From: Nitrospirota bacterium | Lineage (GTDB): Bacteria; Nitrospirota; Thermodesulfovibrionia; Thermodesulfovibrionales; UBA1546 | Assembly: GCA_016208915.1 (NCBI GenBank) | Contig: JACQXE010000005.1 | Span: 2,177 to 66,176 of the forward strand | Reading direction: 5' to 3' | DNA length: 64,000 nucleotides | Shown: positions 1 to 64,000 of the stretch, piece by piece | Position numbering within the stretch: the first letter of the stretch is position 1 | Layout of the letters: every line of letters starts with the position of its first letter | Made by a program: the position numbers and the translations under genes | Notes under the pieces: model-generated | The model's database searches: none | What the model saw: only the letters and a program-made list of their open reading frames with translations | Told to the model about the DNA's origin: nothing

Positions 1-61
1 TTATTGGCAGATCAATCCTCTTCACTCTTTCATGAATCTTTTCAATACTTTCTTCGATCAT
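1..61 (-). CDS. Partial hypothetical protein (N-terminus, runs off window edge)
   Basis: ATG at 61 reads MIEESIEKIHERVKRIDLPI open to the window edge; co-oriented with upstream genes. Confidence 0.3.
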   Translation of the reverse strand, partial: MIEESIEKIHERVKRIDLPI

Positions 62-91
62 TGCGTCATCCCTGAATATCTTTCATTCCTC

Positions 92-295
92 TCAGTGCAC
101 TTTATTTATTGAACATTCCAGACAGTCTTCGCGCCAAACGCAATTGGTCTGCTCACATACACCCAATATTGCAGTGCCATAACAGTCAAAATTACCTTCT
201 ACAAGTTGAATCGCATGAATAAGTTCAGGCTTTTTCAGATTTCCTGCCTTAATGCCTTTTGCCTTTGCAATCGCCTTAATCTTCTGAATTTGCAT
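92..295 (-). CDS. Small SAP/Rho-N-like domain protein with Cys-rich tail
   Basis: KKPELIHAIQLVEGNFDCYGTA...CEQTNCVWREDC pattern; AAGGAGA RBS. Confidence 0.7.
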   Translation of the reverse strand: MQIQKIKAIAKAKGIKAGNLKKPELIHAIQLVEGNFDCYGTAILGVCEQTNCVWREDCLECSINKVH

Positions 296-400
296 GTTGT
301 TCTCCTTTCGTACTAATTGTTTATGCTATTCGCCCTTAGGTTTAGAGCGTTCCTCTTGTTTTGGGACATCTCCTCCTTTCATTTTTAAAAATGAAATGTA

Positions 401-1207
401 TTAATGTGCAGCGCAGTATTCTGCGTCATAATCAAGAAGTTCTGTTATCGTAGGATTAGACCCACATACAGGGCAGTCAGGATTCTTGGGAATCTTAACC
501 TTCCTGAATGTGGTCTTTAATGCATCATATATCAAAAGTGTGTTCTTAAGGACATCGCCTTTGCCAAGTATAAGCTTGATAACCTCAATAGCCTGCAATG
601 ACCCTATAACTCCTGGTATGGCTCCTATAACACCTGCCTCCTGACATGACGGAACAAGACCAGGAGGAGGCATTTCTTCAAACAGACACCTGTAGCAGTG
701 CCCTTGTCCCGGGATGATTGTAGTAACATGACCTTCAAATTTCAGTATTGCTCCGCTTACCAATGGTTTTTTGAGCATCACACATGCATCGTTAACAAGA
801 TATCTCGTAGGAAAATTATCACTTCCATCAACCACAATATCATGGTTCTTTATCAAGTCCATGATGTTATCTTTAGTTATCTTCTGCGGAATCCCTACTA
901 TATTGACATCAGGATTCAGGTTTTTAAATGTTTCACTTACAGAGTCAACCTTCAGTTTTCCAAGTGATTTAACGCTATGCGCTATCTGTCTCTGCAGATT
1001 GCTAAGTTCAACAGTATCATTGTCTATTATTGTAATCCTACCGATGCCTGCTCCTGTAAGATAATAACCCACAGGACAGCCCAGACCCCCGGCACCAACT
1101 ATAAAGACCTTTGCATTAAGCAGTTTCTTCTGCCCCTTCCCTCCAACCTCAGGAAGGATTATCTGACGACTGTATTTTTGAAGTTGTTCTTCTGTGAATT
1201 CACTCAC
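401..1207 (-). CDS. moeB: MoeB/ThiF family adenylyltransferase
   Basis: YSRQIIL, GAGGLG, DTVELSNLQRQ, CYRC and CPVC Zn motifs. Confidence 0.9.
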   Translation of the reverse strand: MSEFTEEQLQKYSRQIILPEVGGKGQKKLLNAKVFIVGAGGLGCPVGYYLTGAGIGRITIIDNDTVELSNLQRQIAHSVKSLGKLKVDSVSETFKNLNPDVNIVGIPQKITKDNIMDLIKNHDIVVDGSDNFPTRYLVNDACVMLKKPLVSGAILKFEGHVTTIIPGQGHCYRCLFEEMPPPGLVPSCQEAGVIGAIPGVIGSLQAIEVIKLILGKGDVLKNTLLIYDALKTTFRKVKIPKNPDCPVCGSNPTITELLDYDAEYCAAH

Positions 1208-1452
1208 TCTTTTTCTTTCCTTATCTGGATTATCCAGTCAGTATCATTAACCTTTTCGACTTTAAGTACTTTCTGTCCGTGGTCCTCCATTGATTTCGGT
1301 ATGCTCTTTGACGCCTCCTCAAAATCAAGGAGGATCTCAAGAACCTGGCCAACCTTCATGTCTTCAACAGCAAGTTTTGCCTTGACAAATGTATACGGGC
1401 ATACAAGCCCTTTTATACTAATCTTCTTATCAGGTTTTATGTCTTCTTCCAT
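1204..1452 (-). CDS. TusA family sulfur carrier
   Basis: GLVCPYTFVKAKLA motif; ATG at 1452 is properly spaced from a GGGGG RBS; overlaps moeB start. Confidence 0.85.
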   Translation of the reverse strand: MEEDIKPDKKISIKGLVCPYTFVKAKLAVEDMKVGQVLEILLDFEEASKSIPKSMEDHGQKVLKVEKVNDTDWIIQIRKEKE

Positions 1453-1713
1453 AGCCAACGCCCCCTTAATATTAAATACAGTTTATACCACCTTTGACCA
1501 AAAATCCACCATTAAGATAACCATATAAAAACAATGTTTCCTACAATAAAAATCATTACTATTTATGGCACAGAAATGGTTTTTGAATAGATTCTAATGC
1601 CTCCTTTTGCTACGACAAAAAAATTGAAAAATAAAGGGCGTTTCACGCGAGAAATATCCATTCAAAAAACTACTTCTAATTTTATCTATGTCTTTAAATC
1701 TCGTAAACCAATC

Positions 1714-1983
1714 CTAATACGGTATCACTACATCGTATTCCACCAAGGCACGGGCAATTTCCTCGGTGCTCATATGCTGAAATTTATCCTCATGGTTATT
1801 TGAATATATTATGACGTTCATCTCACAAAGCGCTTCGATACTAAGGTCGATCATCTCATCCTTTTCGAGTTTATTATCCATAATAAATATAGTAACTTTG
1901 TCGTCTGCGAGTGTAAGGCCGAGAGCTGTCCTCAATGCTTTTTGCTGCCTTGTTCTTATAAGCACAGCAATCTTTTTTGTCAT
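1714..1983 (-). CDS. DsrE/F-like small sulfur-relay protein
   Basis: KKIAVLIR...ALRTALGLTLADDKVTIF...EEIARALVEYDVVIPY resembles the DsrE/F fold; next to tusA/moeB. Confidence 0.55.
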   Translation of the reverse strand: MTKKIAVLIRTRQQKALRTALGLTLADDKVTIFIMDNKLEKDEMIDLSIEALCEMNVIIYSNNHEDKFQHMSTEEIARALVEYDVVIPY

Positions 1984-2287
1984 TTTTGCCTCTGTGCTAA
2001 AAAATTCTCTGGTACAGCGACCAACTCAGAAATATTTTACCATAAATCAGATGAGAGCACTCCGTTGGTCATCTTCATCTGCTTTCCTGTCTGTTTAGCA
2101 AGTTTAGTTCCAGATATTTCTTAAAGACTTTATCTGAATTTTTGAGCTGTTCAATAAAATATTCGAATATTCCTTGATTTTATCTTGTCTTTTGGGTTCT
2201 TTCACAATTGTTCTTCTGAACTTCCCTTTACGCATTTTGCAAGATTATAAGAGCAATAAAAGTAGACTGTCAAGGTTTAGGAATTCA

Positions 2288-2320
2288 AAGGGGATGCCTG
2301 CAAAAAGCAGGCATCCCCTT
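2288..2320 (-). terminator. Intrinsic terminator downstream of multiheme cytochrome
   Basis: Perfect 14-bp IR AAGGGGATGCCTGC-AAAAA-GCAGGCATCCCCTT. Confidence 0.75.
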
Positions 2321-2341
2321 ATTCCAGATTCTAAAAAACCT

Positions 2342-3547
2342 TTATCGGTCGAGCGTCACCCTTTTCGTTACTTTATGGATAGGAACTTTGTTTTCCGGGA
2401 CCTGAAGTTCATAGTTGAGTTCTACTGTCACATCCACAGTCCTTACACCTTCAGGAAGCTTTATCTCAAAGGTCTCTTTCTTTGCAGCATATGGCTGAAG
2501 GCTCGTATCACGGACATAGGATGCCTTGTTCTGGGCTCCATAGGCCATCTTTTCATCTCTGCATGTAGTAGCCTGGGTATGATAGTGCCTTTCGTCCCTG
2601 AATATCTCCTTGCCGTCTATTGTCTTTGCGGTCACTTCCATGACCACCCTGTTATGCGATGGTCAGCCGTCAGGGATTCTGTGTCCGGCAGTATGAGAAA
2701 TTTTTGTGTTCACCACAACCATTGGCGTCAAAGCGCCTGCCTTCCGAAGCCACTGATAACCGAGTGTCTGCACATCAAGGTTGATTGCCTTACTAAGCCG
2801 TGCAGAGGAATCGTTTTTGTCGTTCCAGTTCGGAGCTATGAGATGGTCTGCCTTGCCATTAACCATCGGCATATGACACTCCTGACACGTCTGAAAACCT
2901 CCCTGAGGAATATAGGAATGCTGGTAGCTTCCATAGAGTGTTGCACACTGAACGGGATTTTCAAATTCAAAATTCGGTCCTGTTCCATGGCACTGGCCAC
3001 AGTATATTGCCTGTGTCATGATTACGCTCTTCTTCACCTTTGTAAATGTCTTATCCGGATGGGAATCTATATTCTTCGTCCCATAGATTACGTTCTTCTC
3101 AGGGTTGCCTTCCTGAAGCCTGTGCACTATAGCCTTTTCGTTATGACAGACGATGCAGGTGATCTGGAGCTTGCCCACTTTTACTTTATCTCCTGCCAAT
3201 AATGCCTCGGACAGTTCTGCTGCAACAGAATCCTCTGCTGAGATTAAGGCCTGGGGCAGATGACATTTAACACAGGGAAAATTTTTCAAAGTTGCCTGCT
3301 TAGGATCTTTTGGTGTAAAGGCGCTTGCCTTCACAACAGGCACAAGCATTAAACCATCAGCGACACCCATGAGTGGTCTGGCATGGTGTGACTTTTCCCA
3401 CTGTGCGTAGATCTCTGCATGACATGACTTGCAGCGTGATGAGTCATACATCTTGGCGAGTTCATCGATTGTCTTTGCCTTCTCGGCAAAAGCAATCACC
3501 GGAAAAACAATACAAAAAAAGACCAGAATTGCCTTGTAAACTCTCAT
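2342..3547 (-). CDS. Penta-heme c-type cytochrome selenoprotein (ExtKL-like), Sec at UGA 2663-2665
   Basis: Signal peptide; 5 CxxCH (CKSCH, CVKCH, CIVCH, CGQCH, CQECH); ORFs 2663..3547 and 2342..2647 are in frame across one TGA: HRIPDG-U-PSHNRVVMEV; hairpin downstream. Confidence 0.85.
2628..2647 (-). promoter_or_regulatory. Bacterial SECIS-like hairpin
   Basis: GUGGUCAU-GGAA-GUGACCGC; G-starting apical loop 23 nt after the UGA. Confidence 0.75.
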
Positions 3548-3811
3548 AACCCCTCCTTTCTTAAGGAATACGTTTGGATTAGATTTCGATACTCTTCCGC
3601 TATAAATATTCAGCTATCACCTCCTTCTTACCAACCCTCAATCTCGATGTAAAATCATGAGAGTTTTCTGTCGTATAAGCCAATTATCTCAGATTTTCAT
3701 CGCAACTGCAAATGTTATAAAATCTTTTGGGGAGAAAGTCAACTTCAATTTCAAAATTGAGATGTCATGGTGATGGTGAATATGAGTATCTGTAGTTTTT
3801 CCAATTTTCGA

Positions 3812-4228
3812 TCATTTCAAAATTGTTTTTAGTTTAAAATGAGTGTCTGCTAATTCATCCCTTTCCTTTATCAAAAGCCATTCCTTTTCTTTTCCCTTCA
3901 TTCTGACAAGTAAAAATGTGCCTTTTAGCTTCTTACCCTTCAGATAAAACTCGAGCCTTCCCGCATGGATATCGCCAGCAACCAACCGATATGTTCCGCT
4001 GTCCCAAATAACAACCCTGCCAGCGCCATACTGTCCTTCTGGTATTATACCTTCAAACGTGCCATACTCAAGCGGGTGGTCTTCTACCTGAACAGCAAGC
4101 CTCTTTTCAGCAGGATTCATGGAAGGCCCTTTCGGAACTGCCCATGACTTGAGAACGCCATCCATCTCAAGCCTAAAATCAAAGTGGAGGTGGCTCGCAT
4201 GGTGCTCATGAACAACAAAATTCAACAT
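3812..4228 (-). CDS. Stand-alone LigD 3'-phosphoesterase domain protein
   Basis: [33 protein letters not shown]...[23 protein letters not shown]. Confidence 0.9.
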
Positions 4229-4338
4229 AGATTGAAGATACATCATATCAATGCTGTATGCAAGGGGAGCAACATGTCAGTAGCGTAAATACCTCCGTCA
4301 GAGAAGCTCCACTTGATAATTCTCACCTTCTTCCCAGA

Positions 4339-4358
4339 TAATATGCATATGCACAATA
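4339..4358. promoter_or_regulatory. Palindromic operator (copy 1) overlapping promoter of DUF134 gene
   Basis: TAATATGCATATGCACAATA, 18/20 identical to the perfect palindrome at 4711; TTGATA-18-GATAAT. Confidence 0.6.
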
Positions 4359-4370
4359 CGGGGATATGAT

Positions 4371-4670
4371 ATGTCGCCGAGATATAAAAAACCGAGACAC
4401 TGCGAATGCCCGCTACACATGAAGGGAAAGGCATTTAAGCCTACCGGGATTCCTATGTCTGAAATAGAACAGATTGCTCTTTACCGCGATGAACTCGAGG
4501 CCTTAAAACTATGCGACGCTGATGACCTCACTCAGGAAGAAGCAGGAAAAAAGATGGGCATATCAAGAGGGACCGTCCAGCGTATTCTGTCCAGTGCCCG
4601 CAGAAAGACTGCCCAAGCCCTCTCTGAGTGCAAGGCTATCGTCTTAGAAAAAACTATCTGCAAAAAATAG
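4371..4670 (+). CDS. DUF134 family HTH DNA-binding protein
   Basis: FKPTGIPM...DELEALKLCDADDLTQEEAGKKMGISRGTVQRILSSARRK. Confidence 0.9.
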   Translation: MSPRYKKPRHCECPLHMKGKAFKPTGIPMSEIEQIALYRDELEALKLCDADDLTQEEAGKKMGISRGTVQRILSSARRKTAQALSECKAIVLEKTICKK

Positions 4671-4685
4671 AATCGAAAATTTTTC

Positions 4686-4730
4686 TTGACATTTATTTCT
4701 GTCTCTTACATAATGTGCATATGCACATTA
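4686..4730 (+). promoter_or_regulatory. sigma70 promoter with perfect 20-bp palindromic operator (copy 2)
   Basis: TTGACA(4686)-17-CATAAT(4709); TAATGTGCATATGCACATTA at 4711-4730. Confidence 0.7.
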
Positions 4731-4748
4731 TGCGTAAGGAGGATCACT

Positions 4749-5129
4749 ATGAAATTATGTTTTCCGATTCAGAAAAATGACGGGATGGAAAGCAGCGTCT
4801 TTAATCACTTTGGTTCTGCACCGATGTTTGTCGTTGTAGATACCGAGACGAACAACACATCAGTTATAAACAACAGGAACCAGCACCACGAACATGGAGC
4901 ATGCAATCCCCTGCAGGCACTCAGCAACAGCAGTATAGATGTTGTCATTGTTGGAGGAATAGGAACAGGTGCACTGAGCAAACTACTGCAGACAGGCATC
5001 AAGGTTTATCAGGCGAATTCAGGAAACGTAAGAGAAAATCTTGCGCAGTTTTTGAATCGTAGCCTGCCGGAATTTGCATTACAATCCTGCTGCAGTGGGC
5101 ATAGAGTTGATGGAAAATGTGCCCATTAA
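4749..5129 (+). CDS. NifB/NifX family (FeMo-cofactor-binding-like) protein
   Basis: HFGSAPMFVVVD...HEHGACNP...VIVGGIG; AGGAGG RBS before ATG 4749. Confidence 0.85.
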   Translation: MKLCFPIQKNDGMESSVFNHFGSAPMFVVVDTETNNTSVINNRNQHHEHGACNPLQALSNSSIDVVIVGGIGTGALSKLLQTGIKVYQANSGNVRENLAQFLNRSLPEFALQSCCSGHRVDGKCAH

Positions 5130-5365
5130 TGAGGGCTTTCTCAAAAAACTTGATTAGACAAAAATTTAGGCTAAACGAAAAGAGGACAATTCCGAACAGA
5201 TTCTGTCTAAAGACGACATCATATATTTCTTTAAGGATCAAGGCGTAATGGGAGATAATGACTGCATTAAATGTTCGACATGCGTTATTGCATGCCCTAA
5301 GAAGGCTCTCAATTTTGATGAAGGATTTCAAAAAGCAGCATAGAGATAAAAAAAGGAGGTTAGAA

Positions 5366-5545
5366 ATGTCAACTTATGAATGTATCTGTATTGCATGTGG
5401 GTACAGCTATCTTACGATGTCACCAGCAACAGAAAGCCTGGACCATAAAAAGTGTCCTAATTGCGACAGCACTGACGTGGTAAAAAAGAAACACGCAGGC
5501 ATGTTCGAATTTACAGGTGGCGGCTGAAACCCCTGGGGTTGTTAA
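5366..5545 (+). CDS. FmdB-type zinc-ribbon protein; ends at TGA 5527 or, if Sec is inserted, at TAA 5545
   Basis: YECICIACG...CPNC; AAGGAGG RBS; readthrough gives GGG-U-NPWGC*. Confidence 0.7.
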
Positions 5546-5570
5546 GACCAGTTAGGTCATAAAAAACAGA

Positions 5571-7484
5571 TTAGGATTTATAAAGAATACTCTGAACCTT
5601 TGTTAGAAAGGTTTGTGCGTCTAATGGCTTGGGAAGGAAATTCAGGCCTTCATCAAAAATGCCCTTTGCTGTAAGTATATCGTCAGTGTAACCACTGATA
5701 AAGAGCGCATGAATTTCAGGATTATACGCCTTGATGATGTTATATACTTCTTTGCCATTCTTTTTAGGCAATACAACATCAAGGATAACCATAGTTATTA
5801 ACTCTTTTTTGTCTATATATTTTTTGACAGCATCTTCGCCGTCTTCAGCGAGAATTGTATTGTATCCTCTTTGCTGAAGAAAGATTCCGAGAAATCTTCT
5901 TGTTTTTTCCTCGTCCTCTGCAATTAAAATAGTTTCTCCCCTGCCTGTAACTTCAGGGATATCTTGCAAATCCTCTAAAGTAGCTTCTGTAATATGCTCT
6001 CTATAAGTAGGGAAATAGAGACTGAAAGTTGTCCCTTTATTCGACTCACTAATAATATCAATGAAGCCATTGTACTGACTGACAATGGTATAAACAATAG
6101 CAAGTCCGAGACCTGTTCCCCTGCCAGGCTCTTTTGTCGTAAAAAATGGTTCAAAGATATGCTCCATATATTTTGAATCAATACCGGTTCCTGTATCACC
6201 AATAGAAAGAGACATATAATAGCCGGGAGGGATAGTAGAGAACCTCCCCTGATACTCTTTGTCAAACACTTTCAGATTTGTCTGTATTGTGAGTTCGCCG
6301 CCTGCCGGCATAGCAGACTTTGCATTAGTGCAGAGATTTATTATTACCTGCTCTATCTGATGTTGATCTGCAAAGATATAAAAATCTTCATCTGAAAGCA
6401 AAAGCTTTAATTCGATATCCTCTGAAACTAATGTTTTTAGAATTTCAGAAAGGTTGTTAATTATTACACTCAATTTTATAGCCTTGGGTTTCACAATCTG
6501 CTTGCGGCCAAAGGCAAGAAGATTAGCCGTAAGATTCTTCCCAAGTTTTGCAGATATATCTATATGTTTGACATATTCAGCCAAGCCTTCATCCTTAATT
6601 TTCAATGCCCTGTATAATAAAAATGCAAAACCGTTTATCGCTGATAATACATTGTTGAAATCATGTGCTATCCCGCAAGCAAAATGTCCAAGGGATTCCA
6701 TCTTCTGAGACTGGAATAGCTGCTCTTCAAGTCTTTTCTTGGCATTTTGATACTTTCTAAGCCCCCTTGAGAATAAAATAATCGTAAGAGTACCTAATAG
6801 CCACAAAAAAAAGTGTGTCAAAACAATAATCTTTTGGGTTAATATGGCTGCTTCATAATAAGGCTGCATAGGCACAGATATGCTCATTCCTCCGCGAATA
6901 TCCCCTACCTTATATCCCTGAATACCATGACATTTTAAGCACCCTTCCTCTACTACATATGGCTTTATAAGACGCATATATAAGTCCCCTTTTATCTTCG
7001 TAAGTTCGCTAACCTCAACTATGCCTTTCTCCTTAAACGCCATAAGTGCTTTCCTCTCCCATTCATTTGGTTCATTATCTGGATTTAACGGGGTTTGGCT
7101 GACTACACGATTTATCGGAGCTAAAGGTGTCTGCTTTAATAGCAATTCATAGGCCTGCTTGGTCATCCGAAAAGGATTAACAAGCGTAAGAATACCGCCA
7201 TCTTTTGTTATAATATCTCTGTCCGGAACAACTAAATATGGGTTGGGCCGGCTCTCTTCGTCAACCTTTACATATACACCACCATGCTGTGTATTCCATC
7301 GTCTATAAGCAAGATTATGCTGAAAAATAGTCCTTGCCTCAATAAGCGCTCTTTCAACTGTTTCATCACGATTTCGATAGATATTCCAGATGGCAGAGAC
7401 AGAAACTAATACTGCCCATAGAACCAAAAAAATAATCAGGTAATTTTTTGCCCAGATTTTTTCAGAAAGGTTTAGTCCTTTCAT
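5571..7484 (-). CDS. Hybrid sensor histidine kinase with periplasmic c-heme (DUF3365-like) domain and receiver domain
   Basis: Two TMs flanking CLKCH domain; H-box [15 protein letters not shown]-terminal REC. Confidence 0.9.
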
Positions 7485-7534
7485 GAATATTATTATATAG
7501 TATTATCAAAATATATACATTAATTGTGTAAGCC

Positions 7535-8527
7535 TTAATATTTATCTAACTCTTTTACAGCATCTCTAAAACCCTTCATTCCTGCATACTTATAAAGGGT
7601 TGACATTGCTGTGCTTTCGGTAGGTATGCCTGACTCTTCAAGGGCAGAGATTGGATTAAGCCCTCCTACAATCACCATTCCAGCCCTGTCTATTGCAACA
7701 GGCATCTCAAGAAGCGGTTTGTTCGGACTGCCTATAAGCAAAATACCTCCGATACCCCTTTCCTCCATCCTCTTGGCAAGTTTTTTTGCCTCATCCATAC
7801 ACACAACAGGTATCTCTCTGAAACTTGCAAGTATCTTTCCATTCCGCTTTTTTACCGCGCCCAGCACATCAGTCATCTTGCTTCTTATGAAGATATCATG
7901 CGGATCCAGAGAGGAACCTTCATAGCTTACCAGCGATATAAACCTTAGTAGCCTGCCATCGCTTATCTCGACGACACCTCCAAATCTTGATGTAACAGGT
8001 ATGCCTGCTTTAAGAAACATCCCGTTAATGGTTACGCTGCATACAGTTCCAACGCCTATCTTGCCATGAGGAATACTAACATCGCCTATGCTCTCGCCCC
8101 CTCGTGCAATCGCAATTTTGTCACTCATCAGGTATGGCGAAGAAAATATAGGTTTCAGAATCTTTAAAACCTCATTAAGCCTTTTTTCAGGAAAACAGGA
8201 AATATTTAAAATCACCTTTCCTGCCATGGTATCGAGATTCAGGGTTGTAAGATATGAGAGGGTCTCTATCCTGCTGATAACAAACCCGACCTTCTGAGAT
8301 ATCATGGCATGTTTCAGTTCCTGCCTCCCTTTATCCATAATCCTTCTGCCCTCTTTACCAAAGACCTCTGTATAGCCATGCGCGTCAAGGATCTTAAGAT
8401 GATAACGAACTGCCCTCTCTGTAAGGTCAATTCCGTGTATCTTTAGTCGACGTGATATTTCCCTGGAACCAACAATATCAGAGTATTTATCGAGGATCTC
8501 TAGTATTGCAAGCACTGTCTTGTTCAT
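7535..8527 (-). CDS. nrpR: Nitrogen repressor NrpR (wHTH + DUF128/NRD), paralog 1
   Basis: ERAVRYHLKILD wHTH; GTVCSVTING and VGGLNP NRD motifs; divergent from glnA. Confidence 0.85.
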   Translation of the reverse strand: MNKTVLAILEILDKYSDIVGSREISRRLKIHGIDLTERAVRYHLKILDAHGYTEVFGKEGRRIMDKGRQELKHAMISQKVGFVISRIETLSYLTTLNLDTMAGKVILNISCFPEKRLNEVLKILKPIFSSPYLMSDKIAIARGGESIGDVSIPHGKIGVGTVCSVTINGMFLKAGIPVTSRFGGVVEISDGRLLRFISLVSYEGSSLDPHDIFIRSKMTDVLGAVKKRNGKILASFREIPVVCMDEAKKLAKRMEERGIGGILLIGSPNKPLLEMPVAIDRAGMVIVGGLNPISALEESGIPTESTAMSTLYKYAGMKGFRDAVKELDKY

Positions 8528-8575
8528 GGTCTTAATCTCTCCTAAGATTCCTGTTAAAACACCTGCTTTTTACTC

Positions 8576-8596
8576 GGTAAACGGTTACCTTCTGTC
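8576..8596. promoter_or_regulatory. Putative NrpR operator upstream of nrpR1
   Basis: GGTAAAC-GGTTACC-TTCTGTC; TTGACA on minus strand at 8623-8628. Confidence 0.65.
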
Positions 8597-8665
8597 ATAT
8601 ATTTACATCATGAAGTAATGCTTGTCAACAAGAATTTCATACATTTCATACTACAAAATGTTGCC

Positions 8666-8717
8666 TTGACAAAACTTCCGGCGTTTAGTATTATACGGTA
8701 AATGGTTACCGTGTACC
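8666..8717 (+). promoter_or_regulatory. glnA sigma70 promoter with putative NrpR operator over the start site
   Basis: TTGACA(8666)-17-TATTAT(8689); GGTAAAT-GGTTACC-GTGTACC at 8697-8717. Confidence 0.75.
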
Positions 8718-8848
8718 ATATCTGCAATTTAATCGGTATTTGATACTTGTGGCCTTACCTGCTATGATTTTTATGATATTTGGCAAGGAATGATTTTAGT
8801 TATAAATACTGAAGGCATAGCCTTCTTAAACATTCAGGAGGAGGAGAT

Positions 8849-10261
8849 ATGACACCGAAGGACGTAATCAAAATGGCTCAGGAAAACAAGGCTGTTATGG
8901 TTAACTTTAAGTTCCTTGATTTTCCTGGGACGTGGCAGCACTTTGCAGCGCCGATTGCAGAGTTGAAGGAAGAAATATTCGAGGAGGGACTTGGCTTTGA
9001 CGGCTCTTCTATCAGAGGATGGCAGGCTATCCATACATCGGATATGCTTATAATCCCTGACCCTACCACAGCATTTATGGATCCATTTATGGAGTACCCG
9101 ACCGTAAGCCTTATCTGCAACATTGTAGACCCAATAACAAAAGAGTTCTATTCGAGAGACCCGAGGTATATAGCTCAGAAGGCAGAGGCTTATCTCAAAT
9201 CAACAGGGATAGGCGACACCGCATATTTTGGTCCTGAGGCTGAGTTCTTTGTTTTTGACGGCATAAGGTTTGATCAGAATTCACATAGCGGCTATTACTT
9301 TATTGACTCTGTTGAAGGTATTTGGAATTCGGGTCGCGAAGAAAATCCGAACTTAGGCTATAAACCACGACACAAGGAAGGTTACTTCCCTGTGCCGCCT
9401 ACAGACAGTCTCGTGAACCTGAGGACAGAGATGGTAATGGAAATGCTGAAGTGCGGCATATATGTGGAAAAGGAGCATCATGAGGTTGCAACAGCAGGAC
9501 AGGCAGAGATTGACATGAGGTTTGATTCGCTCGTCAAGATGGCAGATAAGAACATGCTTTTTAAATACATAATTAAAAATGTAGCGAGAAGACACGGAAA
9601 GACTGTAACATTTATGCCTAAGCCATTATTCGGAGACAACGGTTCCGGAATGCACGTACATCAGAGCATCTGGAAAGGTGGAAAACCTCTGTTTGCAGGC
9701 AACGGTTATGCAGGCTTGAGCGAACTCGCCCTCTATTATGTCGGCGGTATCTTAAAGCATGCCAAGGCGCTCGCAGCAATTACAAACCCGACAACAAACT
9801 CTTACAAGAGACTCACGCCAGGATTTGAAGCGCCTGTAAACCTTGCATATTCTGCAAGAAACCGTTCGGCATCCATAAGAATCCCGACATACTCAGCAAG
9901 CCCAAAGGCAAAGAGGGTTGAGGTTAGATTCCCTGACCCGTCATGCAACACATACCTTGCTTTTTCAGCAATGCTGATGGCAGGACTCGACGGAATAGAG
10001 AACAAAATACATCCCGGCGAACCGCTTGACAAAGACATTTATGATCTTGGTCCTGAGGAACTTGCGAATGTACCTACGATGCCCGGCAGCCTTGAGGAGG
10101 CTCTTGACTATCTCGAGAAAGACCATGAATTCATGATGAAAGGAAATGTGTTTACCGAAGACGCCCTTAAGACATGGATTGATTATAAAAGAACGAAAGA
10201 GGTTGATGCGCTAAGGCTCAGACCTCATCCTTACGAATTTCACCTGTATTTTGATATTTAA
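8849..10261 (+). CDS. glnA: Glutamine synthetase type I-beta
   Basis: [45 protein letters not shown]; adenylylation loop DKDIYDL. Confidence 0.97.
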
Positions 10262-10267
10262 AAAATA

Positions 10268-10311
10268 AAAGGCAGGATATGGTATTTAAGCGAAAATGCT
10301 ATATCCTGCCT

Positions 10312-10313
<2 letters not shown>
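10268..10313. terminator. Bidirectional terminator between convergent glnA and PII gene
   Basis: AAAGGCAGGATATGGTATTT...AAATGCTATATCCTGCCTTT. Confidence 0.75.
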
Positions 10314-10680
<367 letters not shown>

Positions 10681-10731
10681 TTAATTGCATCCTATGATGC
10701 GTTATAATAAATCCTACTATCAAAAAGTTCA

Positions 10732-13506
10732 ATGGATATAAACAATATTATAAAAGATATATCAGAACACACACCTGACCCTGATAGATCCTTTAAAAAT
10801 CTTAACAGATTTTTCCAAAACTCACCTGAATTTCTTGAAAAATACATAAATGAAATAGGTAATATTGCACAATTATTTGCTTATAGCCAATTCCTTGGTG
10901 ATTTCACCATAAAAGACCCCACACCACTGGCTATTGCTATAGAAAATCTCAAAATACCCATAAACAAACAGGATATTCTCTCTGAACTTTCATCAGTAGA
11001 GCGCAATGACAGGCAGAGCGCAATGAAACATATAAGAGAAATTAAAAAACGCTGCCTTTTAAGGATAACACTAAGGGATATAACAGGGACTATGGATCTC
11101 AGCCAGTGCATGCGCGAACTAAGCATTCTTGCAGAGGCGATAATAGAGGCAGTCCTTAATGTTTCAGTCTCGCTGATGAAAGAAAAATTTGGAGATATTG
11201 AGAATAATCCCTTTTCTATCATAGCCCTTGGAAAACTTGGGGCAGGCGACCTGAACTACAGTTCTGACATAGACCTGCTCTCTGTCTATCACCATGATGA
11301 AGGACTTTCTTCAGGCCTACTTCTTCCTTCAGGCGTAAGGACCAAAAGGATAGAACCACATGAGTATTTTTGCAAGCTCACAGAAACAGTCGTAAATCTG
11401 CTGCATACACAGACAGAAGATGGCATAGGATACAGGGTTGACCTCAGATTAAGACCTAATGGACAGAAAGGCGATCTTTCGCTCTCACTAAATTCATACG
11501 TCTCGTATTATGAGTCATGGGGAAAGACTTGGGAAAGGATGACACTGATACGGGCAAGACCTGTTGCAGGAGATATGCAACTCGGTGAGATGTTTACAAG
11601 AGGGGTTGAACCATTCGTATGGAAACGGTCAATAGATTACAGCGACATAGAGGAGATAAAAGGACTAAAAAAGAAGATAGATACCATCTTTGACGTAAAT
11701 GACATAAAACGAGGCTACGGAGGGATACGAGAGATAGAATTCTTTGTACAGACGTTTCAGCTTCTCTATGGAGGCGAACTCAGAAACCTCAGAACAGGCT
11801 TTCTTTCAAATGCCCTGAATGAATTACATAAAGAGGGTTTTCTATCCGCCGGTGATATAAAGATCCTTTCAGAAAGCTATATATTCCTGCGCAGGCTTGA
11901 ACATGTACTTCAGATGAAAGATGATCTGCAGACCCACACAATCCCCTCCAATCAGCCTGAGCTGGAGTTCTGTGCAAGGAAAATGCGTTTCAAAACCGGA
12001 AAGGAATTCACATCAGAACTCAGGCTGAAAAGGCTTATGGTAAGGGATATGTACAACTCCCTTTTTGGCAGTGCAGATGCACAATCTGAGGTTACAGTAT
12101 TTTTTGAAGAAGACCTGCCTGATTCCATAATCAGAGACTACCTTTCATTCAGGGGATTCAGAAATCCTGAATTCAGCCTTAAAAACATCAGGGCGCTCAG
12201 TGAACATGCATCAGTCGGAAAAACAATGCGTGAAAGAAGCCTGCTGAAGAAGGTCATTAATTCATTTATGGATCAGATACTGAGGTCCGAGAACAAAGAC
12301 AGGGTGTTGAGCATGTTGACAACATTTATAGAAAAAATAGGCATGCATGAATCGTATCTGGACCTTCTATCAAAGAGAGGCGATACAAGGGAGATATTAG
12401 TTAATACATTTGTAAAAAGCACCTATCTTACCCGTTCAATTCTCAGTCTTGATAACCTTGAGGGTCTATTTGAATATCCTGACATCAGAATGGACTATAA
12501 ATTTGTAAGGGAAAGGCTCCTTAATATCTTGGAATATAACCCAAACCCGATGAACGCAATAAGGGAGTTCAGAATTATAGAGGAACTGAAAACCGGGCTG
12601 CTTTTTCTGAAGGGATCTTTTGATGTTTATAGCCTGTCGAATACCCTCAGCATGATCGCAGACACCATTTTAAGGTCATTGCTCAGACATCTGAATGCAG
12701 ATAAGGATATCGGAGTTGTGGCACTCGGAAAATTTGGCTCAAGGGAACTGAATATCGGTTCTGACCTCGATCTCATATTTATAAGCGCAGGCAGAGAGGA
12801 GTCAACACACCTTGCCGAGGAGTTCCTGAAGTTTATTACCGAATATACATCAAGAGGCATTGTTTACAGGATTGATATGAGATTAAGGCCCGACGGGTCA
12901 AAGGGAATACTCGTAAATGATATAGATGGATACAAAAACTATTACATGCAATCTGCCCATCGCTGGGAGATTCAGGCGCTCCTGAAGGCAAGGCCTGTCG
13001 CAGGCCATAGTAATATCATGAGGGAATTCTACAACCTTAAAAAACAGATAATAACAGAGAGGGGAAAAGAGATTACAGCATCTGACATAAAAGACATGAG
13101 GAAACGGATCCTCAGCGAACTATCCAAAGACACAATCGGTTATGACATAAAGATAGGCAGAGGCGGGAGAGGAGAAATAGAGTTTCTGATCGAGTATCTT
13201 CAACTCAAACACGCCGATAGATTCCAGGATTTGATCGTGCATAACACTATGCTTGCTACAAAACGACTTGTCCGGCACGGCATCCTTCAGGATGCCACAG
13301 GAGAGTTTCTTCAGTCTGCATACAGATTCATGAGAACCATCGAAACCTTTCTCAGGCTCAATGAGGAGGATGCACTCAAACCTGATTCTGAGCTTACAGA
13401 CATCATTTTTAAGTTTATGGGCATGGATTCAAGGGAAAGGCTGATAAAACAGATAGAGATCACAAGAAACAAGGTCCTTGATATCACACAACACTTCTAT
13501 GAATAA
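10732..13506 (+). CDS. glnE: Glutamine synthetase adenylyltransferase/adenylyl-removing enzyme
   Basis: Two NTase domains: LGKLGAGDLNYSSDIDL / LGKFGSRELNIGSDLDL; RVDLRLRP / RIDMRLRP. Confidence 0.93.
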   Translation: MDINNIIKDISEHTPDPDRSFKNLNRFFQNSPEFLEKYINEIGNIAQLFAYSQFLGDFTIKDPTPLAIAIENLKIPINKQDILSELSSVERNDRQSAMKHIREIKKRCLLRITLRDITGTMDLSQCMRELSILAEAIIEAVLNVSVSLMKEKFGDIENNPFSIIALGKLGAGDLNYSSDIDLLSVYHHDEGLSSGLLLPSGVRTKRIEPHEYFCKLTETVVNLLHTQTEDGIGYRVDLRLRPNGQKGDLSLSLNSYVSYYESWGKTWERMTLIRARPVAGDMQLGEMFTRGVEPFVWKRSIDYSDIEEIKGLKKKIDTIFDVNDIKRGYGGIREIEFFVQTFQLLYGGELRNLRTGFLSNALNELHKEGFLSAGDIKILSESYIFLRRLEHVLQMKDDLQTHTIPSNQPELEFCARKMRFKTGKEFTSELRLKRLMVRDMYNSLFGSADAQSEVTVFFEEDLPDSIIRDYLSFRGFRNPEFSLKNIRALSEHASVGKTMRERSLLKKVINSFMDQILRSENKDRVLSMLTTFIEKIGMHESYLDLLSKRGDTREILVNTFVKSTYLTRSILSLDNLEGLFEYPDIRMDYKFVRERLLNILEYNPNPMNAIREFRIIEELKTGLLFLKGSFDVYSLSNTLSMIADTILRSLLRHLNADKDIGVVALGKFGSRELNIGSDLDLIFISAGREESTHLAEEFLKFITEYTSRGIVYRIDMRLRPDGSKGILVNDIDGYKNYYMQSAHRWEIQALLKARPVAGHSNIMREFYNLKKQIITERGKEITASDIKDMRKRILSELSKDTIGYDIKIGRGGRGEIEFLIEYLQLKHADRFQDLIVHNTMLATKRLVRHGILQDATGEFLQSAYRFMRTIETFLRLNEEDALKPDSELTDIIFKFMGMDSRERLIKQIEITRNKVLDITQHFYE

Positions 13507-13572
13507 AGTAAATCTTCCGGTCACTGAATTTTGCCCGACATAGTGCATCAGGTTTATAAAAAGCATTACGCC

Positions 13573-13625
13573 TTGACAAAAAGCGTCTGGCCTCAGTATT
13601 ATACGGCAAATGGTTACCGTTTACC
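13573..13625 (+). promoter_or_regulatory. sigma70 promoter with putative NrpR operator (near-copy of glnA promoter)
   Basis: TTGACA(13573)-18-TATTAT(13597); GGCAAAT-GGTTACC-GTTTACC at 13605-13625. Confidence 0.75.
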
Positions 13626-13639
13626 ATATGAGATGAAAG

Positions 13640-16178
<2,539 letters not shown>

Positions 16179-16219
16179 CTTTAAAATATACCAATTGTGT
16201 CTGAAAAATTACAATATTG

Positions 16220-16879
16220 TTAAAAAGATGCTTTCTTCGAATCAAACTCTTCCATCCGCTTAGCCAGTTCCTTCCAGTCTAACGCCTGAAGTATTCTTAC
16301 ATGTGCATGGATAAGACCGTTCTCTATGGCATATATCTTATCTGTCTCACCAGTAATGCCATAGAACGGAAGCATGACTGAAAATGCCTGTTTGGTGTAT
16401 TCCTCAAGAGGCGTTAAGACGTCATCCCTTCTTGTATAGTAAGGGTCTTCGCCTTCCTCACATGTCTTGCCGAAGACATTGAACTGCCTGCACGAGACAG
16501 GACGCAGCATATGGATAGAACAGGAAGAGTTTACAAGAAAAGGACAGGGCATACTTTTTTCGAAACCTGATAAATGCCCGATTATGACATTGCGAACCGG
16601 CTGTGTTATTTTTTCAATGCAAAACCAGTAAATACCAACAAGTTCCAATGGATAAACAGGTATGTCGCTGTGTGTACTACAGCAGTTAGAACAGCCTCTT
16701 CTGCAGGCTAATTTTTTATCCAGCCTGTGTTCTTCATTTCTTATTGCCAAAGCTATGCCCTTGTCAATTATGGCATATGCATCAAGCAGCATTGGAAGCC
16801 ACCTGAGTTTTGATTCATCATCAGGGAAATTCATACGCGTTGAGGCATAACTGTCTTCAGTCTTCTCAGTCTTATCCAT
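16220..16879 (-). CDS. YkgJ family cysteine-cluster protein
   Basis: CRRGCSNCC...CPFL...CSIHMLRPVSCRQF. Confidence 0.85.
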   Translation of the reverse strand: MDKTEKTEDSYASTRMNFPDDESKLRWLPMLLDAYAIIDKGIALAIRNEEHRLDKKLACRRGCSNCCSTHSDIPVYPLELVGIYWFCIEKITQPVRNVIIGHLSGFEKSMPCPFLVNSSCSIHMLRPVSCRQFNVFGKTCEEGEDPYYTRRDDVLTPLEEYTKQAFSVMLPFYGITGETDKIYAIENGLIHAHVRILQALDWKELAKRMEEFDSKKASF

Positions 16880-16929
16880 AACAGTTAATTATATTAAAAA
16901 CATTGGATGGTTGTCGAACCTTAAAAACA

Positions 16930-17021
16930 TACTAAATTGTATCGCCATACGAAAATGTAGCAAATATCATTGCGCAGTTCTCTTGAAAATCAGAGGGTTA
17001 AGGGTTGGCATGGTTTTAGCA
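16930..17021 (+). promoter_or_regulatory. sigma54 promoter 1 with tandem UAS and IHF site
   Basis: TACTAAATTGTA(16930), TACGAAAATGTA(16948), AATCAGAGGGTTA(16988), TGGCATGGTTTTAGCA(17006, GG-N10-GC). Confidence 0.8.
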
Positions 17022-17045
17022 ATTCCCAATGATAGGTGATATGTC

Positions 17046-17261
17046 ATGGACTCTTTAAAAGAACGAATTGGAGAGATCGAGAGGGAGGAGATAATCAACG
17101 CCCTCAGAGAATGTAACTGGATTATGGCCAAGGCTGCAAGGAAACTTGGCATAACAGAACGGATGATCGGCTACAAGATCAAAAAATACGGGATTAAAAA
17201 GGAGGTGGAGTCTATCGAGGCGGAATCAACTGTAGCAGTAAATAGTAAGTCTCTTAATTAA
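17046..17261 (+). CDS. Stand-alone Fis-type HTH protein homologous to the activator's DNA-binding domain
   Basis: AGGTGA RBS; 28/41 aa identical to the C-terminus of 14667..16178 by manual alignment. Confidence 0.8.
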   Translation: MDSLKERIGEIEREEIINALRECNWIMAKAARKLGITERMIGYKIKKYGIKKEVESIEAESTVAVNSKSLN

Positions 17262-17292
17262 GATCTCAAAAAAATCTCTAAGGAGGATAAAA

Positions 17293-18075
17293 ATGAAAAG
17301 GTTTTTAAGGTTCGATTTTGCGGTAACGATACTCATTGCATTTGCAACAATGGCATTTGCTGAGGAGGCAAAGGTAACAGGCAGTGCATCAATGGGTGTG
17401 TTTAACAGGTATATTTTTAGAGGCTATGAGTTAAACACAAACAGCGTAGCAATACAGCCTGCGCTGAGTGTATCATATTCAGGCTTTTCTGTTGGTTTCT
17501 GGGGCAACATAGATAGCAATGAGACTTCAACCCAGTCCTTTGTGCCTGACAGACCTGACAAAAAGAGTTTTAACGAGACCGACATCACTTTGAGCTACAC
17601 CTATCCTATCGGCAAGCTGTCGCTCACTGGCGGCTACATTTATTACGGCACAAAGTATGCTGCAGAGACAGAGGAACTGTTCGCTATATTGGCATACGAT
17701 ATGCTGCTGAAGCCAACGCTATCAGTATACCGTGATATTACCTCATTCCCTGGCACGTATGTTAACCTTGCCATTGCACATTCGATCGGAGTCGGAAAAG
17801 ACATGACACTGGACTTGGGTGCATCTGCTGGATACTTTGCAGGTGATGACGATGCGTTCAAAACTGAAACTGGTACAGGTAAAAAGTACAGGGCATTCCA
17901 TGACGGAATGGTAAAGGCAGGGCTGAGCATACCGGTTCTCAAGAACGTTACGCTCCAGCCTATTGTTCAGTACTGGTTCCCCCTTTCAGACAAGGCAGAG
18001 AGGCACGGGTATAATCCCAACGGACACCTCGACGACACCTTTGTAACAGGATTGAATATGACATATAACTTTTAA
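17293..18075 (+). CDS. Outer-membrane beta-barrel / TorF-like putative porin
   Basis: Signal peptide, NRYIFRG, amphipathic strands, C-terminal YNF; next to amtB-glnK. Confidence 0.75.
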   Translation: MKRFLRFDFAVTILIAFATMAFAEEAKVTGSASMGVFNRYIFRGYELNTNSVAIQPALSVSYSGFSVGFWGNIDSNETSTQSFVPDRPDKKSFNETDITLSYTYPIGKLSLTGGYIYYGTKYAAETEELFAILAYDMLLKPTLSVYRDITSFPGTYVNLAIAHSIGVGKDMTLDLGASAGYFAGDDDAFKTETGTGKKYRAFHDGMVKAGLSIPVLKNVTLQPIVQYWFPLSDKAERHGYNPNGHLDDTFVTGLNMTYNF

Positions 18076-18099
18076 CGTAAGAGGAATAAGGAGACAATT

Positions 18100-19524
18100 A
18101 TGAAACGGCTATTGTTTATATTGCTAATATTTGGATTACTGGGTTCTGCAGGCATTTTATGTGCTGAAGAGCAGGCGCAAAACCCTCCTACTCCTGCTGT
18201 GGCTGAGCAGCCTCCCGCTGCTCAGCCAACACCTCCTGCAGAAGCACCTGCACAGGAGACTGGTGCAGTCGAGGCACCACCCGCACCAGCAACACCGCCT
18301 AAGGTGGATACAGGAGATACTGCATGGGTCTTAATCTCTGCGGCCCTTGTTATGCTTATGACACCAGGGCTTGCACTCTTTTACGGAGGTATGGTCAGAC
18401 GCAAAAATGTACTCGGCACTATCATGCAGAGCTTCATAGCCCTCGGCGTCATTACTGTTCTATGGATATTGTATGGTTATAGTCTTTCATTTGGGCCGGA
18501 TAAGTGGCATATCATCGGCGGATTGGAATGGATGGGGCTGAAGGGTGTCGGGCTTGATCCCAATCCTGATTATGCAGCAACGATTCCTCATCAGGCGTTC
18601 ATGATATTCCAGATGATGTTTGCAGTTATCACACCTGCCCTGATAACAGGCGCATTTGCAGAAAGATTCAAATTCAAAACCTATCTTATATTCCTCGTGC
18701 TCTGGGCAACATTTGTATATTTTCCGCTCGCACACTGGGTATGGGGTGTTGGGGGATGGATAAGAGAGCTTGGCGCGCTTGACTTTGCAGGAGGGTTGGT
18801 AGTTCACATAAGCTCAGGGGTCTCGGCATTAGCTGCTGCCATTGTTGTCGGCAAGAGGAAAAACCACGGCACTGAACAGATGGCTCCGCATAACCTTACA
18901 ATGACACTCCTTGGCGCAGCTCTTTTATGGTTTGGCTGGTTTGGGTTTAACGGAGGCAGCGCCGTAGCATCAGGATCATTGGCAACCTCTGCCTTTGTGG
19001 TCACACACATTGCAACTGCCGGAGCAACAATTTCATGGATGGTTGCCGAGTGGCTGCATAGAAGCAAACCAACAGTGCTTGGCGCAGCATCAGGTGCAGT
19101 TGCAGGACTTGTTGCAATAACCCCTGCATCAGGTTTTGTAGGCCCTATGCCTGCATTAATCATAGGGCTTGTAGCCGGTGTTGCCTGTTACGCAGCCGTC
19201 AGTCTAAAAGCAAAATTGGGATATGATGACTCTCTTGACACAGTAGGTATTCATGGAGTTGGCGGGACATGGGGTGCGATAGCAACAGGACTGTTCGCAT
19301 CAAAGCTCATTAACAGCGCTGGAAATGACGGCTTATTCTACGGAAATGTGTCACTCCTTTGGAACCAGCTTATCAGCATAGGCGCGGCATGGGTTTATTC
19401 CTTTATGGTTACGCTCATTCTCCTGAAAGTCCTGGATTGGACATTAGGTCTGCGGGTAAGCGAAGAAGAAGAGTCTGATGGTCTTGATCTCAGCCAGCAC
19501 GGAGAGAGTGGATATACATTATAA
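18100..19524 (+). CDS. amtB: Ammonium transporter (Pro/Ala-rich N-terminal linker)
   Basis: DFAGGLVVH, WFGWFGFNGGS, YDDSLDTVGIHG. Confidence 0.96.
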   Translation: MKRLLFILLIFGLLGSAGILCAEEQAQNPPTPAVAEQPPAAQPTPPAEAPAQETGAVEAPPAPATPPKVDTGDTAWVLISAALVMLMTPGLALFYGGMVRRKNVLGTIMQSFIALGVITVLWILYGYSLSFGPDKWHIIGGLEWMGLKGVGLDPNPDYAATIPHQAFMIFQMMFAVITPALITGAFAERFKFKTYLIFLVLWATFVYFPLAHWVWGVGGWIRELGALDFAGGLVVHISSGVSALAAAIVVGKRKNHGTEQMAPHNLTMTLLGAALLWFGWFGFNGGSAVASGSLATSAFVVTHIATAGATISWMVAEWLHRSKPTVLGAASGAVAGLVAITPASGFVGPMPALIIGLVAGVACYAAVSLKAKLGYDDSLDTVGIHGVGGTWGAIATGLFASKLINSAGNDGLFYGNVSLLWNQLISIGAAWVYSFMVTLILLKVLDWTLGLRVSEEEESDGLDLSQHGESGYTL

Positions 19525-19526
19525 AA

Positions 19527-19603
19527 CAGTGAATAGTGAACAGTAGATAGTAAATAGTGAAACATTTCTTAACTAAATACTATTCACCAACGACTATTCA
19601 CTA
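19527..19603. repeat. Inverted pair of degenerate heptamer tandem arrays
   Basis: gtgaata gtgaaca gtagata gtaaata gtgaaac ... actattc accaacg actattc act. Confidence 0.75.
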
Positions 19604-19604
19604 A

Positions 19605-19958
<354 letters not shown>

Positions 19959-19975
19959 AACAAAACCTAACATAT

Positions 19976-20006
19976 AGGCAGGATATAGCTTTTCAAAAGC
20001 CTGCCT
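19976..20006 (+). terminator. Probable terminator hairpin after glnK
   Basis: AGGCAGG...GCTTTT/AAAAGC-CTGCCT. Confidence 0.45.
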
Positions 20007-20021
20007 TGCCCTTCAATAGGC

Positions 20022-20113
20022 TACAATTTTGTAGGAAGCTACAAAATTGTAGCCTATATTTTTTAGTTTTATCCTTATAAATCAAGGACTTGAGCAATGG
20101 TATAGTTTTTGCA
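20022..20113 (+). promoter_or_regulatory. sigma54 promoter 2 with tandem UAS and IHF site
   Basis: TACAATTTTGTA(20022), TACAAAATTGTA(20040), AATCAAGGACTTG(20080), TGGTATAGTTTTTGCA(20098). Confidence 0.8.
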
Positions 20114-20152
20114 TTAATACAATTTACGACTATACAAAGGGAGGGGTATGTT

Positions 20153-21496
20153 ATGAAAAGATTAATAGGTTTTGTTGTCTTACTATGCGTTATCGCAATG
20201 ACCTGCACAGTGTTTGCCGAATCTACTCCAGAAACTGTTGGAGCGTCTAATGGGCAGGTAGTTAACACATCTAAGGTGGATACAGGGGATACTGCATGGG
20301 TATTAATCTCTACTGCCCTTGTTATGCTTATGACACCAGGGCTTGCGCTCTTTTACGGAGGCATGGTTAGGCGCAAAAATGTACTCGGCACTATCATGCA
20401 GAGCTTTATCACAATAGCCATTATAAGTGTCCAATGGATATTGTTCGGCTACAGCCTTTCGTTTGGGCCTGATATAAATGGAATAATCGGTGGGCTTGAC
20501 TGGATAGGGCTTAAGGGCGTCGGGCTTTCACCTAATCCTGATTATGCGGCAACTGTCCCGCACATTGCCTTTATGATATACCAGGCTATGTTTGCGGTCA
20601 TAACTCCCGCGCTGATTGCAGGGGCCTTTGCAGAAAGAATGAAATTTTCTGCCTTTCTTGTATTCACGATTCTTTGGTCCACTTTAGTTTATGATCCAGT
20701 TGCCCACTGGGTATGGGGAACAGGGGGGTGGCTCAAAAAAATGGGCACACTTGATTTTGCTGGAGGGATTGTAGTCCATATAACATCAGGAATATCCGCA
20801 TTGGCTGCCGCCTTATTTATAGGAAGAAGAAAAGGCTACATGCGCGAGCCTATGCAACCGCATAATCTTCCGATGACAGTCCTGGGCGCTGGGCTTCTAT
20901 GGTTTGGATGGTTCGGTTTTAATGCTGGGAGCACACTTTCAGCTGGTGGCTTGAGCGCAATGACATTTGTTGTCACTCACACTGCAGCCGTATCTGCAAC
21001 ATTAATCTGGGTTATAATCGAATGGTTGCATCGTGGCAAGCCGACAATGTTCGGCACTGTAACAGGCGCAATAGCTGGACTTGCCACGATAACACCTGCC
21101 TCTGGTTTTGTTGGTCCAATGCCAGCGCTTGTCATCGGTCTGTTTGCAGGAGGAGTTTGCTATACAGCTTTAAATATTAAAGGAAAATTCGGATATGATG
21201 ATTCATTGGATGCCTTTGGTGTTCATGGCGTTGGCGGAACATTAGGGACAATCGCTGTAGGGTTTTTTGCAGAAAAACTTATAAATCCGTCAGGCAGCGA
21301 CGGCCTGTTTTTTGGAAATCCCAATCAGTTGTATATACAAGGCATCTCGATAATTTCTGTCGCAGTATATTCTTTCTTAGCAACACTTATCCTGTTTAAA
21401 TTAATAGACCTAGTAATAGGGATAAGGGTTTCTGAGGAAGATGAGATCGCAGGTCTCGATATAAGCCAGCATGAAGAAAGTGGATATACATTATAG
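20153..21496 (+). CDS. amtB: Ammonium transporter, second copy
   Basis: DFAGGIVVH, YDDSLDAFGVHG; GGGAGGGG RBS before ATG 20153. Confidence 0.96.
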   Translation: MKRLIGFVVLLCVIAMTCTVFAESTPETVGASNGQVVNTSKVDTGDTAWVLISTALVMLMTPGLALFYGGMVRRKNVLGTIMQSFITIAIISVQWILFGYSLSFGPDINGIIGGLDWIGLKGVGLSPNPDYAATVPHIAFMIYQAMFAVITPALIAGAFAERMKFSAFLVFTILWSTLVYDPVAHWVWGTGGWLKKMGTLDFAGGIVVHITSGISALAAALFIGRRKGYMREPMQPHNLPMTVLGAGLLWFGWFGFNAGSTLSAGGLSAMTFVVTHTAAVSATLIWVIIEWLHRGKPTMFGTVTGAIAGLATITPASGFVGPMPALVIGLFAGGVCYTALNIKGKFGYDDSLDAFGVHGVGGTLGTIAVGFFAEKLINPSGSDGLFFGNPNQLYIQGISIISVAVYSFLATLILFKLIDLVIGIRVSEEDEIAGLDISQHEESGYTL

Positions 21497-21593
21497 CTAA
21501 TAGCATTAAGGGGAAAAGGAGAGCTATCGCTATAAATTGCCAGCTCTCAGATTTTATTAAGGGAATTTAGCAGACCATTTATCCTTTTAATTA

Positions 21594-22918
21594 TTATATG
21601 TCAAGATACTTTTCGAGTTCCCATTTAGTTACCTGCATCTTGAATTCATTCCACTCTTTTGTTTTTATATGGATATATTTTGTATAAAGATGTTCTCCCA
21701 ATGCTTCATGCATAAGCTTGTTGTTCTTTAGTTCATTAATAGCCTCGTAAAGTGAGGACGGCAGTGTATCTATGTTTTTCATTGCGAGTTTTTCTTCGTC
21801 AAACTTATACAAATTTTCCTCGACAGGCTCAGACAATTGAATATTTTTCTTTATGCCATAAAGTCCGGCTGCAAGCATTACTGTAAAAGCAAGATAAGGA
21901 TTGCAGGCGGGATCAGGACATCTAAGCTCTATCCTCGCTGAATTAGGCTTATCCTCAAACCAGTGGGGAACCCTTATAAGTGCCGACCTGTTAATCCTTG
22001 CCCATGAAATATAAACAGGAGCCTCAAACCCTGTCACAAGTCTCTTGTATGAATTGACCGTAGGACACAAAACTGCCATCATACCCTTAATATGGTGTAG
22101 TTGTCCGGAAATAAAATTATATGCCGTTTTTGAAAGCTTATACTTATCTTTGAGGTTATAAAATAAATTCTGCCTTTTTTTAGCATGAAAAAGGCTTTGA
22201 TGCACATGCATTCCTGAGCCAGCCATGCCCATAACAGGTTTTGGCATAAAAGAAGCCTTCAAGCCGTGCCTTTGTGCTATTGCCTTTACTGTTATTCGTA
22301 ATGTTAAAAGCCTGTCAGCAGTGGTAAGCGCCTCGCCGTATTTAAAATCGATCTCATGCTGACCAGGAGCAACTTCATGATGAGAAGCTTCAACATCTAT
22401 ACCAAACGTCTCAAGGGCAGTTGTGATCTCTTTTCTAACTTCGTGCGCCTTATCAGTGGCAAGATCAAAATAGCCTCCATTATCCATTGGCATAAGCCCC
22501 TGAGAATCATTATTGAAAAGAAAGAACTCCAGTTCAGGACCAACATTATAATCAAAACCCATTTCATATGCTTTTTTCAAAGTCCTCTTCAGTATGAAAC
22601 GAGGATCCCCTTCAAATGGACTGCCGTCAGGCTTATAAATATCGCAGATTAGTCTTGCGGTATTCCCCTCTGGAGAACTCAGCCACGGTATAATTGCATA
22701 AGTATTTGGATCTGGTTTTAAATACAGGTCGCTCTCGTGGATCCTTGCAAATCCTTCTACTGAAGAGCCGTCAAACCACGCGCCATATTTCATTATGTCT
22801 GACAGCGACTGAACTGGTGCAGTTACCTCCTTAAGACACCCAAGCATATCTGTAAACTGAAGATTGACGAAAATTACCTTATCTGCCTTTGCCTTGTTTA
22901 AAACCTCTTTTGTCTTCA

Positions 22919-22919
<1 letters not shown>
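21594..22919 (-). CDS. glnA: Glutamine synthetase type I-alpha
   Basis: FDGSSVEGF, HHEVAPGQHEIDF, ELRCPDP; 441 aa, lacks the GSI-beta insertion. Confidence 0.93.
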
Positions 22920-24243
<1,324 letters not shown>

Positions 24244-24263
24244 AAACATAACCCCATCAAATC

Positions 24264-24297
24264 AGGTTGAGTTTAAGAGTCTTCTCAAACTCAACCT
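24264..24297. terminator. Intergenic hairpin (terminator or processing site)
   Basis: AGGTTGAGTTT...AAACTCAACCT. Confidence 0.55.
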
Positions 24298-24306
24298 TTT
24301 TATTGT

Positions 24307-25875
24307 TTAACCTAACAGAATCCTTTCTGCTTCCCTCATATCAGACTCCATTACATATGGAATTCCTGTTACCTCAGCACATTCTTTAGTAAGGCTAACA
24401 ATATCGTTTCTGTCTATATGTTTGACAGCAAATTTTCTTGCGCCAGCCATGAACTGCTGAATCCCAATCTTGAGCCTGTCGCAGAATGTATACATTGCCA
24501 TTGCCCCGACAGGCAGCTTTTTGAAATCCTTACCAAATTTTGCCTTAAGGATTTCGGCGGTTATAAATATTTTCTCAACAGTATCTCCATATTTTTTCAT
24601 CTCAGGAGGCGCCTTATCTTCTTTAATCCATCTTTGAATGTTCTTGCCTACAAATGCAGGAATCATCAGAGATCTTCCCATACAGACTGCCTTGAAAAAT
24701 GGGGCGCCAAGCGCAAGTGCCTTAAATATATGGTCTTCAAGAGAAAAACCACCTGCAATTGCAAGATCAGGGACGTATTTTCCTTTTGCCTTCAGCTGTG
24801 ATGCAAATTTGTATGTCATCGCCTCGAGATAAATTGTCGGGATTCCCCATTCATTCATCATCCTCCAAGGGCTCATTCCTGTTTCATCGCCAGCTCCGTC
24901 TATTGTCAGTAGATCAATCTCAGCATCAGATGAAAATCTCAATGCCCTCGCAAGGTCGGATATTCTATAAGCGCCAGTTTTGAGAGAGACAAACTTTGCT
25001 CCTGCATTTCTGTAGTGTTTCGCTGCCTTTACAAAACTGTCGTATTCAAACATCCCAAGTCTTGAATGTCTCTCAAATTCCTTAACCTCTCCCTCTTTAA
25101 ATCGTTTCTGCACTGTTTTATCTTCAGGGTCCGGCAGAACAATATATCCCCTGCTCTTTAATTCCAAAGCGCTGTCAAGTGTTTTTAATTTAACTTTCCC
25201 GCCGATATCTTTTGCGCCCTGTCCCCATTTGAGCTCTATGCAGTTAACGCCGAGTTTTTCTACTGCATATTCAGCAGAGCCGCACCTTGCATCCTCCACA
25301 TTCTGCTGAAGAATTATTTCTCCCTTGCCTTCGTACCAATTCTTGAAACACTCAATCCTTCTTTCAAGTTCCGGAGATTTCAAAACTCGGCCATTCTTAA
25401 ACTCTGCATCAGTATCCATTCCGACAACATTTTCTCCTATAACAACCATAATCCCAGAAATGGCAGCGCCAACAGCAAGGCCTTCCCAATTATCTTTTTC
25501 AATATCTGTTGAGCCTAATGTACCTGTAAAAACAGGCAAGCTCAGTTTAATCTTGTGCTTACTGCCGAGTTCTACCTCTGTGGAGACATTAGGGAATATA
25601 GCCTTATCAGAATCAGTCTCTGTACCTATTGCGCCTACACATGTGCCTTGGATATTCAGATGCTGATAATCTACAGAATGTTTTTTTGTCGCACCAGCCG
25701 TCACCTTCCCGAACGGCATTGGATAAAGGACCTCTCTGCCCCTATAAGAAGACTTTCCTACTTCACAAGCGCCTAGACAATCATCAAAACAGACCGAGCA
25801 TATTCCAGATGCCAAATCCTGAACCATGTTTTTTGTGTCTATTGCTGAACTCGCATTAGGTGTCCTGTAGTTCAT
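24307..25875 (-). CDS. Stand-alone FMN-binding glutamate synthase family protein (divergent motifs)
   Basis: CSVCFDDCLGACE, IELKWGQGAK, LKTGAY, IAGGFS, CMGR. Confidence 0.88.
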   Translation of the reverse strand: MNYRTPNASSAIDTKNMVQDLASGICSVCFDDCLGACEVGKSSYRGREVLYPMPFGKVTAGATKKHSVDYQHLNIQGTCVGAIGTETDSDKAIFPNVSTEVELGSKHKIKLSLPVFTGTLGSTDIEKDNWEGLAVGAAISGIMVVIGENVVGMDTDAEFKNGRVLKSPELERRIECFKNWYEGKGEIILQQNVEDARCGSAEYAVEKLGVNCIELKWGQGAKDIGGKVKLKTLDSALELKSRGYIVLPDPEDKTVQKRFKEGEVKEFERHSRLGMFEYDSFVKAAKHYRNAGAKFVSLKTGAYRISDLARALRFSSDAEIDLLTIDGAGDETGMSPWRMMNEWGIPTIYLEAMTYKFASQLKAKGKYVPDLAIAGGFSLEDHIFKALALGAPFFKAVCMGRSLMIPAFVGKNIQRWIKEDKAPPEMKKYGDTVEKIFITAEILKAKFGKDFKKLPVGAMAMYTFCDRLKIGIQQFMAGARKFAVKHIDRNDIVSLTKECAEVTGIPYVMESDMREAERILLG

Positions 25876-25989
25876 TGTCTGCCTCCGTCAAATAAGCGTA
25901 CTGATATTTTAGAAATGCTCCCATGATATAACTTTCACGGGACCATTTTCCCATGTATCCCAAACTATGTTTGTGAGCGCAAAAGTTCA

Positions 25990-27582
25990 TCAGGAGTTGA
26001 TTATTTTCAGTGCTTCCTTCCTGTAAGAATCCATCAAGTAGGGTATACCAGTAACCTTGGCGCATTCCTCGGTAAGAGACATCAGCTCATTTCTTGTAAT
26101 AGACTCAACATTAAAGCAGCGGGCGCCTGCCATTAATTGCTGTAATCCAACCTTGATTTTTTGAGAATAGCTGTAGATACCGATTGCTCCTAATGGAATG
26201 TTTTTGATTTCACTGCTGCCTACAAGGTTTTTTACCTCTTCATAATTGATAAAAATCTCTTCAACCGTAGAGCCATATTCACTTACATTTTTCGGGAGAT
26301 CATTTTCTTTTATCCATTTTGCGATATTCTTGCCCACCATGCCCGGAATCATTAGCGCACGGCCCATGCAAACAGCCTTGGTATAAGGGGCGCCTAAGGC
26401 TAAAGCCTTGAATATGCCGTCTTCACTGCTGAAACCACCTGCAAAGGCGATATCAGGAACACGCTCACCTTTCTTATCCAGCATCTTGCAGAATTCTGCC
26501 GCTGCAGCATGCAAGTAAAGCGAAGGCATACCCCATTCTTCCATCATACGCCATGGGCTCATGCCGGTGCCGCCAGGAGCGCCGTCGATCGTCAACAGAT
26601 CAATCTTGGCATTGGAACCCCATTTTATTGCCATTGCTAATTCACGCAAACCATATGCGCCTGTCTTCAAAGTAACTCTCTTGAAGCCGAGCTTCCTGAG
26701 CCTGCTGACTTCAGTGTAAAAACCTTTTTCTTCAATAAAGCCAAGCCGGCTGTGACGCTCAAATTCTTTGATTGCTTTGTCTTTGAAAGCTGCCTGAACA
26801 ACAGGATCTGAAGGATCAGGAGTAACGATATATCCACGCCTTTGCAATTCAAGTGCGCGTCCCAGAGAGTGCACTTTTATTTCACCCCCAATACATTTAG
26901 CGCCCTGTCCCCATTTCAATTCTATTGTTTCGAGTCCGTGCTTGTCGATGATGTATTCGGCAACTCCCAAACGGGTGTCTTCGACATTCATCTGTACAAG
27001 GATCTCTCCAAATCCCAGATGATTGCGGCGGTATATTTCAATCCTGCGATCCATATCCGGAGCTTTTGTGACTTTGTTTTTATTGTTTAATTCAAGGGCA
27101 GGGTCAATACCGCATACGTTTTCACCGCAGACTATCGTAACGCCGGAAATTGCTGCTCCAACCGCAAAATGCTCCCAGTTCTTACGGGCAATCTCAGTTG
27201 ATCCAAGGGCGCCGGTGAAAATCGGCACTTTCATCGAGACCTTTTTGCTCCAGCCATAGGATGTTTCAGTGTTAACATTCGGGAATTTGGCGGTATCCGG
27301 GTCGCCCTTTTGACCTTTTGGTAGGCCTTTGGCTCCCAATGCATACCCGTGGATATTCAGATGGGAATAGTCGATTGGATAATTTTTATCTCCGCCTGCA
27401 GTTATTTCTCCAAACGGTCCCGGATAAAGTAACTCTCTGCCTCTGAAAGTAGCCTTGAAAACTTCACAATTCCCTCTGCACCCGTCTATACATCGGGTGC
27501 AAATCCCACTCATAGGGGAAACACTTTTAGAACGGTTGTGTGTTCTGGTTGCTTCATTAGAATTTGGTTGTTGCAGGTTCAT
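25990..27582 (-). CDS. Stand-alone FMN-binding glutamate synthase family protein
   Basis: CTRCIDGCRGNCE, IELKWGQGAKCIGGE, DGAPGGTGMSP, CMGRALM. Confidence 0.9.
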   Translation of the reverse strand: MNLQQPNSNEATRTHNRSKSVSPMSGICTRCIDGCRGNCEVFKATFRGRELLYPGPFGEITAGGDKNYPIDYSHLNIHGYALGAKGLPKGQKGDPDTAKFPNVNTETSYGWSKKVSMKVPIFTGALGSTEIARKNWEHFAVGAAISGVTIVCGENVCGIDPALELNNKNKVTKAPDMDRRIEIYRRNHLGFGEILVQMNVEDTRLGVAEYIIDKHGLETIELKWGQGAKCIGGEIKVHSLGRALELQRRGYIVTPDPSDPVVQAAFKDKAIKEFERHSRLGFIEEKGFYTEVSRLRKLGFKRVTLKTGAYGLRELAMAIKWGSNAKIDLLTIDGAPGGTGMSPWRMMEEWGMPSLYLHAAAAEFCKMLDKKGERVPDIAFAGGFSSEDGIFKALALGAPYTKAVCMGRALMIPGMVGKNIAKWIKENDLPKNVSEYGSTVEEIFINYEEVKNLVGSSEIKNIPLGAIGIYSYSQKIKVGLQQLMAGARCFNVESITRNELMSLTEECAKVTGIPYLMDSYRKEALKIINS

Positions 27583-27690
27583 TTTTTTCCTCCGTTAATA
27601 CGTCCATTTTTTTGTGATAACAACTTTTAGCGCTTACTGCTGATAATTTTTGTTATTAAATTTCTCACCTCCTCTTAAGTGTAGTTAAAT

Positions 27691-27714
27691 AAATACTTAA
27701 CAAATTAAGTATTT
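27691..27714. promoter_or_regulatory. Perfect 10-bp-arm palindrome, candidate operator
   Basis: AAATACTTAA-CAAA-TTAAGTATTT overlapping a minus-strand TTGCCT-18-TAATTT promoter candidate. Confidence 0.6.
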
Positions 27715-27778
27715 CTAAAGCGAGCAGGCAAAAAAAATCCACTAAGGGATTTTCAAGCTGCATTCATTAGAGTTTGTA

Positions 27779-29053
27779 TCATATGCACATGACCAGTAAC
27801 TCGGCCTCCTCATTTACGTTATTTTTCCAGAGAGAAGGTAACGAATCCGTGATATACACTGAATCGCCGGGTTTAAGCATCCTTTCTTTATTGTCGATTT
27901 TCACTGTTATATTCCCTTTTATGACATATATAAGTTCTTCCCTTTTATGCTGAAGAAAATGTCTATTCAATTCAGCGGAAGGATTCAGCACTGTTATAAA
28001 AGCAGATGTTTTATTTTTGGATATTATATTGAATATTGAATAGCTTTGATCTTTTTCGAACAGATTGTCTCGCATAGTATCACTGTCAATGAGCCATTCA
28101 GCCCCATTGTTTTTTTGCCCCTGCTGTAGAAAAATGGCAGGATTTATTCCAAGCGTATCTGCTATCTGGAGAAAAGAATTTAATGACGGGCTTATCTGAT
28201 TATTTTCAAGCTGCGATATGAAACTCGGCGTAAGCCCTATCTTATCGGCAAGGTCTTTCTGCGACATATTCAGTCTTCCCCGGGCTTCCTTAACGCGGCT
28301 GCCGATATCGTATGAAGGCTCTTTCTTTGCAGGCAGTATTAGGATATTACCGTCTTCTATTTCATAGGAATGGGGTTTGAATGCCTCTCTGTCTGTTCTG
28401 CCATCAAGCTTTAGGGCTTTCAGAAATAATTTGTCTCTCCTTTTGTAAAGTTCGATCACGACCTGGGTTATATGTCTGAGGTTTGCCTTGAAAGTCTGGC
28501 TGTGCGCTTCTTTTTCGAGTATCCAGTATGCAACAGTGCCGAGATCATACAACCTGGGGCACATGTAGGTAAAGAATTTGTATGTGCTGCTTTCATCCCC
28601 CCAGAGGTCCTGTATTCCGGTTAAGCTGTCGAATATATACAGAGCGCCTCCTGATAATTTTTCTTGGATAGAGTTAATGGTCTCATTAAAAAACGATATA
28701 TCGTTCGGTCTTTCTACTTTTATTATGTTTGGATATGCCGGCCGATCTGTTTCATAGAATTTCACGAATGTCTTGTCGCGTTTGCCCTTTCCTGTAGTAA
28801 AGCAATCGAGCATGATGACTTTCTCTGTATTAACAAGATTATTAATATTCATGTAAAGGAGGAGACTTTGCGGAGACCTGTTAAAACTCACATAAATAAC
28901 ATCTCGATTCTCTATGAGAGAGTTATGAATAAAGTTTTGGATAAATATTTCTTCTGATGTTCCTGCCTCAGTTTCCCAGACAACATTGTCACCTATGTGC
29001 AAGGAATCAATAAGACCATCAAGACTCTTTATGCCGGACGATATTTTTTGCAT
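27779..29053 (-). CDS. KaiC/RecA-like ATPase domain (degenerate Walker A) + XRE HTH + cupin regulator
   Basis: ISSGIKSLDGLI...IFDSLT; MSQKDLADKIGLTPSFISQLENNQISPSL; EELIYVIKG...LKPGDSVY. Confidence 0.85.
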   Translation of the reverse strand: MQKISSGIKSLDGLIDSLHIGDNVVWETEAGTSEEIFIQNFIHNSLIENRDVIYVSFNRSPQSLLLYMNINNLVNTEKVIMLDCFTTGKGKRDKTFVKFYETDRPAYPNIIKVERPNDISFFNETINSIQEKLSGGALYIFDSLTGIQDLWGDESSTYKFFTYMCPRLYDLGTVAYWILEKEAHSQTFKANLRHITQVVIELYKRRDKLFLKALKLDGRTDREAFKPHSYEIEDGNILILPAKKEPSYDIGSRVKEARGRLNMSQKDLADKIGLTPSFISQLENNQISPSLNSFLQIADTLGINPAIFLQQGQKNNGAEWLIDSDTMRDNLFEKDQSYSIFNIISKNKTSAFITVLNPSAELNRHFLQHKREELIYVIKGNITVKIDNKERMLKPGDSVYITDSLPSLWKNNVNEEAELLVMCI

Positions 29054-29074
29054 GGTAAACGGTTACCCTATGAT
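29054..29074. promoter_or_regulatory. Putative NrpR operator abutting the start codon of the XRE regulator
   Basis: GGTAAAC-GGTTACC; minus-strand TTGACA(29105-29110)-18-TAAAGT. Confidence 0.65.
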
Positions 29075-29147
29075 AGTATAACTTTAAAAAATCAGGGAAT
29101 TATTTGTCAAATGATTTTTATTGGCGCACCAGGCTTCGATGCCTCCA

Positions 29148-29200
29148 TTGACAAAAGACACTGTTACCACTTATTATAAAACGAACGGTAATCGTTTGCC
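29148..29200 (+). promoter_or_regulatory. sigma70 promoter with putative NrpR operator
   Basis: TTGACA(29148)-18-TATTAT(29172); AACGAAC-GGTAATC-GTTTGCC at 29180-29200. Confidence 0.6.
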
Positions 29201-29206
29201 GTCTAG

Positions 29207-29254
29207 GGCGTCTATTGCCACCAGATAACATCTCTATGGCAAAGACGCTTTTTT
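29207..29254 (+). terminator. Intrinsic terminator in the gltB leader (attenuator or sRNA 3' end)
   Basis: GCGTCTATTGCCA / TGGCAAAGACGC stem followed by T6. Confidence 0.65.
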
Positions 29255-29281
29255 GCCTGAAAAGAAACTATAAGCTATAAT
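29253..29281 (+). promoter_or_regulatory. Second, proximal sigma70 promoter for the gltB operon
   Basis: TTGCCT(29253)-17-TATAAT(29276). Confidence 0.55.
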
Positions 29282-29305
29282 GAATGTATATTGTGAGAGG
29301 AAAAA

Positions 29306-30415
29306 ATGTGCAGACTTGCTGCAATAACCTCGGATAAATATATCTCTCCACTGGAAAATGTCCTTGCCCTTGAGACAATGAAGGAAGGGCATGACGGTTC
29401 AGGCCTGGGCCTTGTTCTGAAAAACTTGGGTGGGGAATTCGAGGAACTTAAAAAATATCCAATAATGTCTGGAATCTGTTCCAAAAGTGGTGTAAAGATA
29501 CTTGACGATTATATGGAAAACCACGGCTTCTATCTTCAACACGCATGGACCCCTAAAATAAAACATGTAAAGGGCATAACACCGCGTGATTACTATTTTG
29601 CAAGGGTCTATGATTATCCAAAATCATATAAAGACAAACCAATGCTGGAAAAAGAAGACCTCCTGATGAACACGCGCATTACATTGAGAAAGATGGGAGA
29701 GTCGGATGAATCAATATTCGTATTCTCATTTTATCCCGATGTCATAGCTTTAAAAGAGGTTGGCGACCCGCTTGAGCTCGCAGAGTTCTTTTCACTCAAC
29801 AAATCAAACCTCTGTGCAAAGATAATCTTTGCGCAGGGAAGACAGAATACAAACTATGCAATAAACTTATACGCATGCCACCCGTTCTTCATTCAGGGAT
29901 ACTGTTCGATGACAAACGGAGAAAACACAGCATTTGTGCCCATAAGGGAATTCTTGATGAGCAGGGGTTTCAGGGGCTATATCGGATATAACAGCGACAG
30001 CGAGGTATTTACGCATATACTACATTATACCCTAAGACATCTGGGCTTCCCTCTAACTTACTATAAAGACGTCATAACACCTTTAAAGCCTTCAGAGATA
30101 GAAAAAAGGGATGACAGCGAAGCGCTTAAGCTTATCAAGCAGTCATTAAGACCATTATGCATAGATGGGCCGAACATGGTTATTGGATTTATGCCTGACG
30201 GAACCTGTTTTATGGTTCAGGACTCGAAAAAACTCAGGCCAGGAGTCGTTGGCGGCATTAAAGGCAAATATGCATTGATGTCTGAGGAATGCGGCGTTGA
30301 CAAAACAATTCCCAAAAGGGATAAGTCAAAAGACATATTCCCGATGAAATATGACATGGTAATCATTTCACCTCAGGCACAGGAGGTAAAGATATGGAAC
30401 CAGCTTACAGGTTAG
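29306..30415 (+). CDS. gltB: Glutamate synthase amidotransferase subunit (class II GATase, split GltB)
   Basis: N-terminal Met-Cys; GRQNTN, HPF, TNGE, DSEV. Confidence 0.88.
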   Translation: MCRLAAITSDKYISPLENVLALETMKEGHDGSGLGLVLKNLGGEFEELKKYPIMSGICSKSGVKILDDYMENHGFYLQHAWTPKIKHVKGITPRDYYFARVYDYPKSYKDKPMLEKEDLLMNTRITLRKMGESDESIFVFSFYPDVIALKEVGDPLELAEFFSLNKSNLCAKIIFAQGRQNTNYAINLYACHPFFIQGYCSMTNGENTAFVPIREFLMSRGFRGYIGYNSDSEVFTHILHYTLRHLGFPLTYYKDVITPLKPSEIEKRDDSEALKLIKQSLRPLCIDGPNMVIGFMPDGTCFMVQDSKKLRPGVVGGIKGKYALMSEECGVDKTIPKRDKSKDIFPMKYDMVIISPQAQEVKIWNQLTG

Positions 30416-32055
30416 ACCACAACCATAAGCTCTCATTAAGAGAGTTTCCATATATAATACGCTGGAGGGACGACAGGTGCAAAAGATGCGGAAGATGCAC
30501 CGCAGCATGTCCTGTTAAGGCGATAGAGCCAACAGTAAAGATCCTGAGAACTATACAGTCAGAAGGACCTGTCCCAACACCTGCGGCAACGAGAAAGATT
30601 ACACATATTGTAGAACAGGTCGCTGATATGGAGAGATACTGCACAGGATGCGGAGCATGTGTGCTGGTATGTCCTAATGAGGCGATAGAGCCTGAGTTCA
30701 ATCCTCAGAATAAATTCCTGTTCTATAAAAACAAAGGCGGAGAGGGTTACAAAAGAGGCGGAAGAAGAAATGACCCGTCAATTTCAAACCTCGACAGACT
30801 TAAATTCACAAGAATATCAATGCTCACAGACCCTGCACTTGATGCAGGAAGGCATGAATTTAGAATAAGAACTCTGCTCGGCAGGATTCTGCCTCCAGAA
30901 GAATTGCCATTAAAAAATGAAAACGGCATATTAGCTGTTGATAAGACAATTGAAAAATTCATACCGCCTGTACGAGAGATATACCCAATAATGATCGGAA
31001 GCATGTCTGTAGGCGCACTCTCTCCCACGATGTGGGAGGGGCTTGCCATGGGCATTGCATACCTCAATGAAGTCGAAGGCCTGCCTGTTGTAATGTGTTC
31101 TGGTGAAGGCGGAATGCCGCCAAGACTTTTAAAATCAAAATACCTGAAGTACTTCATCATCCAGATTGCCTCAGGCTATTTTGGATGGGATGAGATTATA
31201 TACGCCCTGCCCCATATGGTCGAGGACCCTGCTGCTATAGAGATCAAGTATGGTCAGGGCGCAAAACCAGGAGATGGCGGCTTATTGATGGCACAGAAGG
31301 TTCTGAAGCTCATAGCAAATATCCGAGGTGTACCTCAATTTGTTGATCTTGCATCGCCTCCAACACACCAGACAAAGTACTCGATTGAAGAGGCAGTTGC
31401 AAAGATGATCCAGTCTATGTCAATGGCATGGGGCTTCAGAGTTCCTGTTTACCCCAAGATTTCCGGATCTAAAACAGCACGTGCTGTTTTAAATAATCTC
31501 GCAAGAAACCCCTATGCTGCAGCACTTTCAATAGACGGCGAGGACGGTGGAACAGGCGCTGCATACAATGTCTCTATGGATAAGATGGGGCATCCTATCG
31601 CATCGAATCTAAGGGAATGTTACCTTGACCTTGTGAAACAGGGCAAACAAAATGAGCTTCCCCTGATAGCAGCAGGCGGCATCGGTAAAAAAGGAAATCT
31701 TGCAGCGAATGCAGCAGCCCTCATTATGCTGGGTGCATCTGCTGTCTCCATAGGAAAGTACATCATGCAGGCGGCAGCAGACTGTTTCGGTGATGAATAT
31801 AATCGCTGTAACCTATGCAACACAGGCAAATGCCCGCGTGGCATTACCACTCAGGACCCAAAGCTCTATAGAAGGCTTGATTCTGATAAGGTTGCAGAGA
31901 GGGTTGTCGAGGCATTCAAAGCTGCTGATGTTGAGTTGAAGAAGATATTTGCACCTATGGGCAGGAGCACAGAGCTTCCGATAGGTATGTCAGACGGCTT
32001 GAGCACAGATGACAAGGCAATGGCTGAAAGACTGGATATAAGTTATGCGTGCTAA
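30394..32055 (+). CDS. gltB: Glutamate synthase FMN/Fe-S subunit (split GltB)
   Basis: Two CxxCxxCxxxCP; IEIKYGQGAKPGDGG; C-terminal CNLCNTGKCPRGITTQDP. Confidence 0.9.
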   Translation: MEPAYRLDHNHKLSLREFPYIIRWRDDRCKRCGRCTAACPVKAIEPTVKILRTIQSEGPVPTPAATRKITHIVEQVADMERYCTGCGACVLVCPNEAIEPEFNPQNKFLFYKNKGGEGYKRGGRRNDPSISNLDRLKFTRISMLTDPALDAGRHEFRIRTLLGRILPPEELPLKNENGILAVDKTIEKFIPPVREIYPIMIGSMSVGALSPTMWEGLAMGIAYLNEVEGLPVVMCSGEGGMPPRLLKSKYLKYFIIQIASGYFGWDEIIYALPHMVEDPAAIEIKYGQGAKPGDGGLLMAQKVLKLIANIRGVPQFVDLASPPTHQTKYSIEEAVAKMIQSMSMAWGFRVPVYPKISGSKTARAVLNNLARNPYAAALSIDGEDGGTGAAYNVSMDKMGHPIASNLRECYLDLVKQGKQNELPLIAAGGIGKKGNLAANAAALIMLGASAVSIGKYIMQAAADCFGDEYNRCNLCNTGKCPRGITTQDPKLYRRLDSDKVAERVVEAFKAADVELKKIFAPMGRSTELPIGMSDGLSTDDKAMAERLDISYAC

Positions 32056-34471
32056 GAAAAGAACAGAAGCGCAGAAGCGCAGAAGCGCGGAAGTGCTGAA
32101 GAAGAAAAAAAAGTTTCAGAACTTGCAAACTTCCGAGCTTCCGAGCTTCAGGACTATTATCATACACGGAAACGTAAGGGGCAATCGTGTCCCTTCAAGG
32201 ATTCTTGAAGAGCAGACACAACATACTGTTCAGGAAGGCACACGGGAACTCCATATCATGGCCGATGGTCAGCATGGCATCGGAGGCAGAATCTGGCCAA
32301 GGAAGGAAACAGTAAAGATTACTGTCGAGGGTCCTGTTGGTCAAAGGCTCGGAAGCATGGGAATGCCCGGCACGGAAATTGTCGTTAAGGGCAGCGTTTC
32401 GGATGATGTGGGATGGCTTAACTGCGGCGCAAAGATAACGGTTCTCGGCGATGCTACAAATGGCGCCTGGAATGCTGCTGCTCAGGGAATCCTTTATATT
32501 CAAGGGAGTGGTGGCGCGCGTTGCGATACCATGACAAAGCATAATCCTAGGTTTAACCCGCCCCAGTCATGGTATTTCAGAAACGTGGGAGATTCATTTG
32601 CTGAGTTTAAGGCAGGCGGGATTTCTGTTATCTGCGGAGTAAATCCAAGGAATCCTAAAAATATAATTGGCTATCGCCCATGCATAGGAATGGTCGGAGG
32701 CATAATCTATTTCAGAGGACCTATCCAAGGGTATAGTGAAAAAGATGTAAAACTCCTTAACCTCACGCCGCAGGATTGGGAATGGCTCAGGACAAACATG
32801 AAGCATTTCCTTGAAGCAATAGACAGAAAGTCCTATTATAAAGAACTTACACGCTCTACAGAAGACTGGAAGAAGCTAATTGCATACACGCCACAGGAAA
32901 AGCGCGAACGAAAATGGTTTAAGATATCCGCTGTAGACTTCAGAAAAAATATGTGGGAAAAAGAGGTCGGGCAGGGAGGAATATTTGCTGAATACCTCAG
33001 CCATGAACTCACGGTCCTGCCATACATCACAACAGGAAATGAGAGAAGGAACAAGCCTGTATGGGCAAATGAAAAATATCTCCCGCCATGCGCATATGCA
33101 TGTCCGACACGAATCCCATCGCACAAGAGGGCAACATTAATTAGGCAGGGGAAAATACATGATGCACTCGAACTTGTCTTGCAATACAGTCCTCTTCCTG
33201 CCACTGTCTGCGGACAGATATGCCCTAACCTATGCATGAATGCATGCACAAGGGGTCAGATTGACAAGCCCCTCGCAATAAATAAGTACGGAAGCCTTGC
33301 GCTTGAACTCCCATCACCCAAAAAGGAAAAACCAACAGGACACAAGATAGCTGTAATTGGAGGCGGTCCCGCTGGATTAAGCGCCTCATGGCAGCTCGCT
33401 CTAAAGGGACATAATGTTGACCTGTACGAAGCAGCCGACAAACTCGGCGGAAAGGTGGAGTTGTGCATACCGAGAGAGCGTCTTCCACATGAAATACTTG
33501 AAAAAGAATTATCAAGATTCAGTGAGATCGGAGTGAATGTGCATCTCAATACAAGGGTTGACAGCTATAAATTCCATGAGATATACAAAAATCACGAGAT
33601 TGTAGTTATTGCATGCGGCGCCCATCAACCGAGAACAGTCAAGTTCGACGGCTCTGAGCATATAATCTCAGCCTATGACTTTCTTAAGGATATAAACAGC
33701 GGAAAAAAACCTGTTCTCAAGGGGAAAAAAGTTGTTGTAATAGGCGCAGGCAATGTCGGAATGGATGTGGCTTCTGAGGCATATATGTATGGCGCAGAAT
33801 CAGTTATAGCTGTTGATATACAGAAGCCGGCTGCATTCGGCAAAGAGATGGAGCTTGCCGCATCTAAAGGCACAAAGATACTGTGGCCAAAATTCACTGA
33901 AAGATATGACCATAAGGAAAAGAAGATATATTTCAAGGATGGTTCTTCGCTTGACGCTGATATTGTCGTTATCTCAATAGGCGATGTGCCTTTGCTTGAT
34001 TTCCTGTCCCCATCTATTCATACAGAGAAAGGATGGATTGAGGTAAATGACATAGGACAGACATCTGATGTTAAGGTCTTTGCCATAGGAGACGCAACAC
34101 AGCCCGGCCTTGTAACACATGCTATTGGACAGGGAAGAGTTCTTGCAGATATAATACACTATCAGCTCATGCATGCGCCAAGACAGTCTGAGGTCAAACA
34201 GGTTATTCCATACGACAGAATAAGGACAGAATACTATGATGCATGCACAGGAGATTTCACACCTGAAAAAGAGGCAAACAAATGCATGTCATGTGCCGCA
34301 TGCCGTGACTGCCGTATGTGCGAGGCAACCTGCTATTGGGGAGCTATCAGCAGGGTCGAGCATAAAGACGGTTCATATGAATACATAGTTGATGAGGACA
34401 AATGCATTGGCTGCGGTTTCTGCGCAGGCATATGTCCCTGCGGAGTGTGGGAGATGGTAGAAAATGTTTAA
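32045..34471 (+). CDS. gltD: Glutamate synthase GXGXG domain fused to GltD-like FAD/NAD(P)H oxidoreductase and ferredoxin
   Basis: GXGXG repeats, CGQICPNLC, GGGPAG, GAGNVG, C-terminal 4Fe-4S motifs. Confidence 0.88.
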   Translation: MRAKKRTEAQKRRSAEVLKKKKKFQNLQTSELPSFRTIIIHGNVRGNRVPSRILEEQTQHTVQEGTRELHIMADGQHGIGGRIWPRKETVKITVEGPVGQRLGSMGMPGTEIVVKGSVSDDVGWLNCGAKITVLGDATNGAWNAAAQGILYIQGSGGARCDTMTKHNPRFNPPQSWYFRNVGDSFAEFKAGGISVICGVNPRNPKNIIGYRPCIGMVGGIIYFRGPIQGYSEKDVKLLNLTPQDWEWLRTNMKHFLEAIDRKSYYKELTRSTEDWKKLIAYTPQEKRERKWFKISAVDFRKNMWEKEVGQGGIFAEYLSHELTVLPYITTGNERRNKPVWANEKYLPPCAYACPTRIPSHKRATLIRQGKIHDALELVLQYSPLPATVCGQICPNLCMNACTRGQIDKPLAINKYGSLALELPSPKKEKPTGHKIAVIGGGPAGLSASWQLALKGHNVDLYEAADKLGGKVELCIPRERLPHEILEKELSRFSEIGVNVHLNTRVDSYKFHEIYKNHEIVVIACGAHQPRTVKFDGSEHIISAYDFLKDINSGKKPVLKGKKVVVIGAGNVGMDVASEAYMYGAESVIAVDIQKPAAFGKEMELAASKGTKILWPKFTERYDHKEKKIYFKDGSSLDADIVVISIGDVPLLDFLSPSIHTEKGWIEVNDIGQTSDVKVFAIGDATQPGLVTHAIGQGRVLADIIHYQLMHAPRQSEVKQVIPYDRIRTEYYDACTGDFTPEKEANKCMSCAACRDCRMCEATCYWGAISRVEHKDGSYEYIVDEDKCIGCGFCAGICPCGVWEMVENV
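32064..32149. repeat. In-frame inverted octamer tandem arrays near the N-terminus of the gltB3/gltD gene
   Basis: agaagcgc x3, ggaagtgc ... gaacttgc aaacttcc gagcttcc gagcttc. Confidence 0.75.
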
Positions 34472-34495
34472 AAAAACTAAAAAAGGAGATTTGTT

Positions 34496-34924
34496 ATGAA
34501 ATCATTTGTTAAATCATTTTTTATTTTATTTATGTTAGCTGCACTGGTTTTTTTAAGTTCAAATTCATCCTTGGCTTTAAAAACACCATCAGAGAACGAA
34601 AAGTGGGATGATTATGCAGTTGACGAGGAAGGAAACGCGTATTTCTACAATTCAAAAAATGTACAACATATGACGAAGAATATTGTCCGGGTCTGGATTA
34701 AAAAATTTTATTCACAACAAAAGTCTAAAGTAGAAGAGGCAAAACTTCTGTGGGAGATAGACTGCTCAAAAAAAACAATGCGTGGAATCCAGGCACACAT
34801 GAAAAACAGGGATAAGACATCAGACACCATCAAAAAACCTTCTGAGTGGTCAAGCATTCCATCTGAATCAACAGCAGAAACCCTGTATGAAATTGTATGC
34901 AAAAAAGGGGAAAAAGCTAAGTAA
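34496..34924 (+). CDS. Secreted surface-adhesin E-like protein
   Basis: Signal peptide; VRVWIK...WEIDC...WSSIPSESTAETLYEIVC. Confidence 0.65.
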   Translation: MKSFVKSFFILFMLAALVFLSSNSSLALKTPSENEKWDDYAVDEEGNAYFYNSKNVQHMTKNIVRVWIKKFYSQQKSKVEEAKLLWEIDCSKKTMRGIQAHMKNRDKTSDTIKKPSEWSSIPSESTAETLYEIVCKKGEKAK

Positions 34925-34958
34925 TTAATCTTTCAAAAAACTATGGCTTACTATGAAC

Positions 34959-36059
34959 TTAATCTAAAACCACGAGGTTATCCCTATGGATAACCTCGTC
35001 AGAATATTTATAGCCGAGAATCTTTTCTACCTCAGTTGTATTTTTACCTTTTATCTTATTTATCTCTGAGGACGAATAGTTCGTGATCCCCTTTGCAATC
35101 TTCCTGCCTTCCGGATTAACACAATGGATAGCATCGCCTGTCTCAAAGATACCGCTCACTGATACAATGCCTGAAGGAAGGAGACTCTTTCCTCCATGGA
35201 TCAATGCCTTTACAGCGCCTGCATCAACATAAAGACTCCCCTTTACACGACTTCCATACACAATCCATCCTTTCCGTGCCGAAAGCTTTTCTTTTTTGGA
35301 CTTGAATTCTGTGCCATGAGGCTTTCCTTTTAAAAGAGCAGTGATCAGCCCACTCTTCTTGCCATTGATAATATTCACTGTAATCCCATTGCTTACAGCC
35401 CTCTTCGCAGCAATGATCTTTGAATACATTCCGCCGGTGCCAACAATGCTTCCAGTTCCACCAGCTATTGCCTCAATCTCAGGCGTAATCTCCTCAACAG
35501 TTTCCATTAGTACTGCCTTATACCCTTTCTTGGGATCAGAAGAATAAAGACCGTCAACATCAGAGAGGATAATAAGCCTTTCAGCATCAATAAGCCCTGC
35601 AACCAGCGATGCAAGGTTATCGTTATCACCAAACTTAATCTCATCGGTTGCAACAGTGTCATTCTCATTTACTATCGGAATAATGCCGTAGGAGAGTAAT
35701 GTAAGCAAAGTATTTTTGGAATTAATATATCTCTTCCTGTCAGAGAAATCATCACTGGTGAGGAGAATTTGTGCCACTTGTTTGCCATACCCCCCAAAAC
35801 CTTTTTCATACGCCCATATAAGATTGCTCTGTCCTGCTGCTGCTGCAGCCTGCTTGAGCTGTATGTCCTTTGGCTTTTCCTTTAGGCCGAGTTTTTTCAT
35901 CCCAGCAGCAATAGCACCTGAAGAAACAAGGATTACATCATATCCCATATTTTGCAGTTCAGCTACATCCCCTGCTATGGATGAGATGCGCTTTGCATCA
36001 AGTCCATCTTTTTCATTAGCAAGAATGTTGCTTCCGATCTTAACAACAATCCTTTTCAT
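34959..36059 (-). CDS. proB: Glutamate 5-kinase
   Basis: VVKIGS, NENDTV, FGDND, GTGGM, PUA domain. Confidence 0.96.
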   Translation of the reverse strand: MKRIVVKIGSNILANEKDGLDAKRISSIAGDVAELQNMGYDVILVSSGAIAAGMKKLGLKEKPKDIQLKQAAAAAGQSNLIWAYEKGFGGYGKQVAQILLTSDDFSDRKRYINSKNTLLTLLSYGIIPIVNENDTVATDEIKFGDNDNLASLVAGLIDAERLIILSDVDGLYSSDPKKGYKAVLMETVEEITPEIEAIAGGTGSIVGTGGMYSKIIAAKRAVSNGITVNIINGKKSGLITALLKGKPHGTEFKSKKEKLSARKGWIVYGSRVKGSLYVDAGAVKALIHGGKSLLPSGIVSVSGIFETGDAIHCVNPEGRKIAKGITNYSSSEINKIKGKNTTEVEKILGYKYSDEVIHRDNLVVLD

Positions 36060-36150
36060 GGACAAAATTATACATCACGGATAACACTGTTGTCATCAGC
36101 CTGTATCATCCATAAATTCTTGGCAAGAGAGAGTATTGAATATTATAAAC

Positions 36151-36191
36151 AAAAAACCAGAGTAGTAGATGAAAACAACCACTCTGGTTTT
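36151..36191 (-). terminator. Terminator after dsrD
   Basis: AAAACCAGAGT...ACTCTGGTTTT with U-tract on minus strand. Confidence 0.65.
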
Positions 36192-36218
36192 AAACCTGAC
36201 AGAATTAATTTTTAAAAC

Positions 36219-36467
36219 TTATTTAATGAGTCCCTTTTCCCTCAGATACTCTTCACTGGGAATTTCAACTGAGCTTGCGCCGCCGCCATAAGAATACATA
36301 AGCTTTCCAACATCAATCATTTCTCTGAGGGCCTTCTTGACCTCAGCCGGATCAGCGCTTTCAGCCTCTGATATGCCTTTAATTATATCCTTTTCTTTAA
36401 GCTTCTTTTTTCCTTTTGCAGCTTCAGAAAATGCATAAATCTTATCCTTCAAAACATTGATATCCAT
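36219..36467 (-). CDS. dsrD: Dissimilatory sulfite reductase-associated protein D
   Basis: 82-aa wHTH-like protein directly after dsrB; EVKKALREMIDVGKLMY. Confidence 0.8.
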   Translation of the reverse strand: MDINVLKDKIYAFSEAAKGKKKLKEKDIIKGISEAESADPAEVKKALREMIDVGKLMYSYGGGASSVEIPSEEYLREKGLIK

Positions 36468-36496
36468 ACTATTTCCCCTTTCATTAAAGGTTTTTA

Positions 36497-36530
36497 AAAG
36501 GTTGAGGCTGTATTTGCAGCCTCAACCTTT
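36497..36530. terminator. Hairpin between dsrB and dsrD
   Basis: AAAGGTTGAGGCTG...CAGCCTCAACCTTT. Confidence 0.55.
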
Positions 36531-36537
36531 ATCTAAT

Positions 36538-37608
36538 CTACCACTTAAATGTTGATGCGGTCCTCAGTGTATCACGCATGAATGTGAAGTCGTCGATTGC
36601 CTGGAATGTAAAGTCAATGCCTGTGAGAGAAAAGAACCTCTCCCATCCTACTCTCTCTATCCATTCCCCAATCCTTTCATGCTTCCTTGCATTTTTGGCA
36701 TATACCTCAATAATGTGCTTTACTGCTGCGACAACCTTGGGCCATCTTGGAGGCTCATTAGAAATATAAGGAATTACGAGCTTTGAGAATTTTGGATTGG
36801 TCCTGAGACTGTTGATTTTGCCGCCTACAACAATTGCCACGCCGTCTCTTTCAGGATCCTTGATGCTGATAGGAGGACACACAGTAAAGCAGTTGCCGCA
36901 GTACATGCATTTCTCAGGATTAATCTTAACACTCTTCTGAGCAGGATCAGGGCTGATAGCACGGGTTGGGCACGAACCGATAACTGTCGGAAGCTCGCAC
37001 ATATTCTTGAAGTTTTCATGTGCAATTGTAGGCACTTTTGTATGCACTGCTACAATAGCTATATCAGAGCAGTGAACAGCGCCGCACATGTTAACGCAGC
37101 ATGCAACCGCAAGCCTGACCTTGTTTGGAAGCCTCTTTGACTCAAAATATTCATAGAGTTCATCCATCATCGCCTTAACAATGCCTGATGCATCTGTACA
37201 TGCGCTATGGCAGTGCACCCATCCCTGTGTATGAACAACATTTGTAATTCCTGCGCCGATACCGCCCATCTTGAAACCTTTATCCTTAAGCTCTTTTTTT
37301 AAGGGTTCGAGTTTCTTTTCGTCAGATACAAGGAATTCGACATTATTTCTTGTAGTATAGCGGAAGAATCCATCGCAATATTTATCTGCTATATCGCAAT
37401 GCTCACGGATTGTATCTGTTGCGAGTAGCCTGGGGGATGCGACTCTTACTGTCCAAAGCTTATCCCCGCTTTCAGCTACATGAACCATTGAACCCGGGTT
37501 TATTACCTCATGATATTTCCATTTCCCGTAATTCTTCTGGATTACAGGTGGTAAGAACTGTTTATAATTAGGCGGGCCAATGTCTGTTTTTCTTTGTGGT
37601 AATGCCAT
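36538..37608 (-). CDS. dsrB: Dissimilatory sulfite reductase beta subunit
   Basis: [30 protein letters not shown]. Confidence 0.97.
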
Positions 37609-37635
37609 GTTAAAATCCTCCTTATTAAAATTTTA

Positions 37636-38868
37636 TTAGAATTTATATTTTTTTGTTTTCTTTTCTTCAGCTTCCTTGGCCTTGTATGCAGCAATATCAT
37701 CGTCTGTGTAGAACATGAAAGGATCCTTCCTCGGCTCCTTAATCTGCTGCGGCTGAGGCGGTACGCCTATTGCCTCGAGGAATGACCTCATGCCCTTTAT
37801 TTCTATAACCTCGCCGATTCTCTCTCTCGGCTTTCCGTTTTCATCCCACCAATCCCATATCTTGCGGATTAGCGCTTTCAGTTCAGTATATGGAGGCTCA
37901 AGTTTTACAAATGGCACGATAACCCATGAAAGCAGTGACCCGACAACAATTGGAGCCTTACTTCCCATGCAAAGAGTCGCTCCCCTTTCGCCGCTCGGCT
38001 TCAGGGCCTTTGTCATCCTTGTTATGCAATGCATGCATCTGTTACATTCGGCATTGTTTATTTTGAGTTCTTTGCCGTCATAGCTCATGCACCCCGTAGG
38101 ACACATATTTATAATCTCGGCATTTATATCCATTGTCTTTGCATAATTCTTAACCTCAGACTGGTCGATCTTTATATCACCCTTCCATGTACCGATTATG
38201 GAAAGGTCTGCACGGGCGAGGGCTGCAACACAGTCACATGCGCAACCCGATGACTTTATCTTGAATTTGTAGGAAAATGTGGGTCTGTGAAGTTCATCCT
38301 GAAACTCCTGTGTGAGCGCGTATGTAAGGTCAAGGGTGTCATAGTTGGACCACTCGCATCTTGCAGGGCCTACACAACAGCTTGGGGTCCTCAGCGCTGA
38401 ACCTGAACCGCCAAGGTCCCATCCGCGTGATGAATATTCTGCGAATATCGGCTCAAGCGCGTCTGTCTTTGTTCCGAGCAATACGAGGTCGCCTGTTGAG
38501 CCATGCACATTTGTAAGTCCGCTTCCATACTTGTCCCAGATATCGCATATCTCTCTTAATGCCTTGCTTGTATAAAAAAAGCCGCTTGGCTGATTTATTC
38601 TAACGGTGTGGAAATGGGCTACCCCCGGGAACTCATTACCGATTTCTGAATATCTTCCGATAACTCCGCCACCATAACCAAGAACACCAACGATACCTCC
38701 ATGTTTCCAGTACCCGACCCTGGTGCTGTAACATTTCTCAAGATGACCGACTGCATCGTTTGCCATCTCATTGTTCTTGGCAGCTTTCTTCATCTCCGTG
38801 ACAAAACTCGGCCAAGGACCCTTTTCGAGTTCGTCAATTAACGGCGTATTGTACTTTTTGCCAGCCAT
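37636..38868 (-). CDS. dsrA: Dissimilatory sulfite reductase alpha subunit
   Basis: [47 protein letters not shown]. Confidence 0.97.
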
Positions 38869-39074
38869 AAACTCCTCCTTCTTTGTGTTTAAATTTATGA
38901 ATTTAAAAAGCTATGAGCTTTTCTTCGAAGACCTTTATTCAAAAATAAACATATAAGGGTAATATACTAACTGTTTATCGGTCAAATAAAAAAAATTAAT
39001 CTATAAATCACAATTACTTATCTATTTGTAAATTATACTTGAGATATTTTGAAAAAAGCCCCTGAATGTAAATT

Positions 39075-39314
39075 CTAACTGGTCTTCTTTATATAATAAA
39101 GCAATTCGCCCTTCTCTTCCTTCATCTCAACAAGTTCATTGCCAGTGCGTTTCAATAGAGCGGCGATATCTGCCTTTGTTCCGGGATCTGTTGCCTGCAT
39201 AAAAAGTATCTGTCCAGACGACATGGAATCAAGAGCCTTTTTAGTCTTTATAACAGGCATTGGGCAGTTGAGACCTTTACAATCAAGGCTTACATCAGGT
39301 TTTATATCAGCCAT
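39075..39314 (-). CDS. tusA: TusA family sulfur carrier
   Basis: LDCKGLNCPMPVIKTKKAL; upstream of dsrA. Confidence 0.88.
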   Translation of the reverse strand: MADIKPDVSLDCKGLNCPMPVIKTKKALDSMSSGQILFMQATDPGTKADIAALLKRTGNELVEMKEEKGELLYYIKKTS

Positions 39315-39390
39315 ATAATACCTCCGATTTGATATAGTTAATTCGTTCTAAAATATACGTTTTAAAAAGCTTTTTTGTCAAGGAAATAAT

Positions 39391-39915
39391 TTAACGCCCG
39401 CTAAAAAATCTTATGGCATCCTTGACCTTTTCCAAGCTCACCTGCGTGTTAAGGCACGGACCGTATGGCCGCTCATTTGGAACACAAAGCACTGGAAGAG
39501 GATAAGTGTCAACTATGCCGCTGCTCAGGTCTGTTTCGCACGCCACTGCGATAATCGCATCAGGCATTACATCTTTGACAATTCTCCTGGCAAGCGTCCC
39601 GCCGGTTGCAACAGAAAGCTTTAGTTTATTCTCCTCTGCGATCTGTATGAGGTCGCTAATCTCGCATTTTCCGCATCCTTCACAGTTGTAGATATTATGC
39701 GTAAGCCGTATGTTGCACTCATCTATCTGAAGGCAATGAGGTAAAAGGAGCAATAGCTTGGTCGTTTTTAGTTTCTCCTTTCGGACAAGCCTATTATTTA
39801 TATTGATGATAAACATCTGGAGCTGTTCCTTTTTATCCTTTTTAAAAGAACCGACTATCATGAGCGCAGGATAAAGAAATCTCAAAACCATGCCTCTTAT
39901 CCATCTATATTTCAT
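39391..39915 (-). CDS. DUF116 family protein
   Basis: LLPHCLQ, CEGCGKC, ATGGTLAR, AVACETDL; next to fmt. Confidence 0.85.
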   Translation of the reverse strand: MKYRWIRGMVLRFLYPALMIVGSFKKDKKEQLQMFIININNRLVRKEKLKTTKLLLLLPHCLQIDECNIRLTHNIYNCEGCGKCEISDLIQIAEENKLKLSVATGGTLARRIVKDVMPDAIIAVACETDLSSGIVDTYPLPVLCVPNERPYGPCLNTQVSLEKVKDAIRFFSGR

Positions 39916-40831
39916 CGAAATATGCCCCTTCTTTCAGATTTCTGCCTTGTAGAAATGCCCTTGCTGACATAATCTTTTTTCCTTCAGGCTGAAGTTCAAC
40001 AATCGAAAGAAGCCCATTGCCTGTTCCGGCTATAAATTCTGACTTGAATGCCTTCTCTATTCTTCCCGGCTTGCCAGAACCTTCAACAGCCCTTACCTTG
40101 ATAAGTTTAATCATTTCATTATTCAAATAACAATATGCAGCAGGCCATGGATACATCCCGCGCACAAAATTGAACAGTTCGATTGCAGTTTTTGACCATA
40201 TAACCTTTCCATCTTCCTTTTTTATAACAGGGACATACGTAGCCTCGCCTGTCTGGGGCCGTGGTTTTACTGAACCCTCCTTAATCCCATTTATCGTACT
40301 AACCAGAAGGGATGCCCCGAGTCCCGATAACTTTCTCGACAGTGTCTCTGATGTATCATCTTCGGTTATATCCATCTCCTGCTGAAGGAGTATATCTCCT
40401 GTATCAAGCCCTTTATCTATAAGCATTGTTGTAATACCGGTTTTTTTTTCGCCATTTATTATTGCCCATGCAATAGGCGCAGCACCCCTGTATTTGGGAA
40501 GCAGTGATGCATGAACATTTATGCAGCCCAAAGCAGGCAGATTAAGAATAGCCTCAGGCAGTATTCTTCCATATGCGACAACAATTATAAGCTCGGGTTT
40601 CATAAAAAAAAGCTCATTAAGAAATCCTTCGTCTTTCAGGCCTAAAGGCTGAAGAACGCGTATGCCGTTGCTAACTGCAAGTTCTTTTACAGGAGACTGG
40701 GAAATAAGATGTCCTCTCCCCTTTCTCTTGTCAGGCTGGGTTACGACTGCAGATATATCTTCCCCGCTTTGTAAAAGCGCATTAAGCGACGAAACTGCAA
40801 ATGAAGGTGTGCCGAAAAAAACTATACGCAT
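39905..40831 (-). CDS. fmt: Methionyl-tRNA formyltransferase
   Basis: FGTPSFA, VVTQPD, NVHASLLPKYRGAAPI. Confidence 0.96.
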   Translation of the reverse strand: MRIVFFGTPSFAVSSLNALLQSGEDISAVVTQPDKRKGRGHLISQSPVKELAVSNGIRVLQPLGLKDEGFLNELFFMKPELIIVVAYGRILPEAILNLPALGCINVHASLLPKYRGAAPIAWAIINGEKKTGITTMLIDKGLDTGDILLQQEMDITEDDTSETLSRKLSGLGASLLVSTINGIKEGSVKPRPQTGEATYVPVIKKEDGKVIWSKTAIELFNFVRGMYPWPAAYCYLNNEMIKLIKVRAVEGSGKPGRIEKAFKSEFIAGTGNGLLSIVELQPEGKKIMSARAFLQGRNLKEGAYFDEI

Positions 40832-40846
40832 TTCAGTTTAAACACA

Positions 40847-40980
40847 GGGATATAGGATTGTTCTTGAGCGGTTTCTTTTGCTGATATTCAGATAGTAAGT
40901 ATAAAAATAAATAGAAAAGCAAAAGCCTCGGAGGTCGCCTGAGGCGACCGAGAATGAGCGAAAGAGCAATTCTGTATCCC
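40847..40980 (+). repeat. 134-bp element with 19-bp terminal inverted repeats and a nested GC palindrome (MITE/REP-like)
   Basis: GGGATATAGGATTGTTCTT / AAGAGCAATTCTGTATCCC; inner CTTTTGCT/AGCAAAAG; GGTCGCCTGAGGCGACC at 40933-40949. Confidence 0.55.
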
Positions 40981-41490
40981 TCATTTGTTGCCTGCCATTG
41001 TTTTTTTATACCGCTTCTTAAAAAACTCTCTCTTAATCGGGCTTATCCTGTCAATAAGAAGCAAGCCATCGAGGTGGTCTATTTCATGCTGGAGCGCCCT
41101 TGCCAAAAAACCTTTGCCTTCTATCTCTATCGGCATGCCTTTCCTGTCAAGCCCTTTAACTCTGACCTCCTCAGCCCTTTTCACATTAGTTTTGTACTCA
41201 GGCAAGCTAAGACATCCCTCTTCAGACTCAATGCTTCCTTTCTTTTCTATAATCTCTGGGTTGACGAGTACTATCAAAGGCATTTCTTCCTCAATTGCAC
41301 TTATGTCTATAACACATATTCTTTTCGAGATGCCGACCTGATTCGCTGCAAGACCAATACCGCCTAAAGCATACATCGTCTCTATCATGTCATCCATAAG
41401 ACGCTGTATGTTACCGTCTATGTATTCAATGGGTAACGCCTTTTCCTTTAATATCTTTTCAGGATATTTCTTAATCTCGAGTACTGCCAT
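40981..41490 (-). CDS. def: Peptide deformylase
   Basis: GIGLAANQVG, EGCLS, QHEIDHLDG. Confidence 0.96.
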   Translation of the reverse strand: MAVLEIKKYPEKILKEKALPIEYIDGNIQRLMDDMIETMYALGGIGLAANQVGISKRICVIDISAIEEEMPLIVLVNPEIIEKKGSIESEEGCLSLPEYKTNVKRAEEVRVKGLDRKGMPIEIEGKGFLARALQHEIDHLDGLLLIDRISPIKREFFKKRYKKTMAGNK

Positions 41491-41593
41491 CTTTTTATTA
41501 TAAAACATTTCTCATCGTTCGGGATAATATAAGGCAATTCTTATGTTAAAATAATCAATCAAATCCATAATATTATCTCAGGAAAAAAACATA

Positions 41594-42424
41594 ATGGCTT
41601 CAAGCTATATCTTGTTTGCAATATTTCTCTGGAGCTCTCTCGGTGTGGTAGTAAGGCTGTCAGGCGTTGCTGTACACACCCTGATCTTCTATTCAATCAT
41701 TGTATCTCTGATTGTTCAGGGAATAATGCTGTTACAAAGCAATTACAGAAAAAAGATCCCTCCTTTCAAAATGCTTAGGTACCCTTTAATTCTTGGGGTT
41801 CTCAGCCTCATAAACACATTCACCTACTTCTATGCATTTAAATATACGACTATTGCAAATGCAGTTCTCACACACTACACTGCTCCTGTAATAGTGGCTT
41901 TTCTTGCTCCGATTTTTCTGAATGAGCGGATAACAAAAAAAATAACCATTGTGATAATAATTGCATCAGCAGGATTATGGATAATGCTGAATGGTTTCTC
42001 TTTCTCGGATAGTCACACAGCAGGTTTAATCGCAGGACTAATATCAGGACTTGCATATGCAGTAATCATAATATTTGTGAGATTTTATGCGAAAGATTTC
42101 AAACCGCTTGTTCTTTCTTTTTTTTCGAACACAATGATCGCAATTTTATTGGCGCCATTCATAAGAGACTTCCCTTCCCATGCTTTGTGGAGTTTCATAG
42201 TAATGGGCATAGTCCATTCAACCATCGCGCCTATTTTATATTTTAAAGGGCTCCGCTCTGTTACCGCCAACAGAGCAGCAGTTCTTGGTTATCTCGAACC
42301 TGTTAGTGCTATAATCTTTAGTATGCTCTTACTGAATGAATTGCCAGGAAGGAATTCGTTCATCGGAGGAGCAATGATAATCTTTTCAGGGTATCTTACA
42401 TTAAAAAATGGTGAAAAAGTTTAA
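41594..42424 (+). CDS. EamA/DMT family transporter
   Basis: About 10 TMs in two repeats; YTAPVIV...E; GYLEPV. Confidence 0.85.
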   Translation: MASSYILFAIFLWSSLGVVVRLSGVAVHTLIFYSIIVSLIVQGIMLLQSNYRKKIPPFKMLRYPLILGVLSLINTFTYFYAFKYTTIANAVLTHYTAPVIVAFLAPIFLNERITKKITIVIIIASAGLWIMLNGFSFSDSHTAGLIAGLISGLAYAVIIIFVRFYAKDFKPLVLSFFSNTMIAILLAPFIRDFPSHALWSFIVMGIVHSTIAPILYFKGLRSVTANRAAVLGYLEPVSAIIFSMLLLNELPGRNSFIGGAMIIFSGYLTLKNGEKV

Positions 42425-43940
42425 AGTTAAAAGTTCACAGTCAAAAATTTATAGCATAGGAAAATTGCTTCGCATAAAATTTTATACCTTTAATAGTCTT
42501 TATTGTCTAATTCTTATTTTCTGCTGCCTGCTGCCTGCCACTGATCTTCTCGCTGCTGAGAGGCTTGAACTCACCTTAAAAGATGCGATTAGTGTATCTA
42601 TTAAAGAGAACCTGTCTCTTGCTTCAGAGCGAATTAATTCCAAGATAGCCGACGCAGATATAAAATTCAGAAAGGGCGAATTTGATCCTGCCGTAGAATT
42701 AAAGGCTATAGAATCTTATAGAAAATATCCGTCAGCGTCTCTCCTTACCGGCACCGAAGAGAGAATATTAAATGCCGATATCAGTCTTGGCGGAAAGATA
42801 AATACAGGAACAAAATATGAGATAAAATGGACAAATGAGCGCATAAGAAATAACTCAGGGTATCTGAGAATTAATCCTTATTATACCTCTGAATTGATGC
42901 TGACTCTGAACCAGCCGATACTCAAAGGGCTCGGCAAAAATATTCAGGAAACCAGTCTGAATGTGTCAAAAAATAAGCTTGAGATATCGAGATTAAATCT
43001 GGATGACAAATCAATACGAATCATAGCTGACACTGCGAATGCATACTGGGATCTTGTATTCAAAAGACACAATCTTGAGGTCGCTGAGATCTCGCTTAAA
43101 CTCGCACATAATGTGTCCAACGAGGTAAAGGCAAGGATAGAGTCTGGAACGCTTGCCCCTGTTGAGATCTATAAGTCAGAGGCAGAGACATCATTAAGAG
43201 AAGAGGCACTGCTTAGGGCACAAAAGTCAGTGTCAGATGCAGAAGACAAACTCAGGGTTGTAATGAACCTTAAAGACTGGAAGACCAAACTTATACCAAT
43301 AGAAAAACTGCCCTTCCCTTCAGACATACAGCCTGAGGAGAGCGCGATTGATACAGCGATTAAAAACAGAACAGACTACAAACAAGCCATTATCGAAAAT
43401 AAAAACAGAAAGATATTAACAAAATACTATGATAACCAGAAATATCCTGATCTCGAAATTATCGGGGCTCTCGGACTTAATGGAATGAATGGCACATACA
43501 ATAATACTATCGACAGATTGAATTCGCAGGATTACTATTCATGGCAGTTCGGTCTTTCCCTCAGAATACCGATAGGGAATAGAGAGGCAGAAGGGAAATT
43601 TTTAGAGGCAAAAAATGAGGAAGAAAGATCTGATTTAAACTTAAAGATTATAGAACAAAATATCACAGCCGAAGTTAGAGCATCCTTCAGGGAAGTCCAG
43701 CTTGCATCTGAGGCAATAACAACAGTCCGAAAGACACGAATTGCAGCAGAAAAAAGACTCGAAGCTGAGGAGGGAAGGTTTAAGGTTGGGATGGCAACTT
43801 TAAATGACATTCTTAAGTTTCAAGAGGAATACGCCAAGTCATTGTCTTCTGAGAAAAAGGCTGCGGTTGATTATGCAAGGGCTGTGGTTGAATTTGAAAG
43901 GGTTAAAGGGACACTGGGGCAAGACATGCCTTTGCCGTAA
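42408..43940 (+). CDS. TolC family outer-membrane efflux protein (N-terminus contains heptamer repeat inserts)
   Basis: LTLKDAI, LNQPILKG, AYWDL, RFKVGMAT. Confidence 0.85.
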   Translation: MVKKFKVKSSQSKIYSIGKLLRIKFYTFNSLYCLILIFCCLLPATDLLAAERLELTLKDAISVSIKENLSLASERINSKIADADIKFRKGEFDPAVELKAIESYRKYPSASLLTGTEERILNADISLGGKINTGTKYEIKWTNERIRNNSGYLRINPYYTSELMLTLNQPILKGLGKNIQETSLNVSKNKLEISRLNLDDKSIRIIADTANAYWDLVFKRHNLEVAEISLKLAHNVSNEVKARIESGTLAPVEIYKSEAETSLREEALLRAQKSVSDAEDKLRVVMNLKDWKTKLIPIEKLPFPSDIQPEESAIDTAIKNRTDYKQAIIENKNRKILTKYYDNQKYPDLEIIGALGLNGMNGTYNNTIDRLNSQDYYSWQFGLSLRIPIGNREAEGKFLEAKNEEERSDLNLKIIEQNITAEVRASFREVQLASEAITTVRKTRIAAEKRLEAEEGRFKVGMATLNDILKFQEEYAKSLSSEKKAAVDYARAVVEFERVKGTLGQDMPLP

Positions 43941-44007
43941 GATTTCGCCCGGCTTATGGCATTATGATATGAGTAGAAACTAAAATATATTAGCAGGAGG
44001 TGTTCAT

Positions 44008-44196
44008 ATGCTAAAACCAGTTATAGATTGGGATGCATGCGTAGGCTGTGGTGCATGCACAGAGGTATGCCCTGAGGTTTTTCAATTAAGAGATGATAAG
44101 GCATGGGTTATAGGACTGGATAAGTGCAATACGTGCAACTGTCAGGAGGCTGCTGACTTATGCCCTGTTCAGGCAATAACATTTACTGAGGAATAA
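44008..44196 (+). CDS. Ferredoxin
   Basis: CVGCGACTEVCP...CPVQAI. Confidence 0.9.
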   Translation: MLKPVIDWDACVGCGACTEVCPEVFQLRDDKAWVIGLDKCNTCNCQEAADLCPVQAITFTEE

Positions 44197-44203
44197 AACC
44201 AGT

Positions 44204-44776
44204 ATGAAGATAATTGCATTTCTTGGAAGTCCGAGAAAAGATGGCAATACAGAACTCTTGCTTCAGGAGACAATAAAAGGGATCAATGACTCAGGGTTTA
44301 ATGCTCATACATTTAACCTTAACAGCATGAAGATCTCGCCATGCCAGAACTGTGGCGGGTGTGAAGAAGAAGGCAGATGCATAGTACAGGATGATATGGC
44401 TCAGATATATGATGCGATACGGAACGCGGACAGAATAATACTGGCTTCACCCATCTTTTTCTTTGGACTGAGTGCACAGACAAAGGCGATGATAGACCGC
44501 TGTCAGGCGTTCTGGTGTGAAAAATACCTGCTTAAGAAACCTACCCCAGATGGCAGATATGGAAGGAAAGGGCTTTTACTTCTTATAGGAGGGATGAAAA
44601 AAGAGATAGGGGTTCAGTGCTCAGAGACAACCGCAAAGGCATTTTTCAGAACTATCAGCGTTCCTGAACATAAGACTCTTAGTTTTCTTGGTATAGATGC
44701 CAAAGGCGCAATACTTAAACATCCGACAGCCCTCAAAAAGGCGTATGAGGCAGGAAAAAAACTGGTTAGAAGTTAA
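44204..44776 (+). CDS. Flavodoxin-family / iron-sulfur flavoprotein
   Basis: GSPRKDGNT, CQNCGGC...C, ASPIFF. Confidence 0.88.
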   Translation: MKIIAFLGSPRKDGNTELLLQETIKGINDSGFNAHTFNLNSMKISPCQNCGGCEEEGRCIVQDDMAQIYDAIRNADRIILASPIFFFGLSAQTKAMIDRCQAFWCEKYLLKKPTPDGRYGRKGLLLLIGGMKKEIGVQCSETTAKAFFRTISVPEHKTLSFLGIDAKGAILKHPTALKKAYEAGKKLVRS

Positions 44777-44801
44777 TTTTCAATAATCTAATATTTCCTT
44801 C

Positions 44802-44903
44802 TTGACAATAAAATCAAACTATCAATAGAATTATCCATATTGCGTCTATCCCTCTATTTTAGCGGTGTAGACGCAATTAATTGCGGATGTGAACAAGTTA
44901 GCC
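44802..44903 (+). promoter_or_regulatory. Cassette-array promoter and attI-like first core site
   Basis: TTGACA(44802)-18-TAGAAT(44826); hairpin ATTGCGTCTA/TAGACGCAAT; GAACAA-GTTAGCC at 44891-44903. Confidence 0.5.
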
Positions 44904-44969
44904 GTTCATTGCATAAATGAAATTAAAATACATGTCCCATTTTAAAGTATTTTTAATTTTAGAACTAAT

Positions 44970-45422
44970 ATGAAAAAGGAAATTGAATATAATTCCGCTG
45001 CTCAACTATATGCACAAAAATTTCTATCATATATAGTTGCTTTTGTCTCTAGTTTTGTTATTTTTTTAGAAGTCTTCTTTAACATTGATACTATTTCTAA
45101 ATTTACTCATACTTCATTGATTTTAAAAGGTAGTTTTTTATTAATCATTCTTTGCTTATTTCTTTTTATTGGCTCTTTTGGTATCCTGACTTACAGGACA
45201 TCTATCGAAATGTATGTTCTAGAACTAAAAATCGGGACGATTCCGGGTATATTTGATTTAGTAAGAAAAGAAAAGGATTCATACCTATACAAAATTACTA
45301 ATTTTCTTTTCATATCACCCAAGAGAAAATTAAATTTATTGCTCCTATTCATAATCGTGTGTATAGGTTTAAGTAGCTATATTTTATTTTTTTATGAAAT
45401 AGTTTTTATATTGTCAAATTGA
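44970..45422 (+). CDS. Cassette 1: AT-rich hypothetical membrane protein
   Basis: About 3 hydrophobic segments; very low GC. Confidence 0.65.
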   Translation: MKKEIEYNSAAQLYAQKFLSYIVAFVSSFVIFLEVFFNIDTISKFTHTSLILKGSFLLIILCLFLFIGSFGILTYRTSIEMYVLELKIGTIPGIFDLVRKEKDSYLYKITNFLFISPKRKLNLLLLFIIVCIGLSSYILFFYEIVFILSN

Positions 45423-45462
45423 TTTCTAAAGTTTAAATGGGACATAAATTCCTGCAACGGAC

Positions 45463-45590
45463 GGCTAACAACTGGGTTTGCGACGCTTCAATTTCCAGAT
45501 GTAACGTTGGGGGCGCTCCATGTGCCCGTTCTATTTTTGAGATTAAGATTGACCTTAGTAGCCACACGGCGCAAACCTACAACGTTAGCC
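45463..45590 (+). mobile_element. attC site 1 (128 bp)
   Basis: R'' GGCTAAC, L'' GGTTTGCG, L' CGCAAACC, R' GTTAGCC. Confidence 0.75.
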
Positions 45591-45616
45591 GAAACCCTAC
45601 TAGGAGAATGGATTAA

Positions 45617-46645
45617 ATGACAAAGTTGCCAGGACATCTTATCTTATCGGATAAAATATATGAGCTAACTGCCTCAGAAGCGACTGGAGGCAGAGCTTTT
45701 GATAGGGACTTGCTCGACTACACCGTAAAGGGCATTAATCCCTTATCCGACTCGGATAAATGGACTACTCGACTTGGAATGAGCACTGAACTTGTTGAAG
45801 ACTTTCCAAGCTTTAAAGAAGCCGTACCTCTTGAATGGATACTTTTCAGGTTTTTATGTCATTTTGTTCGTACAAACTCTATTCGTATTCTTTCCGGTAA
45901 TAATGGGCAGGTTTTAACAACTACAAACTACAAAGATTATTTGGGTCATGAACCCTCCGAAAAAGAATCTGATCAGATATTACGTAGTGTATTGGGGTCG
46001 TGGATACGCGTATTCCCTGAAAAGAGTATATCACTGTGTGATATCTATGTCTCCACTGATATGACTATTGATCAATTAAAACGCGGCATTAATTCTCTTA
46101 AATTCTTAAAACATGTTGAAGAAACCGAAGAATATTTATATAAAATAAAACCTAGTATTTTCGATGACCGCCTTTTTTCTAAGGGGGTGTTTTCTCTGGA
46201 TAGAATAACTAATCGCTATTATCAAGAAATTAGGATTGAAGCAACAGAACCATTTTGTTTTGTCATAATGCCATTCAAAGAGGATGAATTTCCGCAAAGA
46301 ATTTATATAAAGGTAATTAAACCCTTTGTTGAAGACCAATTTAAAATCAAGTGCTATAGAGTTGATGAGGACAATTTACCTGATCGTATTGACAACAAAA
46401 TATATACTTATCTTCTTCACTCAGCATTTGTAATCGCAGAAGTCACAACGTTGAATCCAAATGTTTTTTACGAGTTGGGGTTAGCACACATGCTCGAAAA
46501 GGACTGTATTATTCTTAGCAATGCGCCTATATCACAAATACCTTTTGACATAAACAGGATTAGAGCTGAACATTATGATAATGACGAGCAGTTGATTACA
46601 ATTTTAGGGAAGTCTATATCCGCTCTTGCTTTTAAAGGCAGATAG
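45617..46645 (+). CDS. Cassette 2: protein with C-terminal TIR-like/nucleoside 2-deoxyribosyltransferase-like domain
   Basis: FCFVIMPF...YRVDE...VIAEVTTLNPNVFYELGLAH...IPFDI. Confidence 0.75.
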   Translation: MTKLPGHLILSDKIYELTASEATGGRAFDRDLLDYTVKGINPLSDSDKWTTRLGMSTELVEDFPSFKEAVPLEWILFRFLCHFVRTNSIRILSGNNGQVLTTTNYKDYLGHEPSEKESDQILRSVLGSWIRVFPEKSISLCDIYVSTDMTIDQLKRGINSLKFLKHVEETEEYLYKIKPSIFDDRLFSKGVFSLDRITNRYYQEIRIEATEPFCFVIMPFKEDEFPQRIYIKVIKPFVEDQFKIKCYRVDEDNLPDRIDNKIYTYLLHSAFVIAEVTTLNPNVFYELGLAHMLEKDCIILSNAPISQIPFDINRIRAEHYDNDEQLITILGKSISALAFKGR

Positions 46646-46651
46646 GGCTTT

Positions 46652-46719
46652 GGCTAACACGCCACAAAAGATAGATTGTCCAAAGGCTACGCCCTTCTTT
46701 TGTGGCGGAAACGTTGTGC
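46652..46719 (+). mobile_element. attC site 2 (68 bp)
   Basis: R'' GGCTAAC, CGCCACAAAAG / CTTTTGTGGCG, R' GTTGTGC. Confidence 0.75.
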
Positions 46720-46758
46720 GCTCATTGGTCACCAAAGTAATTATGTTCAGAGAAATAT

Positions 46759-47067
46759 ATGGAAATAGAGGGAATAAAGGTTAAAATAAACATAGGTGAG
46801 TATAGGTTTTCTGATCATGCTGTGAAAAGGATGATCAAGCGGTCTATTGATCGAGCAGAGATAGAAGATGCAGTATTATCTGGTGAGATTATAGAAGAAT
46901 ATCCCGATGACAAATATTCACCGAGCTGCCTCATTTATGGAAGAACGAAATCTGGCAGACATCTCCATGTTCAGCTTTCACTTCCACCGGCAGTGGTGGT
47001 TATTACAGCTTATGATCCGGATAAATCGGAATGGATAGATTATAAGGTTAGGAGGCCAAAGGAATGA
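46759..47067 (+). CDS. Cassette 3: DUF4258 family putative RNase toxin
   Basis: FSDHAVKRM...GEIIEEYPDDKYSPSCLIYG...HLHV...ITAYDP. Confidence 0.85.
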   Translation: MEIEGIKVKINIGEYRFSDHAVKRMIKRSIDRAEIEDAVLSGEIIEEYPDDKYSPSCLIYGRTKSGRHLHVQLSLPPAVVVITAYDPDKSEWIDYKVRRPKE

Positions 47068-47297
47068 AATGCGTTTTTTGTGGCGGAGAAACTAAAAAAA
47101 TGTCGGTTACCTTCAGTTATGAAGAGGAAGGCAAGTTTTTTCTTGTCGAACATGTGCCCGCTGAAGTTTGCGAACAATGTGGGGAGAAAACCTATTCTCC
47201 CAATGTTACTGATGAGTTATTGAAGTTCGCAAAAGACAAATTTAAACCTGTTAAAAAACTTGAAGTTCCTGTCTTTGATTTTGCTGAAAGTTGTTGA
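47064..47297 (+). CDS. Cassette 3: YgiT-type zinc-finger putative antitoxin
   Basis: MKCVFCGG...VPAEVCEQCGE; ATGA overlap with the toxin. Confidence 0.85.
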   Translation: MKCVFCGGETKKMSVTFSYEEEGKFFLVEHVPAEVCEQCGEKTYSPNVTDELLKFAKDKFKPVKKLEVPVFDFAESC

Positions 47298-47314
47298 TGC
47301 AGTTGACCAACGGA

Positions 47315-47381
47315 ACATAAGATAGCGGAAAAGACTTACGTCCAAACCTGTCGGGCTTCTTTTGTGCCCATAACGTTAAAC
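47315..47381 (+). mobile_element. Degenerate attC site 3
   Basis: Aligns with attC2 (AAAAGA, GTCCAAA, CTTCTTTTGTG, ACGTT..CGCTCATTG); R'' reads ACATAAG, R' GTTAAAC. Confidence 0.6.
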
Positions 47382-47442
47382 GCTCATTGCGGGCAAAGGG
47401 GAAAATCATAAATGCCTGATAAAGGCCGAAATAAAAAATGAA

Positions 47443-47655
47443 ATGAGCAGAGACATAACAAACTTTGGATGGATTATTGTATCGCTGGTACTTGTTGGCT
47501 CTGGTATCAGGCATATAATAGTGCAAGAAATACACGGGCGTATTATAATGGCTGGCAAGCCTCCCATTTGGGAAGGATGGCCGGTTATTATGATTGGCGT
47601 TACTGAAGTTGCAGCCGGCATTTTGCTTTTATATATAATGATTAGAAAGACATGA
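47443..47655 (+). CDS. Cassette 4: small 2-TM hypothetical protein (no downstream attC seen)
   Basis: Two hydrophobic segments; follows R' GTTAAAC. Confidence 0.5.
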   Translation: MSRDITNFGWIIVSLVLVGSGIRHIIVQEIHGRIIMAGKPPIWEGWPVIMIGVTEVAAGILLLYIMIRKT

Positions 47656-47660
47656 TAGGC

Positions 47661-48569
47661 CTACCCAGCCCTCTTCCATCTCCTGTGAATCCAGAGCCAT
47701 TCTGAAGGGTATGCTTTGATGTAATCTTCTATAAAACCTGAGAATCTTTTTGTATCCTCAACCACTGCCTTTTCCTTATCAGAAATCTCTGACAGTTTCA
47801 CCTCAGGATGTATCTTCATTACATGCCCCTTATCAGTTCTGTGGATAAATGTAGGCAGAACTGCTGCGCCTGTTTTCATTGCAATGAGCGCAGGCATCTT
47901 TGTTGTCCATGCCTTTCTCCCTATAAAATCTATTGTATATCCTTCATTAGGCAACACTGCCTGATCCATGAGAATTCCGACACAACCGCCTTGCCTGAGT
48001 CTCTGTATTATTTCCCTTAATGCCCCTTTTTTATAAATTACGCTGTTACCGTATCTCTCCCTTGTCTTTTCTATAAATCTGTTGATATAAAGATTATTAA
48101 AAGGCCTTGCAACACCAGCCACTCTCGAAAGTTTCACAGATGTAGCAATAGCCATGAGTTCCCAGTTTCCGCAGTGCCCTGTTATAAATAAAACCCCCTT
48201 GCCTTTTGCCTTGGCCTGATTGAAATTCTCAATGCCCTTAATCTCCACTGAATCTATTATTTTTTCCCCTAATCCGTAGTAAATTTTAATTACCTCAATA
48301 AAGGATTTGCCGAGATTTTTAAAGGTCTCCTTTGCAATATTTATAGCTGATGGCTGACTGTCCGCCTCGGCGGATCCGCCTGGGGCTGGACTGATAGCTG
48401 ATAGCATAATATTCTCAATCGCAATCTTCCTCCTGCTTCCCCATATATAAAAAAGAAAAAGGCCGAGAATCTCCCCGACCTTTATCGAAAACCTGAATGG
48501 CAGCATTGCTAATGGTATGGATAGGAGAATAAATAAACCTGTCTCAAAAAGCCATGCCAGCCTTTTCAT
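47661..48569 (-). CDS. Lipid A late acyltransferase (LpxL/HtrB family)
   Basis: GHCGNWE, LMDQ, WLWIHRRWK. Confidence 0.9.
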   Translation of the reverse strand: MKRLAWLFETGLFILLSIPLAMLPFRFSIKVGEILGLFLFYIWGSRRKIAIENIMLSAISPAPGGSAEADSQPSAINIAKETFKNLGKSFIEVIKIYYGLGEKIIDSVEIKGIENFNQAKAKGKGVLFITGHCGNWELMAIATSVKLSRVAGVARPFNNLYINRFIEKTRERYGNSVIYKKGALREIIQRLRQGGCVGILMDQAVLPNEGYTIDFIGRKAWTTKMPALIAMKTGAAVLPTFIHRTDKGHVMKIHPEVKLSEISDKEKAVVEDTKRFSGFIEDYIKAYPSEWLWIHRRWKRAG

Positions 48570-50983
48570 TTATTGTTTTCGTTTTTGTCTTTCTCTTCTT
48601 CTTTTTTCTCCTTAAGCGCCGCTGATATCTCTGCAAGTCGTTTTGTCACGAGATGATTAACAGTGTTCTCTGGATATGTTTCGTCGTCTCTGAGCTCGCC
48701 GGCCGGCATGCCTGTAAGTATCTCAAGTCCTTCCTCCATCTTATCAATAGGATATATTGTAAACTTGCCCTCTTTGACAGCATCCACCACATCCTTCTTG
48801 ATCATCAGATGCCTGACATTTCTCCGAGGTATCATTACTCCGTGGCTTCCATCAAGTCCTCTCAGCCTGCATAATTCAAAAAAACCTTCTATTTTTTCAT
48901 TAACGCCGCCTATTGGCTGGACATCTCCATTCTGATCCATAGAGCCTGTAACTGCAATGTTCTGTTTAAGAGGGATATTCGCTATACTGCTGAGCAGCGC
49001 ATACAATTCTGCGCATGATGCGCTGTCTCCCTCCACCATATCATAAAGCTGTTCAAACGTGATGGATGCTGAAAGGCTTATCGGCTTCTTGGTAGCATAT
49101 TTGCTTCCGAGGTAGTTTGTAATGATGAGTATCGCTTTTTCATGTATCTTGCCGCTCATCTTTATTTCCCGTTCTATATTCACAACTCCTGCTTTCCCGG
49201 CATAAGTCTTTGCAGTTATCCTCGAAGGCTTTCCAAAGCTGTAATCCCCGAGATCCAGAACAGCAAGACCATTAACCTGTCCCACCTTATCACCTGAAGT
49301 CTCAACGATAAGCGTGCCTTCAGCTATCATCTCGCGAAGCCTTTCTTCTATCCTGTTGTTCCTGAAAATCCTTTCATTTATCGCTTCTTCAACATGCTTG
49401 TCCATTACAACTCTGCTGTTAGATTTTGCCGCCCAGTAATGAGATTCCCTGATAACATCAGTGATTTCGCTGAATTTTGAAGACAGCTTCTCCTGATGTT
49501 CAGCGAGCCTTGAGCCATACTCAACTATCTTTGCAACCCCTGTCCTGTCAAATGGAAAGAGTTTTTCTTCCCTGCATTTTGCAGCTATGAAAGAGGCATA
49601 CCTGTTCATGTTGTCTTCGGTCTTCGGCATCCTGCTGTCAAAATCTGCCTTGACTTTGAAAAGCTCTCTGTATTCTTCATCGAGATTATAAAGCAGATAA
49701 TACAGATTCGGACTGCCCACAAGTATCACCTTAACATTCAGAGGTATCGCCTCGGGTCTCAACGTAGTGGTAGATACGAGTCTGTACTGCTCCCATACAT
49801 CTTCTATTCGCATCTCTCTGTTACGTATAGCCCGTTTCATTGCATCATAGGCAAATATATTTCTCAAGAGGTCCAGGACATTGATAACAATATATCCGCC
49901 GTTAGCCTTGTGCATAGAGCCTGCCTTTATCATCGAAAAATCAGTTATTGCAATGCCGTACTGGATTTTATGCTCGATTCTCCCAAAAAGATTGAAATAT
50001 GTCGGATTGCTCTCGAATACCACAGGAGCGCCTTTAGAGTCTTTGTTATTTACAAGGGCATTCACTGTATATCTCGTAAATGTTGGTTCAGCCTTTGGCA
50101 TCTTCATAAATGTCAGGGCAGGCGCCTGTTCTTCCTGTGTCTTAAAATCATCGATATGCCCGAGTATGTCTTCCTTAACAGTCTCAAGATAGACTATGAT
50201 CTTGTCATTATCCATATATTTATTCTTGATTTCATCTATGAGATGTCCGACCACAGAAAGCGCAGCCTCACGCTCAAGCCTGCTGAGCAGATACTTAACA
50301 AGTTTTTCTCCATCTCTCAAAGCTCTGACAATGTCATCGAGTTTTTCCTGCAACGCCTTGCCGAGATCCTCTATCTTCTTCTTTGTCTTAGCATCGAGCG
50401 CCTCAAATTCCTCTTCATTCAAGGGTTCTCCTGTTTTTTTGATAGGCACGATCATAAGTCCACTGACAGTCTTCCTGACAGAAAAGCCCTTTGCTTGAGC
50501 CTCATCATCCAGAACAGAAAAGAGATCTTTCTGTTTTTTCTGGAACTCCTCGAGAATAAGGTTTTTCTGTTTTTCGTATTCCTTGGATTCAAAGACCTTT
50601 GGTATCTCTGCCCTGAGTATCTTTATCAGTTCCTCCATGTCTTTCTGAAAGGCAACAGCCCTGCCCGGCTCAAGAGATATTGCTATCGGAGCATCAGGGT
50701 CTTTGAAATTATAGACATAGCACCAGTCAGACGGAACAGGTTCATTAAGAGACTGTTTTGTGAGGATAGACCTGATAGTGCTCATTTTGCCTGTGCCGTT
50801 TTCCCCTAAGATAAATATATTGAATCCTGAGTTGTTAAGACTTATGCCAAAGTCCAGCGACTTTAGCGCCCTCTCCTGCCCTATCGTTCCCTCGAGTGAA
50901 GGCAGTTCTTCTGTTGTATTGAATTTGAAGATATTCAGGTCACAACACTTATAAAGCTCTTCAATGCTTAATTTGATAGGCAT
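48566..50983 (-). CDS. Lon-like ATP-dependent protease (LonC-type)
   Basis: GENGTGK, HKANGGY, VEGDSASCAELY, GGVNEKIEGF. Confidence 0.9.
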   Translation of the reverse strand: MPIKLSIEELYKCCDLNIFKFNTTEELPSLEGTIGQERALKSLDFGISLNNSGFNIFILGENGTGKMSTIRSILTKQSLNEPVPSDWCYVYNFKDPDAPIAISLEPGRAVAFQKDMEELIKILRAEIPKVFESKEYEKQKNLILEEFQKKQKDLFSVLDDEAQAKGFSVRKTVSGLMIVPIKKTGEPLNEEEFEALDAKTKKKIEDLGKALQEKLDDIVRALRDGEKLVKYLLSRLEREAALSVVGHLIDEIKNKYMDNDKIIVYLETVKEDILGHIDDFKTQEEQAPALTFMKMPKAEPTFTRYTVNALVNNKDSKGAPVVFESNPTYFNLFGRIEHKIQYGIAITDFSMIKAGSMHKANGGYIVINVLDLLRNIFAYDAMKRAIRNREMRIEDVWEQYRLVSTTTLRPEAIPLNVKVILVGSPNLYYLLYNLDEEYRELFKVKADFDSRMPKTEDNMNRYASFIAAKCREEKLFPFDRTGVAKIVEYGSRLAEHQEKLSSKFSEITDVIRESHYWAAKSNSRVVMDKHVEEAINERIFRNNRIEERLREMIAEGTLIVETSGDKVGQVNGLAVLDLGDYSFGKPSRITAKTYAGKAGVVNIEREIKMSGKIHEKAILIITNYLGSKYATKKPISLSASITFEQLYDMVEGDSASCAELYALLSSIANIPLKQNIAVTGSMDQNGDVQPIGGVNEKIEGFFELCRLRGLDGSHGVMIPRRNVRHLMIKKDVVDAVKEGKFTIYPIDKMEEGLEILTGMPAGELRDDETYPENTVNHLVTKRLAEISAALKEKKEEEKDKNENNK

Positions 50984-51057
50984 TCCCTTCCTCCATATAC
51001 AAGATTATTATATTTAAGAAAAAATTTAACATAAAAAGAAAAATTAATAAAGTGCAG

Positions 51058-51930
51058 CTATGCCCTCGGATGATGCTCAGAATAGACCTTTCTGATCCTT
51101 TCTGTCGATACCTTTGTATATATCTGTGTTGTTGATATATCTGAATGGCCGAGCATCTTCTGCACTGACCTGAGATCAGCGCCCCCTTCAAGCAGATGCG
51201 TTGCAAAACAGTGTCTCAGTGTATGGGGTGAAAGCTCCACGCCGACCTGCCTGCCGCATTCCTTTATTGTCTGCCAGAAGCGCTGCCTTGTCATTGGCTT
51301 TCCCCTGTTTGTCACAAATAGATAGTCTGAACTCCTTTTTTTCAGGAGTTCAGGCCTGAGTTCTTTTATATATCTCTTTGCCTTTTCGAGCGCCCTCAAA
51401 TTTGCAGGCACCACTCTCTCTTTTGATCCTTTTCCCATCACCCTCAGAAAACCTGCCTCAAAATTCATATCACCAAGTTTCAGCAAGACAAGCTCGCTGA
51501 CACGAAGACCCGAGGAATAAAGAAGTTCAAGCATTGCGGAATCCCGTAAAAAAGTAGCCTTTTCACCTCTCCTGTTAAGCAATGCCATAACATCTTTAAT
51601 ATTTAAAGCCTTGGGAAGCCTTTCCCATTTCTTCGGGGTCTGAAGATTTTCTGAAGGATCCTCACTGACAATCTTTTCTATCAGGAGATATTTGCAAAAC
51701 CCGCGTATGGATGATATAAACCTGCACATGCTTGATAAGGAATATCCTTTATCCTTTATTCTGCCAAGAAAACCTGTGATATCTTTTTTTGAAAATGAAT
51801 TAAGCGTCTTATCCTGTGAGGATAAAAATTTCTGAAAGAGCGCAATATCCCTTGAATACGACTCAACTGTATTTGTGGAGAGTCCTCTTTCTGCGGAGAT
51901 ATAAATAAGAAAATCTTTTAAAAGTTTCAT
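51058..51930 (-). CDS. xerD: Site-specific tyrosine recombinase XerD
   Basis: LYSSGLRVSEL, RQRFWQ, SPHTLRHCFATHLLEGGADLRSVQKMLGHSDISTTQIYT. Confidence 0.92.
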   Translation of the reverse strand: MKLLKDFLIYISAERGLSTNTVESYSRDIALFQKFLSSQDKTLNSFSKKDITGFLGRIKDKGYSLSSMCRFISSIRGFCKYLLIEKIVSEDPSENLQTPKKWERLPKALNIKDVMALLNRRGEKATFLRDSAMLELLYSSGLRVSELVLLKLGDMNFEAGFLRVMGKGSKERVVPANLRALEKAKRYIKELRPELLKKRSSDYLFVTNRGKPMTRQRFWQTIKECGRQVGVELSPHTLRHCFATHLLEGGADLRSVQKMLGHSDISTTQIYTKVSTERIRKVYSEHHPRA

Positions 51931-51993
51931 TGCTGATACCCTACCCTATGTCTTTGTATAAATCATAGAGTAGAACCGTTATTTTGTCCATTA

Positions 51994-52226
51994 TTACTTT
52001 TTAGGCGCCTCTGAAGGAACTGGAGATAATGAGACAGGCGCTGCTGTTTTTCTCTCATCCATACTGCTGAATATCTTTAATCCTTTAGTAGTGCCTGGGG
52101 TCTGCTTTTGATGCATGGCAAATGGCACAGAATTCAGGCATCTTTGATGTATCTGCCCTCAGATACTTGTAATAGTGAGATCAGAGACAGGATGAAAATA
52201 CAGACAGTAAAAAACCTTACAACCAT
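51994..52226 (-). pseudogene. Degraded exported c-type cytochrome gene
   Basis: AAAGGAGG RBS, signal peptide MVVRFFTVCIFILSLISLLQVSE, then CAICH in a shifted frame; early stops. Confidence 0.5.
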
Positions 52227-52386
52227 AAGCAAACCTCCTTTGAAATTAGAATTGTGCTCTATTATACTTATTCGTTTTTTTTCCTCAACAGAAAATAAGA
52301 ATCTCTTCAGAATCCTGAACTTCTTCTTGATAATTAATAATCGATTGAATTTATCATTACTTTCTGGTATATTTTTAGCACTTGTG

Positions 52387-52917
52387 ATGGAAGACAGAGA
52401 AAAAAAATATCTGCTTGAAGCAATCCTGCTTATCGCAGGAGAGCCTCTTGGTGTTTCAGCGCTCAAAGAAGCGACAGAAATTCCAGATGCAGAAATCGAG
52501 AAAATAATGTCAGAACTCATATCTGATTACAGAGAGAGAAATGGCGGAATCCTTATTGCAGAGATAGCAAACGGCTATCAGATGATAACAAACCCTGAGT
52601 ATGCCGCGTGGCTCAGAAAATTTAAGGCATCCAGCACCTTAGTCAAGCTTTCATTGCCTGCCCTTGAGACTCTTTCAATAATTGCCTACAAGCAGCCGCT
52701 CATCAAGGCTGAGATAGAACAGCTCAGAGGCGTAAATGCAGACGGTGTCGTCAAGACGCTTCTCGACAGAAGATTGATAAAGATAATGGGAAGAAAAGAA
52801 GCACCCGGCAGACCGCTGCTCTATGGAACAACAAAGGAATTCCTTCAGTACTTCGGACTGAAAGATCTTACTGAACTGCCGACCCTCAAGGATATAGAAA
52901 GGGAAGAGGCAGCATAA
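52387..52917 (+). CDS. scpB: SMC-Scp complex subunit ScpB
   Basis: LEAILL, ALETLSIIAYKQP, RGVN, GRPLLYGTT. Confidence 0.93.
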   Translation: MEDREKKYLLEAILLIAGEPLGVSALKEATEIPDAEIEKIMSELISDYRERNGGILIAEIANGYQMITNPEYAAWLRKFKASSTLVKLSLPALETLSIIAYKQPLIKAEIEQLRGVNADGVVKTLLDRRLIKIMGRKEAPGRPLLYGTTKEFLQYFGLKDLTELPTLKDIEREEAA

Positions 52918-52979
52918 TGATAAAGAGAGACAATATGAAACATTCATGTCGACAAATCGGTACAAGTGGGAATGAAAAT

Positions 52980-53059
52980 GTCATTCCCGCTTGTCGGGAA
53001 TCTTTCTTGAAAAAGGATGCTGGACCTGCCTACCGGACAGGCAGGCAAGCCAGCATGAC
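52980..53059. repeat. REP-like GTCAT...ATGAC palindromic element with nested CCTGCC...GGCAGG palindrome
   Basis: GTCATTCCCGCTTGTCGGGAATC...GGATGCTGGA[CCTGCCTACCGGACAGGCAGG]CAAGCCAGCATGAC. Confidence 0.7.
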
Positions 53060-53077
53060 AAAGAGGGGGATTCTCAT

Positions 53078-53956
53078 ATGAAAAGATTTTGCCTTGTTGC
53101 TGCAATATTATTAGTTTTTCCAGTTTATGCTAATGCAGATGTTACATACACAGTTAAAAAAGGAGATACGTTCTCTGCCATTTCCAAGAGACACAAAGTC
53201 AGCGTCAAGGAAATCCTTAAGCTTAATCATCTAAGAAAATCAGCGAAACTTAAGACAGGACAGAACCTGATAGTCAAAAGAACCGAGGCAGAAAAAGAAA
53301 ATATACAGCCACAAACATACACTGTCAGGAAAGGCGACACAATTTACAAGATTGCAAAAAAATTTAAGATGGATGTTGACGAGCTTAAAGATATCAATCT
53401 TCTTGATTCCGACAAGCTAAAGAAAGGACAGAAACTCCTGCTTGTTGCCGAGGAATTGCCTGCAGAAACAAAACAGATTAAAACAACAAAGGCCAATCTT
53501 GATGAAGAGATAAAGAATATATCAGAGTCAGAAGAACTCACCAGCCTCGACATGCAAGAAAGACTTATACTATTTTCAAAAAAGTTCCTGAACATCCCTT
53601 ATAAATTCGGCGGCAGCAGCAGCATGGGAATAGACTGCTCGGCTTATGTTCAAAAGGTCTACAGTCTCATAGGAATAAATCTGCCCCGTTCAGCAAGACT
53701 CCAGTTCAATGAGGGAGAATATATTAACAAGGACTCGCTCTCAATCGGTGATCTTGTATTTTTCAGAACCTATGCCTCATTCCCTTCGCATGTGGGTATA
53801 TATCTCGGCAATGATCTTTTCATACACGCATCCTCAAAGGATAAAAAAGTCAGTATCGACAACCTTAGCGCTCCTTATTATCTCAAAAGATTCATCGGAG
53901 CCAAAAGACTGCTTTTTGAAGATAAAGAGGATGAAAACATCCGGCCGGAAGGATAG
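53078..53956 (+). CDS. LysM-LysM-NlpC/P60 peptidoglycan endopeptidase
   Basis: Signal peptide from ATG 53078, two YTVxKGDT LysM domains, GIDCSAYV, HVGIY. Confidence 0.92.
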   Translation: MKRFCLVAAILLVFPVYANADVTYTVKKGDTFSAISKRHKVSVKEILKLNHLRKSAKLKTGQNLIVKRTEAEKENIQPQTYTVRKGDTIYKIAKKFKMDVDELKDINLLDSDKLKKGQKLLLVAEELPAETKQIKTTKANLDEEIKNISESEELTSLDMQERLILFSKKFLNIPYKFGGSSSMGIDCSAYVQKVYSLIGINLPRSARLQFNEGEYINKDSLSIGDLVFFRTYASFPSHVGIYLGNDLFIHASSKDKKVSIDNLSAPYYLKRFIGAKRLLFEDKEDENIRPEG

Positions 53957-55924
53957 TCATCCTTCATATACGACATTGCCCATATCACTTATATCATATC
54001 CGCCTAAGTTTATTACCATATTCCTGAACTCACTGTCTTCCCTGATGATGCTCAGAATAGCCTGAAGCATTTCTGTAGTATAAAATTCAGCTGGAATCGC
54101 AAGGTCATATCTCTCTTTAGCAACGGGGATAAAATCCAGTCCTAAGGCCTTTGCTGCTGCAAGTATTGCAAGTCCTGTGTCCGCTATACCGGTGAGAACA
54201 GCAGATGCAATACCCATATGTGTATATTCCTCTTTTTCATATCCCTTCACATTACTGGGATTCATACCGAGTTCCCTGAGATGTTTATCTGTCAATAATC
54301 TTGTGCCTGCACCGGCCTGCCTGTTAATGAAGACGACGTCATCTCTTAATAGATCTTTAAAGTCCTTTATATTTTTAGGATTTCCTTTCAGTACGAGCAG
54401 ACCCTGTTCCCTGTAAACTAAATTGACGAGTATTATTTTTTTATCAGGAAGAAGCCTCCTGATAAAAGACATATTATATTCGCCTGTCTCCTCATCAAGC
54501 AGATGAGTGCCTGCAATATGGGCCTCTCCCCTTTTCAATGAGACTAATCCGCCCATTGAACCAACATGGGCTGACGACAGGGAGAGCTTTGGATATTTCT
54601 TCTTCAATGAATTCGCAAGAAGGTCGAGCGCATTGTCATGGCTCCCTATGCAGACTATGGTATTCTCAATATCCTTTCTGGATCTCAGCAGTTCAACGTC
54701 AACCTCTGCACCGGCGCCCAGGCCTTCAGACATTGCCGGTATTCTCACAAAGCCGTCAGCACGCACCAGCGACATGAGTACGCCTGCACCCCGAGATACA
54801 GGCGTGGCTATAAAATTTTTACCCACCTTTCCAACCTTAACCCTTAAAAACTCTTCCTGTCCCAATGGAGATGCAATCTGTCTTGAAAGCTTTGCCTTTA
54901 AAATCTCTGCGGATTCTAATACAAGCCCCTGCCATTTTCTAATCACCGGCTCCGCAAAGATATTAAATGTTATGTATGCAGATACAGGATATCCAGGAAT
55001 ACCAAGCACCGGCCTGTTCTTAACCCAGCCAAGAATTACCGGCTTGCCCGGCTTTATATTCACGCCATGAAGGATTATCTCACCCAGATCTGCAATTGCC
55101 CTTGCTGTAAAATCCTCTGAGCCGGCAGATGCACCTGCATTAACAACAACCAGATCCCCGCTCTCGCAAGCCTTAAGTATCGTGGCTTTTATCTCATCAA
55201 ACCTGTCAGGCACAATACCAAGCCTTACAACATCTCCTCCCCATTCCGAAACAAGACTTCCGAGCACCCTTGAATTATATTCAATAATATCTCCTCTCTT
55301 TAGATGAGTCCCGGGTTCAACAATCTCAGTGCCGGTAGGGATGATTGCCACCTTCGGTTTTCTTCTTACCTTTATCTCAACATGACCGCTTGCCAGCATT
55401 GCACCTATATCAACAGGCCTTATCCTGTGATTCTCAGGGAGTATCAGTTCTGTTGCAACAATATCCTCGCCTATAACTCTGACATGCTGCCATGGTGTTG
55501 CAGGCTCTGTTATTTCTATATGTTCTATTTCTTCATCTGACTTCTGGCTTCTGTCTTCTGGCTTCCGGCTTCTGGTTATATTCACATCCTCTATCATTAT
55601 CACTGCATTGAATCCATCAGTAAGCGGGTCTCCTGTATCTACGTATACAGCCTGTTCCCCCATCTTGAGTTTCTTGGGGAATGTCTCGGATGCTCCAAAA
55701 GTATCGGGGAATCTGACTGCATAGCCGTCCATTGCCGACGAATGATAAAAAGGGGATGAGACTTTTGCCATTAATGGCTCTGCTGTTATTCTGCCTAAGG
55801 AGTCTTTGGCTGCAATGGTCTCTGCAGGCAATGGTTTAATGGCGTCTTCAGACCCAAGTCTGCTCAGCCATTTCTCTATTGCCTCGGTTAAGGAAGTTGT
55901 CTCAAGATAAATCTCGTTTTTCAA
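53957..55924 (-). CDS. moeA: MoeA fused to a periplasmic-binding (molybdate/tungstate-binding-like) domain
   Basis: SAMDGYAV, PGKP, GIPGYP; GSHD, HVGSMGG, INRQAGAGTR. Confidence 0.9.
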   Translation of the reverse strand: MKNEIYLETTSLTEAIEKWLSRLGSEDAIKPLPAETIAAKDSLGRITAEPLMAKVSSPFYHSSAMDGYAVRFPDTFGASETFPKKLKMGEQAVYVDTGDPLTDGFNAVIMIEDVNITRSRKPEDRSQKSDEEIEHIEITEPATPWQHVRVIGEDIVATELILPENHRIRPVDIGAMLASGHVEIKVRRKPKVAIIPTGTEIVEPGTHLKRGDIIEYNSRVLGSLVSEWGGDVVRLGIVPDRFDEIKATILKACESGDLVVVNAGASAGSEDFTARAIADLGEIILHGVNIKPGKPVILGWVKNRPVLGIPGYPVSAYITFNIFAEPVIRKWQGLVLESAEILKAKLSRQIASPLGQEEFLRVKVGKVGKNFIATPVSRGAGVLMSLVRADGFVRIPAMSEGLGAGAEVDVELLRSRKDIENTIVCIGSHDNALDLLANSLKKKYPKLSLSSAHVGSMGGLVSLKRGEAHIAGTHLLDEETGEYNMSFIRRLLPDKKIILVNLVYREQGLLVLKGNPKNIKDFKDLLRDDVVFINRQAGAGTRLLTDKHLRELGMNPSNVKGYEKEEYTHMGIASAVLTGIADTGLAILAAAKALGLDFIPVAKERYDLAIPAEFYTTEMLQAILSIIREDSEFRNMVINLGGYDISDMGNVVYEG

Positions 55925-56036
55925 TTCTGCCTCCTAAGTTTTCAGATAATACACCAATTATGAATTTCAATACAACTTGCGAATAGCAACTTATGTAAAA
56001 TTGACATATTTTTGTACACAATAGTAATATCTTTAC

Positions 56037-58367
56037 ATGGGAAAAGCTTCAAGAAAAAAGAGGCAAAAAGATGTAGATTTAAAGCAGACCTCAGTAAACA
56101 ATTTTTCAGAAATCAAAGAGACAGTTTACAAATTTCAAATCATTACCAAGCCGGTTTTCAGTTTTCTTCTCATAATAGTAATTGCTATTATTGCCTATTC
56201 AAATACCTTCACTGCTCCATTTATTTTTGACGATAAACCCAGCATTATTGATAATCCTTTAATAAAAGACCTTAACAACTTTTTTTCGTCTTCAAAGGGA
56301 TATGAATTTAACCCCCGGCGTTTTATCGGTTATTTTACCTTTGCTTTGAACTATCATTTTGGAGGGCTTGATGTAACAGGCTATCACATAATTAACCTTG
56401 CAATACATATTATCAATGCAATGCTGGTCTATTTCCTTGTCCTTCTTACATTCAGAACACCGTATTTTATGCTGCAAGGGTCAGGGGTCAAGACTCAAAG
56501 GTCAAGAGGAAAAGAGGCAGAATCGCCAGCCACAATTCACAGTTCACGATTCGAGTCTTTCATCGCCCTTTTTTCAGCCCTTTTGTTTATATCCCATCCC
56601 ATACAGACTCAGGCAGTGACATACATTGTACAAAGGTTTGCCTCGCTTGCTACAATGTTTTACCTTCTTTCAGTTGTTCTCTATATCAAAGGCAGATTGA
56701 AGTGGGAGCAGCAGAACAGCAGCGCAGCAGACCAACAGAAGGAAAACAAAAACTACTACATTACTGCACTATTGCTCTATTGCGCTTCTGTTATCTCTGC
56801 TGTGCTTGCCATGATGACAAAGGAGATAGCATTCACACTGCCGATAATAATAGTTCTTTTTGAATTTGTGTTCTTCAGTTCCAACTTGAAGAAAAGGCTT
56901 CTTTTTCTTTCGCCTATCCTTCTAACTCTTGTAATCATCCCTATAAGTATCATTGCATCAGATAAACCCCTCGGGGAGCTACTTTCCGACTTGAGTGAAC
57001 AGGCAAAGGACACCAAGGATATATCCAGATGGGACTACCTTATTACCCAGATTAGGGTAATCACAACATACACAAGGCTAATATTCCTGCCGATAAACCA
57101 GAATCTTGACTATGACTATCCTATATATCATTCATTATTCACACCTTCTGTGTTTTTTTCTTCTCTGTTTTTGTTGTCAATATTTGGCTTAGCTGTGTAT
57201 CTTTTATATAGATCACGGTTCACAGTCGACAGTTCACAGTCTGTTGCCCTGAACCTTATGCCTATCACCTATTACCGCCTTATATCCTTCGGTATTTTCT
57301 GGTTTTTTATTACATTATCTGTTGAATCAAGTATTATTCCTATAAGAGATGTGATATTCGAGCACAGGGTTTATCTGCCGTCGGTTGGGGCATTTATAGC
57401 AGTAACTACAACTGTGTTTATAGGCGCAAAATTTTTAGAGGAGAGATGGCCGAATACATGGAAAGCATTTATTTCAGTGCTTGTTTTAATAACGATTGCT
57501 TTTTCAGGAGCTACATATGCGCGGAACCGTGTATGGAAGGATAATATTACCTTATGGGGGGATGTCATAAGCAAGTCTCCTAATAAAGCAAGAGGATACA
57601 ATAGTCTTGGACTTTCCTATGATGAAAACGGTCAACTTGAAAACGCAATCAAGGCGTATAACAGCGCACTTGCCGCTGATCCCAATGATGCCTCTGTTTA
57701 TAATAATCTTGGCAATGTTTATTACGAAAAAGGTTATTTTTATGAAGCCATGAATGCGTATAAAAAGGCCATTGCCCTCGACCCTGAATATTTTGAAGTC
57801 CGCACTAATCTCGGAAAATTATATTATGAAAAGGGACTTATCGATGAAGCCATAGAAGAGTATCTAACTGTATTAACACTTGTCTCTGATTCTCCAGTCA
57901 CACACAATAATCTCGGCGCTGCTTACTGGTCTAAAGGCATGTTTGATAAGGCAATAGAACATTGTCGGCTTGCCATACAATTAAAACCTGATTATGCAGA
58001 GGCCTATCACAACCTTGCTCTTGCTTATATAAGTAAAGGGATGATAGATCAGGCTATAGAACATTTCAATATTGCTATTAAATTAATGCCTGATAATTTT
58101 GTCATGTATCACAATTTAGGAGTTGCTTATGAAAAGAAAGGCATGTCGGATCAGGCAATAGAACATCTAAAGATTGCTATAAAGCTGAACCCTGATTACC
58201 CTGACACACACAATTATCTTGGTCTTATCTACGGAGCCAAGGGGATGATTGATAAGGCAATAGAAAATTTTCAGATAGCCTTAAGACTTCAACCTGATTA
58301 TGCGGATGCCCGTAAAAATCTCGCCCTCGCCTTAAGCTCTAAAGACAATCATCCTTTAAAACCTTAA
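56037..58367 (+). CDS. TMTC-like membrane protein (GT-C-like TMs + TPR repeats) with three repeat-derived inserts
   Basis: FIFDD, HPIQTQAVTYIVQR, FEHRVYLPS, RNRVW; about 7-8 TPRs. Confidence 0.88.
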   Translation: MGKASRKKRQKDVDLKQTSVNNFSEIKETVYKFQIITKPVFSFLLIIVIAIIAYSNTFTAPFIFDDKPSIIDNPLIKDLNNFFSSSKGYEFNPRRFIGYFTFALNYHFGGLDVTGYHIINLAIHIINAMLVYFLVLLTFRTPYFMLQGSGVKTQRSRGKEAESPATIHSSRFESFIALFSALLFISHPIQTQAVTYIVQRFASLATMFYLLSVVLYIKGRLKWEQQNSSAADQQKENKNYYITALLLYCASVISAVLAMMTKEIAFTLPIIIVLFEFVFFSSNLKKRLLFLSPILLTLVIIPISIIASDKPLGELLSDLSEQAKDTKDISRWDYLITQIRVITTYTRLIFLPINQNLDYDYPIYHSLFTPSVFFSSLFLLSIFGLAVYLLYRSRFTVDSSQSVALNLMPITYYRLISFGIFWFFITLSVESSIIPIRDVIFEHRVYLPSVGAFIAVTTTVFIGAKFLEERWPNTWKAFISVLVLITIAFSGATYARNRVWKDNITLWGDVISKSPNKARGYNSLGLSYDENGQLENAIKAYNSALAADPNDASVYNNLGNVYYEKGYFYEAMNAYKKAIALDPEYFEVRTNLGKLYYEKGLIDEAIEEYLTVLTLVSDSPVTHNNLGAAYWSKGMFDKAIEHCRLAIQLKPDYAEAYHNLALAYISKGMIDQAIEHFNIAIKLMPDNFVMYHNLGVAYEKKGMSDQAIEHLKIAIKLNPDYPDTHNYLGLIYGAKGMIDKAIENFQIALRLQPDYADARKNLALALSSKDNHPLKP

Positions 58368-59477
58368 AAAAGCCCCTATTCCGCCTGCATCTGACAAGTC
58401 TTTATTCTTAGCTACTACTTCTATTACTGCGCCGCTCTCTACTGCCCTCTGGCTCGCAAGGTCAACGAGATAATTTACCTCCTCTACATCTCCCTTGCAA
58501 TAAGGACAGGAAGATATTTTCTGCTTTGAAAGATACCTGCAGTTTCTGCACGCATATCCTGAGTCACTGAAGTCCTTGACAAATAAGAGCCTCATAACCT
58601 TACCTTCCTGAATTGCACTCAGAACATTCTCGATCCCGACAACTGCATTCTCTCTTTTCATTGCCCTTGTGAGCAATTCAGCTATCGTCTCTTTATGCTT
58701 TTTCATCTCAAATCCCTCTATCACAGGCTTTAATTTTTCCAATATCTCATTGGTATTTGCAAGCATCTCTGTGTGGAAGGTTCCTATTATTTTTTCACCC
58801 AATGTCTTTGGAATCATCGCCTTTACCTTTGAGACTGCATCCTCAGAACCTCCTATAACTATCCTTTCTATTTTCTCTTCTGATAAAAAGGACTCAAGCC
58901 TTTTCATAACGTCTTTCAGATGCAATGAAACATGATAATCTATATGCCTTTCAAATCTATGCCCTGAGAGTGAAAACCAGCCTCCCCTCTTATGCCTTCC
59001 GGGTATGCCGGGCGTATGTATCTCGCCGTATTCTTCAATCTCTCCGAGATGCAGAAGAAAAAGGCGCGCAGATTCTTTGTCGACCAGAAGCACAGCATAC
59101 CGTTGATAGTTATCAAGTATGTCAAGCAGAGGTTCGATGTTCGGCGTCTTTTCAACTACAAGCCGGTTCTTCACAGGAACAGCAAGATGATACTCCTTCC
59201 AGAATGACTTTTCTAAGGAACTTATGATAGCAAGTCCTTTTTTAAAATTCTTTTTGCTGCCGATAATAAATGACTCAATCTTATCGAGGTCTTTTTTAAC
59301 TCTCTTGAATACTGCTTTATCCATCTGTTCGGAAGTATCCCTGAGAATATTCTTAAAGTGTATTGTGTAATCACCTTTAGGATTTGTAACCGGATCCACG
59401 TTTAGATAGAGACTTACATAATACTCTTTATCAGAGTGCCATTTTGCAATTTCCTTCAGTTCTTCCCTGTTAAGCAT
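58356..59477 (-). CDS. Bacterial archaeo-eukaryotic release factor 1-like protein (baeRF)
   Basis: VSLYL, RHKRGGW, Zn ribbon CRNC/CPYC, GGIGAFLRF. Confidence 0.85.
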   Translation of the reverse strand: MLNREELKEIAKWHSDKEYYVSLYLNVDPVTNPKGDYTIHFKNILRDTSEQMDKAVFKRVKKDLDKIESFIIGSKKNFKKGLAIISSLEKSFWKEYHLAVPVKNRLVVEKTPNIEPLLDILDNYQRYAVLLVDKESARLFLLHLGEIEEYGEIHTPGIPGRHKRGGWFSLSGHRFERHIDYHVSLHLKDVMKRLESFLSEEKIERIVIGGSEDAVSKVKAMIPKTLGEKIIGTFHTEMLANTNEILEKLKPVIEGFEMKKHKETIAELLTRAMKRENAVVGIENVLSAIQEGKVMRLLFVKDFSDSGYACRNCRYLSKQKISSCPYCKGDVEEVNYLVDLASQRAVESGAVIEVVAKNKDLSDAGGIGAFLRF

Positions 59478-60519
59478 TTGTCCCTCCTTCTATACTCCTG
59501 AATATTTCAAAGACTGAAAGGAAGAGAGCCAGGACCAAAGGCCCCATTATGAACCCTATAAAACCCATAAATTCCATTCCGCCGAGCACGCTGAAGAATA
59601 TAAGAAGTGTCGGCATCTTCGTCCTGCCGCTTATGATAATTGGTCTCAGTATATTATCCACTATGCCGATAACCAAAGCGCCAAAAAGCAAAAGCCCCAT
59701 ACCCTTCATATAACTGCCCTGAATTATCAGATAGCCGCTCACAGGCCCCCATATCGAAAATGTCCCTAACATAGGGAGGAATGACATTATAGACATTGCA
59801 GTTCCCCACAGGACAGGCGCTTTAATATCGAGCGCAAAAAAAGCAATCCCTCCGAGCAGTCCCTGGACAATCGCAACAACAACGCCTCCATATACTGTTG
59901 AAACAGTCATGTCCTTAATCTGTAATGCAAGCCTGTCCTTTTGCTTTTCTGAAAACGGCAGATAGTCTTTTATCTTCTTCAGAAAATCAGGACCATCCTT
60001 TAGCAGGAAAAATACTGCAAAGGCCATAAATATAAAATCAATAATAGCCCGTGTTATATTCGCTGCCCAGAGAGATATATTATCAAGAATTCCCTGCCCA
60101 AACTTTTTAAGATTCCCCGCTATGACGTCTCCGACCGCTAATCCCTTGACGCCGAGATAAGACTGCACCTTTGAGATTATACGCGCTACAGGAGGCGACG
60201 CAAATACGTTCTCAATAGAATCAATGAGATCTTTATCTATCTTCTCTGCAACATCCCTTAGTTCCTCAATAAGCACAAAAGAAAGAGATATAAATGGACC
60301 TACTATAATAAGGAGAATCAGGATAACAGTTAAAAGAGACGCAATAAATTTTGATTTTATGCTGCTTAAAATGACCTTGTATAAAGGATAAAATACAATA
60401 GTAAAAACCCCTGCCCATGCGATAGCGTTAAAGAATGGATGGAGTATCTGATATGAAAGATAACCGAGGAAAAGCAATATTGCCATTGAGGTAACTACGT
60501 AGAATTTATTTACCGGCAA
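59470..60519 (-). CDS. AI-2E family transporter
   Basis: DNILRP, GFIMGPLVLA; GGAGG RBS before TTG 60519. Confidence 0.88.
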   Translation of the reverse strand: MPVNKFYVVTSMAILLFLGYLSYQILHPFFNAIAWAGVFTIVFYPLYKVILSSIKSKFIASLLTVILILLIIVGPFISLSFVLIEELRDVAEKIDKDLIDSIENVFASPPVARIISKVQSYLGVKGLAVGDVIAGNLKKFGQGILDNISLWAANITRAIIDFIFMAFAVFFLLKDGPDFLKKIKDYLPFSEKQKDRLALQIKDMTVSTVYGGVVVAIVQGLLGGIAFFALDIKAPVLWGTAMSIMSFLPMLGTFSIWGPVSGYLIIQGSYMKGMGLLLFGALVIGIVDNILRPIIISGRTKMPTLLIFFSVLGGMEFMGFIGFIMGPLVLALFLSVFEIFRSIEGGTNA

Positions 60520-61183
60520 CTGAAGCCTCCGTGAAAATCCGGAATATGTTTGATGAAAAATCTTCCATAGAACGTTCAGGATGCCATTGCACACCCAGAA
60601 GGAACGGATAATCTTCCATGTACAGCGCCTCTATGATATTATCAGCCGAAAATGCAACTGCCTTTAAATCCCGGCCCAAAACCTTTACCGCCTGATGATG
60701 CGAGGTGTCCACACTGAACTCGCCATTTTCAATGAGATTATTGCTGTTCACCCTGATTATATGATAGCCCTTTCTATGCTCTATTGCCAGAGGAATCTGG
60801 AGTTTTATGTCCTGATAAAGATTCCCTCCAAAGGCAACATTGATAAGCTGCATTCCATAACATATTCCCAAAACAGGTTTTTTAAGCTTAATCATCTCTT
60901 GCAGGACTGCTAACTCAAAATCGCTTCTGCTTTTATCCACAATCTTCATAATAGCTGATACCTGATCTCCTCCAGCCATCTCTTCCTTATAATAAGAGGG
61001 CTTCAGGTCGTCTCCACCAGATATGAGCAGCCCGTCAATTTTTAAGGCAAGGAATTCTGTATTTTTCGAAGGGGACAACAATACAGCGCACGCACCTGCG
61101 TTTTCGACAGCATCTGCGTACTGCCTCCTGAGTTTTAGATAATCACCATCAATACCGGTTGTTATACCTATGAGCGGCCTCAA
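60506..61183 (-). CDS. Peptidase C26 / gamma-glutamyl-gamma-aminobutyrate hydrolase family
   Basis: DGLLISGG, LGICYGMQ, HHQAV, GVQWHPE. Confidence 0.9.
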   Translation of the reverse strand: MRPLIGITTGIDGDYLKLRRQYADAVENAGACAVLLSPSKNTEFLALKIDGLLISGGDDLKPSYYKEEMAGGDQVSAIMKIVDKSRSDFELAVLQEMIKLKKPVLGICYGMQLINVAFGGNLYQDIKLQIPLAIEHRKGYHIIRVNSNNLIENGEFSVDTSHHQAVKVLGRDLKAVAFSADNIIEALYMEDYPFLLGVQWHPERSMEDFSSNIFRIFTEASVAGK

Positions 61184-61189
61184 TGCTTT

Positions 61190-63247
61190 TTAGACCCTCA
61201 GTCTTCCACCGGTCTTCTCTGTTATATAACCTACTATGCCCTGATGAAGTTCTTCCACCTCTGCCTCTGTGAGGGTTCTGGAAGGTAATCTGTATCTTAT
61301 ATTAAACGCGAGGCTCTTCTTTCCTTCGGGTATGTTCTGGCCCTTATAAAGATCAAAGATCGAGACCTCTTCGATAAGTTCAGAAGGATAGCCTTTAATC
61401 AGTCCCTCTAATTCAGAAGCGCTGAGGCTTTCATCAACAATAATTGCTATATCACGCTCGATTGAAGGGAACTTCGGTACTGGAGAATATTTCATGGATA
61501 CAGGGACCAGGGATATCAATTTATCCATATCTATCTCAAAAACAATAATCTCAGGTTTTGATATCTTTAAAGCCAGCCTTTCAACTGTCATAGGCGACAG
61601 CGCTCCGAGGAAACCGATATCTGTGCCTGAAATCTGAAACCTGCATGACTGCCCTGCATGGAGAAAAGGCTCCTCAGATGAAGAAAAACCATATTCATGT
61701 ATATGAAGGTCCTTCATTAAAGACTCTATCATGCCCTTGACAAGATAAAAGCTTCCTGCATCTTCCTTCCATAATGAAGGCGTCTTTTCTCTGTAATAAA
61801 TCCCGCTGAGACATGAGATTTCAAGAGGCAGAGGTCTTCCCATATTTTCGAATATCCTTGCCACCTCAAAAATCCTTATATCCTTAACACCCCTTGAGAA
61901 ATTATGCAGAAAGTTTTCGATCATGGAAGGCATAAGGGTTGTGCGAAGCAGCGAATTTTCTTTCCTTAATGGGTTCTGGATTGAGATTGTATTGCGTCTC
62001 CTGTCCTCCTGAGCGATATTGAGCATATCAAGATTAGCCTCGTTCATAAAACTGTAATTTATCGCCTCATTGAATCCTGCATTGCTTATAATATCCTTTA
62101 TCCTCTGAACAGTCATGCGCCTGTGGTCTGTGTCGGCTGCTGAAATAAATGCCTTGGGAAGAGTGGTCTTTATCCTGTTATAACCATATATGCGGGCTAT
62201 CTCCTCTATAATGTCGGTATCCCTTTTGATATCAGGCCTGAATGCCGGCGGCGTTGCAGTGAAGGAATCAGTATCATGCTGCACTATATCTATCTTGAGT
62301 CTTTTACTTATGTTGACCATATCTTCATGAGAAATAGTGGTTCCTAAAATCCTGTTAACTTTATCGTATCTGACGTTTACAGAGACAGGCACAAATCTCT
62401 TGGGATAAACATCTAATTTTCCATATACTTTGCCGTCTGCGATTTTCTGCATCAGAGATGCTGCCCTGTCAAGGGCCATGCTCAGAAATTCTATGTCAGC
62501 GCCCCTTTCAAACCTGTAAGACGACTCTGATTTAAGACTTAAGGTCCTTGATGTCCTTCTTATCGAGGTCGGCTCAAAAAATGCGCTCTCAAGAAATACA
62601 TCCTTTGTAGAAGCAGTCACTTCTGTCTCTGCGCCCCCCATTATTCCTGCAATTGCAACAGGCCTTTTATCATCCCATATAAGAAGGGTGTCCCCGGACA
62701 GTTTTCTCTCCAGGCCATCAAGCGTCACAATTCTATCCACCTGCCCTGCAACTCCAACTTTTATCCTGCTGCCATCGAGCGTATTCAGGTCAAAGGCATG
62801 GAGGGGATGGCCCAACTCCATAAGGACATAGTTCGTTATATCCACTATATTATTTATCGATCTTGTCCCGCATTTGGTTATTCTCTTTGCAAGCCACTCG
62901 GGAGAATCCGATATTTTTACTCCCTTAACAATTCTGCCAGCATACCTGTGACATAAATCTTCATCCATAATTTCAATCCTGAAATCATCTTTTGAAACCT
63001 GCTCTTTTATATCATATTCAGGAAGCCTGAGAGACAGATTAAGCGCTGCGGACAGCTCTCTTGCAATACCGAAAATACTGAGACAGTCTGGTCTGTTTGG
63101 GGTGACATTAACCTCAAATACCGCATCATCGCCAAGTCTTTCAACTGCCTCAACCTCAAGTCCTATCATTGTGAGAGTATGGGCAACTTCATCAGCGCCT
63201 AAACTAATATCAATAAATTCCTTCAGCCATTCAAAGGGGACACGCAT
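61190..63247 (-). CDS. pheT: Phenylalanine-tRNA ligase beta subunit (short form without OB domain)
   Basis: TPNRPDCLS, DITNYV, RFERG, C-terminal FDX-ACB. Confidence 0.95.
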   Translation of the reverse strand: MRVPFEWLKEFIDISLGADEVAHTLTMIGLEVEAVERLGDDAVFEVNVTPNRPDCLSIFGIARELSAALNLSLRLPEYDIKEQVSKDDFRIEIMDEDLCHRYAGRIVKGVKISDSPEWLAKRITKCGTRSINNIVDITNYVLMELGHPLHAFDLNTLDGSRIKVGVAGQVDRIVTLDGLERKLSGDTLLIWDDKRPVAIAGIMGGAETEVTASTKDVFLESAFFEPTSIRRTSRTLSLKSESSYRFERGADIEFLSMALDRAASLMQKIADGKVYGKLDVYPKRFVPVSVNVRYDKVNRILGTTISHEDMVNISKRLKIDIVQHDTDSFTATPPAFRPDIKRDTDIIEEIARIYGYNRIKTTLPKAFISAADTDHRRMTVQRIKDIISNAGFNEAINYSFMNEANLDMLNIAQEDRRRNTISIQNPLRKENSLLRTTLMPSMIENFLHNFSRGVKDIRIFEVARIFENMGRPLPLEISCLSGIYYREKTPSLWKEDAGSFYLVKGMIESLMKDLHIHEYGFSSSEEPFLHAGQSCRFQISGTDIGFLGALSPMTVERLALKISKPEIIVFEIDMDKLISLVPVSMKYSPVPKFPSIERDIAIIVDESLSASELEGLIKGYPSELIEEVSIFDLYKGQNIPEGKKSLAFNIRYRLPSRTLTEAEVEELHQGIVGYITEKTGGRLRV

Positions 63248-63348
63248 GGTATGTATTATATCTTTGATAGTGAAAGATTGACAAGGGAAAGTTTGGCTGA
63301 TAGAATTCTTTAATATATTGAATTGTTAACCATATCCGGAGGTGAAAA

Positions 63349-63846
63349 ATGGCTGATGAACATTCCTTTGATATCGTAAGTAAAGTGGATATGCAGGAGG
63401 TATTGAATGCCGTCCAGCAGTCTACGAAGGAGATGAGCCAGAGGTTTGATTTCAAGGGAAGCAAAAGCAGCATAGACCTAAATAAGGATAAAGGAGAAAT
63501 CACACTTATTGCTGACGATGACTATAAACTCAAAAGCGTAACTGATATACTCCAGTCAAAACTTGCAAAGCGGGGCGTCTCGCTTAAATCGCTCCAGTAC
63601 GGCAAGCTCGAGCAGGCTGCCGGCGGCGCTATAAGACAGACTATCACGCTTCAGCAGGGCATAGCTCAGGAAAAAGCAAAGGAGATTGTAAAAATTATTA
63701 AAGACTCAAAACTCAAGGTTCAGGCAGAGATACAGAAGGATCAGGTGCGTGTAAAGGCGAAAAAAATAGACGACCTCCAGACAATCATGGGTATATTAAA
63801 AGGAAAAGATCTGGGGATACATATGGAGTTCGCAAATTACAGGTGA
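63349..63846 (+). CDS. yajQ: YajQ family nucleotide/c-di-GMP-binding protein
   Basis: SFDIVS, RFDFKG, QVRV, DDLQ, NYR. Confidence 0.93.
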
Positions 63847-63928
63847 GACTTAAAATTATCGATATTTCTCAAATTCTGCATTTTCTTGTAGAATATACTA
63901 TGTCTGAATATAAACAAAGGAGGGGTTA

Positions 63929-64000
63929 ATGGAAAAGAAAAAGTTTATATTTATCCTTAATCATGCAACCTCAAATCCTATGGAAGTGATTGGTCTTATG
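63929..64000 (+). CDS. Partial CDS, possibly DsrE-family
   Basis: AAGGAGG RBS; MEKKKFIFILNHATSNP open to the window edge. Confidence 0.4.
   Translation, partial: MEKKKFIFILNHATSNPMEVIGLM

Follow-up and report, generated by a model that had tools for sequence, protein, structure and literature searches.

The window analysed here, a stretch of 64,000 nucleotides from the genome of a Nitrospirota bacterium, contains the gene of a NifA-class activator, two ammonium transporter genes behind sigma54-type promoters, and, directly after the first of these promoters, a gene for a protein of 71 residues, hereafter called the mini. The features of the locus are as follows, in window coordinates.

14667–16178, minus strand: GAF-AAA+-HTH enhancer-binding protein of the NifA class, the likely activator (Pfam GAF, Sigma54_activat, HTH_8)
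16185–16214, minus strand: match to a sigma70-like promoter immediately upstream of the activator gene, TTGTAA-18-TATATT, 9/12, TG present (consensus match only)
16209–16222, no strand: single enhancer-like palindrome over the -35 of that match, a candidate autorepression site (matrix score 12.5)
16888–16917, minus strand: sigma70-like promoter match of a divergent CxxCxxCC gene, TCGACA-18-TATAAT, 11/12, 12 bp from enhancer site 1
16929–16942, no strand: enhancer site 1 of promoter 1, a degenerate ACA-W4-TGT palindrome (score 9.3), at the same place in related loci (about -77 from TGGCA)
16947–16960, no strand: second enhancer site of promoter 1, with an 18-bp period (score 12.7; the pair scores 22.0, the genome's second best)
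16988–17000, plus strand: IHF-like site (read from the sequence)
17006–17020, plus strand: sigma54 -24/-12 element of promoter 1, TGGCATGGTTTTAGC, the genome's top-scoring site with a matrix from 29 other loci
17034–17039, plus strand: ribosome-binding site AGGTGA (read from the sequence)
17046–17261, plus strand: the mini, a stand-alone NifA-type DNA-binding domain of 71 aa with helix B, HTH and a disordered tail (ORF, Pfam, BLASTP, model)
17293–18075, plus strand: putative outer-membrane porin, Gcw_chp/TorF-like (PF09694 above its cut-off, TIGR02001 below)
18100–19524, plus strand: ammonium transporter amtB, copy 1 (PF00909)
19620–19958, plus strand: PII protein, glnK-like (PF00543)
20021–20052, no strand: pair of enhancer sites of promoter 2, both near-perfect palindromes, with an 18-bp period (pair score 42.3, the genome's best)
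20098–20113, plus strand: weaker sigma54-like element of promoter 2 (score 6.0)
20153–21496, plus strand: ammonium transporter amtB, copy 2, ATG start (PF00909)

The site at 16988–17000, and with it the matching pattern in other mini promoters, is one that we take to be an IHF site. Positions 7535–27582 of the window form a dense nitrogen cluster with two nrpR, two glnA-like, a glnE-like, four PII, two amtB and two glutamate-synthase-like genes, of which the glnA, glnE and glutamate-synthase labels were given by eye; no enhancer-like site scoring at least 9 was found in the nrpR/glnA promoter.

The preliminary description of this DNA saw in the small frame essentially a Fis-type HTH with its own ribosome-binding site and no trace of an AAA+ domain, and all of this holds. 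The only Pfam matches are HTH_8 (residues 9–48; 49.7 bits against a curated cut-off of 22) and the overlapping HTH_50, AGGTGA stands 6 nt 5' of the ATG, and Pfam detects neither AAA+ nor GAF, so that the mini is not a complete bacterial enhancer-binding protein. The identity of 28 of 41 residues to the C-terminal HTH of the activator, earlier aligned by hand, was reproduced over residues 10–50 together with the recognition regions quoted; BLASTP aligns the mini with residues 458–500 of the activator at 29 of 43 identical residues, and the remaining HTHs of the genome are at most 37–43% identical to it. Among the 17 HTH_8 matches of its own genome the mini is the only one within a frame of less than 180 aa, and its one domain, homologous to a segment of a larger factor of that genome, is the build expected of a microProtein. 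It does not belong to NifA itself, scoring 40.8 against TIGR01817 (cut-off 528.85) over model positions 490–530 only. Many copies are annotated in genomes as 'Nif-specific regulatory protein', which is a mislabel. Contig C9 of genome G000 (about 10900–11440, plus strand) encodes another truncated enhancer-binding protein, roughly 175 aa long, with an AAA+ lid remnant and an NtrC/Fis-type HTH and no ATPase core, 3' of a gene that is panC-like by eye.

The AlphaFold2 model of the mini has helices at residues 2–22, 27–34 and 38–48, followed by a disordered tail. Helix A and the four-helix dimer fold of Fis are absent from the model, and the mini is therefore not a Fis. Its closest fold neighbours are PDB 2m8g, which we take to be Nlh2, and 4l5e (rmsd 0.7–0.9 Å over 43–46 columns; Foldseek E 0.013 and 0.029), followed by Fis and NtrC4, every E value being above 0.001.

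The matrix used to score enhancer pairs over the 2.5 Mb genome was derived from 29 other loci, and the threshold was a score of at least 14. Three pairs reached it, at 20021 (42.3), at 16929 (22.0) and on contig C15 (17.2, without a sigma54 site), and three shuffles of the genome gave 1, 0 and 1 matches with a best score of 18.5. Measured against the shuffles, these scores indicate that the pairs at both amtB promoters, already recognised in the preliminary description, are real, and they are the top two of the genome; the claimed position of the small frame directly after a sigma54 promoter is likewise correct, with the -24/-12 element starting at 17006. The motif given at that time, TACnAWWWTGTA, has to be corrected to a core of ACA-(A/T)4-TGT. 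No mini gene lies 3' of the enhancer pair of promoter 2. The genome has a sigma54 gene and three genes of the HU/IHF family. Single enhancer-like sites scoring at least 12 are not enriched (37 in the genome vs 50–55 in shuffles), and a wider single-site regulon in this genome was rejected.

The activator itself is a NifA by its TIGR01817 score (555.8 bits against the cut-off of 528.85). It appears to control no nif genes in its own genome, which is 98.8% complete and where no nifH, nifD or nifB was found at E 1e-10, and it appears to serve ammonium uptake only; in relatives the activator adjoins nifH, which bears the same enhancer. Of 33 activator genes, many closely related and two with shared divergent promoters, 22 have an enhancer-like site scoring at least 11 a short way upstream; the genome background is 54 such sites per 2.5 Mb. 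In the window the palindrome at 16209–16222 overlaps the sigma70-like -35 of the activator gene, which suggests that this gene may be autorepressed. Because the promoter match of the CxxCxxCC gene lies so near enhancer site 1, occupancy of the enhancer could affect the divergent CxxCxxCC gene and the activator behind it.

The layout of promoter 1 recurs in the best mini loci. An enhancer pair and a sigma54 element stand directly before the mini in 30 of the 30 best loci, with a period of 17–20 bp and a distance of about 77 bp from TGGCA (89 in one). In a wider set of 88 copies, of which 81 came from 78 loci out of 80 and 7 from six of the nine earlier loci, and whose genomes partly overlap those of the matrix training, 77 pass the promoter test. 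The downstream genes vary: the first recognised one is porin-like in 69 (three types, two of them labelled without family matches), amtB in 8, PII in 3, glnA or amidotransferase in 2, and none was recognised in 6. PII or PII-like genes occur near the mini in most loci. Of 91 mini promoters, 43 have the IHF-like pattern at -17/-16, against 0.9 on average and at most 4 in shuffles, and the promoter profile contains no other conserved element between the enhancer and -24. These data support the assignment of the mini to activator-type sigma54 operons. The adjacency to the activator is not kept: upstream neighbours differ among relatives, so that the synteny of mini and activator is incidental, a conserved adjacency is ruled out, and what is conserved is the link of the mini to its promoter.

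Several families depart from the common arrangement. Family f17 has its minis within operons, behind nirB or flanked by amtB genes, and not as first genes; the first position is therefore not required, and the mini likely acts in trans. All nine loci of family f23 (L166–L174) have, as read by eye, a pair with a period of about 30 bp ahead of the mini, and at -12, the usual place of GC, their sigma54-like promoters have a terminal TTGT. Intact mini paralogs occur in kdp potassium-pump operons beside a PII-like and a porin-like gene (L032:2521-3120 and L034:3608-4107), in L034 starting 27 bp after kdpC; no enhancer promoter was seen directly upstream of either; L032 fails the enhancer-promoter test, and L034 yielded no row in it. 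In family f5, genes of about 620–640 aa 3' of the mini (L037:972-2891, L038:820-2676, L039:1635-3506) combine a C-terminal PII domain with an N-terminal part that is ammonium-transporter-like by eye.

The mini is a real, old and selectively conserved gene. Counted from the table, 35 of 61 related genomes have a short-frame homolog (one of them frameshifted; a 36th genome has a copy with stops) and 54 of the 61 have an ortholog of the activator, kin among these genomes not being independent and some genomes being incomplete. The activator is present in 34 of the 35 mini genomes, and G006 has no activator match. A protein search returned 1344 short homologs of 39–125 aa, and the recognition helix reads E-R-M-I-G in 117 of 120 mini homologs among the matches listed; the named relatives belong to Thermodesulfovibrionales/Nitrospirota. 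The only matches in the ESM Atlas are HTH_8 clusters without names, of which the top three are most frequent in Nitrospirota, and three of ten divergent clusters looked up were named, each of Nitrospirota type. In a phylum survey of 251 genomes, short copies were also found in 14 genomes belonging to two families outside the mini's own class, one of these copies being a truncated fusion; several large families of this survey gave no short copy.

For the 47-codon core of 28 of the 30 loci (one frameshifted copy and one with I at position 40 were dropped), the median dN/dS is 0.12 with no value of 1 or above in the 70 unsaturated pairs of 378; the matching region of the activator gives 0.17 in 90 of 496 pairs. 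The earlier proposal of a conservation and dN/dS check is thereby answered in favour of a conserved gene under purifying selection, which rules out a neutral duplicate remnant. One branch of a 33-row tree divides the minis from the activators (93/82, not starred; 47 columns, bootstrap not settled), a split repeated at SH-aLRT 86 in a quick tree of 86 rows, and a tree forcing the mini of the window together with its own activator is rejected (p-AU 0.014, 33 rows). These values, the third-codon identity of only 26% between the two genes and the 37–43% identity of the other HTHs rule out a recent local duplication or gene conversion. There is also no sign of a hidden DNA element within the mini frame, synonymous codons differing at nearly all positions among 110 non-redundant copies.

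The enhancer is also found where there is no mini: the same pair stands ahead of nifH, nifB, amtB and PII genes without it. The mini has been cleanly deleted with the rest of the promoter kept in seven loci (L052, L064, L068, L073, L074, L195 and L196) and is broken with the enhancer kept in three (L042, L044 and L069). Two genomes that are 99–100% complete, G029 and G041, have no HTH_8 in any frame shorter than 307 aa and retain the enhancer, the promoter, the porin-amtB-PII genes and the adjacent activator. The system thus works without the mini, which is likely dispensable, and the enhancer sites most likely serve the activator. The nif promoters (L049, L050, L053, L062, L070) have a 20-bp period, giving TGT-N10-ACA between the palindromes, and lie about one helical turn further from -24 than the amt promoters. 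In L044:3628-4000 (G015) a mini promoter with a frameshifted mini is joined to an enhancer of the nifH type, which has a period of 20 bp and lies 88 bp from TGGCA; this arrangement looks like a deletion of the nif cluster between the two promoters.

Mini and activator domains differ at the start of the HTH and in the recognition helix, at three positions: position 38 is E in 28 of 28 minis vs P in 24 of 32 activators, position 40 is M in 28 of 28 vs Q in 32 of 32, and position 27 is M in 25 of 28 vs Q in 31 of 32. The P-R-Q of the activators has thus become a fixed E-R-M, and all minis examined have M or I instead of the conserved Gln (position 40) of the NifA pattern x-R-Q. A larger residue table, in which the minis were picked by residues 27, 38 and 40, is circular at those positions; in the unfiltered alignment printout no short copy with P38 or Q40 occurs. 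R39, Y43 and K47 are invariant and position 44 is K or R in minis and activators alike, and conservation within the mini is highest in the recognition helix (0.86 vs 0.54 for helix B, a difference partly favoured by the selection pattern).

Both substitutions have counterparts in full-length activators. E38 occurs in those of G029 and G041, where the adjacent operon has the same enhancer, and M40 in all four family f19 activators read, with a strong site (15.5) in one of three f19 promoters checked; the two occur together in no full-length activator seen. Since each is found singly in full-length activators, binding of the mini to the activator's sites is plausible. According to bioRxiv 10.1101/2023.05.30.542961, NifA-type domains lack helix A and are monomeric with a Kd of 20 µM, as described there for the helix-A-less NifA domain of G. 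diazotrophicus. With no helix A and such weak binding of an isolated domain, competition would need very high levels or an improved affinity, and this expected weak affinity is the main difficulty for a competitor; the fixed substitutions may solve it, or may redirect the mini.

The anatomy of the mini, its conservation, selection, old origin, promoter layout and dispensability are established, and the binding and regulatory steps that follow are what we infer. The best explanation, to which we give a probability of about 0.5, is that the mini is a feedback competitor at the activator's ACA-W4-TGT enhancer sites and damps expression; the brake on ammonium uptake proposed in the preliminary description is to this extent partly supported. 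Under nitrogen shortage the NifA-class protein would become active, read these sites and induce the sigma54 operon with the mini, which is probably produced at no other time and as the first gene would accumulate to a high level. Having no ATPase, the mini would occupy the enhancer sites either as a homodimer or paired on DNA with the activator's HTH, and as an outcome promoter 1 would be under negative feedback, while promoter 2 and, where present, nif promoters would be braked; the activator's own promoter would perhaps be damped too.

An unlikely though substantial alternative is that the mini is a nitrogen-induced regulator of shifted specificity, whose E-R-M reads a different or extended site and represses other promoters, possibly the sigma70-type promoter of the activator. 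The family-wide fixation of the recognition-helix changes, the intact minis in kdp operons outside the enhancer context and the enhancer-like site over the -35 match of the activator gene would fit such a regulator, but single enhancer-like sites are not enriched (37 vs 50–55 in shuffles) and the IHF-like site is the sole conserved element between enhancer and -24.

We find it rather improbable that the mini acts by protein contact as a dominant-negative microProtein, pairing with the activator's HTH through helix B or docking on GAF, AAA+, sigma54 or PII, with inactivation as the effect. The replacement of two conserved Gln by Met and the gain of an acid at the predicted DNA face point in this direction, as do the stronger conservation of C23, W25 and M27 in minis, the retained hydrophobic positions of helix B and the PII or PII-like genes nearby in most loci. 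The basic, aromatic recognition helix is nevertheless near-invariant, the core net charge is similar (+4.5 vs +4.8), and E38 and M40 are each found in full-length activators.

Doubtful to a still greater degree is a Fis-like architectural or co-activating factor that would bend DNA or stabilise the activator at the enhancer, giving positive feedback. The preliminary description had allowed for it, and the fold shared with Fis and the NtrC4 domain and the tie to activator-type operons are in its favour. Its role is weakened by the genomes that lack the mini and keep the same promoter: with seven clean deletions in otherwise intact promoters and three broken remnants, the mini is dispensable, which argues against an essential co-activator. 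Moreover, the stretch from enhancer to promoter already has a conserved IHF-like site, the genome holds three HU/IHF genes, and Fis has a helix A that the mini model lacks. Finally, the high identity to the neighbouring activator and the repeated losses and pseudogenes might speak for a functionless leftover of a partial, recent duplication of the activator, but the conservation data refute it (dN/dS 0.12 with every one of the 70 usable pairs below 1, third-codon identity 26%, p-AU 0.014, 1344 short homologs, copies in other classes).

Among known systems, the best sequence and fold matches of the mini, namely the C-terminal domain of NifA (TIGR01817; PDB 9qq6), the Aquifex domain 2m8g and 4l5e (NtrC1), likewise consist of helix B and HTH without helix A. 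They are parts of full-length activators or laboratory fragments and read P/L-R-Q, whereas the mini is a natural stand-alone gene reading E-R-M. Fis resembles the mini as a small stand-alone protein of the same HTH_8 fold; it is a global nucleoid protein with about 24% identity, while the mini has neither helix A nor an N-terminal arm and is confined to nitrogen-acquisition operons. RsaL of the Las circuit, TrlR acting against TraR, the eukaryotic Id proteins and LITTLE ZIPPER are feedback HTH repressors or truncated dominant-negative factors that limit an activator, and they resemble the role proposed for the mini, a small activator-induced protein limiting its activator. RsaL is not derived from the DNA-binding domain of its activator, and TrlR and Id are without the DNA-binding part, which is all that the mini has; none of the four, to our knowledge, acts on a sigma54 enhancer. 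NifL, PspA and FleN, the sigma54 anti-activators known to us, bind the activator and are unrelated to it.

NifL shares with the proposed role of the mini the negative control of a NifA-class activator; it is a large, unrelated protein, whereas the mini copies the HTH of the activator itself. In the accessible part of PMC9866876, NifA's AAA domain is implicated in the action of NifL, and the HTH is without data. GnfM of Geobacter sulfurreducens is a sigma54 activator of nitrogen genes with two adjacent upstream sites that also represses one promoter; it belongs to a two-component cascade, and the part of that source available to us states that there is no NifA homologue and mentions no stand-alone HTH (PMC2995071). 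In the literature searched, largely that outside subscription journals, no published description of an HTH-only NifA-domain family was found.

Taken together, we put at about even odds that several Nitrospirota classes possess an ancient microProtein, a freed and re-tuned NifA DNA-binding domain that acts as a feedback brake. If this is true, occupying the enhancer would be a further mode of sigma54 anti-activation, different from those of NifL, PspA and FleN, and the mini would be what switches off ammonium uptake and nitrogen fixation in subsurface Nitrospirota, which are widespread. At 7–8 kDa the mini could be useful in engineered nif circuits. Fis is thought to derive from the C-terminus of NtrC, and the mini is a living parallel to this supposed origin.
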